Virus genome (UHGV): UHGV-0185643
Origin: a virus
Reading direction: 5' to 3' (one strand)
DNA: 48,591 bases
Shown here: positions 1-48,591 of the stretch, piece after piece
Position numbering within the stretch: the stretch's first letter is position 1
Layout: every line of letters starts with the position of its first letter
The notes under the pieces: model-generated
Database searches by the model: none
Seen by the model: only the letters and a program-made list of their open reading frames with translations
What the model was told of the DNA's origin: nothing
Translations under genes and position numbers: made by a program

Positions 1-774
1 ATGTCATCAGAAAATTTTGTCACCTTCTGGCTCGCTAGAGCCGATCTTCCATACTTTCTTGAACCTCATGAATTTTACGTTTCGGAGGCCAAGCGTAGAC
101 TTCTATCGCAGTTTGGCGATTTAGAACAAGAAGCAGAAAGGAGGGAACAACAGTATTTGGAAGCTACCTCAAAATATTTCGATCCTGATAACGATGATCC
201 AATGGCTGCCTACGAGCAAGCCTACCACGTGGGAATTAATTATGTATGGTCGCTTCTGGAGATGCAAAATACCGTGTTGTTGGCATTAACGGCAGGAATG
301 TACCACCAGTTTGATAAAAAACTAAGAGAACACACCATCAAAGAACTAAGTAACTGGTGCAAAAGAGAATTAATTACTCCCATGATCTGGAATATAACTT
401 TCCATCAGCTTATTGATTTACTCGAATGGATTGGCCTCAAAATCAATGGAACCGGATACGGAGAGAGGATCAAAGCCTGTAACTTGGTAGTAAACGTATA
501 CAAGCATGGGGACGGGCCTGCGCATCAAACACTATCATTCAATCATCCTGAGTACTATCAACACCCTACCGATGTTCGAGGTACGCAGAACATACATGAC
601 CATGATGATTTACATGTATCAGAAGAGCAATTTGTAGAGTTTGCTGACGCAATAACTGAATTCTGGAAAGCAGTTCCAGAGAATTGCTATTACTCAGATC
701 TCAAAGAAGAACCCAAATGGTTGAGTAAAGTCGTAACAAAATTCGATAAAAAACAGAAGGGAAATAGGGACTAA
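1..774 (+). CDS. Hypothetical protein (257 aa), AT-rich cargo-like gene; may be 5'-truncated by the window edge
   Basis: ORF begins with ATG at position 1 and runs to a stop at 772-774; no motif I recognise. Confidence 0.4.
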   Translation: MSSENFVTFWLARADLPYFLEPHEFYVSEAKRRLLSQFGDLEQEAERREQQYLEATSKYFDPDNDDPMAAYEQAYHVGINYVWSLLEMQNTVLLALTAGMYHQFDKKLREHTIKELSNWCKRELITPMIWNITFHQLIDLLEWIGLKINGTGYGERIKACNLVVNVYKHGDGPAHQTLSFNHPEYYQHPTDVRGTQNIHDHDDLHVSEEQFVEFADAITEFWKAVPENCYYSDLKEEPKWLSKVVTKFDKKQKGNRD

Positions 775-882
775 TTACCCATCTCAAAACATCAAGTTTG
801 CAGTGCCCTGCTCCCCGTTTATTAGTATGGAAGTTAACAATGTCTGCTTCTGACACATAACAGCCCTTAAGATGGTAACTCG

Positions 883-932
883 CCGTCATGGGGTGTCGGG
901 GGTCGGAGGTTCAAATCCTCTCGTGCCGACCA
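883..932 (+). tRNA. Partial tRNA-Pro-like sequence (anticodon loop with GGG, T-arm GGAGG-TTCAAAT-CCTCT, acceptor 3' strand CGTGCCG, discriminator A, CCA); 5' half degenerate or absent, so a pseudo-tRNA or att-site remnant
   Basis: Cloverleaf 3' half folds by eye and matches tRNA-Pro T-arm and acceptor sequences recalled from E. coli; upstream sequence does not form a D-arm or acceptor 5' strand. Confidence 0.6.
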
Positions 933-945
933 AAAATCCTCGAAG

Positions 946-972
946 AACCAGCCTGTTACGGCTGGTTTTTTT
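946..972 (+). terminator. Rho-independent terminator following the tRNA-Pro fragment
   Basis: Stem AACCAGCC / GGCTGGTT with 6-nt loop followed by a T7 run. Confidence 0.7.
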
Positions 973-1062
973 ATGCCTGTTTTCTGAACGGGGAAGCAAC
1001 GGGGAATAATTGGGGAAAAACCCCGACACAAAACATCGACTTTACCGTAAAGTTTCAGCTAT

Positions 1063-1452
1063 TCACATCACTGGGCAGTCATCAAACTCCGCGTTCCTGG
1101 CATCATTAATGATGTACGTGATAACACCAAATATTGCGTGTGAAGAATTATAGCCATCACCGTCTTCTGGCAGCACTTCTCTTCTCCCGTTCTCCAGATT
1201 TATCAGGTGGGGCTGAGGGTGAGTTCGGTATCGCTTGATCCTGAATTCCCCATCTATCGCGCATATCAGCAGCGAGCCATCACAGGCTGAAAGCGACGCG
1301 TCCACAACAAGTAGTGCCCCCTGGATTATCCCTTCCCTGAAATGTGAACACGATGCCCGCATGAAATAAGTCGCTGCGGGCTGGCTGATTAGCTGTTGAT
1401 CGAGGGAAATCCTTGTTTCAACGTAATCACTGGCAGGTGAAGGGAAGCCCAT
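1063..1452 (-). CDS. UmuD'/HumD-like S24 peptidase-fold protein starting directly at the GFPSPA motif (no N-terminal arm, no cleavage site)
   Basis: Translation MGFPSPASDYVE...DGEFRIKRY aligns by eye to UmuD from its post-cleavage residue; longer ORF 1063..1551 trimmed to the internal Met because the upstream ORF stops at 1455; no umuC follows. Confidence 0.7.
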   Translation of the reverse strand: MGFPSPASDYVETRISLDQQLISQPAATYFMRASCSHFREGIIQGALLVVDASLSACDGSLLICAIDGEFRIKRYRTHPQPHLINLENGRREVLPEDGDGYNSSHAIFGVITYIINDARNAEFDDCPVM

Positions 1453-1454
1453 GG

Positions 1455-1694
1455 CTATAGTCCTCCGTTTGGATTGAAAAGCTGAAAGGTACGGTTCTCC
1501 CCTTCCTGCGTTGATACATCGCGGAATGATGTCACATACCACTCGATCCATTCGTTAGCCTGCTTCATCGTCCAGTTCCAGTTAACCTTGCTCAGTTCCT
1601 GGACAAACCGCTGTGTGGTGACGGTCTTCCGGCCATTAGGTTCTTGCTGTATCGAAGCATGCCAGGCCATTTCAATATCGCTGCGTCGTGGCAT
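1455..1694 (-). CDS. Hypothetical small protein (79 aa) immediately upstream of, and probably co-transcribed with, the UmuD'-like gene
   Basis: ORF with ATG at 1694 preceded by GAGGGG Shine-Dalgarno at 7-nt spacing; stop 3 nt before the UmuD'-like start. Confidence 0.45.
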   Translation of the reverse strand: MPRRSDIEMAWHASIQQEPNGRKTVTTQRFVQELSKVNWNWTMKQANEWIEWYVTSFRDVSTQEGENRTFQLFNPNGGL

Positions 1695-1736
1695 CAATTA
1701 ACCCCTCTTGAATACCGGATAAAAACACAGTATAAA

Positions 1737-1756
1737 TACTGTATATCCATCCAGTA
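1737..1756. promoter_or_regulatory. Candidate LexA (SOS) box TACTGTATATCCATCCAGTA in the divergent promoter region between the small-ORF/UmuD'-like operon and the DinI-family gene
   Basis: CTGT-N8-CCAG with flanking TA/TA, the same variant I recall for the E. coli dinI operator; lies 17 bp upstream of the 1773 start codon. Confidence 0.6.
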
Positions 1757-1772
1757 AAGATGACTACAAGAA

Positions 1773-2015
1773 ATGTTCGTGGAACTCGTTTATGACAAAA
1801 GGAATTTTGATGGGCTGCCTGGTGCAAAAGATATCATTCTGGGCGAATTGACCAAGAGGGTTCACCGGATCTTCCCCGATGCTGATGTTCGGGTTAAACC
1901 GATGATGACACTGCCGGCGATCAACACTGACGCCAGCAAGCATGAGAAGGAACAGATAAGCCGTACTGTTCAGGAAATGTTTGAAGAAGCTGATATGTGG
2001 CTGGTTTCAGATTAA
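1773..2015 (+). CDS. DinI-family protein (80 aa)
   Basis: Length and C-terminal motif EKEQISRTVQEMFEEADMWLVSD resemble DinI (…QRISEILQETWESADDWF…); preceded by an SOS-box-like site. Confidence 0.65.
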   Translation: MFVELVYDKRNFDGLPGAKDIILGELTKRVHRIFPDADVRVKPMMTLPAINTDASKHEKEQISRTVQEMFEEADMWLVSD

Positions 2016-2143
2016 ACACCTTGAACCGTCATATTGCTTAAGTACAATCCGCCGTGACTGGCAATCATTCAATACTCGCACTATCGAACGTTCGCCAGTC
2101 GGCCGCAATCATGCTCTTGCATACGGCGTGGTTGCGGCAACCG

Positions 2144-3700
2144 TCAATTTTGCTGGCTACCTTTCAGCGTCTCAATCACATTCTTCAGGGAATTGAGTTC
2201 AGACATCTGTTCCTTCATCGCTCTGCCCATATAAACCATAGCGCATGCCATATCGGCCATAATGACATTATTATCAAGGGCAAGGGTATCGTCTTTGAGA
2301 CCAACCTCAATCTGATGGTCAACATATTCGTTACCGGACTCATCCACACCAACAACGTCCTCAAAAACAGGTCCACCAGGCACTATCTTTACGTACTGCG
2401 GATCAACTTTAGTCAGATCCTGGGCAATAAGGCCAAAACGCTGTGTATCCGACCCCTTATACTTAAACATGGTCGGTAACCACTGCATGACACGGTCGAA
2501 ACTGTCTTTCCCGTCCCGATATTGGATATCTTCTTTTAGATCGCGGTCTGATGTCGCATTCTTGGCGAACACGTACGATCCCTGCCAGTTTGACCCGGAT
2601 TCGTTCCATACGTCAGTAGTGATATCACCAGACTGAGGATTGAATCTGAACATCCTGTGATATCTGGCATCGCCCATAAAATGTAAGACGCCATGTGGCC
2701 AGCCATTGGCACCATTAGAAATGAGTCCCAGTGACAGACGAGTACTCCACCCACCCGATGCAGAAGAACCACCAGAAACGATTGGAGCCCAGCCACCATC
2801 ATTTCCACCAACAATGGCGGACCAGTAAGGGGTGGTCCATGGACCATCAACATCCCCCCAGCCACCCGATCCGCACTGTCCCCAGAAACCACGTGGTGAT
2901 TGTATAACCCCACCATAACCAGAAAGAAAGTTGAAACGGTATGTGTTCGCTCCTGCTCCAAAACTATTCGCGATTAGAGCAATGGCATCCAGATAATTAC
3001 CCGCACCTCGTATCCCGCCAAACTGATAGAACGAATTCCCCATCCACCCCTGCAGCTGGTTCATCATCCAGCCCAGTTCACCATCAACGTTATTCGACGT
3101 CAGTAAAATATCCTTCTTGACGCCAGCAGTGCTTTTGACGCCTGTACCCGACCCACCCGCCACCGAATTGACGCCACGGGTGCCAAGAACACTACCGAAC
3201 GTAACATCCTGAGAGTTTCCCAAAGTGAGATTATCGCGGGCCGCATTTTTATCAGGCAGATCGGCCAGGGCCTGGCTTTTCAACAAAGCATTATTGATCT
3301 GATCAATAATGCTTTTCCATGATGGTCCTGTAAACTCCGTATTGTCAGGAAGCCTGACAGTAATATTGCCGTTCGCAGAGAATAAAAGTTGCCAGTTCTG
3401 TTTGTCGTAATTCAGCCCCCGCAGCGCCTCCGTGTTCTGCACCACCATTGCGGCAGTAACCATATTCAGCGCCACACGAGGAACAGCTGACCAGGCCGCG
3501 CCAGATTGGGTTGGCCCGGTGTAATTGCTGACCAGCGTCAACGCTGTACCACTTTCCACGGACTTAACCGGAAGCGTATAGGGAACACCACCGACCGTAA
3601 CAACAATAAAATCTCCGGCCGCCACCTCAGTGGTAAACGCGGTCCCGCTGCCAGCGACCGCAGCCGAGTTATTCATCAGGGTTAATGTTCCTGCTGACAT
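2144..3700 (-). CDS. Tail fiber protein with C-terminal S74-type intramolecular chaperone (self-cleaving) domain
   Basis: Gly/Ser-rich repeats; C-terminal SDRDLKEDIQ...RFGLIAQDL...VDPQYV motif typical of endosialidase-chaperone domains; AGGAG RBS upstream of ATG. Confidence 0.75.
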   Translation of the reverse strand: MSAGTLTLMNNSAAVAGSGTAFTTEVAAGDFIVVTVGGVPYTLPVKSVESGTALTLVSNYTGPTQSGAAWSAVPRVALNMVTAAMVVQNTEALRGLNYDKQNWQLLFSANGNITVRLPDNTEFTGPSWKSIIDQINNALLKSQALADLPDKNAARDNLTLGNSQDVTFGSVLGTRGVNSVAGGSGTGVKSTAGVKKDILLTSNNVDGELGWMMNQLQGWMGNSFYQFGGIRGAGNYLDAIALIANSFGAGANTYRFNFLSGYGGVIQSPRGFWGQCGSGGWGDVDGPWTTPYWSAIVGGNDGGWAPIVSGGSSASGGWSTRLSLGLISNGANGWPHGVLHFMGDARYHRMFRFNPQSGDITTDVWNESGSNWQGSYVFAKNATSDRDLKEDIQYRDGKDSFDRVMQWLPTMFKYKGSDTQRFGLIAQDLTKVDPQYVKIVPGGPVFEDVVGVDESGNEYVDHQIEVGLKDDTLALDNNVIMADMACAMVYMGRAMKEQMSELNSLKNVIETLKGSQQN

Positions 3701-3724
3701 GGATATCTCCTGAATTAAGATAAT

Positions 3725-3752
3725 AAAAAACCCGCCGGAGCGGGTTATTTTT
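3725..3752. terminator. Bidirectional intrinsic terminator between the lipoprotein moron and the tail fiber gene
   Basis: Stem CCCGC / GCGGG flanked by an A-run upstream and T-run downstream. Confidence 0.6.
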
Positions 3753-3758
3753 GGTATT

Positions 3759-3998
3759 TCATTGAGGGCAATTCGAACTGGTGAAATTATTTTTATTCAC
3801 CCATCGCCAGTTAAAGGGATAACCGGCCCTGTACTCAGTCTGATTAACAACTTTTTGCACACCGTAAATTTGCACTGACTGGGGCTGTCCACCAAGCACT
3901 AACTCAGCCTGACAAACCGGTTTCTGTTTCTCCAGAACAGGTCCTGAACAGGCTGAAAGCACCAGGCAGACAATAACTGGAATAATTATATTTTTCAT
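3759..3998 (-). CDS. Small lipoprotein (79 aa, lipobox LSAC) moron between tail-fiber-region genes; candidate superinfection-exclusion (Cor/Llp-like in position) protein
   Basis: N-terminal signal peptide MKNIIIPVIVCLVLSAC with lipobox; AT-rich flanks; own terminator downstream. Confidence 0.6.
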   Translation of the reverse strand: MKNIIIPVIVCLVLSACSGPVLEKQKPVCQAELVLGGQPQSVQIYGVQKVVNQTEYRAGYPFNWRWVNKNNFTSSNCPQ

Positions 3999-4106
3999 TT
4001 CGATACCAGAGTTAATTATTTAAACAAAAAATAACCAATGGCATTGAATAATAAAAATAGTTTTAATAGATCAATATTCTAAAATTGATCGTTTAAATCG
4101 ATCAGT

Positions 4107-4781
4107 TTAATCATATGCAGCTGTGTTTATCGCCGTTATCACAATTCCACTATTTGTCGTACCGATTGAAGAGCCGCTTGCTGTTGTTGATGTAAGTCCT
4201 TTTATTCTCGTTCCCGCACCTTCATTGAAGCAACCTGTACCCACATCCACAGACTGAATGATTGGCTGTCCACCAGGTGCCGAACCAGCATGAAGGAGAA
4301 CAGATCCCAGCCCCATCGGATTTATGGCCCATTTGCCTGCCATGTATGTATCAATGTTAAGCCCACCACTTACAGCACCTGGTGAACCAATAGTTGTAAG
4401 GTCGCTTAATACCCGGGACTCATTCGTAAGTACCAGTGTCCCTTCGGCATCCCATATAGCCACCCCCCAGGCAGGAAGCGTAAGCGGATATATGGCAAAA
4501 AAATAGGCCTCAAGGACAAAAGCCGATCCCCTGTAATTAGACGCATTAACACTGAACGTATTGCCACTTTTTGAAGCTGATATCTTCGCCGGGGCGCTGG
4601 TTCGTGCAAATGCAATCCCTCCCTTCTGACCGTCGATAGTAACAGACGCCGAAACACTGTTAAAATTCCCCCCAAAAGTTGAGTTTACAGTGACTTTCCG
4701 GTAAAGCGTCATTGGTGTGGAATCAGGCGTGATAAAAGGGTTCCCGTTAGGTAATGAAATCAATGCGCCATATTTAGCCAT
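4107..4781 (-). CDS. Hypothetical tail-associated protein (224 aa) downstream of J
   Basis: ORF translationally coupled to the preceding ORF; Gly/Ser/Thr-rich; no recognisable motif. Confidence 0.5.
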   Translation of the reverse strand: MAKYGALISLPNGNPFITPDSTPMTLYRKVTVNSTFGGNFNSVSASVTIDGQKGGIAFARTSAPAKISASKSGNTFSVNASNYRGSAFVLEAYFFAIYPLTLPAWGVAIWDAEGTLVLTNESRVLSDLTTIGSPGAVSGGLNIDTYMAGKWAINPMGLGSVLLHAGSAPGGQPIIQSVDVGTGCFNEGAGTRIKGLTSTTASGSSIGTTNSGIVITAINTAAYD

Positions 4782-5096
4782 CTACGCAGTCTCCGCAAAA
4801 ACGATTAACTGCACTTTGACTGCCGGGTAATCATTAATCCCATCACTACCTGAAGGCTGTATTGTTATGGTGTTTCCAGATGCAATAATATTTCTTTTAT
4901 CTGTGTAACTTATTGTCCCTTTATCCTCCAGAGTACCAACCGCAAAACCGACCTTTAAACCGGGCTCGAGGTTGAACTGGTAGCTTCCCGTTTTCTGACC
5001 TAAAGCAAGATCGATGATTCCCACCACGGTTACAGGTTTAATGCCATAGTTATTCGGGACACCGTTAGCGTCCCATGTCTGAATTCCCCATGTCAT
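4782..5096 (-). CDS. Hypothetical tail-associated protein (104 aa) immediately downstream of J
   Basis: ORF start overlaps the J stop codon (coupled). Confidence 0.5.
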   Translation of the reverse strand: MTWGIQTWDANGVPNNYGIKPVTVVGIIDLALGQKTGSYQFNLEPGLKVGFAVGTLEDKGTISYTDKRNIIASGNTITIQPSGSDGINDYPAVKVQLIVFAETA

Positions 5097-8000
5097 CAGA
5101 ATACCCCTGTTAATTTGCCAATCTGCACGCGGAGAACGCCATTGCCATCTTTAACGCTGTAATTCAGATTGGTCATTTTCGTTGCCCCCTCCCCGGCAAC
5201 AGCCCCATTCATTTCAAACGTTCCGTCTGATTTCATAATGGTGCCTGTTTGTCCCTGAACATAATTAGCGGAGCGCAGTTCGCCAATTTTTGCCAGAGTG
5301 ATTTGACTATACTGAATAAAAGCATCGCTGATAAACACCTGACCATTAATAGAAGCAAACGGAGAATATTGTGTATCACCGCTGCCACTCATCAGGACGA
5401 ACTGATTGGCGTTAAAGCCGACACGGGTGACTACCGGCTTACCCGCTTCGGCCAGCACGGCAATCGACATCCCGGCGTTATACATCACACCGTTTATTCG
5501 AACTCCGGTTTTAAGAGTGTAAATTGCAGATGCCCCGGTCGCATCAACCACGGCGGTGAGCTTATCTTCCAGCGCGGCAGTCACATCATTGAACTGCGCC
5601 TGCACCTGCGTCGACATTTCAGCCATGGCTTTATCGACCTGCGCAATGGTCGTTTTAACCACCAGAATATCCGCGCGTACCTCGCCGTACTGCGCCCACT
5701 GGTGTTCCACGGTTGCATGGTTGGCCAGCGCGTTCTGCAATGCGGCTTCGAGATTGGTATCAATGTCGCCAGTCAGGCGGTCACCGTCGGCAGATGTCAG
5801 GAAGTCATCAGCAATATCGCCCAGGTAGTCGTCAGCATTCGCATTAGATTCACCACGAACCCAGTCGGTCCAGTCACTCTGATTACCAATGCGATCAACC
5901 AGACGAGCCCGGTACCAGAACTCCTGACCTGCCTTCAAACCCAGTTGGGTATATGTGTGTTGAGGATACGGAACTCCTGCAAGCAGCAGAGGATTATCCC
6001 CATTTCCGTTTGCTGAATACTGCAGTTCGGTCTGGAGAGTATCACCTGTATCCGCCGGAAAGGACCAGTCAGCCTGTATGCCCCAGTTGATTGCTGTGGT
6101 GCGCAGACCAACCGGCTTGGGAACATCCCCAGTACGTCCAGTGAGATGAGTCAGCACAGAAGAGGTCCACAAACTGGACGCTCCACCAGAGTTAATGGCG
6201 CGGACTCTCACGAGGTAATCGCCTGAGAAAATCCCGGCGATCTCTATATTGCGCAAGCCTGTTTCGGGAATGTTGATCCACTCATTATCACCACGTTTCC
6301 ACTGTGCCTGATACGCGACAATATCCGCCTGAGGTTTCCCGTTTTTATCTACTGGCGCATCCCAACTCGCAACCATGGTTGCAATACGCTGCCCCTGCCG
6401 GACCGAGTCGTAACTGCTAATCGCGATATTCGTGGGCTGGCTAACCAGGCCTATCGGTAACAGACTAATCGGCGGCGTATCCAGCCGGGCGTTGTTATCA
6501 ACGGCATCGTACTTAGCCCCGTTGTACTCTGCACCGGTGATACTGTAGGTGTTCTCTTCATCGTTAAATGTCAGATTGGTTACACGGAAATACTGGAGGC
6601 GCAACTGGCCTGCATCGATAACAAAAATGGCATTAGGTTGTGGCTCAGCGGTAAAGGCAGTAGCCAGTATCAGTTGCTGGCCGTTAACCGCCTGAATGGT
6701 TCTGCTCTCAACGGTACCGCCCAGGGTACGAATCATCAGCGTATCACCCGCCACCGCACTCGTGCCGCGATCGGTAGTTACTGACTTCAACCCTGCATCG
6801 TAATCAGTAATACGTCCACCATAGACACGCCCAGACAGCCGCTCATCTGCAAACGCAAATACGGTCCCCGGCACATAAGCGAAGCCATCGAGTCCCGTCT
6901 GGACAGTGATAATACGGTCCAGAGAATTGGAGTACACTGCCCAACCACCCCGGCGCTGAGCTTCGCTTTCACGTGTGCAGCCAATCGCGGTTAGCTGAGT
7001 CTGCTTAAACTTGAACTGCTTAACCAGATCGGGAAACATCACTGCAGTAGTGCGATCCTGATAGTGGTTATCCGGGTCACTAAAGTTAATCAGCGCTGAG
7101 CTATAGCGATTCTTTTCACTGCCGCTGGAATAGGTTGGTTTCCCGACCACAGAGGCACGGGTGAGGATCTGAAGTTTTGACGTATCCGCAGGCATATCAG
7201 AGACAACATTGAACATGTTGTTGCCCCAGAAAGTCATTCCGTTGAAGCCCGCGGCAATATCTTTAATCACCTGCCAGGCATCAGCCTGGGACTGGATGTA
7301 AACGTCAAACATGAAGCGTGGCTCGGTAACGCTTCCGCCTTTCCCGTCGGGTACCTTCTGGTCGCAGCGCTGGGCGATGCGATAGAGCTCCCACTTATCG
7401 AGCATTTCTGGCGTCACGCGGCGCCCAAGACCGAAGCGCGGCTCAGTCACAACATCGAACCAAATCCACGCCGGGTTATTCGTCCAGCCCCATTTAAACG
7501 TCCCGTCCCATGTTCCGCTATAAGTCCGCGCTATTGGATCATAGTTCGAAGGGATTCGGATGATGCGCCCCTTCGGCATGCAGGAAATCTTAGGGATGTT
7601 GTTGAATGACTTTGCGTTAAAGGACACGTACAGCAGCGCTGTGTGTGGATATCGTAGGCGAGCATCGATCACCTCAGTAATCGCTTGCACCTGCGTTTTG
7701 TTCTGCAGCATCTGGCTGGTGCTGTCATCGGTGTCACGCACCACTCGAATTTGCCAGCCAGTGCTGGCTTTGGGAAGATTAATACGGTGGGTTAGTTCAT
7801 AGAGCGAACTGAGCTTCTCTGTGACGGTTTTAGTCATGACTGTCGAGTAAGCGCCACCGTCCACCGCAAGGTCAATATGGTACTGAACCGTGGTGCCGAC
7901 AATATCCCCATCGTTTTCCTGCTGCTGTAACCCAGGGATGCCAATACGAACCAGCACCGCGTCAATCTGGGTGTTACTCAGTGCGCGGGTCCATGGTGTG

Positions 8001-8305
8001 GCCTTTGTCAGCGATACGCCAACCGTAGTTTCATTCTCGACTGCAGGGAATCCCGGTATTGGTGTCTGTGTCTGTGTGCCAGGCCGGAATTCCCATGACA
8101 CATTTTCAAAATTCATCGTTCCGTCGGGGTTTCCCAACGGCGTACCGTCCAGGAATATCCGGGTCGCATCCAGGCCACCAGCAAACTCACCCTCCCCGAG
8201 CGCCAGCAGCATGCGGCAGCGCGCCATTGACTGAGCCGAATCGGGCTGTTCTACAGGTGTATGCTGCTTCTGGCTGCCACCCTTTGCACCAGTGATCACT
8301 TCCAT
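5096..8305 (-). CDS. J: Host specificity / central tail fiber protein J
   Basis: About 1069 aa; N-terminal MEVITGAKGGSQKQHTP resembles lambda J N-terminus; position after I; start trimmed to the internal Met so it does not overlap I. Confidence 0.85.
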   Translation of the reverse strand: MEVITGAKGGSQKQHTPVEQPDSAQSMARCRMLLALGEGEFAGGLDATRIFLDGTPLGNPDGTMNFENVSWEFRPGTQTQTPIPGFPAVENETTVGVSLTKATPWTRALSNTQIDAVLVRIGIPGLQQQENDGDIVGTTVQYHIDLAVDGGAYSTVMTKTVTEKLSSLYELTHRINLPKASTGWQIRVVRDTDDSTSQMLQNKTQVQAITEVIDARLRYPHTALLYVSFNAKSFNNIPKISCMPKGRIIRIPSNYDPIARTYSGTWDGTFKWGWTNNPAWIWFDVVTEPRFGLGRRVTPEMLDKWELYRIAQRCDQKVPDGKGGSVTEPRFMFDVYIQSQADAWQVIKDIAAGFNGMTFWGNNMFNVVSDMPADTSKLQILTRASVVGKPTYSSGSEKNRYSSALINFSDPDNHYQDRTTAVMFPDLVKQFKFKQTQLTAIGCTRESEAQRRGGWAVYSNSLDRIITVQTGLDGFAYVPGTVFAFADERLSGRVYGGRITDYDAGLKSVTTDRGTSAVAGDTLMIRTLGGTVESRTIQAVNGQQLILATAFTAEPQPNAIFVIDAGQLRLQYFRVTNLTFNDEENTYSITGAEYNGAKYDAVDNNARLDTPPISLLPIGLVSQPTNIAISSYDSVRQGQRIATMVASWDAPVDKNGKPQADIVAYQAQWKRGDNEWINIPETGLRNIEIAGIFSGDYLVRVRAINSGGASSLWTSSVLTHLTGRTGDVPKPVGLRTTAINWGIQADWSFPADTGDTLQTELQYSANGNGDNPLLLAGVPYPQHTYTQLGLKAGQEFWYRARLVDRIGNQSDWTDWVRGESNANADDYLGDIADDFLTSADGDRLTGDIDTNLEAALQNALANHATVEHQWAQYGEVRADILVVKTTIAQVDKAMAEMSTQVQAQFNDVTAALEDKLTAVVDATGASAIYTLKTGVRINGVMYNAGMSIAVLAEAGKPVVTRVGFNANQFVLMSGSGDTQYSPFASINGQVFISDAFIQYSQITLAKIGELRSANYVQGQTGTIMKSDGTFEMNGAVAGEGATKMTNLNYSVKDGNGVLRVQIGKLTGVF

Positions 8306-8315
8306 ATTACATCCA

Positions 8316-8340
8316 TAAAAAAAGCACCCAATTGGGTGCT
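8316..8340 (-). other. Intrinsic-terminator-like hairpin plus U-tract between I and J
   Basis: Stem AGCACCC / GGGTGCT with AATT loop followed on the minus strand by a U7 run, directly upstream of the J start. Confidence 0.5.
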
Positions 8341-8360
8341 TGATATTCAGAAAGGAGTTT

Positions 8361-8954
8361 TCAGATGTCTTCTGCGACGATGCCAGCACTGATGATGGCG
8401 CCGCCAATCTCGCGCTCACCATAAAGAAGCGCGACCGGGTTACCCATCGCAAGGGTGTTCACCGAGCCACCGAAGGCATATGAGGGTCTATTGTCAGGAT
8501 CGTCTCGCCCCTGTAGTCCTTTGGGCTGGGGCGAAAGCATCTGGTAAATCCCACCAGCCATCATTCCGATACCAGCGGAGACCATACCCGCGCCAATGAT
8601 ACCTGCTGAACCGAACGTCATGCCCGTGACGACGATGCCCGCCACAACCATGACAGCACCCAATATTGTCTGGAACAAACCCGCTTTTTTTGCCCCTTCC
8701 ATCACGGGTGCTATGCGAATATCGGTGCTTCCGGCTAGGTTCTTAAAATCATCCGCGCCAATGTTGCGCCTGCCGCGAAACACCGCGAACGTCATACCAT
8801 TCTTTTTGGCGTTCAAAAGATAGCTTTCCAGCCCGTCCAGGTTGATACATAACGCCTTCACGGCTTCCGCTGACGTCTGCACCGCCAGTTTATGCACGCG
8901 CCCAAATCGCGCACCCAGCGCACCGTACAATCGAATCGTGGTTAAGCGCGCCAT
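8361..8954 (-). CDS. I: Tail assembly protein I
   Basis: Position between K and J; Gly-rich hydrophobic C-terminal region typical of lambda I. Confidence 0.75.
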   Translation of the reverse strand: MARLTTIRLYGALGARFGRVHKLAVQTSAEAVKALCINLDGLESYLLNAKKNGMTFAVFRGRRNIGADDFKNLAGSTDIRIAPVMEGAKKAGLFQTILGAVMVVAGIVVTGMTFGSAGIIGAGMVSAGIGMMAGGIYQMLSPQPKGLQGRDDPDNRPSYAFGGSVNTLAMGNPVALLYGEREIGGAIISAGIVAEDI

Positions 8955-9673
8955 GGCTGAATCTCCTGCGGCAAATATTTATGACGAACGCAGATCATCA
9001 TCCTGTCTTTGAAATAACCTCGCGCATACGGCGTGATGCAGGATGGTTGCCCGTACAGATGGTGAAGCAGCTCGCCTTCCTCGGTAATGATCCCCGCGTG
9101 GTTCCACTTACTGGATTCAACCTGCATGATGACCATACAGCCTGGCGACGGGTCGCATTCGACAAACCCCTCCCGTTCCCAGTTATCGAAATAGAGGTTG
9201 TCAGGGTACTGGCTTTCCCACCACGGGTATTCAACGCGAAAATCAGTCAGCATTACACCCTGGGTGGCATGCCAGTCCATGATCAGCCCCCAGCAGTCGT
9301 GAGAGCCAAGGATGAACGGGCGTCCTATCAGCGGGATAGCGTCCGGCGTTAACTCAGCATATTCATCGCAGTCCGGCGCGTAGATGCCCCAGACCACACT
9401 GGAGTTATTGCACTGCTGGCGGTCCAAATCGGACGGAATAGGCCGGGCACCGTCGCCTGGGTGGGAGTGTATGACTCTAATAATGGTTCCTGCGTCCTCG
9501 GCATTTGCCCAGTGCTCACCATCAATACGGAAATGCTCAGATGGGTTTTCATGACTGTTCGGTACCGGAATATATCGCTGACGCCTTCCTGACTGGATGA
9601 CAAAGCCGCAGCACTCGCGTGGCGATTCCTCCATAGCATGCGCCCGGATAGCGTTCATTATCGTTTTGTTCAT
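8942..9673 (-). CDS. K: Tail assembly protein K (NlpC/P60 plus JAB/MPN metallopeptidase motifs)
   Basis: Motifs ...ESPRECCGFV... and ...VIHSHPG... as in lambda K. Confidence 0.85.
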   Translation of the reverse strand: MNKTIMNAIRAHAMEESPRECCGFVIQSGRRQRYIPVPNSHENPSEHFRIDGEHWANAEDAGTIIRVIHSHPGDGARPIPSDLDRQQCNNSSVVWGIYAPDCDEYAELTPDAIPLIGRPFILGSHDCWGLIMDWHATQGVMLTDFRVEYPWWESQYPDNLYFDNWEREGFVECDPSPGCMVIMQVESSKWNHAGIITEEGELLHHLYGQPSCITPYARGYFKDRMMICVRHKYLPQEIQPWRA

Positions 9674-9685
9674 ATTGAAGTCCGG

Positions 9686-10459
9686 TTATCGGGAGAAGAG
9701 AACAGTTGCCGGGAATCCCCCAAAATCGAGGGTGGCAGTATTGGGTTCAGCCAGGCCCGCACCAAATCGCTTGCGGCAATCGCTCAGGCAACCACCGCAC
9801 ACGTCCAGCGCAGGGTCAGCGACCACATTCCCCCTCGCATCAAAATATGCTGTTCCATTGTAGGTGCAGCCGTCACCGCCGCGGTACTGGCCGCGCAGCG
9901 CCCACTCGCACAGCGATGTAATTTGACGGGTGGGAATAACCAGGTTCTGCAGGTCTGCAGGACTACTCAACGCCCACGTCACCTCTTCATCATCTTCAGA
10001 GGTTTTAGTGTCCAGCCAGAAGGTCTGCAGGGAGAACATCGTCGGGTCTGCTGTCGGATTCACCCCGCCCGGGAAGTTCACCGCATCGAGGTAAACAGCG
10101 TAGGTGTCGATAATACTCACCTTTGCATTCACCATATCCTTGAACTGGAGGCACAACGCAGTGATATGCCCGTCAAGGTTCGATACGCTCAGCTTCGGTT
10201 CTGCGGCCTGGTCGGTTGAAAGTGCGAGGTCAGAAATCTGGAAGGGCCAGAAGTCGAAGGTTTTGCCATCCCAGATGATGGGCTTTGGTCCAAGCTTAGC
10301 TTCATCTCCGTTCGCCGCTTCAATCTCGGCGGGCGTATGGGGAAACGGACTGTAGTGAAAGCGGTGAATACCGCCGCTGAACTCTGAAGCATCTACTTCA
10401 ACCAGCCGGACTCTACCGCCCGGCGCCAGCATTGCAGCTGTATCAATCAGTGCTGTCAT
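9686..10459 (-). CDS. L: Minor tail protein L
   Basis: Lambda L-like, with C-terminal Cys cluster (CGGCLSDC) and synteny M-L-K-I-J. Confidence 0.8.
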   Translation of the reverse strand: MTALIDTAAMLAPGGRVRLVEVDASEFSGGIHRFHYSPFPHTPAEIEAANGDEAKLGPKPIIWDGKTFDFWPFQISDLALSTDQAAEPKLSVSNLDGHITALCLQFKDMVNAKVSIIDTYAVYLDAVNFPGGVNPTADPTMFSLQTFWLDTKTSEDDEEVTWALSSPADLQNLVIPTRQITSLCEWALRGQYRGGDGCTYNGTAYFDARGNVVADPALDVCGGCLSDCRKRFGAGLAEPNTATLDFGGFPATVLFSR

Positions 10460-10467
10460 GCTCCACC

Positions 10468-10818
10468 TCAGGCATAGACGCCATAGGCGCGCTTAATCGT
10501 GAATGTCAGCTCAGCGAATTTGCTGCTGAGTTGGTTTTTACGCACCGAATCGGTCACGACGCGATACAGACCCATCTCCTCGCCCGGCGGCGTGATGACG
10601 AATGCTTTAACGGTATGTGCCAGAAGGAAGTCACGAACAGTATTCACTTCTGAGTCAGCGCCCACATGCTTCATCGGTATCTGAATCGCCGTGGAATTAA
10701 TGCCGTTCTCAGCCACCTGCTCGTAGCCATCACCAAACTGCGCCGAGCGCACCGTTTGACTGTATTCGACAGCACCCGCGCCGAGTTGCGAGTGCCAGTT
10801 GTAGGTATCAACTGCCAT
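10468..10818 (-). CDS. M: Minor tail protein M
   Basis: 116 aa protein in the lambda M position. Confidence 0.75.
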   Translation of the reverse strand: MAVDTYNWHSQLGAGAVEYSQTVRSAQFGDGYEQVAENGINSTAIQIPMKHVGADSEVNTVRDFLLAHTVKAFVITPPGEEMGLYRVVTDSVRKNQLSSKFAELTFTIKRAYGVYA

Positions 10819-10829
10819 ATATACTCCAT

Positions 10830-10853
10830 AAAAAAAACCCAGCCTGAGCTGGG
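10830..10853 (-). terminator. Intrinsic-terminator-like hairpin plus U-run directly upstream of M, insulating the tail operon from the inserted moron
   Basis: Stem CCCAGC / GCTGGG with 4-nt loop followed on the minus strand by a U8 run. Confidence 0.6.
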
Positions 10854-11011
10854 TTAAACATTAGGTTATTGATTAAGCTGATGAAAAATTAACCTGAAAT
10901 AACATCCTTGAAAAAAGAATTAGTTACTTCACACATATAAAATGATGAAATATGCGACACTCCGTCAATATTTTTATCCATCATAGCTAACCAATTCACA
11001 GGGATAGTTTA

Positions 11012-12625
11012 ATGAATATTGTGCATTATGCAGCCATTGGAGCTGTAGCTTTCGTAGTTGTTCTAACAATTTTGGTGATAAACATCATTAAATTAAAGTC
11101 AGCCAAGGCTGATGCAGCAGAAAAGGCGGCAAAACTTGAGCGTTACGCGTCAATCACCAATGCTGAAACAGAAGCTGAACGAATCGTGAATGCAGCTAAG
11201 CAAACCGCAGAAGAGTTAATTATTGATTCGCAGAATAACCTTGACGAGGCAAAAGCTGAAGCAGCCAACACTATTGCAGCCAGTGAAAAAGATGCAAGAT
11301 CTATAACACAGCGTGCGGAGGATATTCTATCAGATGCGCGTTTAGCAGCTAAGCGAATGAACGCAGAGGCGCTGACCGCTGTAGAAACACAAAGAGTCAA
11401 GCGTGCAGAAATTGAAAAACAGATTGATGAATTGCGTAAATCCTATCGTGAGAAAAAAATCACTTACGATGAGCTGACGGAAGCCCTGTCAATTTATAAA
11501 GATGATATGGAATTTGCTGACATGGGGTTCTATGCACCACACTTCGATTTTGATACCTCGGCTAGTTTTCAGGATGCGATCAAGGCATGTCGCGAACGGC
11601 AAAAAAATCTGCTACGTGACAAAACTGAATTTGGCGCAATACATTGCCCTACTGAATGGACGGTTGGCGGCTCTAAAAGTGAAGGTCGGAAAATGACCAC
11701 TCGCGGCATTCAGATGACAGCACGTGCATTCAATGGTGAGTGTGATGCAGCTATTGCAAACTGCACATTTAAAAACGTTTATCAAATGGAGCAAAGAATT
11801 TATAAAGCCTTTGATGCCTTGAATAAGATGAATGAGGTTAACCAGATTTACATCAATCGTGCTTTTTTAGATTTGAAGCTGGATGAACTTCGACTTACAC
11901 ATGAATATCGTTTGAAAAAACAAGAAGAACGAGAAGAACAACGTGAAATCCGCGCTCAGATGGCTGAGGAGAAGCGAGCTCAAGCCGAAATTGATCGTGC
12001 ACTTCGAGAGGCTGAAGATGAAGAACGCCGCGCCCAAAAAGCGTTGGATAAAGCCCGAAAAGAAATGGAATCGAAGCTAGCCCAAATGACAGCTGAGCAA
12101 GTTGAGAAACACCAAGCGAAGGTATCCGAATTAGAACATGCCTTAGAAGAGGCATTGTTGAAAGGCCAAAAAGCTCTTTCTATGGCTCAACAAACTAAAC
12201 GCGGCCACGTGTACGTTATCTCTAATATTGGTTCGTTTGGTGATGATGTTTTTAAAATAGGAATGACACGTCGACTTGACCCTCAAGATCGAGTGGATGA
12301 ACTGGGTAGTGCATCAGTCCCATTCCTGTTCGATGTTCATGCAATGATTTTCAGTGAAGATGCACCAACAATGGAAAACATGCTCCACCAGCGTTTCAAT
12401 GAGCAACGCACTAACCTAGTTAATAAGCGTAAAGAGTTTTTCAATGTAAAATTAAGCGATATCAAAGATGCTGTGTTTGAGATCGCAGGTAAAGATGTAG
12501 ATTTTATCGAAACAGCAACTGCTCAGCATTATTATGAAACAAAGGCAATTCGTAAGCAGAAAGCGGATATCATTTCAGTTGTTCCTCAAGAGGAAAAACT
12601 ACCTAAATTTGCGGACGCAATATAA
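11012..12625 (+). CDS. Membrane-anchored coiled-coil protein (537 aa) with C-terminal T5orf172/GIY-YIG-like (MUG113-type) domain; candidate defence or exclusion effector
   Basis: N-terminal hydrophobic helix IGAVAFVVVLTILVINII; long charged heptad-like segments; C-terminal GHVYVISNIGSFGDDVFKIGMTRRLDPQDRVDEL...EFFNV motif; AGGGA RBS; transcribed against the tail operon; AT-rich. Confidence 0.6.
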   Translation: MNIVHYAAIGAVAFVVVLTILVINIIKLKSAKADAAEKAAKLERYASITNAETEAERIVNAAKQTAEELIIDSQNNLDEAKAEAANTIAASEKDARSITQRAEDILSDARLAAKRMNAEALTAVETQRVKRAEIEKQIDELRKSYREKKITYDELTEALSIYKDDMEFADMGFYAPHFDFDTSASFQDAIKACRERQKNLLRDKTEFGAIHCPTEWTVGGSKSEGRKMTTRGIQMTARAFNGECDAAIANCTFKNVYQMEQRIYKAFDALNKMNEVNQIYINRAFLDLKLDELRLTHEYRLKKQEEREEQREIRAQMAEEKRAQAEIDRALREAEDEERRAQKALDKARKEMESKLAQMTAEQVEKHQAKVSELEHALEEALLKGQKALSMAQQTKRGHVYVISNIGSFGDDVFKIGMTRRLDPQDRVDELGSASVPFLFDVHAMIFSEDAPTMENMLHQRFNEQRTNLVNKRKEFFNVKLSDIKDAVFEIAGKDVDFIETATAQHYYETKAIRKQKADIISVVPQEEKLPKFADAI

Positions 12626-12643
12626 CATTTCAATGACAAATTT

Positions 12644-12670
12644 AAGGGCGGTTTTTAATCGCCCTTTTAT
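12644..12670. terminator. Bidirectional intrinsic terminator between the convergent moron genes
   Basis: Stem AAGGGCG / CGCCCTT with 9-nt loop, T-rich on both sides. Confidence 0.65.
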
Positions 12671-12685
12671 GTTAAAAGTCATTAG

Positions 12686-13168
12686 TTACATGTTTTTGTA
12701 ATAGCCGACTTTAGAATCAAAGTCCTGTTTTGCGAGTGGCGTTTGGCTTGTCACATAAGTCTCCCAGGAGCTGTACGCCTCTACGAGCGCGCGCTTTTCT
12801 TCTGCATCCTTAGTACTCGATTTCATTATTTCAAACACTCCAGAAGCATTCTCTTTGCGTTTGTTTTTTCTGTTAGCGCCGCAAGTCGCTATTGCATCGG
12901 CTACAGAATTATTCCACCCAACCAACTGCAGGATCTCCATTCTCTTTTGAATCACGAACTGATCCGCAGACGCATTCCGTGCCTGAGTCGACAGGTATTC
13001 AGCAAACTCCATTTTGTTCATTGGCACTTTGGAGACTGACTCAATATTTACGTCACACTTCGAAAGCTCATCATACTTGGCTTGTTTTTGCGCGTTGTTG
13101 ACTGGACCATTGCCCGCGCACGCAGAAAGAGCCATTGCTAACACCACTGTCGTGAAGACCTTTTTCAT
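12686..13168 (-). CDS. Lipoprotein (160 aa, lipobox LSAC), moron partner convergent with the T5orf172-like gene
   Basis: Signal peptide MKKVFTTVVLAMALSAC; start chosen at the second ATG for better SD spacing. Confidence 0.55.
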   Translation of the reverse strand: MKKVFTTVVLAMALSACAGNGPVNNAQKQAKYDELSKCDVNIESVSKVPMNKMEFAEYLSTQARNASADQFVIQKRMEILQLVGWNNSVADAIATCGANRKNKRKENASGVFEIMKSSTKDAEEKRALVEAYSSWETYVTSQTPLAKQDFDSKVGYYKNM

Positions 13169-13268
13169 TATCATCCCCTGATTAGTATGGTTTTGACATA
13201 ATAACCATGGGAGGCATCGGTGTAACCAGGTACGGGTTATATTGCCATATCAGAATTTACGACGATGC

Positions 13269-16200
13269 CTATTTTGGCTGGAACTGCCTACCAAGGAGGC
13301 CATCACTTCGAGTTGCCCTCATAAGGATCTCCGTCACCTTAGTTTCTATTTCCTTCCCTAACGCCCGCGCTGCTGCGCCTCCGTCTCCAGATGTGTTAGA
13401 TGTTGCATTGCCCTTATTATCGACATAAATATCAATGTTGACCTGCGGCTGGGCTCCACCTCCACCCTGCGCCCTTACACCAAGTCTTCCAGCAGAATCC
13501 CGTGTCAGCGGCATGATGGCCTCTTCACCTGCCTCAGCAAAAACTCCACCTTTGGCGAATTTAGATGCCCCTTGGAAGGTGAAATACTGAGGAGAGTCGT
13601 AGACGCCATTCACGTACTTACTGAGGCCCGGAGACTCATAGACTCCGCCTTTTGCGTTCGGGGTGAATGATGGAACAGCGAATGATTGCCCGCCCCCAGC
13701 CGAAGCAACAGAGCCACCACTGATCCACCCCATTGCGGCCTGCACTGCATAGGCAACCATGAGGCGGTTCGTCACATCAAGGATCATCTTGAGCATGGAT
13801 TTGCCGAATTCTTTAACTGATGCTTTGCCAGTGGTCATCAGCTCAGTCAGCATGTCGCCCAAGCCAGTCAGCGTGGAGCTGGCGACGTTTTTCACAGCAT
13901 CGTATGTGTTAGTGGCAGCGTCCAGATACTCATTCCATCCGCTTAAAGCACCAGCCTTCCAATCACCGCGAAGCTTATCCTCTTCGGCGTAGTAGTTACG
14001 AAGGGCTGCCAGCTCTTTCTCATAGCCAGCATCTTCTAGCTTTCCGCCACCATTCAGCCATCCCTGACGAAGCTGCGCTTCTTCGGTCATTCGCTGAGCC
14101 ATACGACTGCTTAAACCTGACCCGCTACGTAACGCCTCAGACTTTTCAGCCATCTGCGTTACATACTTATTAGCCTGCTGTGCCAGGCCGTTAATCTTCT
14201 GCTGGGCCTCTACTTCTTTGTTCTTCTGATCCACAACCTTCGCGGCATTCAGAATGGCTTCTCGGCTAGACAGGAGTGACTTCTCCTGCGCGGTCAGTGC
14301 GCGGGTTTTGGCAGCCTCGTCCAGTTCCACAAAGCGTGACTGTTGTTTGCTGAATTCGGTATTTTTGGCGTGAATATCGCCGGTCTGACGCAGGGTTTCG
14401 AGGGTTTCCGTTAAGGTCCTTGCCTGCGCCCGGTAGTTCTCCAGGGTGCGATCGCCAGCATCGAGTGTTGCTTTCGCTTCTTTTGTCTTTTTGGCTGAGT
14501 CTTCTGCAAGCTTCGAGACTGCGTTTCTCGACTCGCGGCTCGAGCCCCCTTCCCCTTTAACGCTGGCACCTCGCGCTTCGGCTTCATAGCTTGCCTGTGC
14601 ATTAGGCGCAGTGACCCGCTTCCAGAGTTCATCGTAGCGTTTTTTGTTCGCTGCGATCTCTTTGTCAGCTTCCGCCCCGGCCTTTTTCATAGCCTCAACA
14701 TCCATGCCGAGGAAGTCGGTTATTGCTCCGCCGCCCGGGATTTTCTCAGCCCATCCTGCAATGGTCCCAGTAAACTTGGAATCCAGAGAGGTAATGTTGA
14801 GGAACAGGTCCTTTATCGAAGCTTCAACCAGGTTGAAAATATCGATCACCTGATTTCCCCAGGCGCGGACAGTAATCCCGATATCATCAAAGGAGTCAGA
14901 TGCTGTTTTCTTCAACCACTGCCAGGACTGCCCAATATTGTCGGTGGCCCTGTTGGTCTCTTCTGCGCGCTTTGCCATAACGCCAGCAAACAGGTTGATG
15001 GCTTCGTTTACCGCCGCCTGCTCCCCCTTCTGCTTACGCAACTGGATGATGTGCTTCATCATGGCTTCATCAACAAAGCCATACTGCTCATTCAGGCTGG
15101 CCAGCCCTTTCACCGGGTCGCTGACAATCTTGCCGAAGTCGGACATCGCCGTTTTGGTGTCACTGCCAGCCTTGCCCATCAGAGTGATGGACGTGGCGAT
15201 CTGCTTCATCTGGCTGGCGGTATATTTACCAGTGTCATTCAGCGTAACCAGCGTATCTACGGTGGAACTGATGGATGTATTCGTCTTGCCGGCCACCTCT
15301 TCAGCAGCCTCATTGAGCTTCTGCATTGAGGAAAAACCAGCGCCACCCATCATGATGACCGATCGCGCCACTTGGTCGAATTGCTCGGATGAACTATATG
15401 CCGCAGTAGCCAGCAGACCAACCGTACCGACCAGACCTGCCAGCGCAATAGTGGTTGGGTTAATCATCCCAGCCATGCTGCGGATGTATTCGCCGACGCC
15501 AGTGAGCGCCCCCTGAACCCCGCCAAACTGGTCTTTAATCTGCCCGCCCTGTTGCAGCAGGATCAGGAAAGGAGACTGCCCACCAGCCAGCTGCGTGGCG
15601 ATATCGGTGAACTGTGCTGGTAGTGTGCGCATTGCTGCGCTGTACTGGCCGACAGATATACCGGCACGACGCGCCGCAGCCTCCTGGCGAGATAGTGCCT
15701 CTGGCAGCACGTCAGCCACGCCAGACAGGCGCTCACGCGTCTGGTTCAGGATTGTATTGAAGTGCTCGAACTGCGCGCCGTTAATACGCCCCGCTTCGAA
15801 GTGTGCCACCAACTGCGCATGCTGCTCATCCAGCGAGTTAAACGCGCGGATAGTCGGGTCGATAGAGCCCAGCAGGTTTTTCAGTGCTGCTGATTGTTTC
15901 TCGGCAGCCTGGGTCGCGGCCAGTTCTGCCTGGGCGCGCGCCGCTGCTTCTCCGGTATCCGTCAGTTTTAACCGGGTCTCGTCCAGGATTTTGTTGTAGT
16001 GCTGAAAATCATCAGTATCCAGGAAACCTTTGGTCTGGAAGTTGCGCAGTGCGGCCTGTTGTTCATCCAGCCGGTTCAGCGCCTTGTTAACTGGATCGAT
16101 ATTCTCCAGCAGCCCCTTCAGCGCGATCTGCTGTTCCTTGATACCTTCAGTGCCCTGTTTCGCAGACTCAGCACCAGCACGGAATACGCTATTAAGGTCA

Positions 16201-16316
16201 TCAGCTTTGCCTACGGCACCCGCCGCGGCTTCACCGAGTTTATCCAGCTCGTTGCTGGCTGTTTTCAGGTCAGAAACATCGGCCCGTAAAGTAATCGAGG
16301 CGATCTGGTCAGTCAT
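13269..16316 (-). CDS. Tail tape measure protein
   Basis: 1015 aa, coiled-coil and Ala/Gly-rich, located between G-T and M. Confidence 0.9.
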   Translation of the reverse strand: MTDQIASITLRADVSDLKTASNELDKLGEAAAGAVGKADDLNSVFRAGAESAKQGTEGIKEQQIALKGLLENIDPVNKALNRLDEQQAALRNFQTKGFLDTDDFQHYNKILDETRLKLTDTGEAAARAQAELAATQAAEKQSAALKNLLGSIDPTIRAFNSLDEQHAQLVAHFEAGRINGAQFEHFNTILNQTRERLSGVADVLPEALSRQEAAARRAGISVGQYSAAMRTLPAQFTDIATQLAGGQSPFLILLQQGGQIKDQFGGVQGALTGVGEYIRSMAGMINPTTIALAGLVGTVGLLATAAYSSSEQFDQVARSVIMMGGAGFSSMQKLNEAAEEVAGKTNTSISSTVDTLVTLNDTGKYTASQMKQIATSITLMGKAGSDTKTAMSDFGKIVSDPVKGLASLNEQYGFVDEAMMKHIIQLRKQKGEQAAVNEAINLFAGVMAKRAEETNRATDNIGQSWQWLKKTASDSFDDIGITVRAWGNQVIDIFNLVEASIKDLFLNITSLDSKFTGTIAGWAEKIPGGGAITDFLGMDVEAMKKAGAEADKEIAANKKRYDELWKRVTAPNAQASYEAEARGASVKGEGGSSRESRNAVSKLAEDSAKKTKEAKATLDAGDRTLENYRAQARTLTETLETLRQTGDIHAKNTEFSKQQSRFVELDEAAKTRALTAQEKSLLSSREAILNAAKVVDQKNKEVEAQQKINGLAQQANKYVTQMAEKSEALRSGSGLSSRMAQRMTEEAQLRQGWLNGGGKLEDAGYEKELAALRNYYAEEDKLRGDWKAGALSGWNEYLDAATNTYDAVKNVASSTLTGLGDMLTELMTTGKASVKEFGKSMLKMILDVTNRLMVAYAVQAAMGWISGGSVASAGGGQSFAVPSFTPNAKGGVYESPGLSKYVNGVYDSPQYFTFQGASKFAKGGVFAEAGEEAIMPLTRDSAGRLGVRAQGGGGAQPQVNIDIYVDNKGNATSNTSGDGGAAARALGKEIETKVTEILMRATRSDGLLGRQFQPK

Positions 16317-16631
16317 TATTTCGTCTCCTTATGCATTACCTTGAGAGCCTCGCTTTCCATAATCTGAAGGTCAGCCATGCAGGCCGCCGCATCCTCAACC
16401 CCGTGTAACTTAAACATCCAGGGGAGAACATTGTAATCAAGGCCGGTCGCCCCGCTCGCACCAACGCGCCATTGAGTCGCCAGTACAGAGAAGATGGTGA
16501 AGGCTTTCCATACCGACGGCAGGATCCCCACCTCTTCCTCCACGTCCTCAGGCATCAAACCAAAAGCGCTCAACTCCGCGAGAGTCGGTCCCGGCGTGTA
16601 CAACGCTGCGGCGACCTGCCTCAGTTTTTTT
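16316..16631 (-). CDS. Tail assembly chaperone T segment, expressed as a G-T fusion by -1 programmed frameshift
   Basis: ORF in the -1 frame relative to G, overlapping the G stop; slippery A-AAA-AAC heptamer at about 16624-16630. Confidence 0.7.
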
Positions 16632-16959
16632 CGCGGATACCCATCAGTTCTTTGGTGTAGGCCAGACCGATGCTGTCGAAAGCGCGAGGATAGTTCTTCA
16701 GGAGGACAATTACGTTATCGCGAGTGAACTCGTCAGGCAGGGCCCAGCCTTCGACGATTTCCATCAAGTAATCGGCCTGCGGTTCGACGGGGGCTTTTTT
16801 ACCTTCAGCTGATTTCTGCAACTTCTCATCCATTACGCGCAGCTCTTCGAGCGTCTTATGGCGGGAAGTGAAGGTCAGTTTGCCGTCTTCAGCGCCGGCG
16901 CGCGGGATGCTGGCGGTTACGGAAAAGGTAGGATTCGGGATCAGAGAGAATTTGGTCAT
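16621..16959 (-). CDS. Tail assembly chaperone G
   Basis: 112 aa ORF directly upstream of the tape measure gene, ending at the slippery site. Confidence 0.75.
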   Translation of the reverse strand: MTKFSLIPNPTFSVTASIPRAGAEDGKLTFTSRHKTLEELRVMDEKLQKSAEGKKAPVEPQADYLMEIVEGWALPDEFTRDNVIVLLKNYPRAFDSIGLAYTKELMGIREKN

Positions 16960-17000
16960 GAAGTTATCTCAGAATGGCCCGGCGAACCGGGCATAATTGG

Positions 17001-17933
17001 TTAGCTGATAGTGACAACGCACGCAGCCGATGTGATGGTTTTGCCTGCGGCGTCGGTGACTTCGCAGGTGTAAGAGCCAGCATCACCGGATGCCACAGAC
17101 GGGATGTTGAACGTCGAGGCCGTTTTGCCCGGAATGGCTGTGCCACCCTTCTTCCACACGTAGGTGTAAGGTGCTGAACCGCCCTGCATGACCACAGCCA
17201 GGTCCAGAGCTGAGCCAGTAGCAACAGATTTTGTTGGGGACAGGTCAGTCAGGAATGCCAGCGGCACAGCGGAGGAATCAGCGATCGGGTAAATCTGCAT
17301 ATCCGATTCGAAGTTCATGCGCGCTTCGTTACTTTCCACGGCATTGATTTCGGTACGTGGTACCTTCTGGAAGGACACTTTGGCAGAGTAGTAGCGATCA
17401 GCTTTACCGCGTGGGTTATGGAACCATACCGCCGTAGTATCGCTCGACTCGTCGAGTTCAATCAGGCGTTTGTAGATAGCCAACTGCGGGTCATGAGCGA
17501 AAGTGTAGACCTGCACCACAGCGTTTTTAAACGTCGGGATAGTACGGGCCTTATCATCCTCCAGGAACTGGATGCTGATAGTCTGCTGGTCACCACCTTC
17601 GGTAGATAAGGTCATGACCTGAGGCATGGTGATCCACGAATCGATTTTACGAAGCGTACCCGCACCGGTACCTGCCGGAAATTTCGTGGTATCGGTGGTA
17701 TCGAACGCTTCCAGCACGATTTTAGTACCGGTGACTGATTTGACGCGCACCACCATGTTGTCGAGCTTCAGCCAGCCAGAGCTGACCTGGACGACATCAC
17801 CCGCGAGGATGCCAGCCGCAGAGGCAACGGTCAGTTCGCATTCCGTTGCATTGGATGCCGCAGTGAAGACAATCGGCGCAAGATAGGCCTTGGCCACGTT
17901 TACACGCGACCCGTTAGGGATTGCGAATGCCAT
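17001..17933 (-). CDS. Major tail protein V with C-terminal Ig-like domain
   Basis: 310 aa; C-terminal segment ...YTYVWKKGGTAIPGKTASTFNIPSVASGDAGSYTCEVTDAAG... resembles Big_2-type Ig domains; AGGAGA RBS. Confidence 0.8.
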   Translation of the reverse strand: MAFAIPNGSRVNVAKAYLAPIVFTAASNATECELTVASAAGILAGDVVQVSSGWLKLDNMVVRVKSVTGTKIVLEAFDTTDTTKFPAGTGAGTLRKIDSWITMPQVMTLSTEGGDQQTISIQFLEDDKARTIPTFKNAVVQVYTFAHDPQLAIYKRLIELDESSDTTAVWFHNPRGKADRYYSAKVSFQKVPRTEINAVESNEARMNFESDMQIYPIADSSAVPLAFLTDLSPTKSVATGSALDLAVVMQGGSAPYTYVWKKGGTAIPGKTASTFNIPSVASGDAGSYTCEVTDAAGKTITSAACVVTIS

Positions 17934-17948
17934 AGCATTCTCCTGAAT

Positions 17949-18410
17949 TTAAGTAATAAAAAACCCACCAGATAGTGGGCAGTAATCAGCGCGGTACTGC
18001 ATGCTGACGGGGATGGAGTAGGTGATGGAGCCGCTGCTGCCGTTTGGTGCAGAGGTCGGACGGTCCTGTATTGGTGAACGAATCTGTGGCGGTCCGTTGA
18101 TGTAAGTCGTGAGGTCACCATCCACCAGCGGTAGCCCTTCGGGGAAAGCGTCAGCGATGGACTGAGCCAGTCCTCTGGCCTGAGTCACGCCGCTACCCGC
18201 CGGAGCGATAATGTTGAGCTGGAGAATGCCCTGATAGGTTCGCAGTTGGCCTTCCATATCTTGCCCAACTGTTTGAGCCGGCAAGATGTAAACGCGCCCG
18301 TACGGCGCATTATTCGGAGGGGTGAACGCGATATTAGGCCAGGCGACAGGCAGACCGAGCGATGAGCAGATAACCGCGACACGGCTTTCCAGCAGGTCAG
18401 CGATCCGCAT
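17949..18410 (-). CDS. Tail terminator protein (U-like position)
   Basis: Position immediately upstream of V; start uncertain (18410 or 18428). Confidence 0.55.
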   Translation of the reverse strand: MRIADLLESRVAVICSSLGLPVAWPNIAFTPPNNAPYGRVYILPAQTVGQDMEGQLRTYQGILQLNIIAPAGSGVTQARGLAQSIADAFPEGLPLVDGDLTTYINGPPQIRSPIQDRPTSAPNGSSGSITYSIPVSMQYRADYCPLSGGFFIT

Positions 18411-18417
18411 TGACTGT

Positions 18418-19017
18418 TCACCGACCATTGCGCACCTCGCTCATAGCCTCACGGAACAGCTGCGCGGCATCCAGCGCAGTTATGCCAACCATGCCGCCAG
18501 GCGCCTGTCCAGAATGCCCATTCTCCAGGGCTATGGCATAAGGCAGGTTATTGGTGAAGTAAATCGAATTAACCTGCCCTACTCTGAACACCTCCAGGAC
18601 CTCCATTCCACGTGAGTTAGAACCCTGCCCGGACGCATCTGGCGTCTCGTTCGATTCGGTTGGCTGACTATCAAATCCCACGTACCAGTTATTTTTGAAA
18701 CGGCCTCCAACATACCCATCAGGCTTTTTGATATCCATCGAGTCATTAACACGCAGCCCGCGCTTAAGTCGCCCTGACTTTGTGAGGTTGTCCGGGTCAT
18801 CACGCAAAGCCGCGTTATGTTCCCGAACCGCAGTGTTGTAAGAGGTTGCCGTCTGGTTCACCTGCCAGATATCCGGCTGCCCGACGGGCGACATATCCAC
18901 CAGCCGTCCGAGTATTTTGATACCTGTCCGGCGCACCACCTGGTCTATGTCCTCCTTTGAGCCATCGACGAACAGCTGAATAGCAGCCAGGAACGGCTGA
19001 TTAGCAGTGTCAGCCAT
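18418..19017 (-). CDS. Tail completion / neck protein (Z-like position)
   Basis: Synteny between the head-tail joining genes and the tail terminator. Confidence 0.5.
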   Translation of the reverse strand: MADTANQPFLAAIQLFVDGSKEDIDQVVRRTGIKILGRLVDMSPVGQPDIWQVNQTATSYNTAVREHNAALRDDPDNLTKSGRLKRGLRVNDSMDIKKPDGYVGGRFKNNWYVGFDSQPTESNETPDASGQGSNSRGMEVLEVFRVGQVNSIYFTNNLPYAIALENGHSGQAPGGMVGITALDAAQLFREAMSEVRNGR

Positions 19018-19019
19018 AG

Positions 19020-19373
19020 TTACGCCCTCAGTTGGATGTTGTAGGAGATCAGTACATCAGCAGGCTTGACCGCATTCGGCTGCACCACGCGCCATTTCTT
19101 GCCGTCGATTTCGATGCGGTCATCGATACGCACTTCCGTTTCGAACGTGGCTGCCAGTTTTTTATCGCCCGTGGCGATCAGGGAACCGTCGATTTCTCGG
19201 GATGAGTATTCGGTGATAACGCCGGTGACGGTTGCTGTTACTGCAGGTGTTGTGACTTCCTTGCCGAACTGATCTCGAATGGCGCTTCCGCCGCGGGTTA
19301 GTTGGTATGCCTTCCCGTTCTCGGTCAGCAGCCGGGTTGCGGTCGCGCGCATGCGCAGATAGCTAATTGCCAT
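19020..19373 (-). CDS. Head-tail adaptor / head closure protein
   Basis: Synteny; start trimmed to the internal Met MAISYL to avoid overlap. Confidence 0.45.
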   Translation of the reverse strand: MAISYLRMRATATRLLTENGKAYQLTRGGSAIRDQFGKEVTTPAVTATVTGVITEYSSREIDGSLIATGDKKLAATFETEVRIDDRIEIDGKKWRVVQPNAVKPADVLISYNIQLRA

Positions 19374-19374
19374 A

Positions 19375-19857
19375 TCAGCCCCTTTCGATACGGATCTGAT
19401 TGCCGCCGACCACCAGCCCGCGCAGCGAGGAATAGAACCAAGGGAATGACGGCGCCGCCTTGTTGGTGCCCACTTCATACTGAACAGTCACAGCACCCTC
19501 GACACGTTCCATCGTCACCGCACCACCACCGGCAACCGAAGGCATTAAGTCAATCTCCTGCGACTCGATAGCCATGCGGCACTGCGCGTCAACCAACCGC
19601 TGTGGGATAGCATCATCCGGCAGGTCAACACCATCGAAGCGAACGCCAGAGCGAGGCCAAGATAGCGGCTGTGAAGCAACGCTGCGCTGCCCGCGCCATG
19701 ACTTACCTTCCAGATAATCCATCGCCTGCATCAGCATCTGGTCGCACTCAGCATCATCGGTAGGTACGGTATATCCGCGCCCCGCTGCGAACGCACGCAG
19801 GTCAATAACGCCAGCGTAGGTGTTAAAGTCTGGCGAATGAGGATCGGCCACCAGCAT
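19375..19857 (-). CDS. Head-tail connector protein
   Basis: Synteny downstream of the capsid gene. Confidence 0.45.
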   Translation of the reverse strand: MLVADPHSPDFNTYAGVIDLRAFAAGRGYTVPTDDAECDQMLMQAMDYLEGKSWRGQRSVASQPLSWPRSGVRFDGVDLPDDAIPQRLVDAQCRMAIESQEIDLMPSVAGGGAVTMERVEGAVTVQYEVGTNKAAPSFPWFYSSLRGLVVGGNQIRIERG

Positions 19858-19859
19858 GG

Positions 19860-20081
19860 TTATTCCTCCAGACGCCAGTCCAGCGCCAACCAGTTATCCA
19901 CTTCGGCAGGGTGAACCTCAGCACTCAGCGGACCGTTGGGAAACTCTGGAATATCACGCACCATGACAACCAACTCAATACCAGGCTGTTCCTGCTGGGC
20001 AGGCGCATGTTCAGCGCCGTTCTGCGCAGCAAGCTTTTCAGCCTCACGCAGCGCGCGCTGCTCTTTGGTCAATCCGGCCAT
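19860..20081 (-). CDS. Small hypothetical head-associated protein
   Basis: 73 aa ORF tightly packed between the capsid and connector genes. Confidence 0.4.
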   Translation of the reverse strand: MAGLTKEQRALREAEKLAAQNGAEHAPAQQEQPGIELVVMVRDIPEFPNGPLSAEVHPAEVDNWLALDWRLEE

Positions 20082-20120
20082 TGGGCCTCCTGAATAACAA
20101 AGGGGCCAAAGCCCCTGCGG

Positions 20121-21257
20121 TTAGCCCATGATGATGGCGGAATGCTCTTCCTGAACAGATGCAACGCCCCACGCCACACCGACTTCGTAACGCACCTGAC
20201 GGTACTGACGGTACAGAGCGATCTGGAAGGTGATGCCAGAGACAGGATCGGTTACGTTCATCACATCGTCAGCGGTATCACCGCCTTTTGGCATGGCAGG
20301 AGTACGGCAAGCCAGCAAAAATGCGTTACGGTCAAAGGCAACGTTTGGCGCGAACTCGCTCAGCACAGTGACAGTTGCCTGGTCCGCCAGATCCTGACGC
20401 AGGCCCGGTGCGCCAATGGTGATGCTCGATGAGGTTGCAGCAACGACCATGTACTGGTTGTCATCACCGTCGAACTTCACCGCTGTGCCTACAGCGATCC
20501 CACCAGTACCAGCAGAGATAGCAACAATGATGTCTCCCTCTTTCTTCGCGCCGTTGACCTTGTAGCCAGCCGCAGTGCTTTTCGCGGTACGCTTGATGTT
20601 GGCGGATTCATGCAGGTTAAAGCCCATCACTCGACCGATGATGCCTTCGCGCAGCAACTGATCGGTACCGGCTTCGTTTGCTTTGAACAGTACGGACTGC
20701 TTACCACGAATGGATGCCATCGCTTCGCCACCCAGTACCATGCGCAGGTCAGTAGTTGGTGCGCCGTTATCCACCAAAATCTGGCGGGCCAGCGCAGCAT
20801 CGGATAGATCGTCTTTTACGCTGAACGGGGTATTTTTCGGCGTTCCGACGGCGCGGGAAGATTTGTAGGCCAGCGCCGCCAGGTCAGCATCCATTTCGTT
20901 GCTCAGTGCGCGGAAGGCCTGAGAGAACTGGTCAGCCAGGACAATGTCATAGGTACCTGATGGCCCGATAGCAAGCTGTTCTTCACCATTCCATTTGACT
21001 GGGGCCATTTTAGATTTGGTGATTTTGACGTCCACGGTACCGATGTTCTGATCGCCGTCGTTTGGCGCGGTTGCCGCCGGGGTGATATCAACGGTGGAGG
21101 TTTTCGGTGCAACGGGCGCGGTCACGGTCTGGTCTTTAGCTGCGGCATCGGCCTTAGCGTTACGGGCAACCGCCGGGATAAAGCCCACCTGCTCGCGGGA
21201 TACGCGATTAAGCGCGGTGAAGATGGTTGGGATGAGGCCAGTAAGAGTATTGGACAT
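20121..21257 (-). CDS. Major capsid protein
   Basis: 378 aa ORF following a scaffold-like gene, in the canonical position. Confidence 0.75.
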   Translation of the reverse strand: MSNTLTGLIPTIFTALNRVSREQVGFIPAVARNAKADAAAKDQTVTAPVAPKTSTVDITPAATAPNDGDQNIGTVDVKITKSKMAPVKWNGEEQLAIGPSGTYDIVLADQFSQAFRALSNEMDADLAALAYKSSRAVGTPKNTPFSVKDDLSDAALARQILVDNGAPTTDLRMVLGGEAMASIRGKQSVLFKANEAGTDQLLREGIIGRVMGFNLHESANIKRTAKSTAAGYKVNGAKKEGDIIVAISAGTGGIAVGTAVKFDGDDNQYMVVAATSSSITIGAPGLRQDLADQATVTVLSEFAPNVAFDRNAFLLACRTPAMPKGGDTADDVMNVTDPVSGITFQIALYRQYRQVRYEVGVAWGVASVQEEHSAIIMG

Positions 21258-21273
21258 TCAAGTTTCCTTTCGA

Positions 21274-22065
21274 TTAATCAACGATGCTCGTGCCACCGCC
21301 AATGACCGTTTGTTGTTCAACTGGCGGTAAGGCGTCGAAAGCAGCGCGTTTCATGGTTTTCTGCCCGGCCTGATGCTGCGACTGGTGAGAGCCACCGCCG
21401 CTGTTGCCGGACGATTTGAGGATGTAGTCTTTCTGCGGATGCAACTCGACCAGCGATTCCAGCGCTTCATCGAAGCTGGCCAGTTCGCCAGGCTTGGTGC
21501 GGGAGAACACCTTGTTGCCCTGCCCGTCGTAGGCCACGACCTTGCCGTCTTCGATTTTGAAGTTCTGCCCGAAGTGAGAACGCACGAACTCAGCCGGGAT
21601 CGCCATCTTCTCGGAGATGAACTTCGAACCGCCGAAGCGGCTGCAGATCATCTCGTTGTAGAGTTGGGTTTCCAGTTTCTGGTTCTTGCCGTTCGCTTCG
21701 TCCAGTTGCTGCTGGAAGACCTTGGTGATCTCAGCCTTCACCTGGTCAACGGCGCCAGCATCGATCAGTTTCTTCTGGTCGATTTTGGTCACCATCTCCA
21801 GGGCTTCGAGCGCCTTGGTCGGGTCGGTGATGCCAGCGAATTTCGCGAGACCGGCTTCCGCTGTTTCCTTCGCCTCACGGTGAGTTTTGGCTTCACTATT
21901 CAGGGAGGTAATTTTGGTCATCGCTGCGACCGCGTCGAACGGAATCTCTTTGCCGTCGTCATGGACGTACACAGGCATACCGTTTTCAACGACCACATTT
22001 CCGTTAACATCGAGTTTGAGTTTCATTGTTTTGCTCCAGCCTTCCGGCCATTGGTAGTGGGTCAT
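21274..22065 (-). CDS. Scaffolding protein (putative)
   Basis: Helical, charged 263 aa protein between the head-morphogenesis and capsid genes. Confidence 0.5.
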   Translation of the reverse strand: MTHYQWPEGWSKTMKLKLDVNGNVVVENGMPVYVHDDGKEIPFDAVAAMTKITSLNSEAKTHREAKETAEAGLAKFAGITDPTKALEALEMVTKIDQKKLIDAGAVDQVKAEITKVFQQQLDEANGKNQKLETQLYNEMICSRFGGSKFISEKMAIPAEFVRSHFGQNFKIEDGKVVAYDGQGNKVFSRTKPGELASFDEALESLVELHPQKDYILKSSGNSGGGSHQSQHQAGQKTMKRAAFDALPPVEQQTVIGGGTSIVD

Positions 22066-22150
22066 CCGACCCGGTCACCGCGTCGCATCCGCTCAGCGGC
22101 AGGCATAAAAAAGGCCACCCGAAGGCAGCCTGATGTTGATTAGGTTTACG

Positions 22151-23254
22151 TTACTCGAATGCCGACGCATCCACACGGCGCAGTTCCTCCAGGGTCATGA
22201 ACTCCCCTGCATCGTTGAACAATTCCGGCACAGTGATTTTACCGTCACGCAGCATCTGCGCACGGGTGACGCCCAGCACCTGCTCCTGTCGCGCGTACGG
22301 CTGCCGGGTAAGCCAGTCGGCATAGCTGGTATGCGCTGGTACCTGCCCGTCCATTGACGCGCGAGTGGCGTTGCTCAGCTCGCCAGAGGGTATCTGCAAT
22401 TCCTCCCACGATTTGGTGATCAGGATTTCGCCGGAGCGGCAGCAGAAGTGGATTTTGCCGGGGCCGCGCAGATACGGGATTGCATGGCCCAGCGGCCTGC
22501 CGTCAAGAGTGTAGAGCTTGCGGTCTCGAATGATGCACCACTGACTGGTATGCGTATCCAGCGTGGATGACCATTGCTTAGCCTTGACGATATCGCTGTT
22601 GGCCTGGGCGAACTCCTGGCGCGCCGTTGCGGCCATATGATTCACCGCGGTGCGGGTCACCACTGCCAGGTCACGGCGAGAAGTGTTAATAATTCCGTTC
22701 TGGCGGTTAAGTTGCGGCGTGCCGGCGACGCGCTTCACGATCTGCTCGACGGTTTCACCCTGAAGAAATCCGGAACGCACGGCATTGGTGATTTTATCCA
22801 GCCGGTCGGCTTCAAGCTTCTGTCCCCACTCTTTTAGCAATCGCCCCTGAAACGGCTGCGCTGCTGCAGCGGCGTAGACCTGCTCTGATGCGATGCTCTG
22901 CAGCGGAACGTGCTTCAGGATCTGCTTAGGAATGATGCTGCTGAACAGGTCAATCTGATACCCGGTCTCATACTCAACGTAGCGCGTCAGCTCGCGAGCC
23001 AGCGCCTCGTTAACTGGCCCATAGGCCTGCTGGTTCAGGTCACGCACACCAGTCAGCAGAGAAGCCAGGCGGCGGGCGCTGTAGGTATCCGCCCGCTTGC
23101 CGTCCAGCAGCACTAACAGTTTCGCGGCTAGTTCTGCATCCAGTTTGTTCAGCAGCGCCACCATGCGTCGGGCGACGCTTGTGCCGTAGCGCGTCACATA
23201 CAGGCCGTGAGCAATGGTCTCGTCCTGCAGGCGGTCATTGACGGAGCGCACCAT
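22151..23254 (-). CDS. Minor head / head morphogenesis protein (Mu F / SPP1 gp7-like position)
   Basis: 367 aa ORF immediately after the portal gene. Confidence 0.55.
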   Translation of the reverse strand: MVRSVNDRLQDETIAHGLYVTRYGTSVARRMVALLNKLDAELAAKLLVLLDGKRADTYSARRLASLLTGVRDLNQQAYGPVNEALARELTRYVEYETGYQIDLFSSIIPKQILKHVPLQSIASEQVYAAAAAQPFQGRLLKEWGQKLEADRLDKITNAVRSGFLQGETVEQIVKRVAGTPQLNRQNGIINTSRRDLAVVTRTAVNHMAATARQEFAQANSDIVKAKQWSSTLDTHTSQWCIIRDRKLYTLDGRPLGHAIPYLRGPGKIHFCCRSGEILITKSWEELQIPSGELSNATRASMDGQVPAHTSYADWLTRQPYARQEQVLGVTRAQMLRDGKITVPELFNDAGEFMTLEELRRVDASAFE

Positions 23255-23255
23255 G

Positions 23256-24659
23256 TCACACCTCGTCCGGTGGTGGTTCGGTCAGCGAAGATGACTCTGT
23301 CAATAGCTCGCTCAGCACCAAATCGGGATCCGCATCAGCATCAATAAGGTTGAGCTTCTGCAGGGCTTTAATCGCATCGATACGGCGGAGGTCACCACCC
23401 TGACGCAGTGACTGAATAGCCAGCGCAGCAGGCGGGTTGAACTCTTTCGACTCTACATCCAGTTCAGTGCGGACATCGACGTTGCCACCCTCCTTCTCGC
23501 CGATGTACTCAGCCATGATTTGCAGGATGTTGTCGATCGCATCTTCCAGGCTGGTTGCCATGGTGTAGAGCGGCGACTGTTCCTGCATTTTCTCTTCCGA
23601 GGTCTGGTCTACGGACTTGGTTGAAGTGTTGTCGGTGCGCAGCAGCTTTGCGCCCGCCTGGCGCATCTGCTCTACCAGGTCGGTTAGGGACTCTTTACCA
23701 GCACTGATCGAAGTACCTGTGTGTTCGACGTATTCAAGCCCCTGTTTCTGTCGATCGGAGAATTGAGTTGCAGACGAAGAACCGATAACCAACTCTTGCC
23801 CCTCCTCCAGTCCGAATACTGTTAGTAGCGGCACCCGCGCGACGTGCAGGATGTTGTCCTGCTCACTCTGGCTCTGCCAATGCTTGATGTTCAGCAGCGC
23901 CATGTTCAGCAGCGGCGGAGAAGCGCACATAAACCCGGTGCGCTTGGTGTAGAGCGTTACCAAGGTGATATCCCTGCGAGAGGTTTGCCATTCGTCGTGT
24001 AACGCCCAGGTGGCCTGCCCTTCTGCACCGGTAGACTTCCGGTAAATCTGCACCATGCCCGGCGTCAGGAGGCGGATCTGTTCGACTTTCGTCTGCCCGA
24101 AGTCATCGCCATCCTCGACAATCACCTCTTTGATGCGCAGCTCGGTCAATACGACCTTGCCGCCGGTCATCTTAGATTTCCAGCCGATCAGCTGTCGGGG
24201 ATTCAGCATCGTTACGTACGGTCGTGCGCCAGTGGCTTTCTCATCCGCCTTGGTCTTCACTTGCTCGGCGTCCACCCGGGGGTAGTCCACCAGCGCATGG
24301 GAAAGCCCATACTGCATCGCCAGGCTGAAGAACGACTGCGCCCATACATCCAGGCGGGTGCCTTCAAGGTCCACGTCTTTTGCGAACTCGCGCAGCTGAT
24401 CTGGGACGTTCTCGCCCAATTGGATGGGTTCAGCAAATACGCGCCCAACATTCTGGTTGATCGTCTCTTCGTAGGCAGGGAGAAGCGTGGCCACTGCCAG
24501 GCGCTTTTTGTAATCCTCTTTATCTTCCTTCGGCCAGCGCGGCAGATAGGCCTCACCCAGCTGACGCATGTACAGCGTGCCGCCCATCAGGGCGTCGTTA
24601 ATGTCCCACGCCTGCACCATGTTCCCATAGTCCAGATTGGGTGTTGAAATATCAGGCAT
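23256..24659 (-). CDS. Portal protein
   Basis: About 467 aa ORF directly downstream of the large terminase; start trimmed to the internal Met MPDISTP to remove overlap. Confidence 0.7.
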   Translation of the reverse strand: MPDISTPNLDYGNMVQAWDINDALMGGTLYMRQLGEAYLPRWPKEDKEDYKKRLAVATLLPAYEETINQNVGRVFAEPIQLGENVPDQLREFAKDVDLEGTRLDVWAQSFFSLAMQYGLSHALVDYPRVDAEQVKTKADEKATGARPYVTMLNPRQLIGWKSKMTGGKVVLTELRIKEVIVEDGDDFGQTKVEQIRLLTPGMVQIYRKSTGAEGQATWALHDEWQTSRRDITLVTLYTKRTGFMCASPPLLNMALLNIKHWQSQSEQDNILHVARVPLLTVFGLEEGQELVIGSSSATQFSDRQKQGLEYVEHTGTSISAGKESLTDLVEQMRQAGAKLLRTDNTSTKSVDQTSEEKMQEQSPLYTMATSLEDAIDNILQIMAEYIGEKEGGNVDVRTELDVESKEFNPPAALAIQSLRQGGDLRRIDAIKALQKLNLIDADADPDLVLSELLTESSSLTEPPPDEV

Positions 24660-24663
24660 GGAG

Positions 24664-26235
24664 TTAAATCCGTAGGTTAGTGACTTTGCCGACTTTCTTC
24701 GGCGGTGAATGTAATACGGCGTAGCGCGTACCATCCCAGTCGTGGTCTTCTTGCTGGGTGTCAACGTCATCAGGGTTCTTGCTGTCGCGAACGAGTACCG
24801 GCACACGGCTTATCCAGCCCCGGCAGTAATCAAACACGTAAAATGCTGGCTTCTCAGGCATGCCTGACTCCAGCTTCTTGCCCTCAATGACGGCCTCGAG
24901 CATGTCAGCAAATAATGCTGCGCCGTTCACGCGCGATCCGGGTTTCTTATTGGATGGCACCCATTTAACGCCCTGCGATTCCATCTTCTGGGCAATGGAT
25001 AGCTCATCATCGCCGGTGTTGTATATAGCCCCATCAGCCGGGCCGGAACTAACCTGCTTGCAGATGCCCGGCATTATGTTCAGTTGTCCCTGCGTCACGC
25101 CGTTGAGCTTTATCTCATCCGGCTCAGCAAGTTCTATTCCCTTAAGACGTTTATCAACCCATGCCACGCCTTTTGCGACGTTCGTCGAGGACATATTCAG
25201 ACCTTTGTTCAGCTCATCAGGCGGGCAGCCGTACCACTCACCTATCAGAATCAGCGACCCGGCAGGTGGGCAGAACTGGCGACCGTCCGACAGCTCTGCG
25301 GCGGTGCCGTCAGTACGCGCCCACCATAGATTAGAGAAGGGTTTCGATTCGCCCCAGTCATGGGAGCGGTCGACGGTCCAGCTATCCGGTATCCGGAACG
25401 GTTTGATAACGTGTAGTGACGCATTCCACAGGTGGTCAAAGCGTCCGCCGCTGGTGACGTCCCAAGAGCCCTCTACCCACGCTTTACGCCGGTTAGGGTC
25501 TTTGATAGCCATCAACGTCGCTATGTATTGCGGATCGAGATACGGGTTCTCTTTAAATGAGCCGTGAATCGCAACGCGGGTAAGCGTTACATCCTCTTCC
25601 CGCTCCGTCTGCGGGTTAAACACCTTCTGCGTTTCGCGAATGATGGTGCCGCGCGGTGCTGGCTCAATGAAGCGCTTCTTCACCCAGGTATGGCCGATGC
25701 CAAACGGGTTCGTCGTGCTGAACGTTTCCAGGGGAATAGGCTTCAGCATGCTACCGTCAGGCAGCGGATAGTTTTCTGGCCGGAACGACGAGCGACGGCA
25801 TGAGAACATCATTTCGTAGAACTCGGCAGACTGCTGTTTTGTAAGTTCGTTAAAGCCGATAAACGGGAACTCCTGTCCGTGATAGTCCCAGTAGTCGCTC
25901 TCTTCTTTCCCGAAGCGGAAAAGCAGCTCCTCTCCGGTCGGCCAAACCCATCGCAATTCACTGGCGGATGCAAGATATCGAGCCCCGTCGTTAAACAGGC
26001 GATACATACGTTTTGACTGGGTAATGATGTCGGTGAGGTTTTTATACTCGGTATCGAAAATGACACCTCGCCAGAACGAGCCATAGCCCAGGCCAACCAG
26101 TCGACGAAAGCGCGCCAACTGCGCAGCAGTCTTACCAGGTCCGCGCGTCCCCTCGTAGAGGATTTCGTTACATGGGCAACTCAGGGAGAGCGATTGCGAC
26201 CCCGGCAAAGGTTTCCAGACGGCTTTATAATTCAT
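24664..26235 (-). CDS. Terminase large subunit
   Basis: 523 aa; N-terminal ATPase region with GTRGPGKT P-loop-like motif; follows the small subunit with a 4-nt overlap. Confidence 0.85.
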   Translation of the reverse strand: MNYKAVWKPLPGSQSLSLSCPCNEILYEGTRGPGKTAAQLARFRRLVGLGYGSFWRGVIFDTEYKNLTDIITQSKRMYRLFNDGARYLASASELRWVWPTGEELLFRFGKEESDYWDYHGQEFPFIGFNELTKQQSAEFYEMMFSCRRSSFRPENYPLPDGSMLKPIPLETFSTTNPFGIGHTWVKKRFIEPAPRGTIIRETQKVFNPQTEREEDVTLTRVAIHGSFKENPYLDPQYIATLMAIKDPNRRKAWVEGSWDVTSGGRFDHLWNASLHVIKPFRIPDSWTVDRSHDWGESKPFSNLWWARTDGTAAELSDGRQFCPPAGSLILIGEWYGCPPDELNKGLNMSSTNVAKGVAWVDKRLKGIELAEPDEIKLNGVTQGQLNIMPGICKQVSSGPADGAIYNTGDDELSIAQKMESQGVKWVPSNKKPGSRVNGAALFADMLEAVIEGKKLESGMPEKPAFYVFDYCRGWISRVPVLVRDSKNPDDVDTQQEDHDWDGTRYAVLHSPPKKVGKVTNLRI

Positions 26236-26807
26236 CCACCAAGAACCTCGCTCTGCTGTTTCTGTGCTGCTGCTTCCCAGCTATCCACATTGTCGCTGGT
26301 CGGTACCAGAATAACGTTGTGGGTCGCCACGACTTTCTGTTCGACCTGCTCTTTGAAGGCCTGCACCTTGATGTGCTTGCCGAGCAGTTCAAGGTTCTTG
26401 ACCTTATCCGGCCACTTAATCTTCTTGAGCAGTGCGGCGGTGTTTCCCTCGGCGGACATCTCGACGACATCCAGCCCGGATAATGTCGTCCTCCAGACCT
26501 TCGGCCACTGTGACACTGGCCTGAGTTCACCGGTCGAGGTCAGGATGTCCAGCACGTCCATCTGGTCTATCTCAACGAGACGATTCAGGACGTATGTCGC
26601 ATTTATGCCAACCAGATCATTGCGTTGCGCTTTAAGTTCGGCAATTCTGGCCTGGATGTCAGGTTTTGACAGGTTTTCGGACGCAGTGCGGTTAGCTGTC
26701 TTTGCGCTGTACCCCGCCCGAATAGCCGCTTGCGTGGCGTTTAAATCGATGAGGTACTCGCGACAGAACATCTCTTGTTTGTCGGTAAGTGCCATGTTTA
26801 CCTTCAA
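26232..26807 (-). CDS. Terminase small subunit (Terminase_2-type)
   Basis: N-terminal LTDKQEMFCREYLIDLNATQAAIRAGYS motif. Confidence 0.8.
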   Translation of the reverse strand: MKVNMALTDKQEMFCREYLIDLNATQAAIRAGYSAKTANRTASENLSKPDIQARIAELKAQRNDLVGINATYVLNRLVEIDQMDVLDILTSTGELRPVSQWPKVWRTTLSGLDVVEMSAEGNTAALLKKIKWPDKVKNLELLGKHIKVQAFKEQVEQKVVATHNVILVPTSDNVDSWEAAAQKQQSEVLGG

Positions 26808-26817
26808 GGAGCAGGAT

Positions 26818-27009
26818 ATGAGTAATTATAAAATTGGTGACAAAGTGAAACTTAAATCCGGCGGACCGGTTATGACTGTTCATGACACCAATGTGCAAGT
26901 CCCAAAATATCGGGGAAACTTACGGTGCCAATGGTTTGCAGGAAAGAAACTTGAAGAAGGTTATTTCCCGGATGACTCACTTGAGGAAGTCGGGGATGAC
27001 GAACAATAA
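26818..27009 (+). CDS. DUF2158/YodC-like small protein (63 aa)
   Basis: Motif KIGDKVKLKSGGPVMTV...CQWF; AAGGA RBS; divergent from the terminase operon. Confidence 0.5.
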   Translation: MSNYKIGDKVKLKSGGPVMTVHDTNVQVPKYRGNLRCQWFAGKKLEEGYFPDDSLEEVGDDEQ

Positions 27010-27268
27010 GGATCAAACCATCCTCTGGATGCTTGAACATCTCAAAAAAGACGGATGTCTATATCAAGATGATGTAGTCGATCATTTGGTTAAAACTAAA
27101 AATGAAGACCTTTTAGTTGAGAATGCCGACGGAAATTTAGCTTTGAGTCGTCAGATTCTTACTTTGTTTATGAAACATACAGCAGACGATGTTGTTTGGG
27201 TTAAGCCGCAGCGTTATTGGCGCTATCGTGTCGCTGAGGATGAACCTGGTCGTGAGGCCCGTGGGTAA
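26996..27268 (+). CDS. Hypothetical protein (90 aa), coupled to the preceding small gene
   Basis: ATG overlapping the upstream stop region; followed by a terminator. Confidence 0.4.
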   Translation: MTNNKDQTILWMLEHLKKDGCLYQDDVVDHLVKTKNEDLLVENADGNLALSRQILTLFMKHTADDVVWVKPQRYWRYRVAEDEPGREARG

Positions 27269-27272
27269 ATTA

Positions 27273-27297
27273 AAGGGCGATCATTCGCCCTTTTCTT
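27273..27297 (+). terminator. Rho-independent terminator
   Basis: Stem AAGGGCGA / TCGCCCTT with TCAT loop and a T-tract. Confidence 0.7.
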
Positions 27298-27571
27298 CGA
27301 CACTCTCTTCCAATGGCGTGAACTGCACGCGCTTTACATCGGCCGGAGCAAAATACAGCCACTGGCCCGTTTCCGTCGCCAGCGGCACAAAACCGTTAAC
27401 CAACTCAGGCTGACGTCTCGACATCTTACCAGTGAAGGTTTCGCCTGTTTAGGTAGTGAAGAGATGTGGTAGATGTAGGACATTGAGCGCCTCTTTATCC
27501 GCTGGTAGGGATATCTAGTTTATTATCCGCTGTAGGGGATAATGAAAAACTCACGTTCAATCATGCAATGT

Positions 27572-27597
27572 AAAAAACCCCGGCAGAGCGGGGTTTG
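27572..27597 (-). terminator. Rho-independent terminator for the 164-aa moron gene
   Basis: Stem CCCCG / CGGGG followed on the minus strand by a U6 run, directly after the stop at 27614. Confidence 0.7.
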
Positions 27598-27613
27598 AAA
27601 GTGCCATTAAGAA

Positions 27614-28108
27614 TTAGAGTTCTCTTTTGAAAATACGCGCAGAGGCTACTTTATCTGTGCCGTTCATTCCATACGGATGTTGCGTATGGTACTTACGAAG
27701 CAGTAAATCGCATACCTCTTGATGTCTTGAGAGAAGAATTTTGTCAACATCACCCTGGTTTTTTGCATCAGGGAATACGTCTAGGTTGACCAAAAACAAA
27801 AAGTCATCTTCACCATGCGGGGTGTGAGCCACATACAGATATCCTTCATCTGCGATTTTAATTGCTGTAAAGCCTGTAACCGATGAAGGCTCAATATATT
27901 TATCAATTTCGCCTGGAGGAAGTAAACCTAGAGCATCACGAACCAATGTGGTGCAGAAAGCCACATCATTAGGATCGTCAAAGTTAACAGCTCGCGTCGC
28001 TTGGTTTTTACCAAATGTCTGAAGAATCTTTTCTTCACTATAACCTTCTTGGTCCAAATATCTAATCCACTGATATAGGTGCGCCCAAGGATTTCTTTTC
28101 CAGCCCAT
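27614..28108 (-). CDS. Hypothetical protein (164 aa), standalone AT-rich moron with its own terminator
   Basis: ORF with adjacent intrinsic terminator; no motif I recognise. Confidence 0.5.
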   Translation of the reverse strand: MGWKRNPWAHLYQWIRYLDQEGYSEEKILQTFGKNQATRAVNFDDPNDVAFCTTLVRDALGLLPPGEIDKYIEPSSVTGFTAIKIADEGYLYVAHTPHGEDDFLFLVNLDVFPDAKNQGDVDKILLSRHQEVCDLLLRKYHTQHPYGMNGTDKVASARIFKREL

Positions 28109-28336
28109 TTCACTCTCCTTTTACCAAAGAAATCCAATAGTACCGTATATATGTTAGTTCTGTGAAATCTGTAAAATTTAATTAAGACACTGTTCTTTGA
28201 CGTAGTCCTGCAGATACCCAACCTGCTTCGTCACTGTGACGATTTGCCCTCTGAGGGTGAAATAATCCTGTTCGACGGCTCAATAAGTTGGGTCGTTACC
28301 ATCATCCTTACCGATGATGTTGTCTGTTTCACTCAC

Positions 28337-28459
28337 TCAGTAGTTAGTATGGTTCTGCATTGTCCCTTCACTAATGTCGTGCTGCGATATAATTTCACGG
28401 AGGGACATCACTCCGGCACAGCACGCCGTCCCGATGGCCTCCCAGTCCGGCTTGCTCAT
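28337..28459 (-). pseudogene. Short ORF (40 aa, MSKPDWEAIG...) resembling the N-terminus of the HTH protein at 29158..29376; likely a gene remnant
   Basis: Shared N-terminal MxKPDW motif; premature stop. Confidence 0.3.
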
Positions 28460-28821
28460 GCTTCTTTCCTATTAAAGTAATCCCATTGATGACCTATGGT
28501 AAGACGGAAGTAAACCTGTCATCTATGCTACCGAGGAAATTCTCGATGGACGAAACAATTACTGAAAATGCTATTAAGCAAGCATATAGCGTTACCATCA
28601 TGCAGCTTTTTAATGTCTATCTAAATTCAGCAAACGATCCCAACGCATCAGCAAGATTTCAGGAAGGGCTTCGTCTTGCGATACAAGTCCGAGATGCCTG
28701 TATGCAAATCGCCTCCCAAAACCATGCGCCATGAATTTATTAGCGGCTATTCACAAACTGCCATTACGATGGGGCTACCCATGGTGATGGCAATAAAAAA
28801 CCGCCCGAAGGCGGCTTGTTA

Positions 28822-29049
28822 TCAATTACTTAATAACTTTTCGATATTGGATGGGATCGGAGCTCCAGGCTCTGCTTTCAGCTTGCTTAGTCTTATGATA
28901 ATAGCCTGCTTCTCCGCCTCACTCGCTGCTTGGTAATAGGGTTTTATCCCTTTAATGATATCGTCAACTGTAGCAGTAGAACCAACGCCAGCGCCTGGCT
29001 CGTTTTTATTCAAAGCGCTGTAAATAATTTCCTCAATAGCCTGATTCAT
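28822..29049 (-). CDS. Hypothetical protein (75 aa)
   Basis: ORF trimmed to the internal Met MNQAIEE; AT-rich region. Confidence 0.35.
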   Translation of the reverse strand: MNQAIEEIIYSALNKNEPGAGVGSTATVDDIIKGIKPYYQAASEAEKQAIIIRLSKLKAEPGAPIPSNIEKLLSN

Positions 29050-29157
29050 AGTTATTACCCAAAATGAGTGGCGACATACCACAACCTGTATATCGATGTA
29101 ATACTCGTTGCCCTGTTCAAACTGCTCATGCTGGGGTTTAAGGATGCCCACGCTTTC

Positions 29158-29376
29158 CTACGCAGTATCGCCGTCAGCCGGTGAGGCAGCTTCAACCACA
29201 ACCACGTGTGACATCTGGCTTTGCGCAGTTTTTTGCGCAGCTGGCTTTTTGATATAGCGCCGCGCAGATGTGTAATTCAGTCCCTGCTCTTCGCACCAAT
29301 CTTTCGGGGAAATACCTGATTTGGCATGGTCGGACAGGAACCGTTGCTGAAGCTCGCCCCAGTCCGGTTTTGCCAT
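29158..29376 (-). CDS. Small putative DNA-binding (HTH) protein
   Basis: MAKPDWGELQQRFLSDHAKSGISPKDWCEEQGLNYTSARRYIKK looks like a helix-turn-helix. Confidence 0.4.
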   Translation of the reverse strand: MAKPDWGELQQRFLSDHAKSGISPKDWCEEQGLNYTSARRYIKKPAAQKTAQSQMSHVVVVEAASPADGDTA

Positions 29377-29466
29377 GATTATTCACCAAGTGATCAATAT
29401 CTATTATCGTAAGGAGGAATAACGTGTATTTTACAAAGTTTGTATTTTTATGCTCAGAGCGTAACC

Positions 29467-29730
29467 ATGATCATCGAAGAAGCTAGAGGCTTTTTATTTC
29501 AACAAGGTATGCTGGAAGAATGTGTTAAACATCCTATTTATATAATTAACGGAAGTACGGATAAGCAGGATGACCCAGTGGTTTTATCTGAATATCTAAT
29601 CATGATAAATAGCAACGGGGACACCATTGCTGGGCGTTCACCAAATAGTCAATGGAGCATGTACCCCATCGCTATTAAAGACACGCACCCTAATATAACA
29701 AGTCATCTGCACGCTATAACTATCCCATAA
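29467..29730 (+). CDS. Hypothetical protein (87 aa), AT-rich, convergent with Rz
   Basis: ORF from an internal ATG; weak RBS. Confidence 0.3.
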   Translation: MIIEEARGFLFQQGMLEECVKHPIYIINGSTDKQDDPVVLSEYLIMINSNGDTIAGRSPNSQWSMYPIAIKDTHPNITSHLHAITIP

Positions 29731-29732
29731 TT

Positions 29733-30293
29733 TTATTGGGCGGCATTCGCGTTGACTTGTCTCAGCATTTCAATTTCCCGGATGCCCGCTAGCTGGTTAT
29801 TCGCCTTCTCAATGGTAGCCAGCAGCGGATTAATCCATAGAACAGCCTGACAGTACGTTATTGAGCTGGCGGCAGCGGTGCTATCACCGGCTGCGTCAGC
29901 GTTCCCGGTATCGGGTTGCATTGCGCTGGCACGTAAACGGTACGCGTATTTGAGCAGCCCACCAGCAACATCAGCAGGCACAGGCAGATCACAGTTTTTT
30001 TCACGTCGTAGAATCTCCCGGTATTTGATGACTGTTCTCTCTGTGCCGGCATCTATCAGCGAATTCATGCGGCTGGCGTTCTCTGCTACTTGGTTAAACC
30101 GGTTGAAGTTGAAAGCCTGTGTAGTTATTACCGTCGCCTGTAATGCGTTATCGCTGCGCAGTACCCGGTTGTCATTCTCGAACGCGGTCAGCGCCGCATT
30201 GCTGCGTACCAGCAGAACACAGAGCACCGCAATGATGGTTACGACGACCACCAGCAGAATCGCGACAATCGTAATTTTGCTGGTTTTCATCAA
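29733..30293 (-). CDS. i-spanin (Rz-like)
   Basis: N-terminal TM helix [23 protein letters not shown]; start overlaps the endolysin stop; contains an embedded lipoprotein ORF in another frame. Confidence 0.6.
29858..30004 (-). CDS. o-spanin (Rz1-like lipoprotein) embedded in the Rz gene, GTG start
   Basis: In-frame GTG gives [19 protein letters not shown], a lipoprotein signal peptide with lipobox LVGC; Pro-rich mature part. Confidence 0.6.
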   Translation of the reverse strand: MKKTVICLCLLMLLVGCSNTRTVYVPAQCNPIPGTLTQPVIAPLPPAQ

Positions 30294-30862
30294 AATACCC
30301 CCGGAACTGATACCGGAATGCCTGGGTTAAGCGGCCCGAGCCCATCACCAAGAACCTGCGGTTTTTCTGCCCACAGGCAAACTTCACGCTCAATCTCACG
30401 CCGGGTGATTAAACCCTTCCACTGTTTGCCACCGGCATATGTCCAGCGCCGTAATTGTTCGCAAGCCCCTTTTGTGTCGCCCAGGTTGATTTTGCGTAGC
30501 AGCGTGGAGGTTTTGAAGTTGCCAGCACCGACGTTGTACGCGAATGAGTAAAGTGCACCCCGCATTGTTGCCGGGATCGGAACCTTGATGTAGGGGTCAA
30601 TCTGACGTGCGATGGTATTCAGATCTTTTGTGAGCAGAATGGCACACTCTGTCTCGGTGTACGTCTTCCCGATTTTGACGTCGCTGCCAGTGTGCCCGTA
30701 GCATACCGTCCAAACCCCAACTACATCCCGATAAGGCTGATAGCGCACACCTTCAAGGCCATCATTACCCGTTGGACCAATAATCAACGCCGCTGCGATA
30801 GCAATAGCGCCAGCGGGTATAGCTGCAATAACGCTATTCTTCAGCTTTGGTGGCATAGCCAT
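30290..30862 (-). CDS. SAR endolysin (GH24, phage-21 R-like lysozyme)
   Basis: N-terminal Gly/Ala-rich weakly hydrophobic SAR helix [20 protein letters not shown] followed by [18 protein letters not shown] with E-8aa-D-5aa-T catalytic spacing. Confidence 0.8.
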
Positions 30863-31112
30863 TGCGCCGATCCTCCCGTTCTTTCCAGCGGAAATACCAG
30901 TTCACTGCACAGGTAATAACTGTGCATGCGATACCGACAATAATTGCCCAGTCGCTCAGGCTTAACCCTGCAATTCTGTCGGCCAACATCCAGGACACCT
31001 CTTTTGCTGTTTTAGCTGTTTCGGCATATGCCTTCGCTGATACACCGCAGCCGGTCAGCGTGGTTCCTGTTCCATATGAAAGTCTGCTGTAAATGGTGCT
31101 CATTCTGGTCAT
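30834..31112 (-). CDS. Pinholin-like holin (S21-like) with dual-start motif MTRM
   Basis: GGAGGTGA SD 7 nt upstream of ATG at 31112; two in-frame Mets (M1, M4) separated by a basic residue; two TMDs; C-terminal basic tail resembling S21. Confidence 0.7.
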
Positions 31113-31220
31113 AGCCTCACCTCCGATTTTTCGGATGGCGCTGTGTGTGATGAAAGGGTCAGGCTTCACGGGCTGGATTTATCAACAAAGCACGTAGTAA
31201 TTGATTCCCGTGAGCCTGAA

Positions 31221-31248
31221 ATGAAAAAGGCCGCCATTTGGCAGCCTC
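31221..31248 (-). terminator. Terminator-like hairpin between the Q-junction lipoprotein gene and the lysis genes (tR'-like candidate)
   Basis: Imperfect stem followed on the minus strand by a U5 run. Confidence 0.4.
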
Positions 31249-31492
31249 GAAAAAAAATAAGATTGTTTAAATCGACATATTAAGTGGATTACCAAAAACC
31301 TCTGACATAGCGATAAGACAAATGATGTCGCTATAAGTAACATGTCATATACCAACGACTGATTTTCCTTTCAGCCTCCTAACAGAGGTATCCGTGCAAT
31401 GCGCTATCTGAATAGCTCATCACGTACGATACAGCAACATTCTTCTGTATTAAAATCTATGAAATGAGCAACTGATAATAGTGGTTCAAATA

Positions 31493-31738
31493 CTATCGGC
31501 ATGAAGCGCTGGTACTGCATTGTAGTGTATCAGTAGGCACCCATTTACCATTGCTACATACGAATTTCTTCACTCCAGGAAAACCACCTGAAGTTGCACA
31601 CGTATAGCATTTCTCTTGCCCATTTACACATGCAGATTGTATTTGGTTGGGTGATTTATCAATTGTGGAAGAGTTTGTGCTGCATGCTGATAGAAAAAAC
31701 GCTGATAAAACAGTGGAGTAAAAAATTATCTTATGCAT
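31493..31738 (-). CDS. Cysteine-rich small lipoprotein (81 aa, lipobox LSAC) moron at the Q-lysis junction
   Basis: Signal peptide MHKIIFYSTVLSAFFLSAC; six further Cys; embedded in a strongly AT-rich segment. Confidence 0.6.
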   Translation of the reverse strand: MHKIIFYSTVLSAFFLSACSTNSSTIDKSPNQIQSACVNGQEKCYTCATSGGFPGVKKFVCSNGKWVPTDTLQCSTSASCR

Positions 31739-31943
31739 TTTTTATACCTTCATAAGATTATTAATATTATATATTTATCATTATAGGCGCCTTTAAAAAT
31801 CCTTCCAACCGACATTCAGAATGCTTTTTCTTACTCTCCAGAAACGCAAAAACCCAAGGCGTCAACCTCAGGCTTGAAAACTCATTTACTGCCAGTGCAT
31901 ACAACAATGGCACAATATCAGATTTACACGAAATATATCCATT

Positions 31944-32633
31944 TCAGTTCGGTTTTGCAAGACTTACATCCAAATTTGTCGCCTTTTGTTGTGAACGTGA
32001 TCGCGAAACAGAAAGGAGCGCCTGATTATCAAGGTGCACGAATTCTTGTTTCATCGCCAGCCAGTGCGGGAGGTAGGTTTCAGTCCAAGTTGGCTTTGAT
32101 ACCCCTACCAGTTGCGCCAGCTGCTGGTACTCGTATGTGCTGCGCCCTGCTAGTTCTGCTTTCACATCCTGAGCAGCAAGCCAAATTAACGCCTTCAACC
32201 GTTCGATGGTTTTACCAGCTATCTTTCGAGACCCCATCTGCGACTTGAATTCAGCCCACGCCCACTGAGTAATCAACACCTGACTCTCCCAGCTTACGTT
32301 CTCGCTGTAGTTCCACAGTAGCCAGGCCTTCTGGGGTTCTTCAAGTGACATCAGCGCCCGGCGCCACGATGCGGTGTAGAATTCTACCGGCTGCACCAGG
32401 GGAATATGTGAACCCTTGGCATGCGACTGTTTGCCCGGTATTGGTGGGTTATCCAGCGTAATCATTTTCCCGGTCACTTCATCATACACACGGAGCTTCT
32501 TACGTTTAAACGTTCCCGTATCAAACTGGGCGTTCTCAAGCCACGCCATCAACTGCCCTTTCGTCGCACCACTTAAATCGGCGGTGGCCACCATCAGCTG
32601 CTGGCGCACGTATTCGAGAAATTGAGTGTTCAT
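31944..32633 (-). CDS. Putative late-gene antiterminator (Q-like by position)
   Basis: 229 aa ORF between the nin genes and the lysis cassette; no Zn-finger cysteines, so family assignment is uncertain. Confidence 0.45.
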   Translation of the reverse strand: MNTQFLEYVRQQLMVATADLSGATKGQLMAWLENAQFDTGTFKRKKLRVYDEVTGKMITLDNPPIPGKQSHAKGSHIPLVQPVEFYTASWRRALMSLEEPQKAWLLWNYSENVSWESQVLITQWAWAEFKSQMGSRKIAGKTIERLKALIWLAAQDVKAELAGRSTYEYQQLAQLVGVSKPTWTETYLPHWLAMKQEFVHLDNQALLSVSRSRSQQKATNLDVSLAKPN

Positions 32634-32763
32634 ACAGTACCGCCTATGGTTTTAATGTAGTTCTTCAGTATTCGGTAGTCCGTCAGCACAGAGCCGGGGA
32701 AATGGTATAAGCGCAATCGCTGCCAGCGAACGCGGAGGTGATCGGCAAGGTAGGTTTCGAATG

Positions 32764-33405
32764 TCACACTGCCTCCTGTTTTCTTGGGCCGACATACTCG
32801 CCATATAAAGGCGCTCTACCTCGTGCCTTCGTGTGCCGATGAGTTACCTTTGGTGAAAACAATGCATCTTCCACACTCATTCCTTGCTTCAGGCGTAGCT
32901 TGATTGTGTTACCAGCTACAGAAACCCTAGGGTCCCTTGACCATTCGGTAGCTGTTTTTGTTTCTCCAGAGAACGTAATTCCGGTTCGCCCTTTTTTGGT
33001 ATGTTCTGGAATGTGAACCCGAGATCGCATGACATTGCATGCACGACAAAGAACCCTCAGATTTGACTCGTCATTGTTGTCCACAACCTCATCAATGTGA
33101 TCGATATGCACCGTCTTCCATGTGACAGTCTTTCCGCATTTCTCACACGGAGGTAGCGCCTCGCCATGTCGGTCATAGATAACCTTCCGATGCTCATAAA
33201 CGAACCCATTCGCCATTACCAACGGATGATCTGGCATCTTGAGCATCTGGTAACCCTTACCATTCCTCTGTCTGGTCTTTCCCTTTCCAACTTTTGTAAG
33301 TTCGTAGGTTCCGTAGCGCATCATCCTGAAGTAATGCATTTGACAGATGCCCTTTCCCGGGTAGTGCTTGCATTCACGATCACAACCTTCAACTTTGCAT
33401 TTCAT
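32764..33405 (-). CDS. HNH endonuclease
   Basis: N-terminal Cys/His cluster (CKVEGCDRECKH...CQMH) and HNH motif VHIDHIDEVVDNNDESNLRVLCRACN. Confidence 0.75.
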   Translation of the reverse strand: MKCKVEGCDRECKHYPGKGICQMHYFRMMRYGTYELTKVGKGKTRQRNGKGYQMLKMPDHPLVMANGFVYEHRKVIYDRHGEALPPCEKCGKTVTWKTVHIDHIDEVVDNNDESNLRVLCRACNVMRSRVHIPEHTKKGRTGITFSGETKTATEWSRDPRVSVAGNTIKLRLKQGMSVEDALFSPKVTHRHTKARGRAPLYGEYVGPRKQEAV

Positions 33406-33416
33406 GCAGCACTCTC

Positions 33417-34049
33417 CTAGGCTTTTTGACGACGCTTACTCAGCGCATTCGCTCTGCGGGAAAAAATTGACTTCATTCTCTTCAGGTAGTGGATGTCGAA
33501 CCGGCGCGGCTCGTTGTCGGATTCAAGGCGCTCGACACGTTCCAGGCCAATGCGTTCAATCAGGCGAATGCGATACTCAACGGTATTTCCGCTTAATTGG
33601 CGGTTGCACCGTGTACAGGCTGAATGAACGTTAAAGACGTTGAATTTGAGATGTGACGCAGCACCGCGCGAACGGTAATGACTGGCATCGATGGCACTAC
33701 CAGTCAGATAGTTGCTTTTGCCAATGAGCGGATTGCCGCAACTGACACGGTCTTTCCCCTCATCACGAATCCTGATGTACCGATTGAAAGCGGACTGAGC
33801 CTCTTTATCCCACTGGGATTTAGTCTTCAATGACTCGCGCACCCTCTGGCGACGTTGGCGTTCTTTTTTCTCGGCTGCGCGCTTTTTGGCAGACTCCTTG
33901 CGTTGTGCCGCCTCCCTGACCTTTCTGGTCTGCTCTTTTCCAACCGCGCTAGCGCACTCATAACCGCAGACAGTCTGCGTATCGCGAACAGGATGGAACC
34001 ACTGGCGGCATTCTTTGTTGGCGCACTTCCGGCGCGGTAACTTAGCCAT
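33417..34049 (-). CDS. ninG: NinG / Rap-like recombination protein
   Basis: MAKLPRRKCANKECRQWFHP... and downstream Cys/His motifs match lambda NinG by eye. Confidence 0.75.
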   Translation of the reverse strand: MAKLPRRKCANKECRQWFHPVRDTQTVCGYECASAVGKEQTRKVREAAQRKESAKKRAAEKKERQRRQRVRESLKTKSQWDKEAQSAFNRYIRIRDEGKDRVSCGNPLIGKSNYLTGSAIDASHYRSRGAASHLKFNVFNVHSACTRCNRQLSGNTVEYRIRLIERIGLERVERLESDNEPRRFDIHYLKRMKSIFSRRANALSKRRQKA

Positions 34050-34051
34050 AA

Positions 34052-34258
34052 TCACCCCCAGACCTTTTGCCGAAAGGTTCTTGGTGTACGCGCCGGATGC
34101 TCGCATTCAGGTAATTTTGCGCTAACAGTCCAGGTGATATTGTCGCGATTCAGGCTGCGTTCTACCGTGGCGCCGCGGCGTCGGTAACAGGCAATAAGTT
34201 CGTCGGCCTGCTCGGTTGTGCATTCGTGATGGTGGAACCAGGAAAATTTCATCGCCAT
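34052..34258 (-). CDS. Hypothetical nin-region protein (68 aa)
   Basis: ATGA-coupled to the upstream gene. Confidence 0.4.
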   Translation of the reverse strand: MAMKFSWFHHHECTTEQADELIACYRRRGATVERSLNRDNITWTVSAKLPECEHPARTPRTFRQKVWG

Positions 34259-34860
34259 CACCCCGCAAAACTCATAAGCTGCGCAGCGGCGTTTTCCGCT
34301 TCTCGCTGAGTCTTGAATGCCCGGGACAATACCCAGCGCCACAGAACATCGAGCGCGGCTTTGTAAAGTTGCTGGAACTCGGTTTCGTCCATGTTGGCGA
34401 AAGCTATGCTGCGGGGGTGTTTACGAAGAGTTCCGTCAGGTAGTTGAATTGCGTCGTAGTGGCCGGCCTCGACAATTACCCAGGCACGGTACGCGTCAAA
34501 GGATTTACACAGGCTGATCCCATTGGTAACTCGGCGACTGGCTACCTGCTCCAGATACTGCTCGGCAGCATCCAGCAGTGCGCCTTCGTTTCCACCAAAT
34601 GCCGCGAGGAATTTAGCATAACCATTTACGAGCTTACGCTCATTGCTGGATATCGCCCCTCCAGTAGGTTCCCAGTATTCAAACCCGAGATTCAGGAGCG
34701 CAAAAAAACGGCGATGGAATGCGGGATTCCTCACCTGGCGAAATTCGGCTACCAGCACGGCACCGAGTTTGATTTTTGATTGCAGAATATCGCTGGTCTC
34801 CGGCGTCGCGGGGATCAGGATTCCTGATGACTGCTTGATGAGTTGTAGTTCGTGCGCCAT
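34258..34860 (-). CDS. Nin-region protein of unknown function (200 aa)
   Basis: ORF in the nin region; family not assignable by eye. Confidence 0.5.
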   Translation of the reverse strand: MAHELQLIKQSSGILIPATPETSDILQSKIKLGAVLVAEFRQVRNPAFHRRFFALLNLGFEYWEPTGGAISSNERKLVNGYAKFLAAFGGNEGALLDAAEQYLEQVASRRVTNGISLCKSFDAYRAWVIVEAGHYDAIQLPDGTLRKHPRSIAFANMDETEFQQLYKAALDVLWRWVLSRAFKTQREAENAAAQLMSFAG

Positions 34861-34942
34861 GGTATTCCCCGTGGCGCATAATTGTCAGGTTACTGGTTGT
34901 TCAGGCCAGTGACAGAATTATGATTGGGTACGTAGCATTAAG

Positions 34943-35164
34943 TCAATTTTTAGAAGTCATCTCCCTTACAACTTCCATGATGGTTTCTTTGGACCAGTAC
35001 AATTCATCTCTGGATAATTTTCTGTTAGTTACAGAACCGGCCTTGGCTGAAAGGATGTAGCGTTCATCCGCTGCAAGTCCGAAAGACAAAAGCTCCCGAC
35101 CTTTCCCATCGGTTATGATCACCCGTAAATTATCAGCAAGATCTGATTGGGCTATATCTGCCAC
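34943..35164 (-). CDS. Hypothetical protein (73 aa)
   Basis: ORF only. Confidence 0.35.
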   Translation of the reverse strand: MADIAQSDLADNLRVIITDGKGRELLSFGLAADERYILSAKAGSVTNRKLSRDELYWSKETIMEVVREMTSKN

Positions 35165-35273
35165 TTAATCCCCCTGAGCGACATACAGACGCGATTAAAG
35201 AATGTCGGCAGCAGCATCAAAGGGATACACATTTTGGTATTCTGATAAATGCGCGCCAGCCTTAAGCGCAATT

Positions 35274-35507
35274 CTAATAAAACCAGTCGTCAGCGCTTTC
35301 CCAGGTATCCTGGAGGATTGATTCAATTTTCTTTTTATCGTCCTTGTCACCGCCAAAAACACTTAACCCATCCGACCCGGCACGGCGGATTGTGAGCCTG
35401 CAATTGTCATAGTGATCATTCAGGCGCTTAAGCAATTCTTTCTCCAGTGCAGGAACCGCGCCTTTAGGAAGTTCTTTCATACGATCAATGGTTAATTCAA
35501 CTTTCAT
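35274..35507 (-). CDS. DinI-family protein (second paralogue)
   Basis: MKVELTIDR...KKKIESILQDTWESADDWFY closely resembles the DinI C-terminus; perfect LexA box upstream. Confidence 0.75.
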   Translation of the reverse strand: MKVELTIDRMKELPKGAVPALEKELLKRLNDHYDNCRLTIRRAGSDGLSVFGGDKDDKKKIESILQDTWESADDWFY

Positions 35508-35525
35508 AATGGCCTCCAATGCATA

Positions 35526-35545
35526 TACTGTGTTTTTATACAGTA
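35526..35545. promoter_or_regulatory. LexA (SOS) box TACTGTGTTTTTATACAGTA upstream of the DinI-like gene
   Basis: Perfect CTGT-N8-ACAG palindrome with TA flanks, 19 bp upstream of the start codon. Confidence 0.7.
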
Positions 35546-35814
35546 TACCTATGAGAGGAAATGATCAACGTTTTAAGAGCACAAATTGTTAATTTCCTGT
35601 CAGGAATAAAAAAAGAAAACCCGCCGTAGCGGGTTGAATTCGTGATGGTTTATAAAGATGTAATTTCTTTCTACTGACAAATCTATGGCTACCCATTTAC
35701 CCTCAAACGTGAATACAGCATACGCGCCGACATACTGATTATCTCTTTGTGGATCGGGATATGATCAACCTTCTGCCAGAACGTAAAACTTGATGCCGCT
35801 GACAAATAAACAGC

Positions 35815-36075
35815 TCATTGTTTCTTCTCGTTCTGGGCTGCCATATCCAGATAGCGCGGGTCGGATGCTCTCGGTAATGTCAGACTTTGCTCGCGATAGT
35901 AGCGCACACGCTCCATGAAGTATTCGCGGAGATGCTCTGGCTGATCACGGGCTTCCTGTTCAGCGATAACCGGCATGTTCAGGCGCTCTTTGTCCGCTAC
36001 TCCGGATGCTGCAAAGTCAACGTTAACCTTGTCCTGCTCTTCTTTCGGCTTGGCTGCAATGTTATGGTTGGACAT
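35815..36075 (-). CDS. Hypothetical protein (86 aa)
   Basis: ORF only. Confidence 0.4.
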   Translation of the reverse strand: MSNHNIAAKPKEEQDKVNVDFAASGVADKERLNMPVIAEQEARDQPEHLREYFMERVRYYREQSLTLPRASDPRYLDMAAQNEKKQ

Positions 36076-36165
36076 GGTAATCTCACCGGTTAGCTGAGGG
36101 AACGATTCTCCTCAACTTGATCATTCAATCTGATTTGTAATCTTCCGAAATTTGAAATAACATCT

Positions 36166-36570
36166 TTACTTTAATTTATATATTAAACAATCCACAATAT
36201 CCAAACCATTAACCATACTATTTGAAAGTCGAACTTTGCTATTTTCAATAGAGAATGCTCCTTTCATCATTTTATAAATAAAAGCAGACTCTCCTTTAGC
36301 TTCGATTGCTTCAAGTGGTATGGAATGGTATTTATTTGATCTATTATCTCTATTGATTTGACTTATAAGGCTATAAACGAATGTAGGCCCTTTCTCCTCA
36401 AGATCACTTATTACCAAAATATATTTCCAAGAAAACATTTCCCCATAAAAAAACCACATGGCAGCGGATAAAGCTACTCCTTTCTTCTCTAACTCTTTCA
36501 TTAGAAATTGGCCAGAATTTTCCATAGAGGTCGTCATTGAGTGACCTATTACCAGTGACTTCTTACCCAT
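36166..36570 (-). CDS. Hypothetical protein (134 aa), downstream partner of the HEPN-like gene in an AT-rich cassette
   Basis: ORF overlapping the upstream gene by 22 nt; strongly AT-rich; no recognised motif. Confidence 0.45.
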   Translation of the reverse strand: MGKKSLVIGHSMTTSMENSGQFLMKELEKKGVALSAAMWFFYGEMFSWKYILVISDLEEKGPTFVYSLISQINRDNRSNKYHSIPLEAIEAKGESAFIYKMMKGAFSIENSKVRLSNSMVNGLDIVDCLIYKLK

Positions 36571-36971
36571 TGCAAAACTCCAGATTGATTATTCTCAGCT
36601 GCTTCGATGAGCTGCTCCGCCATAGCCCGACTGATAGTAGTTTCGTAGCGGAGTTGTTCACTCCAATCCTTCATAACAGTCCAAAATATTTCAAACTGCC
36701 CATCCTGGGCAGCTAATTGTCTATGTGATAGTTGTAGGCTCGCCACCTGCATGAGCTTTGTTAGATCATGAACATGTGAGTCCATGGCTAACTTCTTGTC
36801 AGGAAATTGAAATGCCGTCACATTTTTTGCTATACATGCTTTAAGAGCGCACTCAACTGCGTATCCGCAGAGGTAGTATGCACCATGATATAATCCATTC
36901 TGTAACAGACATTTTGCTTCCGTTAACCTTATACCAGTTAAAACTTCTAGGTCAGATTTATTCATTTGCAA
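36549..36971 (-). CDS. HEPN-like alpha-helical protein (140 aa)
   Basis: N-terminal helix pattern AKCLLQNGLYHGAYYLCGYAVECALKACIAK resembles the HEPN signature; downstream SHVH; AT-rich. Confidence 0.5.
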   Translation of the reverse strand: MQMNKSDLEVLTGIRLTEAKCLLQNGLYHGAYYLCGYAVECALKACIAKNVTAFQFPDKKLAMDSHVHDLTKLMQVASLQLSHRQLAAQDGQFEIFWTVMKDWSEQLRYETTISRAMAEQLIEAAENNQSGVLQWVRSHW

Positions 36972-37083
36972 ATATTCTAATTTTCTTTCATAGGCACATG
37001 GTACTCATTGAGTGTAATTCTTTCCAACAAATTATCAGATATATACGATAAAAGGTCGCTTGATCAATTTTCGGAGCTAGGAG

Positions 37084-37536
37084 CTAAATGATGTGAAGGC
37101 GCGGCTCCCCGTTTTTCGGCTCAGGCCACTGACGCTGCTTATTCACCGCCAACTTTTCTACCATCGCCTGGTTAATCTGCTCGTCACTGATACCGGCACG
37201 ACGTTGCGCATCCCATAACAGGAATTGCATGTCAGCCCATTCGCTAAGGTCGCCTGGTTCAGCAGCAGCCTCGAGTGCTTCTTTGGAAAGGTGCTTCAGC
37301 GGACCAACTGGACCGACATCGCCGAAAGTAGCCAGTGACCACGCTGCATGTTCACGGCGTACTTGTTCGCGGGCCATCGACTCCAGAACCCCATTAAACA
37401 CCTTCACAGCATCAGCCATTGCGTAGCCGAGATTGCCGCCGTCGCTTTGTGCTGCTGCTTTGCTGAGTATTTCTCTTATCTGGTGCAGGCGATTGAGTGA
37501 TACAGGACCGTTCGCCGGGTGGTTGTTAGTGGTCAT
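37084..37536 (-). CDS. DUF550/MazG-like nucleotide pyrophosphohydrolase-domain protein (putative)
   Basis: Start trimmed to the internal Met MTTNNHP (ATGA-coupled to the upstream gene); family assigned from recall, unverified. Confidence 0.4.
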   Translation of the reverse strand: MTTNNHPANGPVSLNRLHQIREILSKAAAQSDGGNLGYAMADAVKVFNGVLESMAREQVRREHAAWSLATFGDVGPVGPLKHLSKEALEAAAEPGDLSEWADMQFLLWDAQRRAGISDEQINQAMVEKLAVNKQRQWPEPKNGEPRLHII

Positions 37537-37844
37537 ACTGATGCTCTCCCGTAAAATGCCAGAACCCGCTTCATCGCCGGACTTGTACGGCATACTGAAG
37601 TAACCATGTTTTTTCTCATGTTCGATTTGATCTGCTTGATATTCAGTTCCCCGCCTAGTTGCAGCGAATAGACCGGGTGATGTGGCTCCCCAGCGCGAAT
37701 AACTACTGCCCTACGTACCAGGTGAAGCAGCAGGTTGTGTGCTTTCTTGCAGTCGCATCCCAGCAGGTTCTGAACCTGACGCGGGGTTATGGTCTGGTTA
37801 ACCCGAAGGAAATCGACAATTGCCCACAGTGATTTGCTTGCCAT
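37533..37844 (-). CDS. Hypothetical protein (103 aa)
   Basis: ORF between the DnaC-like and DUF550-like genes. Confidence 0.4.
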   Translation of the reverse strand: MASKSLWAIVDFLRVNQTITPRQVQNLLGCDCKKAHNLLLHLVRRAVVIRAGEPHHPVYSLQLGGELNIKQIKSNMRKNMVTSVCRTSPAMKRVLAFYGRASV

Positions 37845-37862
37845 AGTGATTTTCCCTCGCGG

Positions 37863-38612
37863 TTATTTAACGATCCGGAGATGGCTAACGTTCTTGCGAT
37901 AGCTGCCCCAGTCAAAGTTCACCCACATCCCGCCATCCATCTGGAGGCGATCGATAACCCGCGCACCCAACGCGCCGAGAAGTTCGTCGTGGTTCAGATT
38001 CGTCAGAACGCCAACCGGGCGCATTGATGACAGCCGACGGTCAATAACCTGATTCAGAATGACTTTCTCCCCGTTGCTACCGCGCTGAATACCGACTTCA
38101 TCCAGCACCAGCAGATCGACTTTGCAGAGGTCATCCAAAAGTGAAGCCTCGGATTGACCACCGTCGTAGCACTCGCGAACGCGCAGCATCAGATCAGGGA
38201 TTGTCACCACCAACACAGATTGCCCACCGGACAGGAGATGATTCCCGATTGCCGCTGCCAGATGGTTTTTCCCGGTACCAGGACCGCCACTGAATACAAA
38301 ACTCGCAAAGCCGGCTCCAAAGTTCTGCGCGTAGCTCTTTGCCATGGTATAGGCCTTGCGCTGTTGCTCCCCGGACACTTCGTAGTTGGCGAACGTGCAG
38401 CTGCGGTGCAGGCTTTGAATTCCTGAGCGGCCGAAGATTTTCTCTGTGCGCGCTTTCTGATTCAGCTTGTCCAACTCTTCGCAATGTTTCAGGCCTTCTT
38501 CCCGCTGCCACGCCAGCAGCTCTGCTGCGCTGGTGAACTTCGGCTGAACGCCTGGCGGAATGAGTTTTTTCAGGCGCTCAAGAGCGCTGCCGGAATTAAC
38601 AATGTTTTTCAC
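37863..38612 (-). CDS. DnaC-like replicative helicase loader (IstB-type AAA+ ATPase)
   Basis: Walker A GGPGTGKNHLAAAIG and Walker B LLVLDEVG. Confidence 0.8.
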   Translation of the reverse strand: MKNIVNSGSALERLKKLIPPGVQPKFTSAAELLAWQREEGLKHCEELDKLNQKARTEKIFGRSGIQSLHRSCTFANYEVSGEQQRKAYTMAKSYAQNFGAGFASFVFSGGPGTGKNHLAAAIGNHLLSGGQSVLVVTIPDLMLRVRECYDGGQSEASLLDDLCKVDLLVLDEVGIQRGSNGEKVILNQVIDRRLSSMRPVGVLTNLNHDELLGALGARVIDRLQMDGGMWVNFDWGSYRKNVSHLRIVK

Positions 38613-38614
38613 CG

Positions 38615-39559
38615 TTACCCCCTGAATCCGGTTGGGATGGTTTTATCTGGCTCGGAAATGCGGTTCACATCCCTCCCCGTTTTGCGGTCGTTGAGAGCGA
38701 ACTTCGGTTTGAACAGTCCCTGGTATCCGTTGGCGATACTGGTGTTGATCACATCAACCGGGTCATGCCCTTCGTCCAGGCAAGCCTTGAGCAACTTGAA
38801 AGCTTTGGTGACCGTCATTTCGGTCTTGATGGCTTTGCCAGACTGTTGGCGGTAGGCAACCCACTCATTCCAGGACACAGAATCAAGCCACTCAGGAACG
38901 GGAATCGTCAACGGGTCAAACTTACCCCTCCCCTTTGGGGGATTAGAGGGGGTTAGATCTGTATTTATATTTGTATTTGGAAGAATGTCTTTGGTGTTCC
39001 CTGTTTTCAGGGATACCTCTCCCTGTTTTTGGGGATGGTTATCCCCGTTTTCAGGGATGGTTGAATGGGTAAAATTGCTATCCCTGAATTCGGGGATGGT
39101 AATTACCCATGTAACAACTTCAGCAGCAGGAAACACCGCTGGACACTTCATGCAATTTGGCTTGGTATACGCCCATTTATCCAGGCTGGTATTAATCCCT
39201 ATGTATCTGGTTTGCCCAATGCGGCGCAGGATGATGATGTTCCGATAGGCAAGGCTCAACACGGCCTCAGAGACGTGCTTCACCTTCAGCGTCGTTTTAT
39301 CTGCAATGAGGCTATTGGCGATGCGGTCAGAACTCTTAGACCAGCCATAGGTCAGACGAACGATAGCATTCAGCACCCGAAACTCACGCCCGGATAGTTC
39401 GACGATACACAGGGCATCCTGAATCTGGTTGGCCAGGCGCAAATAGCCTTTCTCCAGATCAGCCATGCTGCTCTCCTGTTTCCCCTGCTGTGTGGGGAAT
39501 TTGAATATTTCAGCGGTATTTGACATACTGTTCCCCGCAATCACTTTCCGTTTTTGCAC
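38615..39559 (-). CDS. Replication initiator (lambda O-like) containing the origin iterons
   Basis: Position upstream of the DnaC-like gene; embedded iterons and AT-rich segment as in the lambda O/ori arrangement. Confidence 0.7.
   Translation of the reverse strand: MQKRKVIAGNSMSNTAEIFKFPTQQGKQESSMADLEKGYLRLANQIQDALCIVELSGREFRVLNAIVRLTYGWSKSSDRIANSLIADKTTLKVKHVSEAVLSLAYRNIIILRRIGQTRYIGINTSLDKWAYTKPNCMKCPAVFPAAEVVTWVITIPEFRDSNFTHSTIPENGDNHPQKQGEVSLKTGNTKDILPNTNINTDLTPSNPPKGRGKFDPLTIPVPEWLDSVSWNEWVAYRQQSGKAIKTEMTVTKAFKLLKACLDEGHDPVDVINTSIANGYQGLFKPKFALNDRKTGRDVNRISEPDKTIPTGFRG
38998..39099. repeat. Origin iterons: four 18-20 bp units each with internal dyad (tCCCTGttttCAGGGa type), followed at 38945-38990 by an AT-rich segment
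   Basis: Units at about 38998-39015, 39020-39038, 39041-39060 and 39079-39099; closely resembles lambda ori iterons (TCCCTCaaaacGAGGGA). Confidence 0.75.
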
Positions 39560-39610
39560 CTGAAGGCCGTTGGTGTTCGAGCACCGCGGCTTTCGCCATT
39601 TTTAAACCCG

Positions 39611-40150
39611 TCATACAACCCCCAGCATCAACTGCACCATCTCCATCAGCGGACCGGTTAAGCCAGGGTCAACGCGGTACATCTCCACGATCCCCTCGCT
39701 CAGCTCTTTCAGCTTCTGATGACGCGGCGCATCCATTGCGACAGCTATCTTCGCTTCGCTGGTTTCCTTCTCCATACGTGCCAGGCGAGCCATGATGTTG
39801 TCTTCTGGCAGCAGGCGGTTGCGGTATTCAATCGGCAGAACTGCGAGGATTGCGGGAGTCAGCTGGCGAACGTTCTCGCGGTACCGCTCGCTGTTGAAAT
39901 GGTTATCGAGGAAGCGGAAAAGCTTCTGGCGCTTTCGGCAGAGATCATCAGGGAAAGTGATGTCGTCACCACCCTGCGCCTGGTACTCTTCGATGATCAG
40001 AGCAGTAACTACGTCCTGACCATCAGCACCAGCCCAGGAGCGAACCGCATCACGAATATCTTCGTGGCTCGGCCCCCTGCGTGCTTGAGCGCGATTTATC
40101 ATTACCCCTTGAGTAATATCGCTATCATTCTGATAAGTAAGTGTCTGCAT
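39611..40150 (-). CDS. YdaT-like regulator (CII functional analogue of Rac-type prophages)
   Basis: Segment RQLTPAILAVLPIEYRNRL resembles Rac YdaT (…IPAILAILPRELRHRL…); position after the Cro-like gene. Confidence 0.55.
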   Translation of the reverse strand: MQTLTYQNDSDITQGVMINRAQARRGPSHEDIRDAVRSWAGADGQDVVTALIIEEYQAQGGDDITFPDDLCRKRQKLFRFLDNHFNSERYRENVRQLTPAILAVLPIEYRNRLLPEDNIMARLARMEKETSEAKIAVAMDAPRHQKLKELSEGIVEMYRVDPGLTGPLMEMVQLMLGVV

Positions 40151-40161
40151 GATTAAGCCTC

Positions 40162-40380
40162 CTAACGTGGCAAACCATCTGTTGGGTTTGGGTAAATATC
40201 ACTACGGACCTCATGCGGAGTGATTTTCCAATCGAGTAAACGGCAAATTGGAAGCACGCGGTGCGCAGGAACCTCGTGGTTTAACCAAAGGCTGACCGCT
40301 TGAGACGTAGTGCCAAGATTTTTCGCTATTTCTGTTTGCGTCATAACCGCACAAACACGTTGTTTAATGGAATTTGTCAT
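40162..40380 (-). CDS. Cro/YdaS-like HTH regulator
   Basis: HTH TQTEIAKNLGTTSQAVSLWLN; divergent from the repressor gene; start trimmed to MTNSIKQ. Confidence 0.65.
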   Translation of the reverse strand: MTNSIKQRVCAVMTQTEIAKNLGTTSQAVSLWLNHEVPAHRVLPICRLLDWKITPHEVRSDIYPNPTDGLPR

Positions 40381-40486
40381 ATGCAACCCTCGGATATTGA
40401 AATTCAAGATTACAACATGAAAAAAATATTTTCAATCCTGAATGAAAATAATCTTTGCAATGCGGAATGAAAGGCTACCTTGTAGA

Positions 40487-40906
40487 ATGGAAGACATGAA
40501 AAAAGCACCCAACGAAGCGTTTGCCTACCGACTTCAGCTCGTCAGAGATGAGTTCGGTTGGAACATGTCAGATATAGCCCGGAGAGCGATGGTTACTCCC
40601 CAGGCAGTGCAGCAATGGGCCAAAGGAGAGTCAGCTCCAAGAGGTGAGCGCTTAAAGCGTCTCGCTGCAGCTGCTGGAAAGCCCGAACATTGGTTTTTCA
40701 TGCCACCAAATACCGAAGGTGAAGATGCTGGGGTGCATGAGCCACCGCGGCAACTGGATGAAAAAGAAATCGCACTGCTTACGTTGTTCAATCAAATGCC
40801 AGAAGCTGAAAAGCTACGTTTGATAGTGCATGCCAAGGCTACCTTGAGAGAGCTTGATCTCCTCAAAGATGATGTGTCTAGCATCATTCAAAGTATTCAG
40901 AAGTAA
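40487..40906 (+). CDS. Prophage repressor, XRE-type HTH, no S24 peptidase domain
   Basis: HTH MSDIARRAMVTPQAVQQWAKGE; about 140 aa; start uncertain (40442, 40487 or 40496). Confidence 0.6.
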   Translation: MEDMKKAPNEAFAYRLQLVRDEFGWNMSDIARRAMVTPQAVQQWAKGESAPRGERLKRLAAAAGKPEHWFFMPPNTEGEDAGVHEPPRQLDEKEIALLTLFNQMPEAEKLRLIVHAKATLRELDLLKDDVSSIIQSIQK

Positions 40907-40923
40907 AATCCCCCCTTCTTTTT

Positions 40924-40949
40924 AATGCAATCAGTCAGTTGATTGCATT
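40924..40949. promoter_or_regulatory. Perfect 10-bp inverted repeat AATGCAATCA-6 nt-TGATTGCATT immediately after the repressor stop (operator or weak terminator candidate)
   Basis: Exact reverse-complement arms read from the sequence. Confidence 0.4.
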
Positions 40950-41099
40950 TTCACGCCATCAATTGAAATTATTATTTTCATTTCGCTTGCATATTGCAAT
41001 TTTCATTTGTATTGTTACTGACATCGACAACAAGCGCATCGTTGTCAGGTTCAAGAAACGTTCCGCCAGCCTGGCGACAAGGGCAAAGAGGGGATTGAG

Positions 41100-41300
41100 A
41101 TGCAAAACAACCACACAATACCAAACAGCGGCCGCGCAGTTGCAATGCGTAACCAGCGCACCGGCGCAGCATGGCTGGTCTCTTTTGATTACCGCGAAAG
41201 CATGTACTGGCACGAACCGCAGGGCAACCTGCGCCACATCCGCCGCCCGTATGCTTCCCGCACCATTGAACCGAATCTGGTTCTGGCTGGTACGCACTGA
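41100..41300 (+). CDS. Hypothetical small protein (66 aa)
   Basis: ORF downstream of the repressor in the early-left operon. Confidence 0.4.
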   Translation: MQNNHTIPNSGRAVAMRNQRTGAAWLVSFDYRESMYWHEPQGNLRHIRRPYASRTIEPNLVLAGTH

Positions 41301-41497
41301 TGAACACTCTTTTCGCGTTAGTGCTGACCATTGGCATGACCAACGGTGATTATCAGGATGTTGTACTGGGTGTTTATGGCGACCAGCAGCAATGTGAGCA
41401 GGCAGCTGTTGAGCAGCAGGTTTCAGGTAGCTGCTACCCAGTTGAAAGGATCATCAGTAGTGAAGAATTACCTGCTCAGGCAGACGTTAAGTTCTGA
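41300..41497 (+). CDS. Hypothetical small protein (65 aa) with hydrophobic N-terminus
   Basis: ORF; N-terminal MNTLFALVLTIGMTNG. Confidence 0.35.
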   Translation: MNTLFALVLTIGMTNGDYQDVVLGVYGDQQQCEQAAVEQQVSGSCYPVERIISSEELPAQADVKF

Positions 41498-41501
41498 GGA
41501 A

Positions 41502-41666
41502 ATGATGATGCAGACCAAATGCGGTTATTGCAACAAGCCGGTTAAACCGGAAGAAGTAATCAAAAGCACCCTTCTCTATCGCAACGGCTCACAGCTGGCA
41601 CGCAAAGAGAAAGAGTATTGTTCCAAACGTTGCGCTTCGCACGACCAGATGGCTCACGAAGGCTAA
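41502..41666 (+). CDS. Small zinc-ribbon protein (54 aa)
   Basis: CGYCNKP ... CSKRCASH cysteine pairs; GAGGA upstream. Confidence 0.45.
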   Translation: MMMQTKCGYCNKPVKPEEVIKSTLLYRNGSQLARKEKEYCSKRCASHDQMAHEG

Positions 41667-41805
41667 CGTAAAACCCGCGCAAGGCGGGATCTACGTCCGG
41701 TGCCACCGACCAAAGTTACACCGGAAACAACATCAAAACCAAAGTTAACCCAATGGGCGCTATCAATGGTCCGGGGATTCTAACACCCAAAAATGAGGAT
41801 CTCAC

Positions 41806-44736
41806 ATGGAATTTCCATATGTAGTTAAAGCCACACAAAAGTCGGGAAAGCCTGATGCTTTTGTCTGGTTCACTGCAAAAACTGAGGCTCGCGCCAACCT
41901 GATGCTGGACGTTGCTCTGGAAGACGCTGGCATCGAAACCGGCCGTGGTAAGGACTACGCCAAGCCTATCCGCACTGACTTCCCAGTTGTTGATGACCTT
42001 CCGGAAGAAGGTGAAGTTGATTTCACCTGGTGTGATCGTTACGAACTGCAGGACGACGGGCGCATCTGGCTGCCAAAGGCCGCTGGCGACGTTGTCACCA
42101 CTATCCCTGCCGATGTAAAAAATACCGATGAAGTAGCGACATCTGACGAGAATGTATCGTTAGAAAACCGCACTCCAGCAGTCCGTTTTGCCTTCCATCT
42201 GATGAGCGATAAATACCAGACTCACGTCACTAAAGAGCAGCAGCTGGCTGCCAGCGAAATGTCACTGGACGAAAGCAATACCTATCTCCAGAACTTGCTG
42301 CAGGTTAAAAATGATGTTCCTGAAATTGGCGAACTCAGTCTGAATGCTGAGTGGAAAATGATTCAGGCGATTAAAGACATCTTCGAACAGGGTGAAGAGC
42401 ATGAACCTGAAGTGATCGCTGCTTTCATGTCTGACTGGGTGAACGCAGAAGCAGGTGATCGCAATCAACTGGTTGAAGACTGGCGCAGTGGAAAGTTTCC
42501 TCTGCTCAAAACTGAAACCACCAGCGTTGGTGATGAAGTCGGTCCCGAAGAACAATCTCAGCAGCCAGAGCAGCCGAACCTGATCGTCGTAGCCACCCTG
42601 CCATTCCGTCAGCGCGTACTGGCTCAGTTCATCGGTAATGGTGAATATCTCTATCACGTCGATGCCGCGCAGAAAAAAGAGATTGTCCGCCTTGAGATGG
42701 ACACTGATGACACGTACATCCAGAACCTGCTGCTGGCTGCTGAGAATGTGGAGGCATTCAAAAAAGCCATTGAGCACGATATTCATAAAGTCGTGAATGC
42801 CGTTAAGAAAGTCTTCCCTGTCGACGGTAAGAAACCGGAGCTGGCAACAGTTATCCAGTTCCTGACGGTGTGGTTCAAAACTGAATACATCGATCGCGGC
42901 CTGCTGGTCAAGGAATGGCAGAAAGGCAATCGTGTAACAACCATTAATCGCACACCTTCAGGTGCGAACGCCGGCGGCGGCATTGTCTCTGACCGAAAAT
43001 TCCCGCAAACCATTCTCGGTCTGGAGCATGAGATTGCTCTGGCGTTACGTGCCCGTGACCGCGAATTTGATATTTACAACGTCCCTCTGGATATAGAACT
43101 ACAGGCAAACTCCATCATGAATAAGATGGACGATCCCGAATGGCTGGCGACTCGAGAGAGATTCGTTTCAATTCCTGGTGGCCTGGACTACTCACGTGCC
43201 TGCATCATCGCAACAGTAAAAACCACACCAGAGGGGCTTTATGCTGATCCTGTAAAACACCAAGAATATTTGAATAGAGTACTTACGGAAACCGACCACG
43301 CCAACCCAGATCCATTGCTCGTTGATATAGCCTGCGGTCGTTCGTCTATGCCTGTACCTATGAAACAGGAAAAAGTAACGGCCGAAGAGGTAAACAAAAT
43401 TCTTGCAGCTTCCCGCGGAGAATATGTCGAGGGGATTAGTGACCCTACAGACCCGAAATGGATCACAGAAGACCTCGCATTAACCGCCCAACAAATAGAT
43501 GACCGTTCACCACTTAATAAGGAAACCACCAGCAATGTGCAGATGGAAGAAACTGTCAGTGATGAAGAGCAGTCAGGCGAAAGCAGTCTGGAAACTGGTG
43601 AAGAGTCACATACCGGCCAGCAAGCCGATGTAAACCAGAATGCGGATTCTGTCGCCCAAAATAGCGATTTTGTAAACCAAACCGAACCGGTTGCGGCACA
43701 AATCAAGCCAGAATCTCATTCTGACGAACCGGCTGTTGTGTACCCTGCTTACTTTGAGCCAGGCCGCTATGAAGGATTGTCGAACGAGGTTTATCACGCA
43801 GCGAACGGTATCAGCTCAACCCAGGTGAAAGACGCACGTGTCAGCCTGATGTTCTATCACGGCCGTCACGTGACCAAGACTATCCGTCGCGAAAGCAGCG
43901 AGGCGCTGACGTTAGGTAGCCTGGCGCACACCCTGGCCCTGGAGCCCGAAAAGCTCCACGAAGAGTTTGCGGTATTCCCAGGTATTCCGGCTGAGGCGTT
44001 TACCACCACCGACTCCATGAAGGCGTTCATTCGAGAATTTAACGCGGATAAGCCAAAGGCCGAGCAACTGAAGCTCACCGGTAAGAAAGAAGAACTTCAG
44101 GCGGCGATACGCGCGGTCAGCCCGGAGGCCATTTTCGCTGATGAATTTGAGCAGCAATGGCGTGATAGCGTTGATGGGAAAACCATCCTGTCCAGAGAAC
44201 AACTGACGCTGGCCACGGCAATTCAGCAAGCCCTACTGAATCATGAATCAGCCGGGAAACTGCTGCGCCATCCTTCCCGTTCAGTGGAAACCAGTTATTT
44301 CGGGATGGACGACGAAACCGGTCTGGAAGTCCGTGTGCGCCCTGACCTTGAGGTTGAAATCAACGGCGTTCGTATCGGTGTTGACCTGAAGACGATCAGC
44401 ATGGGACGCGTTAAGCAAGACGGTTTGCGCGCCAAACTGCACCGGGAAATCATCGACCGCGACTACCACCTCAGCGCTGGCATGTATTGCTCCGTTGCCG
44501 ACTTTGATCAGTTCTTCTGGATCTTCGTCAACAAAGACGAGGGCTACCACTGGGTGGCGGTAATTGAGGCATCGGAAGATTTGCTCGACCTCGGGCTGCT
44601 GGAGTATCAGCGCACCATGCGTGCACTCGCAAATGCGTATGACACCGATTGCTGGTCTGCACCGATAACCGAAGACTACACCGACGAACTGAACGACTTC
44701 GACCTGCGCTGCCTTGAAGCGCTGCGTCTGGCTTAA
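41806..44736 (+). CDS. recE: RecE-like exonuclease VIII (976 aa)
   Basis: Large protein immediately upstream of a RecT-like gene; acidic linker; C-terminal nuclease-like region; GAGGA RBS. Confidence 0.65.
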   Translation: MEFPYVVKATQKSGKPDAFVWFTAKTEARANLMLDVALEDAGIETGRGKDYAKPIRTDFPVVDDLPEEGEVDFTWCDRYELQDDGRIWLPKAAGDVVTTIPADVKNTDEVATSDENVSLENRTPAVRFAFHLMSDKYQTHVTKEQQLAASEMSLDESNTYLQNLLQVKNDVPEIGELSLNAEWKMIQAIKDIFEQGEEHEPEVIAAFMSDWVNAEAGDRNQLVEDWRSGKFPLLKTETTSVGDEVGPEEQSQQPEQPNLIVVATLPFRQRVLAQFIGNGEYLYHVDAAQKKEIVRLEMDTDDTYIQNLLLAAENVEAFKKAIEHDIHKVVNAVKKVFPVDGKKPELATVIQFLTVWFKTEYIDRGLLVKEWQKGNRVTTINRTPSGANAGGGIVSDRKFPQTILGLEHEIALALRARDREFDIYNVPLDIELQANSIMNKMDDPEWLATRERFVSIPGGLDYSRACIIATVKTTPEGLYADPVKHQEYLNRVLTETDHANPDPLLVDIACGRSSMPVPMKQEKVTAEEVNKILAASRGEYVEGISDPTDPKWITEDLALTAQQIDDRSPLNKETTSNVQMEETVSDEEQSGESSLETGEESHTGQQADVNQNADSVAQNSDFVNQTEPVAAQIKPESHSDEPAVVYPAYFEPGRYEGLSNEVYHAANGISSTQVKDARVSLMFYHGRHVTKTIRRESSEALTLGSLAHTLALEPEKLHEEFAVFPGIPAEAFTTTDSMKAFIREFNADKPKAEQLKLTGKKEELQAAIRAVSPEAIFADEFEQQWRDSVDGKTILSREQLTLATAIQQALLNHESAGKLLRHPSRSVETSYFGMDDETGLEVRVRPDLEVEINGVRIGVDLKTISMGRVKQDGLRAKLHREIIDRDYHLSAGMYCSVADFDQFFWIFVNKDEGYHWVAVIEASEDLLDLGLLEYQRTMRALANAYDTDCWSAPITEDYTDELNDFDLRCLEALRLA

Positions 44737-44750
44737 TGGAGGATTTGACC

Positions 44751-45791
44751 ATGCAAAATACCAACATCATTACGACCGAGCAGGCACCAAACACCATTTC
44801 CGCCAGCAACGCTGTGTTCAACGTGCAGGCACTCGGCCAGCTTACCTCTTTTGCTGAATTGATGGCGCAGTCTGTCGTCACCGTCCCCAAACACCTTGCG
44901 GGGAAACCCGCCGACTGTATGGCTATCGTCATGCAGGCTATGCAGTGGGGAATGAACCCATATGCAGTTGCCCAGAAAACACACCTGGTCAACGGTGTGC
45001 TGGGTTACGAAGCGCAGCTGGTTAACGCAGTGATCTCCAGTTCCAGCGCCATTATTGGCCGCTTCCATTACGAGTACGGCGGTGACTGGGAGAAGATCGC
45101 CGGGAAAAAAGACGGTCGTGATGAATTAGGTCTGTTTATCCGGGTTGGCGCCGTACTGCGCGGAGAAGAAGAAATTACCTGGGGCGAGCCAATCTACCTG
45201 GCAGATATCACCATACGTAACTCGCCACTGTGGAAAACAGCGCCGAAGCAGCAGATCGCTTATCTGGCAGTGAAGTACTGGGCTCGCCTGTACTGCCCAG
45301 AAGTCATCCTCGGCGTCTACAGTCCAGATGAAGTTGAGCCACGCACTGAGAAAGAGATTAACCCGGCGCCGCAACGCGTTAGCCTGGCCGATATTTCAGG
45401 TGACACCGTCACAACCACGCAAAGCGCACAGGAATCGTCGGTAAATATCGACTCTCTTGCCGATGATTTCCGCGAACGAATCGATGCCGCTCAGGATGTT
45501 GATAGTGCAAAAGCACTGCGCGCTGATATCGAAAGCGCGAAGGCCACACTCGGATCAGCCCTGTTCACCGAGCTGAAGAATAAGGCAGTGAAACGCTATT
45601 ACCTGGTTGATTCACGTAACAAGGTTGAGGCCGCGATCAACTCCCTGCCGTCTCCGGACGAACCGGATGCAGCTGAACGGTTTGGGGAAGTTGAGCGAGT
45701 TCTTGCAACTGCGAAACGTCATCTGGGCGACGAGCTGCACGATCAGTTCAGCATCACCCTGGCGGATATGAAACCGGAATACGTTGGCTAA
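44751..45791 (+). CDS. recT: RecT-family single-strand annealing recombinase
   Basis: Coupled to the recE stop (TAATG overlap; GGAGG SD before ATG at 44751); RecT-like core. Confidence 0.65.
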   Translation: MQNTNIITTEQAPNTISASNAVFNVQALGQLTSFAELMAQSVVTVPKHLAGKPADCMAIVMQAMQWGMNPYAVAQKTHLVNGVLGYEAQLVNAVISSSSAIIGRFHYEYGGDWEKIAGKKDGRDELGLFIRVGAVLRGEEEITWGEPIYLADITIRNSPLWKTAPKQQIAYLAVKYWARLYCPEVILGVYSPDEVEPRTEKEINPAPQRVSLADISGDTVTTTQSAQESSVNIDSLADDFRERIDAAQDVDSAKALRADIESAKATLGSALFTELKNKAVKRYYLVDSRNKVEAAINSLPSPDEPDAAERFGEVERVLATAKRHLGDELHDQFSITLADMKPEYVG

Positions 45792-45798
45792 CTGGGTT

Positions 45799-45816
45799 GG
45801 GAGGGTTCGCCCTCCC
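45799..45816 (+). other. Stable stem-loop GGGAGGG-TTCG-CCCTCCC after recT, without a U-tract
   Basis: Perfect 7-bp GC-rich stem with UUCG tetraloop. Confidence 0.4.
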
Positions 45817-45830
45817 ACTGAGGAGATGTA

Positions 45831-46073
45831 ATGCGACTAATTAACCGTGCAAATCAGCAATCCCCGTTAGCGCGTCAGGCATGCGACATAGCACTGGCCA
45901 CTCATGCAGAACGTTACGGCGACTATGGCCGCAGCAAGATGAAGGAAACGTACACGGTGAGAGTTGAAGGTGTGAAGGTCTGGGTGGAAGTGGTGAACCG
46001 TAAGGCTAGCTACGTGGCCACAGCAATGACAGGTATGCGTCGTTTGCGCGCGCTGCCGGGTCAGGTTTCTTGA
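45831..46073 (+). CDS. Hypothetical protein (80 aa)
   Basis: ORF with GAGGAG RBS. Confidence 0.45.
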   Translation: MRLINRANQQSPLARQACDIALATHAERYGDYGRSKMKETYTVRVEGVKVWVEVVNRKASYVATAMTGMRRLRALPGQVS

Positions 46074-46118
46074 TATTACTTTTGGAAATGGCCCAGTTCG
46101 GGCCATTGGAGAAAAACG

Positions 46119-46319
46119 ATGGATGATATTTTGCTGACGTCAGACCTGACCAGTCGATACAAAATCTCACGTAAAACCCTTTGGTCATGGCAAAGCACAG
46201 ACACGATGCCGCGGGGTTTTGCGAAGCCGTTCCCCGCCCCGGACTTCCCCGGTAACCCTAACCGCTGGAAGTCGGAGTCAGTCAAAGAGTGGGAAGGTGT
46301 GAAACAGCCAATTAACTGA
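46119..46319 (+). CDS. AlpA-family excisionase / transcriptional regulator
   Basis: Motif [20 protein letters not shown]; adjacent to the integrase gene; GGAGA RBS. Confidence 0.7.
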
Positions 46320-47505
46320 ACGGCTCACCGATGATGTTTTCAAGATGGCTCTGCCAAACGTGGAGCCAGTGTTTTTGATCATCGATGTAGTCATGCAGGT
46401 TATAGTGCGCCATCACGCCAACCATTTGGTGACCAAGTAACTTTTCAATCACATGCGGCGGACAGCCAAGTTCTGAAAGATTTGTTGCGATTGTTCTTCT
46501 CATATCATGGAGAGACCAGGGCTCCATGCCGGATTCTGACCAAATATACCTGGCGTAGTTCGAAGCAACTGGCGGATGAACCGGGACGTCTTTAATTTCC
46601 CCATCCAATAAGCGCTGTGAAGTGACTAAATGCTTTGTGTTGATCTTCTCAAGATGATTTTTTACCAGTCCCACCGCAGCATCAGAAAGAGCCCTTCTCA
46701 TGTGCACTCGCGTTTTGTAACTTCCAGCAGGAACTATCCATTCATTTTCATCCAGCTTGAACCATGACCTTTCGCTTAACCGAATCTCTGCCGTCCTACA
46801 GCCGGTCAACATAATAAATTTCACAAGAAACACGGACTCTATGGACATGCGGTTTTGCAGCCACCGATAAATAGCCACCAGCTCACGATCATCCAAGCGC
46901 CGCGTTCTCTTTTTCGGTTTTTGGCCAACGTCAGTGGGTAGCAATCCCTCGAGCGGATTGGTCGATATTACGCCTCGGTTAATACAGAACCTGAATGAGC
47001 GTTTGCACAGCGAAAGCATATAATGAGCCATCACCCTGCTTTCAATCTGATCAAAAACATCTATCCAGTGCCTTTTTGTCGAATTGTCGACTTTGACGTT
47101 TCGCATCGGTTCGGCGATATGCTTGGCAAATACCAACTGATAATAACCTGTCTTTGTCAGTTGATTAGCGATGCAGTGTTTCTCGATCCAATAATTGAAT
47201 GCTTCCGATACGGCCATGGAACCTTCGCGGGTCAATTTCTCCAGCTTTACTTGCTCTCGGGGATCGAGTCCTTCAGTAAGCCAGATTCTGAATTGCTGAC
47301 GCCTTTCCCTTGCCTGAGCAATACTCATTGCTGGATAATCGCCGACATTGAGTTTTACAGCTTTGCCTGCCCATCTGTACCGGTAGAAGAAAGAGACCTT
47401 TCCGGCCAGACTGATTCTTGCGTTGAGTCCGTGAGAATCTGAAATAATTTCGATATCATCGCGTTTCTTGCCAAGGGCCTTCCTGAGCTTTGTGTCAGTG
47501 ATCAT
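46312..47505 (-). CDS. int: Tyrosine integrase (P4/CP4-57-like, N-terminal arm-binding domain)
   Basis: N-terminal [10 protein letters not shown]...FFYRYRW arm-binding-type domain; C-terminal catalytic motifs HDMRRT ... LGHQ ... HY; start trimmed to an internal Met. Confidence 0.85.
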
Positions 47506-47731
47506 TGAATAGGTACACATTTGGCTTTTGAGTACGCAAAAGTGTACACAAAACTCATTGCTCAAAGATACCCACAATGTAACACTTGTACTCGGAGTGT
47601 GATAATTGGAAGGCTGAAAGGCAGGCGGCAGAAGGGTTCAACGTAACAGAACGTTTTTATGCGAAATTCTTCGAAATGGGCTGAATGACAATACAAAAAA
47701 GTATTTTAAAAACAAAACAAAAACAGACATT

Positions 47732-47756
47732 GGGCACCGCCAGCGGTGCCCTTTTG
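47732..47756. terminator. Bidirectional intrinsic terminator (terminates host yciY-like gene)
   Basis: Stem GGGCACCG / CGGTGCCC with T-tracts on both sides. Confidence 0.7.
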
Positions 47757-47759
47757 GGA

Positions 47760-47933
47760 TCAGATGCTGTGGATCGCAAACAGCAACGAGTTGCGTTGAT
47801 GGTTGAGAATGCACTTTCTGATAGTGTGGATACGCATATTACGACGCGATTGTCCTTCAAGCCAACGTGCTTTACGGCGGCTAGCCTGACGTAGCATCCG
47901 CCAGCGTCCCACTTCCGTTCTACTACGCTTCAT
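47760..47933 (-). CDS. yciY: Small basic protein, YciY-like (host)
   Basis: MKRSRTEVGRWRMLRQASRRKARW... resembles E. coli YciY as recalled; adjacent to cls. Confidence 0.5.
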   Translation of the reverse strand: MKRSRTEVGRWRMLRQASRRKARWLEGQSRRNMRIHTIRKCILNHQRNSLLFAIHSI

Positions 47934-48075
47934 GTTTACTACTCTTTCAGTCACTGAGTGACCATTATAACGCCACACCGAATGCAGACCAGCGGTTTTC
48001 CCGTGTTTTTATTTGCCAGATTAATCCTGATGCGTAAACTCTTAACAATACGCTTTCAAAAGGATTTTTAAATTT

Positions 48076-48591
48076 ATGACAACCTTCTACACCGTGGTGA
48101 GTTGGCTGGTCATTCTGGGTTACTGGGTACTCATTGCTGGCGTAACATTACGCATTCTAATGAAACGACGCGCAGTGCCCTCCGCAATGGCCTGGCTTTT
48201 GATCATCTATATTCTGCCATTGGTAGGGATCATTGCTTATCTGTCCTTCGGTGAGCTCCACCTGGGTAAACGCCGCGCCGAACGCGCCCGGGCAATGTGG
48301 CCGTCAACGGCCAAGTGGCTGAACGATCTTAAAGCCTGTAAGCATATTTTTGCGCAGGAAAACAGCAGCGTCGCCTCCTCCTTATTTAAACTGTGCGAGC
48401 GTCGTCAAGGAATCGCCGGCGTTAAGGGAAATCAGCTGCAGCTGCTCACCAGTTCAGATGACGTGATGCAGGCGCTGATCCGTGATATTCAACTGGCGCG
48501 CCACAACATAGAGATGGTGTTCTACATCTGGCAGCCGGGTGGTATGGCCGATCAGGTAGCCGAGTCGTTAATGGCTGGCGCGGGGGGGGGG
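48076..48591 (+). CDS. clsA: Cardiolipin synthase A, N-terminal part (host gene, truncated by window end)
   Basis: [55 protein letters not shown]... is near-identical to enterobacterial ClsA N-terminus. Confidence 0.9.

Follow-up and report, generated by a model that had tools for sequence, protein, structure and literature searches.

What is the AT-rich block that separates the late antiterminator gene Q from the holin gene in this lambda-like phage, and what might the small lipoprotein that it appears to encode do? The window considered here is the whole 48,591-nucleotide stretch of viral DNA. All genes at the Q-holin locus lie on the minus strand, and the block is flanked by two of them:

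31944-32633, minus strand: late antiterminator gene Q, 229 aa (PF06323 in Pfam, 2e-100; phrog_304, 3e-101), left flank of the slot
30834-31112, minus strand: holin gene, 92 aa, with an M-T-R-M dual start (PF16080, PF04971, phrog_20), right flank of the slot

The holin begins at ATG 31112, with GGAGGTGAGG located just 5' of the start codon, which yields a 279-nt gene equal to the annotated holins of relatives. Since Q ends at 31944, the gap between the two genes runs from 31943 to 31113 and spans 831 bp. An earlier note on this DNA had described a very AT-rich block of about 0.8 kb between a Q-like gene and the holin, and the block itself stands (831 bp, 38.6% GC); its left coordinate of 31170 does not, as it implied a start at GTG 31169, which is not the holin start. 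The GC content is 37.5% within the coordinates given earlier, 29.9% between 31600 and 31800 and 50.6% over the whole window.

Comparison with relatives divides the gap into backbone and foreign DNA. In five independent relatives, the blastn alignments break at 31836, 31835 or 31830 on the left and at 31246, 31232 or 31229 on the right, and the segment between them is distinct in composition:

31247-31835, minus strand: foreign cargo (moron), 589 bp, 35.5% GC, delimited by blastn breakpoints and GC content

At the equivalent map position the five relatives lack this DNA and instead carry unrelated genes, or nothing annotated. The composition of the cargo deviates from that of its flanks (51.6% GC for Q and 49.6% for the holin), and the copy of the cargo in locus L005 is 98.6% identical, whereas the flanks there are 62-94% identical. 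A low-stringency blastn search with the cargo DNA against phage and E. coli genome collections gave no match. We note that the limits of the 589-bp cargo (31835-31247) and the promoter that it carries were not part of the earlier note.

On the minus strand the order of elements is Q, the late promoter PR', a short leader to the terminator tR', the cargo, a slot terminator, an inverted repeat and the holin. The elements upstream of the cargo are as follows:

31932-31960, minus strand: candidate late promoter PR', overlapping the end of Q (consensus scan; -35 TTGCAA, 17-nt spacer, -10 TATATT)
31849-31928, minus strand: short leader of the late promoter (terminator scan and fold), starting with the conserved block TGTAAATCTGATAT
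31875-31850, minus strand: candidate tR' hairpin, which ends the leader and is followed by a T-run to ~31841

We infer a late-promoter function for the PR' candidate, the -35 element of which is invariant, and the -10 element kept, in six loci with Q genes that are only 67-90% identical. The block TGTAAATCTGATAT may represent a pause or Q-loading element. The candidate tR' hairpin is likewise conserved, with one relative having a different stem at that spot. The PR'/tR' candidate pair (31960-31841) is missing from the earlier note. An Rfam scan of the whole gap returned nothing at gathering score; the leader weakly resembles IsrJ of Gifsy-1, with a full-length match to Rfam isrJ of 16.1 bits (gathering score 37) in which the first 14 nt are identical.

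In Stx phages, stx is located 3' of Q, the late promoter and its terminator, and 5' of the holin (PMC8065619). The same arrangement is seen here, with Q, the PR' and tR' candidates, the cargo and the holin following in order on one strand. Indeed, the proposal that the insertion occupies the Q-to-lysis junction equivalent to that of stx is borne out, the cargo being in the orientation of the late operon, 3' of the PR'/tR'-like pair and 5' of the holin. From this position, which is like that of stx and of isrK-orf45-anrP-isrJ in Gifsy-1, read-through of the cargo by Q-modified polymerase would be expected (PMC8065619, PMC4825925). In contrast to the stx and Gifsy-1 loci, however, the cargo contains no toxin, tRNA or antirepressor gene but a single 81-codon lipoprotein gene, and a strong terminator is situated between cargo and holin.

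The cargo is accompanied by signals of its own, and the backbone on its holin side by a further conserved structure:

31780-31808, minus strand: candidate sigma-70 promoter of the cargo, TTGGAA-17-TATAAT, matching the consensus at 10/12 positions
31227-31248, minus strand: predicted intrinsic terminator closing the slot, a 9-bp GC stem followed by a U-run (terminator scan and fold)
31158-31219, minus strand: conserved long inverted repeat in the holin-side backbone, with a 13-bp stem and a conserved loop (fold z = -4.9)

When both strands of the 48.6-kb window are considered, only two sites score at least 10/12, one of them being the promoter candidate, and 4% of shuffled versions of the 97-nt upstream region score as well (p ~0.04). 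In L005, which has the only other copy of this promoter, the -35 element is altered to TTGGAC, so that conservation does not confirm the candidate. The presence of the candidate suggests that the cargo could be expressed in the lysogen too. AT-rich DNA is often silenced by H-NS in enterobacteria.

The slot terminator corresponds to the terminator-like hairpin reported earlier before the holin, and its predicted stem-loop at 31248-31227, GAGGCUGCC-AAAU-GGCGGCCUU followed by UUUCAUUU, endows the cargo with a terminator of its own. It folds with -16.3 kcal/mol (z = -4.1), and none of 200 shuffles folds equally well. Nearly all relatives have hairpins of other sequence before a common T-run, the hairpin in L002 being unclear. 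Judged from these sequences, the predicted terminator is not a holin feature but an insulator of the lysis genes; the left breakpoint of the cargo is the T-run of the candidate tR', and the right breakpoint is the T-run of this second predicted terminator. The inverted repeat recurs in 10 loci, some of them in phages that have a different type of Q. Covariation within it was considered and is unconvincing, as one relative retains one arm and alters the other.

Morons in the sense of Hendrix and Juhala are extra genes of deviant composition, with their own promoter and terminator, that are expressed from the repressed prophage (summarised in PMC3594210). Like morons of the HK97/HK022 type (HK97 gene 15; lambda bor and lom), the cargo is an extra gene that is absent from close relatives, deviates in GC content and is flanked by promoter-like and terminator-like signals. 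In addition, its product is predicted to reside in the envelope, as are Bor, Lom and gp15, but the protein is unrelated to any of these, and the cargo occupies the Q-holin slot rather than a site in the tail operon or 3' of the lysis genes. We consider this anatomy of the cassette very probable. The locus is thus an ordinary, well-formed moron, a known type of phage add-on, encoding a protein without recognisable relatives.

The features of the encoded protein are the following:

31493-31738, minus strand: prelipoprotein ORF, 81 aa, stop codon included in the coordinates (lipobox rule and reading frame)
31747-31751, minus strand: Shine-Dalgarno sequence GAAGG, 8 nt 5' of the ATG, read from the sequence
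31738-31685, minus strand: predicted signal peptide, codons 1-18 (lipobox LSAC, Cys19)
31684-31496, minus strand: predicted mature part, 63 aa, with six further Cys

The N-terminus reads MHKIIFYSTVLSAFFLSAC followed by STNSS. A PROSITE-type rule for lipoproteins calls for a basic residue among the first 7, an uncharged hydrophobic stretch, the pattern [LVI][ASTVI][GAS]C and a Cys at position 15-35; the ORF offers Lys3, TVLSAFFLSAC at residues 9-19 and Cys19. Beyond Cys19, cysteines are found at positions 37, 44, 47, 61, 74 and 80, so that the 81-aa lipoprotein with an LSAC lipobox and six further Cys described by the earlier note is indeed seen in the ORF 31738-31493. Its length alone is weak evidence for a gene (p ~0.04-0.07), as dinucleotide shuffling of the cargo yields an ORF of at least 81 aa in 4% of cases when an ATG start is required and in 7% when any start is allowed. 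The lipobox pattern is rarer: only 2 of the 574 Met-started sub-ORFs of at least 40 aa in the window have it, namely this ORF and one other gene. Together with the GAAGG Shine-Dalgarno, this rarity makes a chance ORF unlikely, and on sequence grounds the ORF probably encodes a real exported lipoprotein. Two smaller ORFs in the 3' tail of the cargo, of 38 aa (31520-31404) and 57 aa (31355-31182), were not accepted as genes, as neither has a family match or a Shine-Dalgarno sequence at a usable distance, and the longer one crosses the terminator and the cargo boundary.

Beyond near-identical copies, the lipoprotein appears to be an orphan, with no credible relative among the collections searched. 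A word-indexed search of 5.8 billion clusters matched the ORF product only to itself, whereas a full phmmer search of 1.84 billion representatives returned, besides itself, the giant repeat proteins P0002 (14 repeats) and P0003 (8 repeats). We rejected the former as a compositional, repeat-summed artefact, since one repeat aligns at 32% identity with no Cys matched, and the latter as the same artefact, judged from sequence alone. Neither tblastn against phages and plasmids (no match) nor an exact-protein contig lookup (no record) added a relative. Scans against Pfam, PHROGs, NCBIfam and PADLOC gave sub-threshold matches only, mostly driven by the signal peptide (DUF6006, MapA, YgdI/YgdR and unnamed PHROGs), and the name 'DUF4969' on an nr record is not reproduced by Pfam. 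Scans of viral, genome and metagenome contigs revealed only two viral contigs with the same cassette and a match to Spirabiliibacterium falconis confined to the signal peptide. The similarity is to the start of a 192-aa lipoprotein of that species and covers the signal peptide plus the first residues of the linker (18 of 33 residues identical), the remainder being unlike. The copies of the ORF (P0001, P0004, L004 and L005) are exact or near-exact, and the four differ by 2 synonymous and 1-2 non-synonymous changes, too few to gauge selection.

Such an extremely narrow distribution, with four near-identical copies among billions of proteins, would also be expected of a functionless passenger, a recent and possibly truncated lipoprotein fragment from an AT-rich bacterium that has hitch-hiked into a recombination hot spot and is silent or decaying. 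The Spirabiliibacterium likeness would fit an ORF that arose as a chimera or by truncation, the ORF is short enough for its length alone to have p = 0.04-0.07, and the 244-nt non-coding tail behind it, with stops in every frame, resembles leftover DNA. On the other hand, the ORF is intact and all seven Cys are kept in 4/4 copies, in two phage backgrounds with diverged flanks. The full set of expression signals is present (promoter candidate, Shine-Dalgarno, lipobox and terminator), and the Cys-rich part is modelled with moderate confidence as a beta-sheet rather than as disorder. We therefore regard a mere passenger as unlikely.

The tail raises a separate possibility:

31249-31492, minus strand: 3' untranslated part of the cargo, 244 nt, 34.8% GC, with stops in all frames on six-frame translation

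In Gifsy-1 the same slot produces the regulatory RNAs IsrK and IsrJ (PMC4825925). With this precedent, the selected product of the cargo could be a small RNA that stops at the slot terminator and is either antisense or derived from the 3' UTR, with the ORF being secondary; indeed, the last part of the untranslated tail is U-rich and runs into a strong hairpin and a U-run. However, the predicted fold of the tail is no more stable than that of shuffled sequences (z = -0.7), the tail has no Rfam family near threshold, and a search of viral contigs for exact 22-mers of the tail found no copy of it that lacks the ORF. An RNA as the selected product thus seems very unlikely.

As the ORF lies directly 5' of the holin-endolysin-Rz/Rz1 genes, in the same orientation and 3' of PR', and as its product is predicted to be exported to the compartment where endolysin and spanin act, it could alternatively be a lysis accessory. 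Expressed only with the late operon, such a protein of the periplasm or outer membrane would tune a SAR-type endolysin, the spanin or the timing of lysis. The lysis cassette is, however, complete without the ORF, comprising the holin, a lysozyme with a hydrophobic N-terminus, Rz (phrog_214, 1.4e-52) and an embedded lipobox ORF at 30052-29858 as an Rz1 candidate, so that a role as spanin is not needed. Consistently, no spanin PHROG matched the lipoprotein in a search for an o-spanin (Rz1-like) relationship, and its 63 mature residues contain only 3 Pro, whereas o-spanins, the outer-membrane lipoprotein partners of Rz, are usually rich in Pro and encoded within or beside Rz. The ORF is absent from relatives whose holin, endolysin and spanin modules are the same (94-95% identical), so that this lysis system can do without it; the slots of these relatives hold cytoplasmic-looking proteins, some on the opposite strand. 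Nor does a lysis role fit with the promoter candidate of the cargo, the strong terminator between ORF and holin, or the lack of similarity to spanins, antiholins and lysozyme inhibitors. We judge such a role decidedly unlikely.

The earlier note had proposed profile and structure searches of the mature lipoprotein; the profile searches identified no family, and three fold searches gave no significant match. Single-sequence AF2 predictions reached a pLDDT of 57 and 68 in two runs. The Cys-rich core is predicted to form three beta-strands with a mean pLDDT of 68, the beta-hairpin around the Trp having the highest predicted confidence. The top fold matches, SH2 and PH, are noise from the three-stranded sheet. 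A different, weak resemblance emerged when the mature part was compared with PDB sequences by phmmer, where the top rank went to CCP modules of complement factor H (E = 2e-4), followed by HpARI, which is built of CCP modules (E = 7.7e-4), although these low whole-sequence values are repeats summed, with a per-module E of only ~1.5. CCP modules (PF00084) are about 60 residues long and have four Cys, paired 1-3 and 2-4, with a conserved Trp between Cys3 and Cys4. The local motif Y-x-C...V-C-x-N-G-K-W-x-P...C of the lipoprotein aligns with them; in full it reads Y-x-C...G...V-C-x-N-G-K-W-V-P...C, such that Cys47, Cys61, Trp66 and Cys74 align to CCP Cys2, Cys3, Trp and Cys4. Three controls, one reversed and two shuffled with Cys fixed, gave nothing comparable, the best being a neurotoxin at E = 0.18.

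These ranks, the negative controls and the CCP-like length of the span from Cys19 to Cys74 (56 residues) would suit a surface lipoprotein that acts on the host of the bacterium through lysogenic conversion. Such a protein would confer serum or complement protection or adhesion in the manner of Bor, possibly via a mini CCP-like domain. Lambda Bor, an outer-membrane lipoprotein moron involved in serum resistance (cited in PMC3594210), provides a precedent. Furthermore, the window appears to derive from a human-associated virome, as indicated by a TPA Caudoviricetes record and by the nearest E. coli prophage, which belongs to an isolate from a human. Against this stand the per-module E of ~1.5 and the lack of a Pfam Sushi match, only DUF6006 (E = 0.1) being listed for the mature part at E <= 10 by HMMER, whose filters may hide very weak matches. 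No CCP protein was found at E <= 0.001 in the 1.84-billion library. In addition, the equivalent of CCP Cys1 would be the lipidated Cys19, which could not form a Cys1-Cys3 disulfide. The N-terminal half of a CCP module is missing here or replaced by a tether, two extra Cys are present, and the fold searches are unsupportive. Similarity to Bor/Iss (PF06291) is also lacking, with no Pfam report at E <= 0.1 for the full protein or at E <= 10 for the mature part. A host-interaction role of this general kind is, in our assessment, improbable. It is extremely improbable that the mature protein is specifically a miniaturised, lipid-anchored CCP-like module, a eukaryote-type mimic of complement regulators brought by a phage to an enterobacterial host and made massively on induction. 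Such a module would shield the lysogen from complement or attach to a CCP ligand of the host. Poxviruses and herpesviruses carry CCP proteins, an analogue of such a module.

We tentatively favour, with somewhat less than even confidence in the reading as a whole, a horizontally acquired moron cassette in a hypervariable tR'-holin slot that encodes an envelope lipoprotein masking a phage receptor. In the lysogen, transcripts from PR' would end at tR', and the cargo promoter would give rise to an mRNA of ~545 nt that ends at the slot terminator, so that the lysis genes would stay silent. Upon induction, Q-modified polymerase would pass both terminators, so that the ORF and the lysis cassette would be transcribed together in large amounts. 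For Stx and lambdoid phages it is established that Q brings about read-through and that PR'/tR' transcription is constitutive (PMC8065619); by analogy, expression of the ORF is probably weak in the lysogen and becomes strong once Q antiterminates. The product would be exported by Sec, lipidated at Cys19 and cleaved by signal peptidase II, and would presumably be sorted to the outer membrane because it has Ser at +2 and no Asp retention signal. The mature 63 residues would then comprise a Ser/Thr-rich tether and a three-stranded domain of ~45 residues, probably with up to three disulfides.

At the cell surface, by analogy with known exclusion proteins, the small lipoprotein may bind an outer-membrane protein and thereby mask a phage receptor, which would lead to superinfection exclusion and shield the progeny from debris, as with T5 Llp and the Cor proteins. 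Both Llp and Cor are described as small lipoproteins of the outer membrane that act in exclusion and contain an intramolecular disulfide, and such proteins are said to occur commonly in coliphages (PMC9586334). Like these proteins, which bind FhuA, the lipoprotein has a mature size of about 60 residues, a lipobox, a predicted outer-membrane anchor and disulfide potential (PMC9586334), and it is phage-encoded and non-essential. It differs in having six non-lipidated Cys rather than two, and it has no detectable sequence similarity to T5 Llp, although the PDB holds the FhuA-Llp complex (no Llp chain by phmmer at E <= 10). Likewise, no Llp/Cor PHROG was matched at E <= 0.1 and no such Pfam or NCBIfam family. 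Moreover, genes for known exclusion lipoproteins usually adjoin the gene for the receptor-binding protein, whereas this ORF sits in the Q-holin slot. We note that the J-like gene (8452-5096) and the tail fibre gene (3700-2144) are ~23 kb distant, and that a lipobox scan found no Cor-like lipoprotein elsewhere in the window. A role in the envelope that masks a receptor or protects the cell is the likeliest of those considered, but receptor masking as such is doubtful.

In lambdoid phages, cargo placed in the Q-to-holin slot stays silent in the lysogen or is expressed from a promoter of its own, and is amplified on induction, the notorious case being Shiga toxin. The exact, reusable breakpoints at this locus explain how unrelated cargo can be swapped while late-gene control stays intact and with no leakage into the lysis genes. 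If the lipoprotein masks a receptor or protects from serum, it would represent a new sequence family in those classes, and if the CCP resemblance is true, it would be a rare case of complement-regulator mimicry by a bacterial virus.

The Q-to-holin region is read on the minus strand and is bounded by a Q antiterminator gene and a lysis cassette:

32633-31944, minus strand: Q antiterminator gene (Pfam PF06323, 2e-100; phrog_304), the upstream flank of the gap
30834-31112, minus strand: holin gene (PF16080 and PF04971; phrog_20), the downstream flank of the gap
30290-30862, minus strand: lysozyme with a hydrophobic N-terminus (PF00959), part of the lysis cassette
Within the lysis cassette, minus strand: Rz-like spanin (phrog_214), whose embedded lipobox ORF resembles Rz1

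The holin starts at the ATG at 31112, which is preceded by GGAGGTGAGG and opens an MTRM dual start, giving a 279-nt gene equal in length to the annotated holins of relatives, and not at the GTG at 31169 implied by the left coordinate of an earlier note on this DNA. This leaves a Q-to-holin gap of 831 bp, with 38.6% GC compared with 50.6% in the window and a trough of 29.9% GC at 31600-31800, in line with the AT-rich block of about 0.8 kb that the note described. The holin also matches the phage 21 holin S family, which together with the hydrophobic N-terminus of the lysozyme suggests lysis by a pinholin plus a signal-anchor-release endolysin. NinG and an HNH endonuclease ORF (213 aa, PF01844, 32764-33405, minus strand) precede the Q gene; the endonuclease ORF is inserted between NinG and Q, where relatives carry RusA or YlcG in its place.

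The layout of the slot, the variable stretch between Q and holin, was established by comparison (blastn and alignments) with E. coli prophages (L001-L003), phage HK225 (L007), Klebsiella phages (L008, L011 and L012), phage Louie (L013) and two viral contigs (L004 and L005). The elements on either side of the foreign cargo are:

31960-31932, minus strand: promoter-like site TTGCAA-17-TATATT, overlapping the end of Q and followed by the block TGTAAATCTGATAT
31875-31841, minus strand: conserved hairpin and T-run, the stem being replaced by another in one relative
31248-31227, minus strand: second (slot) terminator hairpin, -16.3 kcal/mol, z = -4.1
31219-31158, minus strand: long inverted repeat with a 13-bp stem, z = -4.9, between the slot terminator and the holin ribosome-binding site

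In the alignments, the promoter-like site and its adjoining block are kept even in loci with Q genes that are only 67-70% identical. We read them as a candidate late promoter PR' with a pause or Q-loading region, and the hairpin at 31875-31841 as the candidate terminator tR', a pair that would yield a leader of ~80 nt. This leader (31849-31928, minus strand) weakly resembles Rfam isrJ over its full length (16.1 bits; gathering score 37), and its first 14 nt are identical. In Gifsy-1, IsrJ is found near the Q-like antQ gene, and lysogens express it constitutively (PMC4825925, PMC7067206); these observations suggest that IsrJ is a leader transcribed from a Q-dependent late promoter and ended by termination. 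While the earlier note was right about the position and kind of the locus, it missed PR' and tR' and gave this regulatory layout only in part.

Similarity to all relatives stops at 31836-31830, just beyond the tR' T-run, and returns at 31246-31229, within the second terminator hairpin or at its base, a hairpin that the note had already recognized before the holin. The cargo therefore spans 31835-31247 (589 bp, 35.5% GC), with the T-runs of the two terminators at its limits. In nearly every relative, a GC hairpin of differing sequence occupies the equivalent of 31227-31248 and is followed by an identical T-run and downstream sequence (positions compared in L001, L003, L007, L008 and L011-L013). 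The two T-runs, the left being that of tR', look like recombination joints of the slot. The inverted repeat keeps an identical loop, GTTGATAAATCCAGCC, in ten phages and prophages, some with a different Q family, and its arms show no clear covariation. In relatives, the slot itself contains an ORF of 171 aa (forward), 165 aa (reverse) or 136 aa (reverse; HK225_067), or no annotated feature; these ORFs have no Pfam or PADLOC match and all fall in PHROGs of unknown function. The window and L005 share 98.6% identity in the cargo, compared with 62% in the distal half of Q, 94% in the leader, 90% in the terminator-repeat region and 94% in the holin, so the cassette has recently been transferred between different phage backgrounds.

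Within the cargo lie a promoter candidate, an ORF and a 244-nt tail:

31808-31780, minus strand: near-consensus sigma-70 promoter candidate TTGGAA-17-TATAAT
31738-31493, minus strand: lipoprotein ORF, encoding MHKIIFYSTVLSAFFLSACSTNSSTIDKSPNQIQSACVNGQEKCYTCATSGGFPGVKKFVCSNGKWVPTDTLQCSTSASCR

The promoter candidate is one of just two sites in the whole window, on either strand, that score at least 10/12, a score reached by 4% of local shuffles. Stop codons interrupt the tail in all reading frames, and its folding is no more stable than that of shuffled sequences; that the cargo acts through an RNA product seems improbable. The ORF is preceded by the Shine-Dalgarno sequence GAAGG, 8 nt 5' of its ATG, and its product satisfies the PROSITE-type lipoprotein rule, with Lys3, an uncharged hydrophobic stretch and the lipobox LSAC ending in Cys19. 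The six further cysteines counted in the earlier note are at positions 37, 44, 47, 61, 74 and 80. Length alone is weak evidence, as 4-7% of dinucleotide-shuffled cargos yield an ORF of this length or more. The lipobox pattern is far less common: of 574 Met-started sub-ORFs in the window, those of just two genes carry it. The lipoprotein gene is probably real. In E. coli, the residue after the lipidated cysteine governs membrane sorting (the '+2 rule'), and Ser at this position predicts outer-membrane sorting of the product.

In a word-indexed search of 5.8 billion clusters, the sole match was the protein itself, nr DAZ53678.1, a TPA Caudoviricetes record whose label 'DUF4969' was not reproduced. 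The substitutions seen are I26F and P54S in one ENA variant and P54S in the L005 copy. Beyond self, an exhaustive phmmer scan of 1.84 billion representatives found just two giant repeat proteins: P0002 was rejected as a homologue because one repeat aligns without any cysteine match, and P0003 as a similar repeat artefact, judged from its sequence alone. Phage, plasmid, E. coli, genome and metagenome collections added only a 192-aa chromosomal Pasteurellaceae lipoprotein (Spirabiliibacterium falconis, L006 4004-4582), which has 18/33 residues in common, confined to the signal peptide and the start of the linker (FFLSACST.SS.IDK), a possible hint of an AT-rich donor lineage. No family was assigned by profile searches of Pfam, PHROGs, NCBIfam and PADLOC. 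Sequence tests did not place the protein in the Llp/Cor, Bor, Rz1 or Sushi families; it is an orphan.

The sole lead came from PDB sequences, against which phmmer placed complement factor H CCP modules first (E = 2e-4), followed by CCP-built HpARI at E = 7.7e-4, aligning Y-x-C47, C61-x-N-G-K-W66 and C74 with CCP Cys2, Cys3, Trp and Cys4; a reversed and two Cys-fixed shuffled sequences produced nothing comparable. The evidence against is substantial: per-module E-values are only ~1.5, the Pfam scan did not report the Sushi model and no CCP protein surfaced in the 1.84-billion-representative library. A CCP-like module is retained as a very improbable reading.

By analogy with lambdoid late operons (PMC8065619), we suggest that PR' fires constitutively and that transcription halts at tR'. 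In the lysogen, the cargo promoter could drive lipoprotein expression, while the slot terminator would hold this transcription away from the lysis genes. On induction, Q-modified polymerase would ignore both terminators and transcribe the lipoprotein gene together with the lysis genes at high level. After export, lipidation and cleavage, the protein would reach the outer membrane. Its mature form would comprise a Ser/Thr-rich tether and a ~45-residue domain, which AF2 models as a three-stranded sheet (mean pLDDT 68, core) and which would have up to three disulfides.

We ranked possible functions by analogy with known small phage lipoproteins. Receptor masking or superinfection exclusion, as by T5 Llp and Cor (PMC9586334), comes first as a tentative reading. 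A host-interaction or serum-resistance role like that of Bor is unlikely, and a functionless passenger equally so. A lysis accessory is more doubtful still: the ORF is missing from relatives that carry the same lysis genes. The RNA product ranks last.

Other candidate envelope or defence genes are present in the window. A 537-aa ORF (11012-12625, plus strand), oriented against the tail genes around it, matches PADLOC PD-Lambda-1 (E = 5e-201; also phrog_1847); this gene for anti-phage defence forms a second moron in the tail region. Adjoining it, just downstream of a 1015-aa tape-measure-sized ORF, is a second lipobox protein (162 aa, MKKVFTTVVLAMALSAC..., 12686-13174, minus strand; phrog_8179, unknown function). 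A 224-aa ORF (4107-4781, minus strand) beside the J-like central tail fibre gene (8452-5096) matches phrog_425, annotated as moron 'membrane associated protein', and represents another envelope-directed add-on of the phage.

The cassette fits the definition of a moron (PMC3594210). The analysis bears out the earlier note's observation. The cargo follows the candidate PR'/tR' and precedes the holin, and this is exactly where Stx phages carry stx (PMC8065619), as the note proposed. Whereas that slot holds stx in Stx phages, here it holds an orphan lipoprotein gene, and the cassette would represent a textbook moron in the stx-equivalent slot.

Follow-up and report, generated by a model that had tools for sequence, protein, structure and literature searches.

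A probable Gifsy-type SOS sensor operon with a GftA-like antirepressor gene in the nin region of a lambdoid prophage

The closest described counterparts of the locus analysed here are the SOS-controlled operons of the Gifsy prophages, in which a LexA box beside a dinI homologue, with a terminator ahead of the dinI promoter, controls dinI, an antirepressor gene (gftA, gfoA or gfhA) and irsA (Lemire, Figueroa-Bossi and Bossi 2011, PMC3121763). The same study found that the small GUG-initiated open reading frame (ORF) between dinI and irsA is sufficient for Gifsy induction, that its product binds the repressor, leading to its release from DNA, and that induction leaves GtgR and other Gifsy repressors uncleaved; the gene that follows the antirepressor was named there as an irsA homologue (PMC3121763). 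LexA binding and SOS inducibility have been demonstrated at these loci (PMC3121763, PMC8072944, PMC13090387), and Gifsy dinI homologues, with a box 19 bp from the ATG, were induced 4.6- to 23-fold by nalidixic acid (PMC8072944).

We compared these operons with a locus in a 48,591-nt stretch of viral DNA (UHGV virus genome UHGV-0185643; the whole stretch is referred to as the window), considering sequence anatomy, homologies, synteny and the co-occurrence of repressor and antirepressor types. A preliminary description had recognized at this locus a second DinI-family gene with an upstream LexA box, and had suggested that modulation of RecA by phage DinI proteins could feed into induction control. 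On the strength of its likeness to the Gifsy loci, the locus is very probably the module through which a lambdoid prophage of Gifsy type senses the SOS response, with a GftA-like antirepressor as the induction trigger. The elements of the putative operon and its control region, all on the minus strand, are as follows.

35608–35635, minus strand: intrinsic terminator AACCCGCTACGGCGGGTT plus T-run, called by a terminator scan and aligning with the Gifsy terminator
35542–35568, minus strand: putative sigma-70 promoter, −35 TTGATC at 35568–35563 and −10 TATACT at 35547–35542
35526–35545, minus strand: putative LexA (SOS) box TACTGTATAAAAACACAGTA, core CTGT-N8-ACAG perfect, 17 of 20 positions matching the consensus
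35274–35507, minus strand: dinI homologue of 77 aa, first gene of the operon, matching Pfam DinI and PDB 1GHH
35165–35273, minus strand: non-coding spacer (leader) of 109 nt, ending in the antirepressor Shine–Dalgarno sequence GGGGGA
34943–35164, minus strand: GftA-type antirepressor gene of 73 aa, GTG start, 75% identity to GftA
34258–34860, minus strand: irsA homologue (DUF1367), third gene of the operon, Pfam DUF1367 E = 1.5e-96

The perfect CTGT-N8-ACAG palindrome that had been placed about 19 bp upstream of the gene is indeed there: its core lies at 35528–35543, and the dinI ATG is 20 nt from the 16-mer and 18 nt from the 20-mer. Taken alone, the 16-mer pattern carries little weight, since 0.69 matches are expected per window; two were found, and two or more occurred in 15 of 100 shuffles. 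The 20-mer consensus TACTGTATATATATACAGTA, with up to three mismatches allowed, matched twice in the window (35526–35545 and 1737–1756) and not once in 100 shuffles, and both matches lie directly upstream of the window's two dinI-like genes. A looser scan, tolerating up to one core mismatch and up to six mismatches in 20, returned the same two sites alone. At the same position, Gifsy-1/2, mEp237, Citrobacter, Enterobacter and Leclercia all have a box that is identical to this one or nearly so. The −10 hexamer of the putative promoter overlaps the LexA box and stands 15 nt from the −35; a consensus promoter scan that required spacers of 16–18 nt did not call this promoter, which we infer from inspection by eye and from alignment to the Gifsy promoter region. 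Further upstream, the terminator has a 7-bp stem (35635–35608) with five GC pairs before its T-run, and by analogy with Gifsy it is predicted to insulate the SOS operon from upstream early transcription. Terminator, −35, −10/LexA box, Shine–Dalgarno sequence and ATG all align with Gifsy-1/2. We conclude that LexA control of the dinI operon is likely, the box being putative here and inducibility being known from the Gifsy loci.

The first gene lies in an open frame at 35274–35519 (minus strand), whose sensible start is the ATG at 35507, behind a Shine–Dalgarno GGAGG at 35517–35513; this gives 77 aa (MKVELTID...WESADDWFY). The protein matched Pfam DinI (PF06183) over profile positions 1–63 of 63 (E = 8e-26, 90.6 bits, against a cut-off of 24.2 bits), PHROG 189 'RecA filament binding protein DinI' (E = 1e-26) and E. 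coli DinI in the PDB (1GHH/7YWA, E = 2.8e-17). In the alignment to 1GHH/7YWA, ILQDTWESADDWF, the C-terminal acidic helix ILQ-TWESADDWF is kept; according to refs 27–28 within PMC3121763, this helix contacts RecA in E. coli DinI. The 77-aa protein thus reads as a single-domain member of the DinI family, and RecA-filament binding is predicted for it. It shares 66% identity with Gifsy DinI, 45% with E. coli DinI and 28% with a second DinI-like protein at the left end of the window, the features of which are these.

1773–2015, plus strand: left-end DinI-like paralogue of 80 aa, Pfam DinI E = 4e-21, matching PHROG 189 and PHROG 36550
1737–1756, plus strand: LexA-like box TACTGTATATCCATCCAGTA, three mismatches to the consensus

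The identity of 28% bears out the earlier view that the nin-region gene is a diverged paralogue of the left-end copy. Against the NCBIfam equivalog for chromosomal DinI (NF007893), the 77-aa protein scored 89.7 bits and the left-end copy 41.8, both short of the cut-off of 111, and by these scores the two would be paralogues rather than the chromosomal DinI orthologue. The claim that both genes are LexA-controlled stands in part. LexA-like boxes do precede both; the left-end box, however, is imperfect, with CCAG in its right half-site. Near the left-end dinI there is also a degenerate second box at 1713–1732, and the left-end box region is fully conserved in E. coli SC476. The left-end copy faces a HumD (UmuD′)-like gene, a pair that resembles an SOS or mutagenesis module.

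As the preliminary description had it, the second DinI-family gene lies in the nin region, between the replication genes (O at 38615–39559 and a DnaC-like gene at 37863–38612) and NinG/Q (33417–34106 and 31944–32633). Cargo comprising a pol III theta homologue, a HEPN pair and a dNTP pyrophosphohydrolase separates the replication genes from the operon. The succession of dinI (35274–35507), the GTG ORF (34943–35164) and the DUF1367 gene (34258–34860) reproduces the Gifsy operon arrangement, and the DUF1367 protein has 185 of 200 residues in common with Gifsy STM2620/STM1020. A terminator scan between dinI and the antirepressor gene found none; a weak 5-bp stem at 35112–35096, inside the antirepressor ORF, was disregarded as a terminator. 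When positions 34900–36100 were compared with phage records by megablast, Gifsy-1 and Gifsy-2 matched downstream of dinI, and mEp237 matched in dinI and the promoter region. E. coli prophages (mEp237) share 92% identity with the latter segment, and the antirepressor and irsA segment is closest to Gifsy; the region is therefore mosaic. Four other genomes, those of Citrobacter murliniae, two Enterobacter and Leclercia, show the same succession of box, dinI, antirepressor and irsA, and each has one perfect box 375–395 nt upstream of the antirepressor gene. C. murliniae is the closest genome found, with an antirepressor 95% identical to that of the window, and the host of the prophage is probably a Citrobacter.

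The identification of the trigger turns on the 73-aa GTG ORF. Along its entire length it shares 75% identity with the ORF of Gifsy-1/2 (LT2) that was defined as gftA (PMC3121763) and that the Gifsy annotation lists as a 73-aa 'hypothetical protein'; the Shine–Dalgarno sequence GGGGGA stands 4 nt ahead of the GTG in the window. The protein matched PHROG 4847 (E = 1.5e-38). It had no Pfam or NCBIfam model and no sequence similarity to any named family, and PDB sequence searches with both the antirepressor and the repressor returned no matches; we regard the assignment as settled because the 75% identity is to an experimentally defined protein. Homologues of the antirepressor were present in three of 50,697 phage records, namely Gifsy-2, LT2 Gifsy-1 and Klebsiella phage ST16-OXA48phi5.1, and it is these three records that match the window's repressor best. 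This co-occurrence is indirect evidence that the antirepressor type and the repressor type may travel together as a cognate pair. In the Klebsiella phage, dinI and a LexA box are both missing from the vicinity of the homologue, so not every member of this antirepressor protein family is under LexA control.

40442–40906, plus strand: GtgR/GftR-type (DicA-like) repressor, Pfam HTH_3 only

The likely true start of the repressor is the ATG at 40487, which gives 139 aa, as the gene caller does. It is 52% identical to Gifsy-2 GtgR over the whole length, including the C-terminal region, and 68% to the CI of the Klebsiella phage; in NCBIfam it has a DicA-like match below the cut-off. Divergent from it are a Cro-like gene (40162–40407) and a cII-like gene (39611–40150), and the dinI operon lies about 5 kb away, outside the immunity region. 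That this repressor has no autocleavage domain had been noted before, and we concur: HTH_3 was its only domain, and its Gifsy relative GtgR is of the non-cleaved kind. A six-frame tblastn search with approximate C-terminal sequences of LexA, UmuD and lambda CI as queries detected no cleavable S24 repressor in the window, whose sole S24 domain belongs to the HumD-like protein (1063–1551), which has no HTH.

On this anatomy, induction of the prophage would proceed as follows. In the lysogen, LexA would sit on the box, which overlaps the −10, so that the operon would be silent. DNA damage would activate RecA, LexA would cleave itself, and dinI, the antirepressor gene and irsA would be transcribed. 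The small GftA-like antirepressor would then accumulate, bind the non-cleavable GtgR-like repressor and strip it from its operators, and with the repressor removed the lytic programme would start. DinI, made from the same transcript, would most likely be an accessory that binds RecA filaments and not the trigger. LexA dependence, the sufficiency of the antirepressor, the repressor–antirepressor complex and the dispensability of dinI come from the Gifsy experiments, and we infer that these properties carry over to the window's pair, at 75% identity for the antirepressor and 52% for the repressor.

A further layer of control could in principle reside in the spacer between dinI and the antirepressor gene. 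In an alignment across five genera, about 90 nt at its core hardly vary; pairwise nucleotide identity averages 0.81 in the spacer against 0.75 in dinI, 0.76 in the antirepressor gene, 0.75 in irsA and 0.65 in the promoter, a modest excess over the flanking genes. A pattern drawn from 43 nt of the core occurs in at least 120 IMG/VR contigs. We counted boxes and GTG starts per spacer in 82 unique flanked IMG/VR copies: exactly one perfect LexA box lies about 327 nt upstream in 81 of them, and a small ORF with a GTG start follows in 81. The ORF that comes after the spacer exists as two very different alleles, the GftA type (69–73 aa) and the mEp237 gp49 type (82 aa). Among 62 unique IMG/VR loci selected by irsA, the spacer is present in 40 and absent from 22; these loci include a third small-ORF allele without the spacer, and some are without dinI or the box. 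The stretch just upstream of irsA is conserved too.

We asked what the spacer might encode or form. Coding readings fail: in relatives, 1-nt and 2-nt indels and a stop codon break the forward ORF of 39 aa as well as the antisense ones. Rfam at gathering thresholds matched nothing in the whole window, and at relaxed thresholds over 35050–35700 it gave chance-level matches only (E above 1), none of them in the spacer. The single-sequence fold of the spacer is not unusual (z = −0.85). RNAalifold proposes a long hairpin in which AUCCCUUUGA pairs with the antirepressor Shine–Dalgarno sequence; its covariation term is 0.02, and the changes in the hairpin are one-sided U-G/U-A only. A tentative and rather unlikely proposition is that the spacer, which stands ahead of two different antirepressor alleles in at least five enterobacterial genera, is a cis-acting RNA gate, in which the hairpin and the GUG start would keep antirepressor translation below the induction threshold until SOS transcription is strong or sustained, and in which DinI translation or another factor might open the hairpin. 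With such a gate, if real, SOS-dependent prophage induction would have a second checkpoint, at the post-transcriptional level, and dinI would have a role in cis, one that non-polar deletions would not reveal. Alternatively, the spacer could be a recombination linker, one of two conserved linkers flanking a swappable antirepressor cassette.

A rival idea is that DinI itself governs induction. Here the phage DinI proteins would modulate RecA filaments, damp or prolong LexA cleavage and thereby set the threshold or timing of antirepressor expression, as a feedback within the operon. Conservation of the RecA-contacting acidic helix with E. coli DinI speaks for such a role, as does the presence in one prophage of two DinI paralogues associated with LexA boxes. 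However, in C. murliniae a CAG-to-TAG nonsense change at Q66 removes the RecA-binding helix from DinI while the adjoining antirepressor, 95% identical to that of the window, is intact; some relatives have the antirepressor gene and irsA without dinI; and non-polar dinI deletions in Gifsy-1 and Gifsy-3 left induction unchanged. We therefore consider DinI–RecA modulation improbable as the induction control that the preliminary description, having overlooked the GftA-like ORF at 34943–35164, had proposed. Lemire et al. took the conservation of dinI and irsA to suggest some regulatory role (PMC3121763), and DinI may have a subtle modulatory role.

Very unlikely, in our judgement, is that dinI and its LexA box form a stand-alone moron of benefit to the host, tuning SOS or mutagenesis and unrelated to prophage induction. 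The neighbouring cargo (theta homologue, HEPN pair and dNTP pyrophosphohydrolase) would fit such a reading, as would the resemblance of the left-end DinI/HumD pair to an SOS or mutagenesis module and the mosaic make-up of the region, in which dinI and the promoter are 92% E. coli-like and the antirepressor Gifsy-like. Against it, no terminator-like site splits dinI from the antirepressor gene, gene order and spacing match the operon that experiments showed to be required for Gifsy induction, and the window has no other SOS sensor in the form of a cleavable repressor.

We regard as extremely improbable the notion that the 73-aa ORF is not expressed or is no antirepressor and that the conserved spacer/ORF region acts as RNA: the GTG start, the lack of Pfam, NCBIfam or PDB matches and the unusually conserved upstream spacer would suit it, but a frameshift in Gifsy-2 gftA abolished activity (PMC3121763), which argues for the protein as the active product, mitomycin C leads to the accumulation of tagged GftA and GfoA (PMC3121763), the ORF has the strong Shine–Dalgarno sequence GGGGGA, and its substitutions relative to Gifsy (10, 9 and 27 at the first, second and third codon positions) have the third-position bias of coding sequence.

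The reading that we favour, a LexA-repressed GftA-like antirepressor acting on a non-cleavable repressor, has consequences for annotation. The likely induction switch is an unannotated 73-aa GTG ORF and not DinI, and the family of that ORF carries the label 'unknown function' in PHROGs; prophages of this kind would be mis-scored as having no SOS-responsive switch if only cleavable CI were sought. The Gifsy-type repressor/antirepressor pair is extended to a Citrobacter-like host, and the antirepressor slot behaves as a swappable cassette between conserved flanks. The type of system has been described before, and its current understanding is not overturned; what is gained is a corrected mechanism for this prophage and the identification of its antirepressor.

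Set beside known systems, the locus has the same parts in the same order as dinI–gftA–irsA of Gifsy-2 and LT2 Gifsy-1 (PMC3121763). Common to both are a terminator, a LexA box that precedes the dinI ATG by about 19–20 nt, dinI itself, some 110 nt of spacer, a 73-aa antirepressor starting with GTG, irsA/DUF1367 and then NinG, together with a short, HTH-only repressor. They have diverged to 66% identity in DinI, 75% in the antirepressor and 52% in the repressor; the spacer within the window's LexA box is the reverse complement of the Gifsy one, the window's dinI and promoter resemble those of E. coli phage mEp237 (92%) more than the Gifsy ones, and the theta homologue, HEPN pair and dNTP pyrophosphohydrolase are extra relative to Gifsy. 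The dinI–gfoA/gfhA loci of Gifsy-1 and Gifsy-3 (ATCC14028) and gp48–gp49–gp50 of mEp237 have the same operon architecture and LexA box. In mEp237 the box is identical and dinI with its leader is 92% identical to the window, whereas the antirepressor slot there, as in Gifsy-1 and Gifsy-3, holds a different, 82-aa allele (PHROG 340, against PHROG 4847 in the window); the mEp237 repressor is annotated as resembling the 14028S regulator.

More distant systems have parts of the same design. Tum of phage 186 (also of Fels-2 and PSP3) and AntC of N15 follow the same logic, in which a LexA-repressed antirepressor inactivates a non-cleavable repressor, and a DinI-like moiety is associated with the antirepressor in Tum/AntC-type systems (PMC3121763, discussion). 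Tum is one fused polypeptide with the antirepressor N-terminal and DinI C-terminal, whereas in the window the two are separate ORFs, dinI first, 109 nt apart; the PHROG 189 profile has 151 positions, of which the window's DinI covers 71–148, fitting a Tum-like fusion in the profile. Chromosomal E. coli DinI (1GHH, 7YWA) belongs to the same fold family, carries the C-terminal acidic helix and has a LexA box of the same kind upstream; it is monocistronic, whereas the window's DinI, 45% identical to it, is phage-borne and heads an operon. Self-cleaving repressors of the lambda CI/LexA type also give SOS-dependent induction; the window's repressor is without the S24 domain, and RecA, unlike in the case of lambda CI, would act on it indirectly through LexA. 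As judged by its sequence, the locus is set apart from lambda CI-type switches and from Tum-type fusions, and with every sequence-testable feature of a Gifsy-type operon found in it, it would belong with the Gifsy operons.

Between dinI and the antirepressor gene of the nin-region operon lies an intergenic segment that recurs across relatives of the prophage:

35165-35273, minus strand, conserved non-coding leader of the antirepressor gene, downstream of dinI

This leader is common to two different antirepressor alleles in the window and the IMG/VR relatives that carry its core (L013-L132), and in 81 of 82 unique relatives a GTG start stands at its end. The leader may fold into a putative hairpin that sequesters the Shine-Dalgarno sequence; we found no covariation backing this hairpin. 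The antirepressor family itself is poorly served by databases. GftA, the Gifsy antirepressor, belongs to a family that has been experimentally characterised and is without a model in either Pfam or NCBIfam. PHROG 4847, which matches the window's antirepressor (34943-35164), carries the PHROGs label 'unknown function', and GenBank records enter the GftA-type antirepressor as hypothetical. We conclude that the missing GftA-family models and labels are an annotation gap.

In Citrobacter murliniae (CP163158.1), dinI (2160-2394 of locus L003) is broken by a nonsense change at Q66 (CAG to TAG) and also carries a 3-nt deletion; the adjoining antirepressor shows no such damage, is intact, and shares 95% identity with that of the window. 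The closest homologue of the window repressor is that of Klebsiella phage ST16-OXA48phi5.1 (68%), which contains the following gene:

1387-1680 of locus L012 (Klebsiella phage ST16-OXA48phi5.1), GftA-like protein of 97 aa with an N-terminal extension, upstream of irsA

Neither dinI nor a LexA box was detected within 1.5 kb of this gene, and the antirepressor of this phage is presumably under different control.

The early and tail regions of the window contain several further genes:

35815-36075, minus strand, HolE-like DNA polymerase III theta-subunit homologue (Pfam E=4e-31)
36166-36570, minus strand, 134-aa partner overlapping the HEPN gene
36549-36971, minus strand, HEPN-domain protein
37084-37593, minus strand, dATP/dGTP pyrophosphohydrolase (PF04447), early region
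11012-12625, plus strand, gene for a 537-aa protein that combines a DUF4041 domain with a T5orf172/MUG113 (GIY-YIG-like) one

The HolE-like gene, which scores 95.1 bits in NCBIfam against a cut-off of 97, lies directly upstream of the terminator and recalls Hot of phage P1, likewise a HolE-like theta homologue. A family search with the 134-aa protein gave no match, and together with its HEPN neighbour it resembles a cargo pair of the toxin-antitoxin or defence kind. The 537-aa gene, which sits on the opposite strand within the minus-strand tail-gene block, probably represents a moron or has a role in defence.

At the left end of the window, genes are arranged as a divergent pair (1063-2015):

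1063-1551, minus strand, HumD/UmuD'-like protein (NCBIfam HumD equivalog, 222 bits; cut-off 120)
1455-1697, minus strand, 80-aa ORF (PHROG 3893, unknown function)
1713-1732, degenerate LexA-like box, 4 nt from the next
1737-1756, LexA-like box
1773-2015, DinI-like gene facing the minus-strand HumD-like gene and 80-aa ORF

Both boxes fall in the 75-nt intergenic region. The left-end region of E. coli SC476 is identical to the window's, and the S24 gene is frameshifted in the SC476 copy. Every one of the 5,426 complete genomes of E. coli has a match to part of the query 850-2100 (80–90% identity), so some segment of the left end has an equivalent in the core genome or in a near-universal prophage. 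Among the papers of the library searched, none joins HumD, DinI and prophage.

The degenerate box shares a stretch of 14 nt, ATAAAAACACAGTA, without mismatch with one half of the LexA box in the nin region. The latter (35528-35543) has the 8-nt spacer ATAAAAAC in operon orientation. In the Gifsy loci the spacer is GTTTATAT, which nearly matches the reverse complement of the window's (GTTTTTAT). The flanks of the box align directly, as if the palindrome centre had been flipped between the window and Gifsy; both spacer versions occur among the IMG/VR relatives.

Follow-up and report, generated by a model that had tools for sequence, protein, structure and literature searches.

A HEPN gene joined to a partner gene by a conserved 22-nt overlap: a probable toxin-antitoxin-like or anti-phage module in a lambdoid prophage

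HEPN modules and the closest described systems

Modules that contain HEPN proteins are a well-known kind in mobile elements. In the type VII system HepT-MntA, the gene for the minimal nucleotidyltransferase (MNT) lies upstream of the HEPN gene, and MntA AMPylates HepT. Most type II modules have the antitoxin gene first. Another system, RnlAB, is associated with mobile elements and phages. Its antitoxin, RnlB, is a fully folded alpha/beta protein that is encoded after the HEPN toxin RnlA and binds the canonical HEPN dimer (PMC8266594). HepS, a HEPN protein whose role in abortive infection is proven, is encoded in an accessory slot after the replication genes of Gifsy-1 (PMC13043305). Departures from the canonical HEPN site have also been described: in the ‘HEPN-T’ group of Anantharaman et al., typified by AF0298, the motif arginine is kept and the motif histidine is lost; a second, strongly conserved N-terminal histidine was proposed as an alternative active site, and these proteins were predicted to be still catalytic (PMC3710099). 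Lastly, the DefensePredictor system DS-28 is a two-gene operon in which a HEPN-family nuclease is paired with a hypothetical protein, and its phage defense has been validated in E. coli (PMC13092281).

The cassette described here lies on the minus strand of a 48,591-nt stretch of viral DNA (UHGV-0185643), which will be called the window, and consists of a HEPN gene followed by a partner gene. As the same pair with the same 22-nt overlap is found in more than a dozen bacterial phyla, sequence comparison suggests that it is probably a toxin-antitoxin-like or anti-phage module. Our literature search yielded no description of the pair; a HEPN-like system, ‘Esos’, is known from integron cassettes. 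The novelty lies in the partner family, in the placing of the HEPN gene first, in the non-canonical site of the HEPN protein and in the invariance of the 22-nt junction.

HepT-MntA resembles the cassette in being a small two-gene module with overlapping genes, a HEPN protein of around 140 aa and a mobile, patchy distribution. The resemblance extends to an invariant tyrosine (Y107) adjacent to the motif arginine (R106) of our HEPN protein. Minimal nucleotidyltransferases are the best structural matches of the partner model, but weak ones. However, the gene order is reversed, with the HEPN gene first; the partner has neither G[GS] nor DxD motifs and no profile similarity to an MNT family; and the HEPN protein lacks the histidine of the Rx4-6H motif. 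Comparison of the HEPN family with a DUF86 HepT using hhalign revealed no similarity, and R106 cannot therefore be mapped onto the canonical motif.

RnlA-RnlB and LsoA-LsoB share with the cassette the location of the HEPN gene in first place, followed by a gene for a small, folded alpha/beta protein (the partner model has a pLDDT of 93.7). By analogy, RnlA-RnlB is the closest functional parallel to the mechanism proposed below; at the sequence level, no homology was found between the cassette proteins and either RnlA, which has three domains, or RnlB. Like type II toxin-antitoxin modules in general, the cassette is an autonomous, mobile, two-gene operon of small proteins in variable contexts. 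It differs from them in lacking a DNA-binding domain for autoregulation: no HTH, RHH or AbrB domain was detected in the HEPN protein or in its partner.

HepS is also a small HEPN protein encoded in an equivalent slot of a lambdoid prophage, but it works alone, has a canonical R100-H105 motif and forms a tetramer triggered by tail-tip proteins (PMC13043305). When the window HEPN protein was searched with tblastn against a phage collection that included the LT2 Gifsy-1 record, only Klebsiella phage Kp4864-1 was matched; hence HepS and the window HEPN protein are not detectably homologous at E ≤ 1e-5. AF0298 (PDB 2hsb) and its HEPN-T relatives offer a parallel for the active site: they match Pfam family PF05168, as the window protein does, and R106 and H66 would be the counterparts of the retained arginine and the second histidine. 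In contrast, the usual partner of AF0298-type proteins is a genuine MNT encoded upstream, and our HEPN family has no PDB sequence match at E ≤ 10.

Among defense-related profiles, PADLOC PDC-M28A was matched by all 26 HEPN proteins aligned in this study (best E 2.4e-10). It was the only defense-library match of the window protein (E 2.9e-9, 35.5 bits), and its 138 positions equal the size of this HEPN protein. Given the weak scores, the HEPN family may be considered related, not identical, to PDC-M28A; moreover, none of 118 members of the partner family matched any PDC-M28 component. DS-28 is different, as its HEPN protein has 163 aa and the accessions differ (PMC13092281). The accessions of the E. 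coli variant of our cassette, WP_001038620.1 and WP_000520500.1, were not found in those supplements of that paper that were examined.

The cassette genes and their products

Two minus-strand open reading frames make up the cassette: one at 36549..36971, with 140 codons if translation starts at a TTG (36971), and another at 36166..36570, which starts with ATG and encodes the partner, a 134-aa protein of an alpha/beta family. They overlap by 22 nt (36549..36570), from the ATG of the partner (36570-36568) to the stop codon of the HEPN gene (36551-36549). The HEPN homologs are almost all 138 aa long and begin with MNKSDLE or MNRxDLQ, so the most likely start is the ATG at 36965, and the gene would thus span 36549..36965. 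The original prediction of two ORFs with a 22-nt overlap and a 134-aa partner was therefore right, while the 140 aa attributed to the HEPN protein should probably be 138. A Shine-Dalgarno-like GGAG element of the partner gene is found at 36578..36581, at −11 to −8 from its ATG.

Upstream of the HEPN gene, an AT-rich intergenic region of 118 nt (36966..37083, minus strand) separates it from a MazG/Eaa-like gene (37084-37593) and may contain a promoter of the cassette's own. Downstream of the partner gene, a 90-nt spacer (36076..36165, minus strand) marks the edge of the low-GC block and leads to a gene for a homolog of the theta subunit of pol III (35815-36075). Measured in 300-nt windows, the GC content ranges from 0.32 to 0.44 across 36050-37099, compared with 0.52 downstream (35750-36049) and 0.56 upstream (37100-37399), which bears out the sharply AT-rich block noticed at first sight.

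According to PHROG assignments, the minus-strand genes that precede the cassette are, in order, an O-like initiator, a DnaC-like loader, a Ren-like gene and the MazG/Eaa-like gene, whose Citrobacter counterpart carries PF04447. Those that follow are the theta-like gene, a terminator, a DinI-like gene (35274-35519), NinB and NinG. The cassette lies indeed between the replication module and the DinI-like gene, as initially proposed; its immediate downstream neighbor is, however, the theta homolog and not DinI. An intrinsic-terminator-like hairpin (35618..35635, minus strand), with 7 pairs including 5 G-C and followed by a T run, is located between the theta-like and DinI-like genes.

Comparison with the copy in Klebsiella phage Kp4864-1 yielded dN/dS ratios of 0.07 for the HEPN gene and 0.10 for the partner gene; hence, both are under purifying selection. 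These ratios, together with the existence of homologs across phyla, indicate that both ORFs are real genes.

The HEPN assignment was made initially from an N-terminal helix pattern, YYLCGYAVECALKACI, which is present in the upstream protein and turned out to be the most conserved block of its family; it was chosen as the search pattern for the locus scan described below. The assignment itself was borne out by Pfam: residues 16-127 match PF05168 (clan KNTase_C) with 27.8 bits, above the gathering cut-off of 22 (E 2.9e-6). Homologs form more than 2,600 clusters in bacteria and some archaea, and many of them either carry PF05168 or are named ‘HEPN domain-containing protein’. An alignment of 26 diverse members, with 44-72% identity to the window protein and a mean column identity of 60%, revealed a set of invariant residues that includes R13, E38, C39, K42, H66, W95, W101, S102, E103, R106, Y107, G129, W133 and W138. 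These 26 sequences do not share a canonical Rx4-6H motif: R106 is invariant, and no histidine is conserved 5-7 residues after it. The invariant histidine of the family, H66, lies on the N-terminal side of R106. As the canonical motif is missing, the HEPN protein could be non-catalytic. A profile search of PDB with the HEPN family produced no match even at E ≤ 10.

The partner had been described as a protein without any recognizable motif, and so it remains: searched alone or as a 118-member family, it gave no meaningful sequence match in Pfam, NCBIfam, PADLOC or PDB. Hits to eL20 (E 0.044) and pyruvate oxidase (E 0.12) were discarded as chance-level matches. PHROG 5760, to which the partner is assigned, has no function given. 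The partner thus belongs to a family without a Pfam entry, a solved structure or a described function. A word-indexed protein search had suggested that the family was restricted to enteric bacteria (11 enterobacterial clusters); this view was overturned by an exhaustive profile search, which retrieved 387 representatives at E ≤ 0.001. Conserved residues are G20, W39, W48, G61, P62, Y66, R114, G122, D127, Y131 and R/K132.

A first model of the partner, built from 8 sequences, was poor (pLDDT 61) and was superseded by an AlphaFold2 model based on the 118-sequence alignment (pLDDT 93.7, pTM 0.88), which predicts a compact alpha/beta domain. Its predicted elements are a helix (14-29), a hairpin (34-42/47-54), helices within 57-75, a strand (89-92), another helix (97-103) and a second hairpin (113-120/123-133). 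Foldseek searches with this model against PDB and BFVD gave no significant match; Foldseek TM-scores were only 0.32-0.37. The best structural matches, albeit weak, were minimal nucleotidyltransferases, and structure search revealed no match to any known toxin.

Sequence features of nucleotidyltransferases were sought in the 118 partner members, and none was seen: strand 1 is not followed by G[GS], strand 2 carries no [DE]x[DE], and the strand pattern of a third carboxylate is missing. Alignment of the partner family with an MNT family using hhalign gave a probability of 0.3% (for one MNT subfamily) and revealed no similarity to a single MNT sequence, and no nucleotidyltransferase family appears among the 25 Pfam families listed for the 118 members. 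Membership of the partner in a nucleotidyltransferase family is thus not supported. Because PF05168 HEPN proteins classically pair with an MNT, however, the partner may have a fold derived from that of an MNT but catalytically dead.

A conserved junction in a widespread pair

A scan of bacterial and archaeal collections, with one genome per species, detected at least 591 relatives, and 80 loci were kept for analysis. Their hosts belong to Acidobacteriota, Desulfobacterales, Methylococcaceae, Planctomycetota, Gemmatimonadales, Verrucomicrobia, Nitrospirota, Latescibacterota, classes of Chloroflexi, Ignavibacteriae, Bacteroidales, Microbispora and Veillonellaceae. Directly downstream of the HEPN gene, and in the same orientation, lies an ORF of the partner family in 78 of these loci; the remaining two are interrupted by the end of a contig. 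The HEPN gene is the upstream member in all 78 complete loci as well as in the window, and of the 84 junctions that could be evaluated, 79 have an overlap of exactly 22 nt. One locus (L047) contains an apparent in-frame fusion of both genes. The arrangement, regarded from the outset as different from the classical MNT-HEPN order, is therefore no local quirk but a trait conserved across phyla.

The association was also found when the search started from distant homologs of either protein. Downstream of the HEPN gene in Acinetobacter, a betaproteobacterium and a Bacteroidota species, the next gene encodes in all three cases a protein of about 135 aa, with 22-52% identity to the window partner, and the overlap is again 22 nt except in one of them (L007), where a shorter gene has been called. 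The Acinetobacter pair adjoins phage lysis genes, umuDC and an AbiH gene. Starting from two distant partner homologs, we found directly upstream a 5'-truncated gene annotated as HEPN (L098) and an unannotated gene of 138 codons (L099).

Examination of 75 distinct junctions showed how two reading frames and a translation signal are accommodated in the same DNA. The ATG of the partner is embedded in the codon for the invariant Trp133 of the HEPN protein (A|TGG), and the HEPN stop codon follows the invariant Trp138. The GG dinucleotide at −11/−10 is invariant and comes from the codon for the invariant Gly129; a Shine-Dalgarno-like tetramer (GGAG, AGGA or GGGG) is found in 64 of the 75 junctions, and that of the window, GGAG, is made of the Gly129 codon and the next base. 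A dual-coding junction with an embedded Shine-Dalgarno-like element argues for translational coupling and for a fixed ratio between the products. Programmed frameshifting within the overlap can be discarded, as no slippery heptamer is conserved among the 75 junctions. With two reading frames and a ribosome-binding site constraining one sequence, the junction provides an unusually clear case of its kind.

The two proteins do not evolve at the same pace: in 98% of locus pairs, the HEPN proteins resemble each other more closely than the partners do, with median identities of 49% and 34%, respectively, and both identities co-vary (r = 0.71). The slower-evolving member is usually the toxin.

Analysis of the surroundings revealed no preferred neighbor, as 144 flanking genes contained 182 Pfam families and none of these occurred more than three times. 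Most copies sit in non-phage chromosomal contexts, where the neighbors are for the most part housekeeping genes rather than defense islands; integrases and restriction subunits occur in a few cases. Two metagenome-assembled genomes carry two copies of the cassette each. Because flanking genes are unrelated between loci, the cassette can be viewed as an autonomous two-gene module rather than as a nin gene pair. We conclude that the pair is an ancient, near-obligate, autonomous module.

Among mobile elements the cassette is rare: of 50,697 phage records, only that of Klebsiella phage Kp4864-1 contains it, with 88.7% nucleotide identity, and of 72,556 plasmids only 2 do. In Salmonella phage FSL SP-016, which is syntenic, the cassette is missing from the interval that separates the Eaa-like gene from dinI. 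Three diverged variants were detected in enteric bacteria (Citrobacter freundii, E. coli and Klebsiella), with HEPN proteins from 58% to almost 100% identical to that of the window. All three occupy the part of a lambdoid prophage that separates the replication genes from the nin/Q genes, with different neighbors in each, and every enteric copy is preceded by a gap of more than 100 nt amid otherwise tightly packed operons. The E. coli variant (WP_001038620.1/WP_000520500.1 in O26), annotated in RefSeq as ‘HEPN domain-containing protein’ and ‘hypothetical protein’, is present in 190 of 5,426 complete E. coli genomes, O26 and O103 strains included, always in the chromosome and as a single copy. 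Low GC content, variable occupancy and the upstream gap of the enteric copies fit the description of a moron.

Scanning for promoters in the DNA that precedes the cassette yielded no more candidates than shuffled sequence did, be it in the window or in the variants from E. coli and Klebsiella. In the prophage under study, transcription might thus come only from the early-right operon during lytic growth. Isolated TATAAT boxes were seen by eye in two loci (L092 and L094) and were not treated as evidence.

A tentative mechanism and its alternatives

The reading that we favor, with a probability of roughly 55%, is that the HEPN protein acts on RNA as the effector, with the partner as its stoichiometric neutralizer, the two forming a mobile module acquired as a moron. 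According to this model, a lambdoid prophage would have acquired the self-contained module in a variable slot between the replication/ren and nin genes. The HEPN dimer would most likely act on RNA through a non-canonical site formed by Arg106/Tyr107 and the alternative His66. The partner, a dedicated and fully folded neutralizer or regulator of the HEPN protein, would be made in step with it thanks to the 22-nt overlap that holds its Shine-Dalgarno-like element and start codon. Neutralization would occur by binding and not by enzymatic modification, following the logic of RnlA-RnlB rather than that of HepT-MntA; an enzymatic mechanism seems unlikely because the partner has no G[GS] or DxD motif and no similarity to MNT profiles. 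Upon infection by another phage, or upon loss of the element, release of the HEPN protein might cause translation arrest and abort the infection. The identity of the toxic member, its RNA target, neutralization by binding and the anti-phage role are inferences; HEPN membership, the near-obligate pairing, the conserved overlap, the autonomy and patchy distribution of the module, its recurrent slot in prophages and the lack of nucleotidyltransferase motifs in the partner were observed directly.

Membership in the HEPN superfamily, the toxin-like asymmetry in conservation, the tight coupling of the genes, their toxin-antitoxin-like mobility and the precedents of RnlA-RnlB and HepS all speak for an effector and its neutralizer, as does the weak but consistent match to PADLOC PDC-M28A. 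Other observations count against this model: the Rx4-6H motif is absent, the antitoxin gene is usually the first in type II modules, a DNA-binding domain is missing from the partner, promoter counts do not exceed those expected by chance, plasmids and sequenced phages seldom carry the pair, and chromosomal copies have mostly housekeeping neighbors.

The roles might instead be reversed, with the 134-aa partner as the toxic or effector component and the HEPN protein as a non-catalytic antitoxin or regulator. The HEPN gene would then occupy the upstream position typical of type II antitoxins, its product lacks the Rx4-6H motif, and the conserved polar residues R114, D127, Y131, R/K132 and E/D44 of the partner could form an active site. 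We consider this reversal unlikely, however, since the HEPN protein bears the usual signature of a toxin, slower evolution, in 98% of comparisons and keeps E38, K42, H66, S102, E103, R106 and Y107 invariant, a set that exceeds the needs of a binding scaffold. A HEPN toxin gene in first place is not an anomaly either, rnlAB being a known example (PMC8266594), and the fold of the partner resembles no known toxin. Poorer still are the prospects of a type VII-like system in which the partner, a minimal nucleotidyltransferase of extreme divergence, would covalently modify the HEPN protein, for instance at the invariant Tyr107 next to Arg106, as MntA does with HepT. Against this view, the Foldseek TM-scores are only 0.32-0.37, the hhalign probability for an MNT family is 0.3%, the G[GS], [DE]x[DE] and third carboxylate patterns are missing from the 118 members, no nucleotidyltransferase is found among the 25 Pfam families listed for them, and the gene order is the reverse of MNT-HEPN.

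A role unrelated to conflict is also conceivable: the pair might be a two-subunit RNA- or nucleotide-binding regulatory complex that serves the lytic program, for instance in host takeover or counter-defense, and is expressed from the early-right operon. The lack of promoters above chance, the location of the cassette inside the O/P-ren-nin transcription unit and upstream of a terminator, the housekeeping neighbors of chromosomal copies and the rarity of the pair on plasmids all go in that direction. It is nonetheless an improbable explanation for a patchily distributed, mobile cassette with unrelated flanks, duplicated in each of two metagenome-assembled genomes, missing from nearly all related phages, preceded by a gap of more than 100 nt in all enteric copies despite their packed operons, and endowed with a HEPN protein related to a PADLOC defense candidate. 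A last and far more prosaic explanation, namely that we are dealing with an ordinary conserved pair of the nin region of lambdoid phages or with chance ORFs in AT-rich DNA, has in its favor the location among nin genes. The original prediction had contemplated the former possibility as one that would refute its reading of the cassette, and the data refute this possibility together with the latter, leaving them a negligible probability: one phage record among 50,697 harbors the cassette, FSL SP-016 lacks it, most copies are in non-phage contexts, the pair is found in Acidobacteriota, Desulfobacterales, Planctomycetota, Chloroflexota, Bacteroidota, Actinomycetota and other groups, and both genes are under purifying selection.

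Beyond the effector-neutralizer model, a more daring version, possible but held only tentatively, is that the cassette represents an unnamed, phylum-spanning HEPN module whose partner descends from an MNT antitoxin and, no longer catalytic, serves as an inhibitor or sensor that is purely stoichiometric and locked to the HEPN protein by translation, while the HEPN protein would be an RNase with an alternative His/Arg site, devoted to abortive infection in enterobacterial prophages. If so, the module might be an evolutionary bridge from enzymatic (type VII) to binding (type II) neutralization, and would provide abortive-infection defense to enterobacterial prophages, including those of Klebsiella and of O26 and O103 E. 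coli.

If the effector-neutralizer model itself is correct, the cassette would be a widespread, unnamed HEPN module, with at least 591 relatives and presence in 190 of 5,426 complete E. coli genomes, and its partner would add a new type of neutralizer to the biology of HEPN toxins. With only two genes of about 135 codons, available in prophages of E. coli, Klebsiella and Citrobacter, it would also be an easy experimental case for the study of HEPN proteins that lack the Rx4-6H motif. For lambdoid prophages, it would represent another defense cargo in the hotspot between the replication and nin genes.

Genes flanking the cassette in the prophage

The gene immediately 3' of the cassette encodes a homologue of the theta subunit of DNA polymerase III (HolE-like; 35815-36075, minus strand; PHROG 1105, E 4.8e-38), and short stretches of it are matched by theta genes from plasmids and chromosomes of E. 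coli. A strong intrinsic-terminator-like hairpin, made of 7 pairs (5 of them G-C) followed by a T run, is found on the same strand at 35618-35635, between the theta-like gene and dinI; the cassette lies upstream of it. The position of this hairpin, 3' of the replication genes, is similar to that of tR2 in phage lambda.

Elsewhere in the window, a MazG/Eaa-like ORF (37084-37593, minus strand), 169 aa long as listed, overlaps by 61 nt with a Ren-like ORF (37533-37844, minus strand). Because its Citrobacter counterpart has been called at 147 aa, the real start of the MazG/Eaa-like ORF is probably located farther downstream.

Length variants and joined frames of the pair

Some homologues of the partner, the 134-aa protein encoded downstream of the HEPN gene, carry C-terminal extensions. 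The one at locus L099 (654-1211, plus strand), reached from a distant homologue, is 185 aa long, includes a DUF1508 domain and overlaps the upstream gene by only 7 nt; the extended ORFs of L066 and L067 encode 256 aa (Microbispora) and 167 aa. A Desulfobacterales contig (L031) harbors a second, truncated ORF of the partner family (6308-6565, plus strand; profile positions 1-71), directly after a complete HEPN-partner pair.

Joining of the two frames is also detected. In one Pyrinomonadaceae metagenome-assembled genome (L047), a single ORF (5998-6801, plus strand) contains both, with the HEPN part at residues 2-129 and the partner part at residues 134-266; the two genes are either fused naturally or run together by a frameshift in the assembly. 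Among the protein search matches, a 178-aa 'eukprot' protein (P0010) is a chimera in which the C-terminus of a HEPN protein is combined with a full-length partner, and most likely reflects bacterial contamination of a eukaryotic dataset plus a gene-calling error.

Genomic neighbors of the pair in other bacteria

The pair is present in diverged form in Klebsiella prophages (L094-L096), whose early region upstream of it also encodes ParB-like HTH and DndB-domain proteins (about 1221-3082). The Acinetobacter copy (L001-L003) adjoins umuD/umuC-like genes (Peptidase_S24, IMS) and a gene containing an AbiH domain, at about 3883-5672 and 5884-6417, with prophage holin and endolysin genes adjacent. 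These surroundings may be a small cluster of defence or SOS cargo at one end of a prophage.

On a Bacteroidales contig (L068), a canonical pair made of MNT (FGS...SDIDM) and a DUF86 HepT (RNRIIHAY) is found at 500-1151 (minus strand), with the HEPN-partner module about 5 kb away. Therefore, the two kinds of HEPN module coexist in one genome.

Follow-up and report, generated by a model that had tools for sequence, protein, structure and literature searches.

Organization of the immunity region

The DNA analyzed here (the window, 48,591 nt of the viral genome UHGV-0185643) contains an early region in which a short repressor gene diverges from a gene for a Cro analogue (Table 1). The latter belongs to the YdaS family (YdaS_toxin, 41.6 bits against a cut-off of 30) and is followed by a YdaT-like gene that lies just outside the interval 40162-41666 and scores 91 bits with YdaT_toxin, for which the cut-off is 21; Pfam confirms both genes as a preliminary description of the interval had named them. 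An exact copy of the 72-aa Cro analogue, annotated as 'YdaS family helix-turn-helix protein', is found in Citrobacter sp. Cpo045, and the protein is 50% identical to the putative Cro analogue of Gifsy.

Table 1. Features of the immunity region, the left operon, and the predicted SOS module (window coordinates)
Feature	Position	Strand	Remarks
irsA homologue, DUF1367, NinB-like; third gene of module	34258..34860	-	93% identical to Gifsy STM2620; Pfam DUF1367 1.5e-96
Predicted antirepressor, GftA homologue, 73 aa	34943..35164	-	GTG start; GGGGGA Shine-Dalgarno 5 nt upstream
DinI homologue, first gene of SOS operon	35274..35507	-	66% identical to Gifsy STM2621; phrog_189 DinI 1.1e-26
LexA box	35526..35545		TACTGTGTTTTTATACAGTA; 17/20 to consensus, CTGT-N8-ACAG; overlaps inferred -10 (35540-35545)
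Inferred -35 of dinI promoter	35563-35568	-	TTGATC
Intrinsic terminator, predicted to insulate SOS operon from upstream transcription	35618..35635	-	AACCCGCTACGGCGGGTT then TTCTTTTTTT
YdaT/CII-like early-right gene	39611..40150	-	Pfam YdaT_toxin 6.8e-26; phrog_163 'CII-like transcriptional activator' 2e-56
Cro analogue, YdaS family, 72 aa	40162..40380	-	Pfam YdaS_toxin 1.1e-10
Predicted operator OR1	40418..40434		TGAAAAAAATATTTTCA; perfect palindromic half-sites
Predicted operator OR2	40443..40459		TGAAAATAATCTTTGCA; 1 mismatch; 25 bp from OR1, 25-bp direct-repeat register
Possible weak OR3	40468..40484		TGAAAGGCTACCTTGTA; 25 bp from OR2; overlaps inferred PRM -10
Prophage repressor, 136 aa	40496..40906	+	HTH domain, variable linker, short helical C-terminal block
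Predicted intrinsic terminator hairpin of repressor gene	40924..40949	+	Followed by TT, giving ATTTTCA; folding and covariation
Predicted operator OL1	40964..40980		TGAAATTATTATTTTCA; 1 mismatch to consensus
Weaker half-site candidate OL2	40989-41005		25 bp downstream of OL1
Inferred early-left promoter PL	40987..41015	+	-35 TTGCAT (40987-40992), 17-nt spacer, -10 TATTGT (41010-41015)
Conserved left-operon leader	41020..41099	+	Almost invariant GACAAC-N9-GTTGTC repeat
66-aa ORF, first left-operon gene, accessory	41100..41300	+	phrog_3722 1.3e-40 'unknown function'; 18/77 related loci
65-aa DUF1482/YebW-family ORF	41300..41497	+	Pfam DUF1482 1.1e-21; 43/77 related loci
54-aa YdaE-family zinc-ribbon protein, recE-linked	41502..41666	+	NCBIfam YdaE_coli 8.5e-28; 67/77 related loci
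recE	41806-44736	+	Pfam Exonuc_VIII 1.1e-34; early-left recombination gene
recT	44736-45791	+	Pfam RecT 1e-32; early-left recombination gene

The repressor is predicted to bind 17-bp palindromes of the form TGAAAA-N5-TTTTCA, which are located at 40418, 40443, and 40964, and perhaps at 40468. With at most one mismatch allowed, this pattern matches three 17-mers in 48.6 kb, all of them at OR and OL. The OR3 block is invariant in 13 of 13 distinct sequences of the window's immunity clade, from which we infer the OR3 operator and, overlapping it, the PRM -10 hexamer TAGAAT (40483-40488). In each of two relatives, L021 and L030, the 17-mers at OR match those at OL exactly. Among heteroimmune relatives OL keeps its position about 55 nt past the repressor stop, while its sequence varies with immunity type.

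PR, PRM, PL, and the dinI promoter were not listed by a scan for promoter consensus sequences, and their proposed positions are based on conservation; for PL, relatives keep both the spacing of 17 nt and the -10 block, which reads TTGTATTGTTA or TTGTAATGTTA. (It should be noted that OL1 is situated upstream of the -35 hexamer proposed for PL and does not cover the core promoter, which counts against the model as regards the manner of PL repression.)

The repressor

Translation of the repressor gene is likely to start at ATG 40496, giving a protein of 136 aa, the length called by NCBI for an identical Citrobacter protein (WP_286637828.1). The ORF (40442-40906, plus strand) could encode 154 aa at most, and a long form starting at the in-frame upstream ATG at 40442, which would parallel GfhR* of Gifsy, is possible. 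HTH_3 (1.2e-10) is the sole Pfam family above its curated cut-off, two other matches being to weaker HTH families, and Pfam detects no Peptidase_S24 domain at E <= 0.01. A single-sequence AF2 model with a mean pLDDT of 64, usable for secondary structure only, is all-helical and has no beta-rich fold. Comparison with solved structures returned only a chance-level match (E = 0.0097) to a 57-residue chain named 'Exoenzyme T', and the DicA subfamily model of NCBIfam (NF007257) gives 46.9 bits, under its 101-bit cut-off.

The repressor is instead a full-length homologue of GtgR of Gifsy-2 (STM2628 of LT2), with 53% identity and 71% similarity over 136 of 136 residues, and GtgR is uncleaved upon induction (PMC3121763). 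The domain content and this homology uphold the earlier view of an HTH-only repressor of about 140 aa for which autocleavage is unlikely. On the other hand, the description of the immunity region as 'Rac-like' holds for the cro/cII side and fails for the repressor, since RacR of K-12 is only 30% identical over 44 residues, all within the HTH (BLASTP, E = 3e-4). Within the family, conservation is uneven: the mean fraction of 43 relatives that match the window residue is 0.80 in the HTH, 0.42 in the linker, and 0.80 in the C-terminal block. Because the repressor has no self-cleavage domain, induction would need an antirepressor, possibly one encoded elsewhere.

A predicted SOS module beyond the replication genes

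The prophage itself encodes a candidate for this antirepressor, outside the interval and at a distance of 5.3 kb from the repressor gene. The 73-aa protein aligns along its whole length (73 of 73 residues) with GftA of Gifsy-2 (STM2621.1n) at 75% identity, and its GTG start corresponds to the GUG of GftA. It is present in single copy in the window and belongs to phrog_4847 (1.5e-38), a family labelled 'unknown function'. (A GftA-family HMM gives the protein 121 bits; this score is not independent evidence, since the protein's own sequence is among the six from which the HMM was built.) Searches of Pfam, NCBIfam, and solved structures gave no match to the antirepressor, and its single-sequence AF2 model (mean pLDDT 55) is not usable.

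The flanking genes and signals are also those of Gifsy. The dinI, antirepressor, and irsA genes occur in the Gifsy order, with identities of 66%, 75%, and 93%, respectively, although the DinI homologue (1.2e-25, 89.7 bits) falls under the 111-bit equivalog cut-off of the NCBIfam DinI model. The LexA box aligns with the Gifsy LexA box, the promoter upstream of dinI likewise aligns, and the terminator of the SOS operon aligns with the one upstream of Gifsy dinI. Two LexA sites of at least 17/20 are present in the window, while none appeared in 200 dinucleotide shuffles. As the preliminary description had observed, the immunity interval has no such box (the best match to the 20-mer LexA consensus within 40100-41800 is 11/20); the relevant one lies at 35526-35545. 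Pfam found no Ant, KilAC/KilA, or BRO domain among the ORFs of the four segments scanned (early-right/nin, lysis, left arm, and prophage end).

A HumD-like protein is encoded at the left end. It was considered as a form lacking the catalytic Ser, an idea that was dropped when BLASTP aligned a Ser of this protein with Ser60 of UmuD.

A model for induction

The immunity region is very probably (at about 0.85, by our estimate) part of a Gifsy-type lambdoid prophage of Citrobacter, in which the induction switch is split into two modules. The first (40162-41099) comprises the repressor gene, the divergent YdaS/Cro-like gene, and the predicted OR and OL; the second (34258-35635, minus strand), 5.3 kb away and beyond the replication genes, comprises, in order, the terminator, the predicted promoter overlapped by the LexA box, the dinI homologue, the gene for the GftA-type antirepressor, and the irsA homologue. 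Bound at OR and OL, the repressor would silence the rightward operon (cro, ydaT/cII, O, and the dnaC-like gene) and the leftward operon (the 66-aa ORF, DUF1482, YdaE, recE, and recT). By homology to Gifsy-1, -2, and -3, DNA damage would activate RecA and bring about the self-cleavage of LexA, and loss of LexA would derepress the dinI-antirepressor operon. The antirepressor would then form a complex with the repressor dimer, probably of A2B2 composition, the uncleaved repressor would come off its operators, and PR and PL would fire.

This wiring is already established experimentally in the Gifsy prophages of Salmonella, whose mechanism of induction was described in 2011 (Lemire, Figueroa-Bossi & Bossi 2011, PMC3121763). 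The Gifsy repressors are uncleaved, and induction fails in a lexA3 background; gftA, expressed by itself, suffices to induce the prophage; and GftA frees GtgR from operator DNA in vitro, forming a complex that is consistent with A2B2 (PMC3121763). For the window, it is the homology to the Gifsy proteins, at 53% for the repressor and 75% for the antirepressor, that suggests repressor-antirepressor binding, regulation by LexA, and non-cleavage. The question raised by the preliminary description, where an antirepressor for a repressor without a peptidase domain might be encoded, would thus be answered within the same prophage.

The resemblance to Gifsy-2 extends through both arms. GtgR/GftR of Gifsy-2 and of LT2 Gifsy-1 is likewise a 136-aa, HTH-only repressor, the Gifsy-2 antirepressor is likewise a 73-aa protein with a GTG start, and in both prophages the terminator, LexA box, dinI, antirepressor gene, and irsA lie downstream of replication genes (O and a DnaC-like gene). 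In each case the left operon ends with a YdaE-like gene, recE, and recT, the PL leader is conserved, and an IsrB-like sRNA is present upstream of recE. The two differ in host (Salmonella for Gifsy-2, Citrobacter for the window), in the accessory genes between the repressor gene and recE, and in operator sequence, and consequently in immunity; moreover, the cII analogue of the window is of the YdaT family and has no match in the Gifsy locus. Gifsy-1 and Gifsy-3 of ATCC14028 (GfoR/GfoA and GfhR/GfhA) are alike in mechanism and operon layout. Antirepressors of the GfoA type are divergent, being about 21-31% identical to the window protein, and occur in relatives such as L005, L020, L021, and L026 and not in the window.

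Pairing of repressors and antirepressors

Co-occurrence of the two modules is common among relatives. Of the 62 related prophage loci whose upstream flank is at least 9 kb long, 53 have an antirepressor-like ORF at a distance of 2.4-9.5 kb from the repressor and on the opposite strand; in most of these, a LexA box matching at 15/20 or more precedes that ORF by no more than 900 bp. A GftA-family match is absent from the other nine, but at least two of these, L016 and L039, have a LexA box right where the flank ends and may owe the absence to truncation of the module.

The types of repressor and antirepressor, however, assort independently (Spearman rho -0.18, p = 0.18, 58 loci). Members of the repressor clade that is 84-87% identical to the window's are paired with either GftA-like or GfoA-like antirepressors, the latter being 21-25% identical to the window protein; conversely, a 99%-identical antirepressor is paired with a repressor of 58% identity. 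Since GfoA is inactive on GtgR (Lemire et al., PMC3121763), cognate pairing in the window is not guaranteed by sequence. Shuffling could have left the resident GftA-like protein mismatched to its repressor, in which case induction would depend on the antirepressor of another prophage in the same cell or only on a spontaneous switch between Cro and repressor. Such specificity has precedents, as GfoA acts on GfhR and not on GtgR while FsoA acts on GtgR (PMC3121763), and so does a spontaneous switch, as the DicA-controlled dicBp turns on spontaneously in the absence of Rem or RecA (PMC10448788). Nevertheless, a mismatch seems unlikely: an independent IMG/VR contig (L009) repeats the arrangement, with an identical repressor and the same spacing of 5326 bp; the antirepressor ORF of the window is intact, has its own Shine-Dalgarno sequence, and is served by a LexA box close to consensus; and it is the GftA-like type that acts on GtgR, the closest characterized repressor.

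The conservation pattern of the repressor, whose C-terminal helical block is conserved to the same degree as the HTH while the operators and the linker diverge, raises a further and more tentative idea. The antirepressor may dock on this C-terminal block and act as an SOS adaptor of broad cross-reactivity, by which heteroimmune Gifsy-like prophages throughout the Enterobacteriaceae would be co-induced; we regard this as conceivable, if somewhat doubtful. If it were true, docking at the C-terminus would turn the pairwise 'crosstalk' seen in Salmonella into a family-wide rule.

In near-identity searches against E. coli genomes and phages, only mosaic pieces were recovered. Exact matches of the encoded proteins indicate Citrobacter, not E. 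coli, as the source of the window.

The inverted repeat downstream of the repressor gene

The perfect 10-bp inverted repeat that had been reported directly past the repressor stop is indeed present, with arms AATGCAATCA and TGATTGCATT at 40924-40933 and 40940-40949, beginning 17 nt past the stop (by our own estimate, about 0.01 perfect 10-bp repeats with a short loop are expected by chance in 1.5 kb). Its features are those of a terminator for the repressor gene, one that would part this gene from PL and OL much as cI is parted from PL in lambda. As RNA, the repeat has a folding energy of -11.2 kcal/mol (z = -4.7), a value equalled by 0 of 200 shuffles. Among 11 sequences, two of the eight consensus pairs have compensatory changes and none is broken. 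The suggestion that this is a site for the repressor, or for another protein (an extra operator, for example), draws on its perfect palindromy and on the conservation within the clade of its outer bases, ATGCA...TGCAT. That reading is improbable, given that the inner stem positions covary with no pair broken, that unrelated hairpins, GC-rich and with T-runs, take its position in other immunity groups, and that the repeat is unlike the OR/OL 17-mer.

The left operon and its small ORFs

Transcription from PL would enter a leader that is present in 83 of 89 sequences, Gifsy included (nhmmer; 88 loci plus the window). The leader matches no Rfam family (nothing in the window reaches an Rfam gathering threshold), and its predicted folding is not significant (z = -0.3). 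A relation of the leader to kilS of Rac was considered and rejected, the two being unrelated on comparison; similarly, neither the 66-aa nor the 65-aa ORF aligns with KilR of K-12.

The three small ORFs downstream of the repressor, encoding 66 aa, 65 aa, and a 54-aa zinc ribbon, are present as previously described; the zinc-ribbon protein is 38% identical to YdaE of K-12, and its gene is absent from a few of the 77 related loci that still carry recE. In the model favored here they would be repressed cargo of the left operon with no role as a trigger. The alternative proposed earlier, that one of them is the antirepressor that triggers induction, has in its favor their small size, their position adjoining the repressor, and the precedent of FsoA of Fels-1, the product of a left operon under repressor control, which acts on Gifsy-2 in trans (PMC3121763). 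Yet FsoA has no apparent part in inducing its own phage. The small ORFs show no resemblance to GftA or to a 78-aa Fels-1 ORF taken as the likely FsoA, since BLASTP with relaxed settings gave only E-values above 1 and tblastn also gave nothing, and the only match to the GftA-family HMM within the window is at 34946-35164. In addition, no LexA box is near them, their presence is variable (18, 43, and 67 of 77 related loci), and, being downstream of the operator-bearing PL, they should be silent in a lysogen. It is therefore very unlikely that any of the three is the trigger, and that proposal is not sustained.

Comparison with other prophages

Like the window, Rac of E. coli K-12 has YdaS/YdaT genes that diverge from the gene for a short HTH repressor; the YdaE, RecE, and RecT genes of its left arm are shared as well, but the window repressor is not RacR-like. 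The K-12 Rac stretch through trkG (L002) has no match to dinI, a GftA-like gene, or irsA and lacks LexA boxes scoring 15/20 or above; conversely, kilS and kilR of Rac have no counterpart in the window. A short, non-cleavable repressor that is relieved by a small antirepressor is also known from the E. coli cryptic prophage Qin, in DicA and Rem (PMC10448788). Rem was found through its similarity to GfoA and FsoA (PMC10448788). Unlike Rem, for which no inducing signal is known, the window's antirepressor gene has an evident LexA box, and the window repressor is weak on the DicA model. Tum of coliphage 186 and AntC of N15, LexA-controlled antirepressors that inactivate a non-cleavable repressor, follow the same logic as that proposed for the window; Tum is a 146-aa antirepressor-DinI fusion, while in the window the genes are separate, with DinI first (PMC3121763).

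The immunity region is laid out much as in phage lambda, with divergent repressor and cro genes and operators in OR and OL, and its repressor mRNA may likewise be leaderless. The self-cleaving repressors of the lambda CI/LexA type have a C-terminal Peptidase_S24 domain with a Ser-Lys dyad. The window repressor has no such domain, and the SOS signal would enter through LexA and the antirepressor. RecA-stimulated self-cleavage in the fashion of lambda CI, at the Ala-Gly dipeptide (EDAGV) present in the variable linker, can be dismissed with near certainty, as there is no catalytic domain to act on it, the stretch past the linker is only about 50 residues long and is predicted, at low confidence from the single-sequence AF2 model, to be helical, and the homologue GtgR has no Ala-Gly at that position and is uncleaved on induction (PMC3121763).

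Significance for annotation

In all the sources examined, the antirepressor family is carried as 'hypothetical protein' or 'unknown function', in phrog_4847 as in all 13 named members of its 90%-identity cluster. Consequently, Gifsy-type prophages of Citrobacter and its relatives seem to have no induction trigger. The signature formed by a LexA box, an optional dinI, an ORF of about 70 aa, and irsA would allow SOS inducibility, for example by fluoroquinolones, to be predicted, and the same signature flags possible cross-induction of prophages in polylysogens.

A probable Gifsy-type antirepressor under a LexA box

In Gifsy, the antirepressor GftA is a small GUG-initiated ORF between dinI and irsA; antirepressor expression alone is enough to induce the prophage, induction is blocked by lexA3, the repressors are not cleaved, and GftA frees the repressor GtgR from operator DNA, the GftA-GtgR complex being consistent with an A2B2 heterotetramer (Lemire et al., PMC3121763). 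A whole-window scan located a LexA box, TACTGTGTTTTTATACAGTA, with a score reached by no site in 200 dinucleotide shuffles. The order of the DinI, 73-aa and DUF1367 genes (Table) is identical to the Gifsy order, and the terminator, promoter and LexA box upstream of dinI also align with Gifsy. Given this homologous dinI-antirepressor-irsA unit and the Gifsy experiments, the window appears to carry the whole known Gifsy system, in which the 73-aa ORF would be the antirepressor that the preliminary description had not located. It was missed because databases give the family no name: PHROGs labels it 'unknown function', every named member of its cluster is a 'hypothetical protein', and a Pfam and NCBIfam scan of the protein gives no match. 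A LexA-controlled antirepressor switch of the Gifsy type would thus govern induction of the prophage, a mechanism that we consider very likely (probability about 0.85), with protein binding, LexA control and non-cleavage presumably as in Gifsy; by homology, the system would add a Citrobacter example to this known switch. [quoted passage not shown]

Table. Features of the prophage discussed in the text
Feature	Position	Strand	Remarks
tRNA 3'-end-like fragment	880-940		near left end
HumD-family UmuD'-like protein	1063-1452	-	
80-aa ORF	1455-1697	-	phrog_3893, unknown; phage records name it 'DNA polymerase V' or hypothetical
LexA box	1713-1732		15/20; between divergent genes
LexA box	1737-1756		17/20; between divergent genes
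Second DinI-like gene	1773-2015	+	
DUF1367/NinB-like gene	34258-34860	-	93% identity to STM2620 (irsA), Gifsy
73-aa ORF	34943-35164	-	GTG start; GGGGGA Shine-Dalgarno; 75% identity to STM2621.1n, Gifsy
DinI homologue	35274-35507	-	66% identity to STM2621 (DinI), Gifsy
LexA box	35526-35545		17/20 of consensus
dinI promoter, inferred			-35 TTGATC; -10 hexamer overlapping LexA box
Intrinsic terminator	35635-35618	-	precedes LexA box
HolE homologue	35815-36075	-	DNA polymerase III theta subunit; 95.1 bits, NCBIfam cut-off 97
134-aa ORF	36166-36570	-	no family match
HEPN-domain protein	36549-36971	-	Pfam 2.9e-6
YdaT/CII-like gene	39611-40150	-	ORF map, family scans
YdaS/Cro-like gene, 72 aa	40162-40380	-	ORF map, family scans
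Candidate operator	40418-40434		0 mismatches
Repressor ORF	40442-40906	+	ORF map; HTH_3
Candidate operator	40443-40459		1 mismatch
PRM, inferred	40483-40488		-10 TAGAAT
Inverted repeat, perfect	40924-40933, 40940-40949		10-bp arms
Candidate operator	40964-40980		1 mismatch; downstream of repressor gene
PL, inferred	40987-40992, 41010-41015		-35 TTGCAT; 17-nt spacer; -10 TATTGT; conserved across relatives
Leader, ~80 nt	41020-41099	+	downstream of inferred PL
66-aa ORF	41100-41300		phrog_3722
65-aa ORF	41300-41497		DUF1482/YebW family
54-aa ORF	41502-41666		YdaE family; NCBIfam 8.5e-28; 38% identity with K-12 YdaE
IsrB-like small RNA	41668-41764	-	gap between YdaE-like gene and recE
recE	41806-44736		ORF map, family scans
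recT	44736-45791		ORF map, family scans
66-aa ORF	46119-46319		no Pfam match
Integrase	46312-47577	-	Arm-DNA-bind_3 domain; right end

The repressor

HTH_3 is the sole Pfam family above the curated cut-off in the repressor (two other matches are weaker HTH families), and Pfam gives no match to Peptidase_S24. The start is most likely the ATG at 40496, yielding 136 aa, since NCBI places the start of WP_286637828.1, an identical protein from Citrobacter, at the same codon and GtgR aligns from that residue. An in-frame upstream ATG (40442) would lengthen the protein to 154 aa, a form annotated in one metagenome record (DAZ53621.1), and the inferred PRM -10 hexamer sits between the two start codons (within 40442-40495). 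This two-start arrangement matches that described for the long GfhR* form of the Gifsy-3 repressor, which builds up after mitomycin C (PMC3121763).

Over all 136 residues the repressor has 53% identity and 71% similarity to STM2628 of LT2 Gifsy-1, the same protein as GtgR/GftR of Gifsy-2 (PMC3121763), whereas identity to K-12 RacR is 30% in an alignment restricted to 44 residues and the score on the DicA model is far under the cut-off. For these reasons the repressor is assigned to the Gifsy-2 type rather than to Rac, and the 'Rac-like' label previously given to the immunity region holds for its YdaS and YdaT side but not for the repressor. On average, a fraction of 0.80 of 43 distinct relatives share the window residue at positions of the HTH block, against 0.42 in a linker of ~25 residues and again 0.80 in the last ~43 residues. 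In a single-sequence AF2 model, of low confidence (mean pLDDT 64), the protein folds into helices alone, five at the N-terminus and three at the C-terminus, on either side of a disordered linker; as modelled, it would be too small to hold an S24 fold, and no sign of one is seen.

The small ORFs and the immunity interval

The gene content, the inverted repeat and the absence of a LexA box reported for the immunity interval were all recovered by ORF map, family scans and site scan, with no LexA-like site better than 11/20 in 40100-41800. A non-coding gap of 193 bp separates the repressor ORF from the three small ORFs. The suggestion that these might be antirepressors is not supported, on three grounds. 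They bear no resemblance to GftA or to the 78-aa Fels-1 ORF STM0898.2n, which is taken to be the antirepressor FsoA and aligns weakly with GftA. Their presence is patchy (66-aa ORF in 18, 65-aa in 43 and 54-aa in 67 of 77 related loci; recE in 72); they are variable cargo, the YdaE-like gene being almost as widespread as recE. Finally, they should be silent in the lysogen because they lie downstream of the inferred operator and promoter. An FsoA-style role in which they act in trans on other prophages is conceivable, but nothing supports it.

Within the 48.6 kb, only three sites match the 17-mer TGAAAA-N5-TTTTCA with at most one mismatch; those at 40418 and 40443, spaced by 25 bp, occupy the cro-repressor intergenic region. 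In two related loci (L021 and L030) the OR and OL 17-mers, the candidate operators on either side of the repressor gene, are the same, and other immunity groups have sites at the same positions with other sequences, e.g. ACAAG-N5-CTTGT; a fixed position with a changing sequence is the behaviour expected of operators. Where the inverted repeat stands, other immunity groups carry unrelated GC-rich hairpins followed by T-runs. In the window's clade the stem shows compensatory substitutions in two of eight pairs and no broken pair in 11 sequences, and the RNA hairpin has a folding energy of -11.2 kcal/mol (z = -4.7); we read it as the putative terminator of the repressor gene. A consensus promoter scan listed none of PL, PRM and the dinI promoter; the PRM mRNA would be near-leaderless, starting at ATG 40496. 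The leader was found by nhmmer in 83 of 89 sequences regardless of immunity type, Gifsy-1 and -2 included. It contains a repeat, GACAAC-N9-GTTGTC, that hardly varies, as well as a second hairpin that does vary; it matches no Rfam family, has no relation to Rac kilS and has an unexceptional folding energy (z = -0.3); it is possibly a nut-/put-like antitermination site or a protein-binding site.

Pairing of repressor and antirepressor among relatives

The comparison set comprised 5 genome loci and 80 IMG/VR loci encoding repressor relatives (57-100% identity). Flank of 9 kb or more was available for 62 loci, and in 53 of them an HMM made from six GftA-like sequences detected an antirepressor-like ORF, on the strand opposite to the repressor and 2.4-9.5 kb away. 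In most of the positive loci the 900 bp upstream contain a LexA box of 15/20 or better. Many loci are near-duplicates, so that the events counted are not independent. Of the nine loci lacking a match, at least two have a LexA box right where the flank ends. In one locus (L009) the repressor is identical to the window's and the spacing, 5326 bp, is exactly the same.

Identity of the repressor does not correlate with that of the antirepressor (Spearman rho -0.18, p = 0.18). Where the repressor shares 84-87% identity with that of the window, some loci have a GfoA-like antirepressor of just 21-25% identity to the window's and others a GftA-like one; in L086 a 99%-identical antirepressor accompanies a repressor of 58% identity. 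Related prophages thus exchange the two modules freely (L005, L020, L021, L026 and L086 compared with the window), and this is the main caveat on a cognate pairing in the window phage. Because the types shuffle independently, the antirepressor may be read as a broad adaptor.

Other loci of the prophage

Directly upstream of the terminator in front of the SOS operon lies the HolE-like ORF. The HEPN gene overlaps the start of the 134-aa ORF by 22 nt; this pair (36166-36971, minus strand) belongs to the early-right region, where it separates the replication genes from the SOS operon, and is possibly an insert with a toxin-antitoxin or defence function. A second SOS locus occupies the far end of the prophage (1063-2015); its HumD-like protein would be made already in the 'cleaved' form, since its Gly2 aligns with UmuD Gly25. 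The IsrB-like antisense RNA scores 26.4 bits with Rfam isrB, under the gathering score of 35. It is accompanied by minus-strand sites resembling a promoter (41805 to 41777) and a terminator (41688 to 41674), and in Gifsy-1 an unambiguous isrB (99 bits) occupies the same syntenic place in the same orientation (461-548 of its locus, L001). ARAGORN does not recognise the tRNA-like fragment near the left end (…GGTCGGAGGTTCAAATCCTCTCGTGCCGACCA) as a complete tRNA. This fragment, the integrase and the adjoining 66-aa ORF, a suspected excisionase, probably mark the prophage ends.
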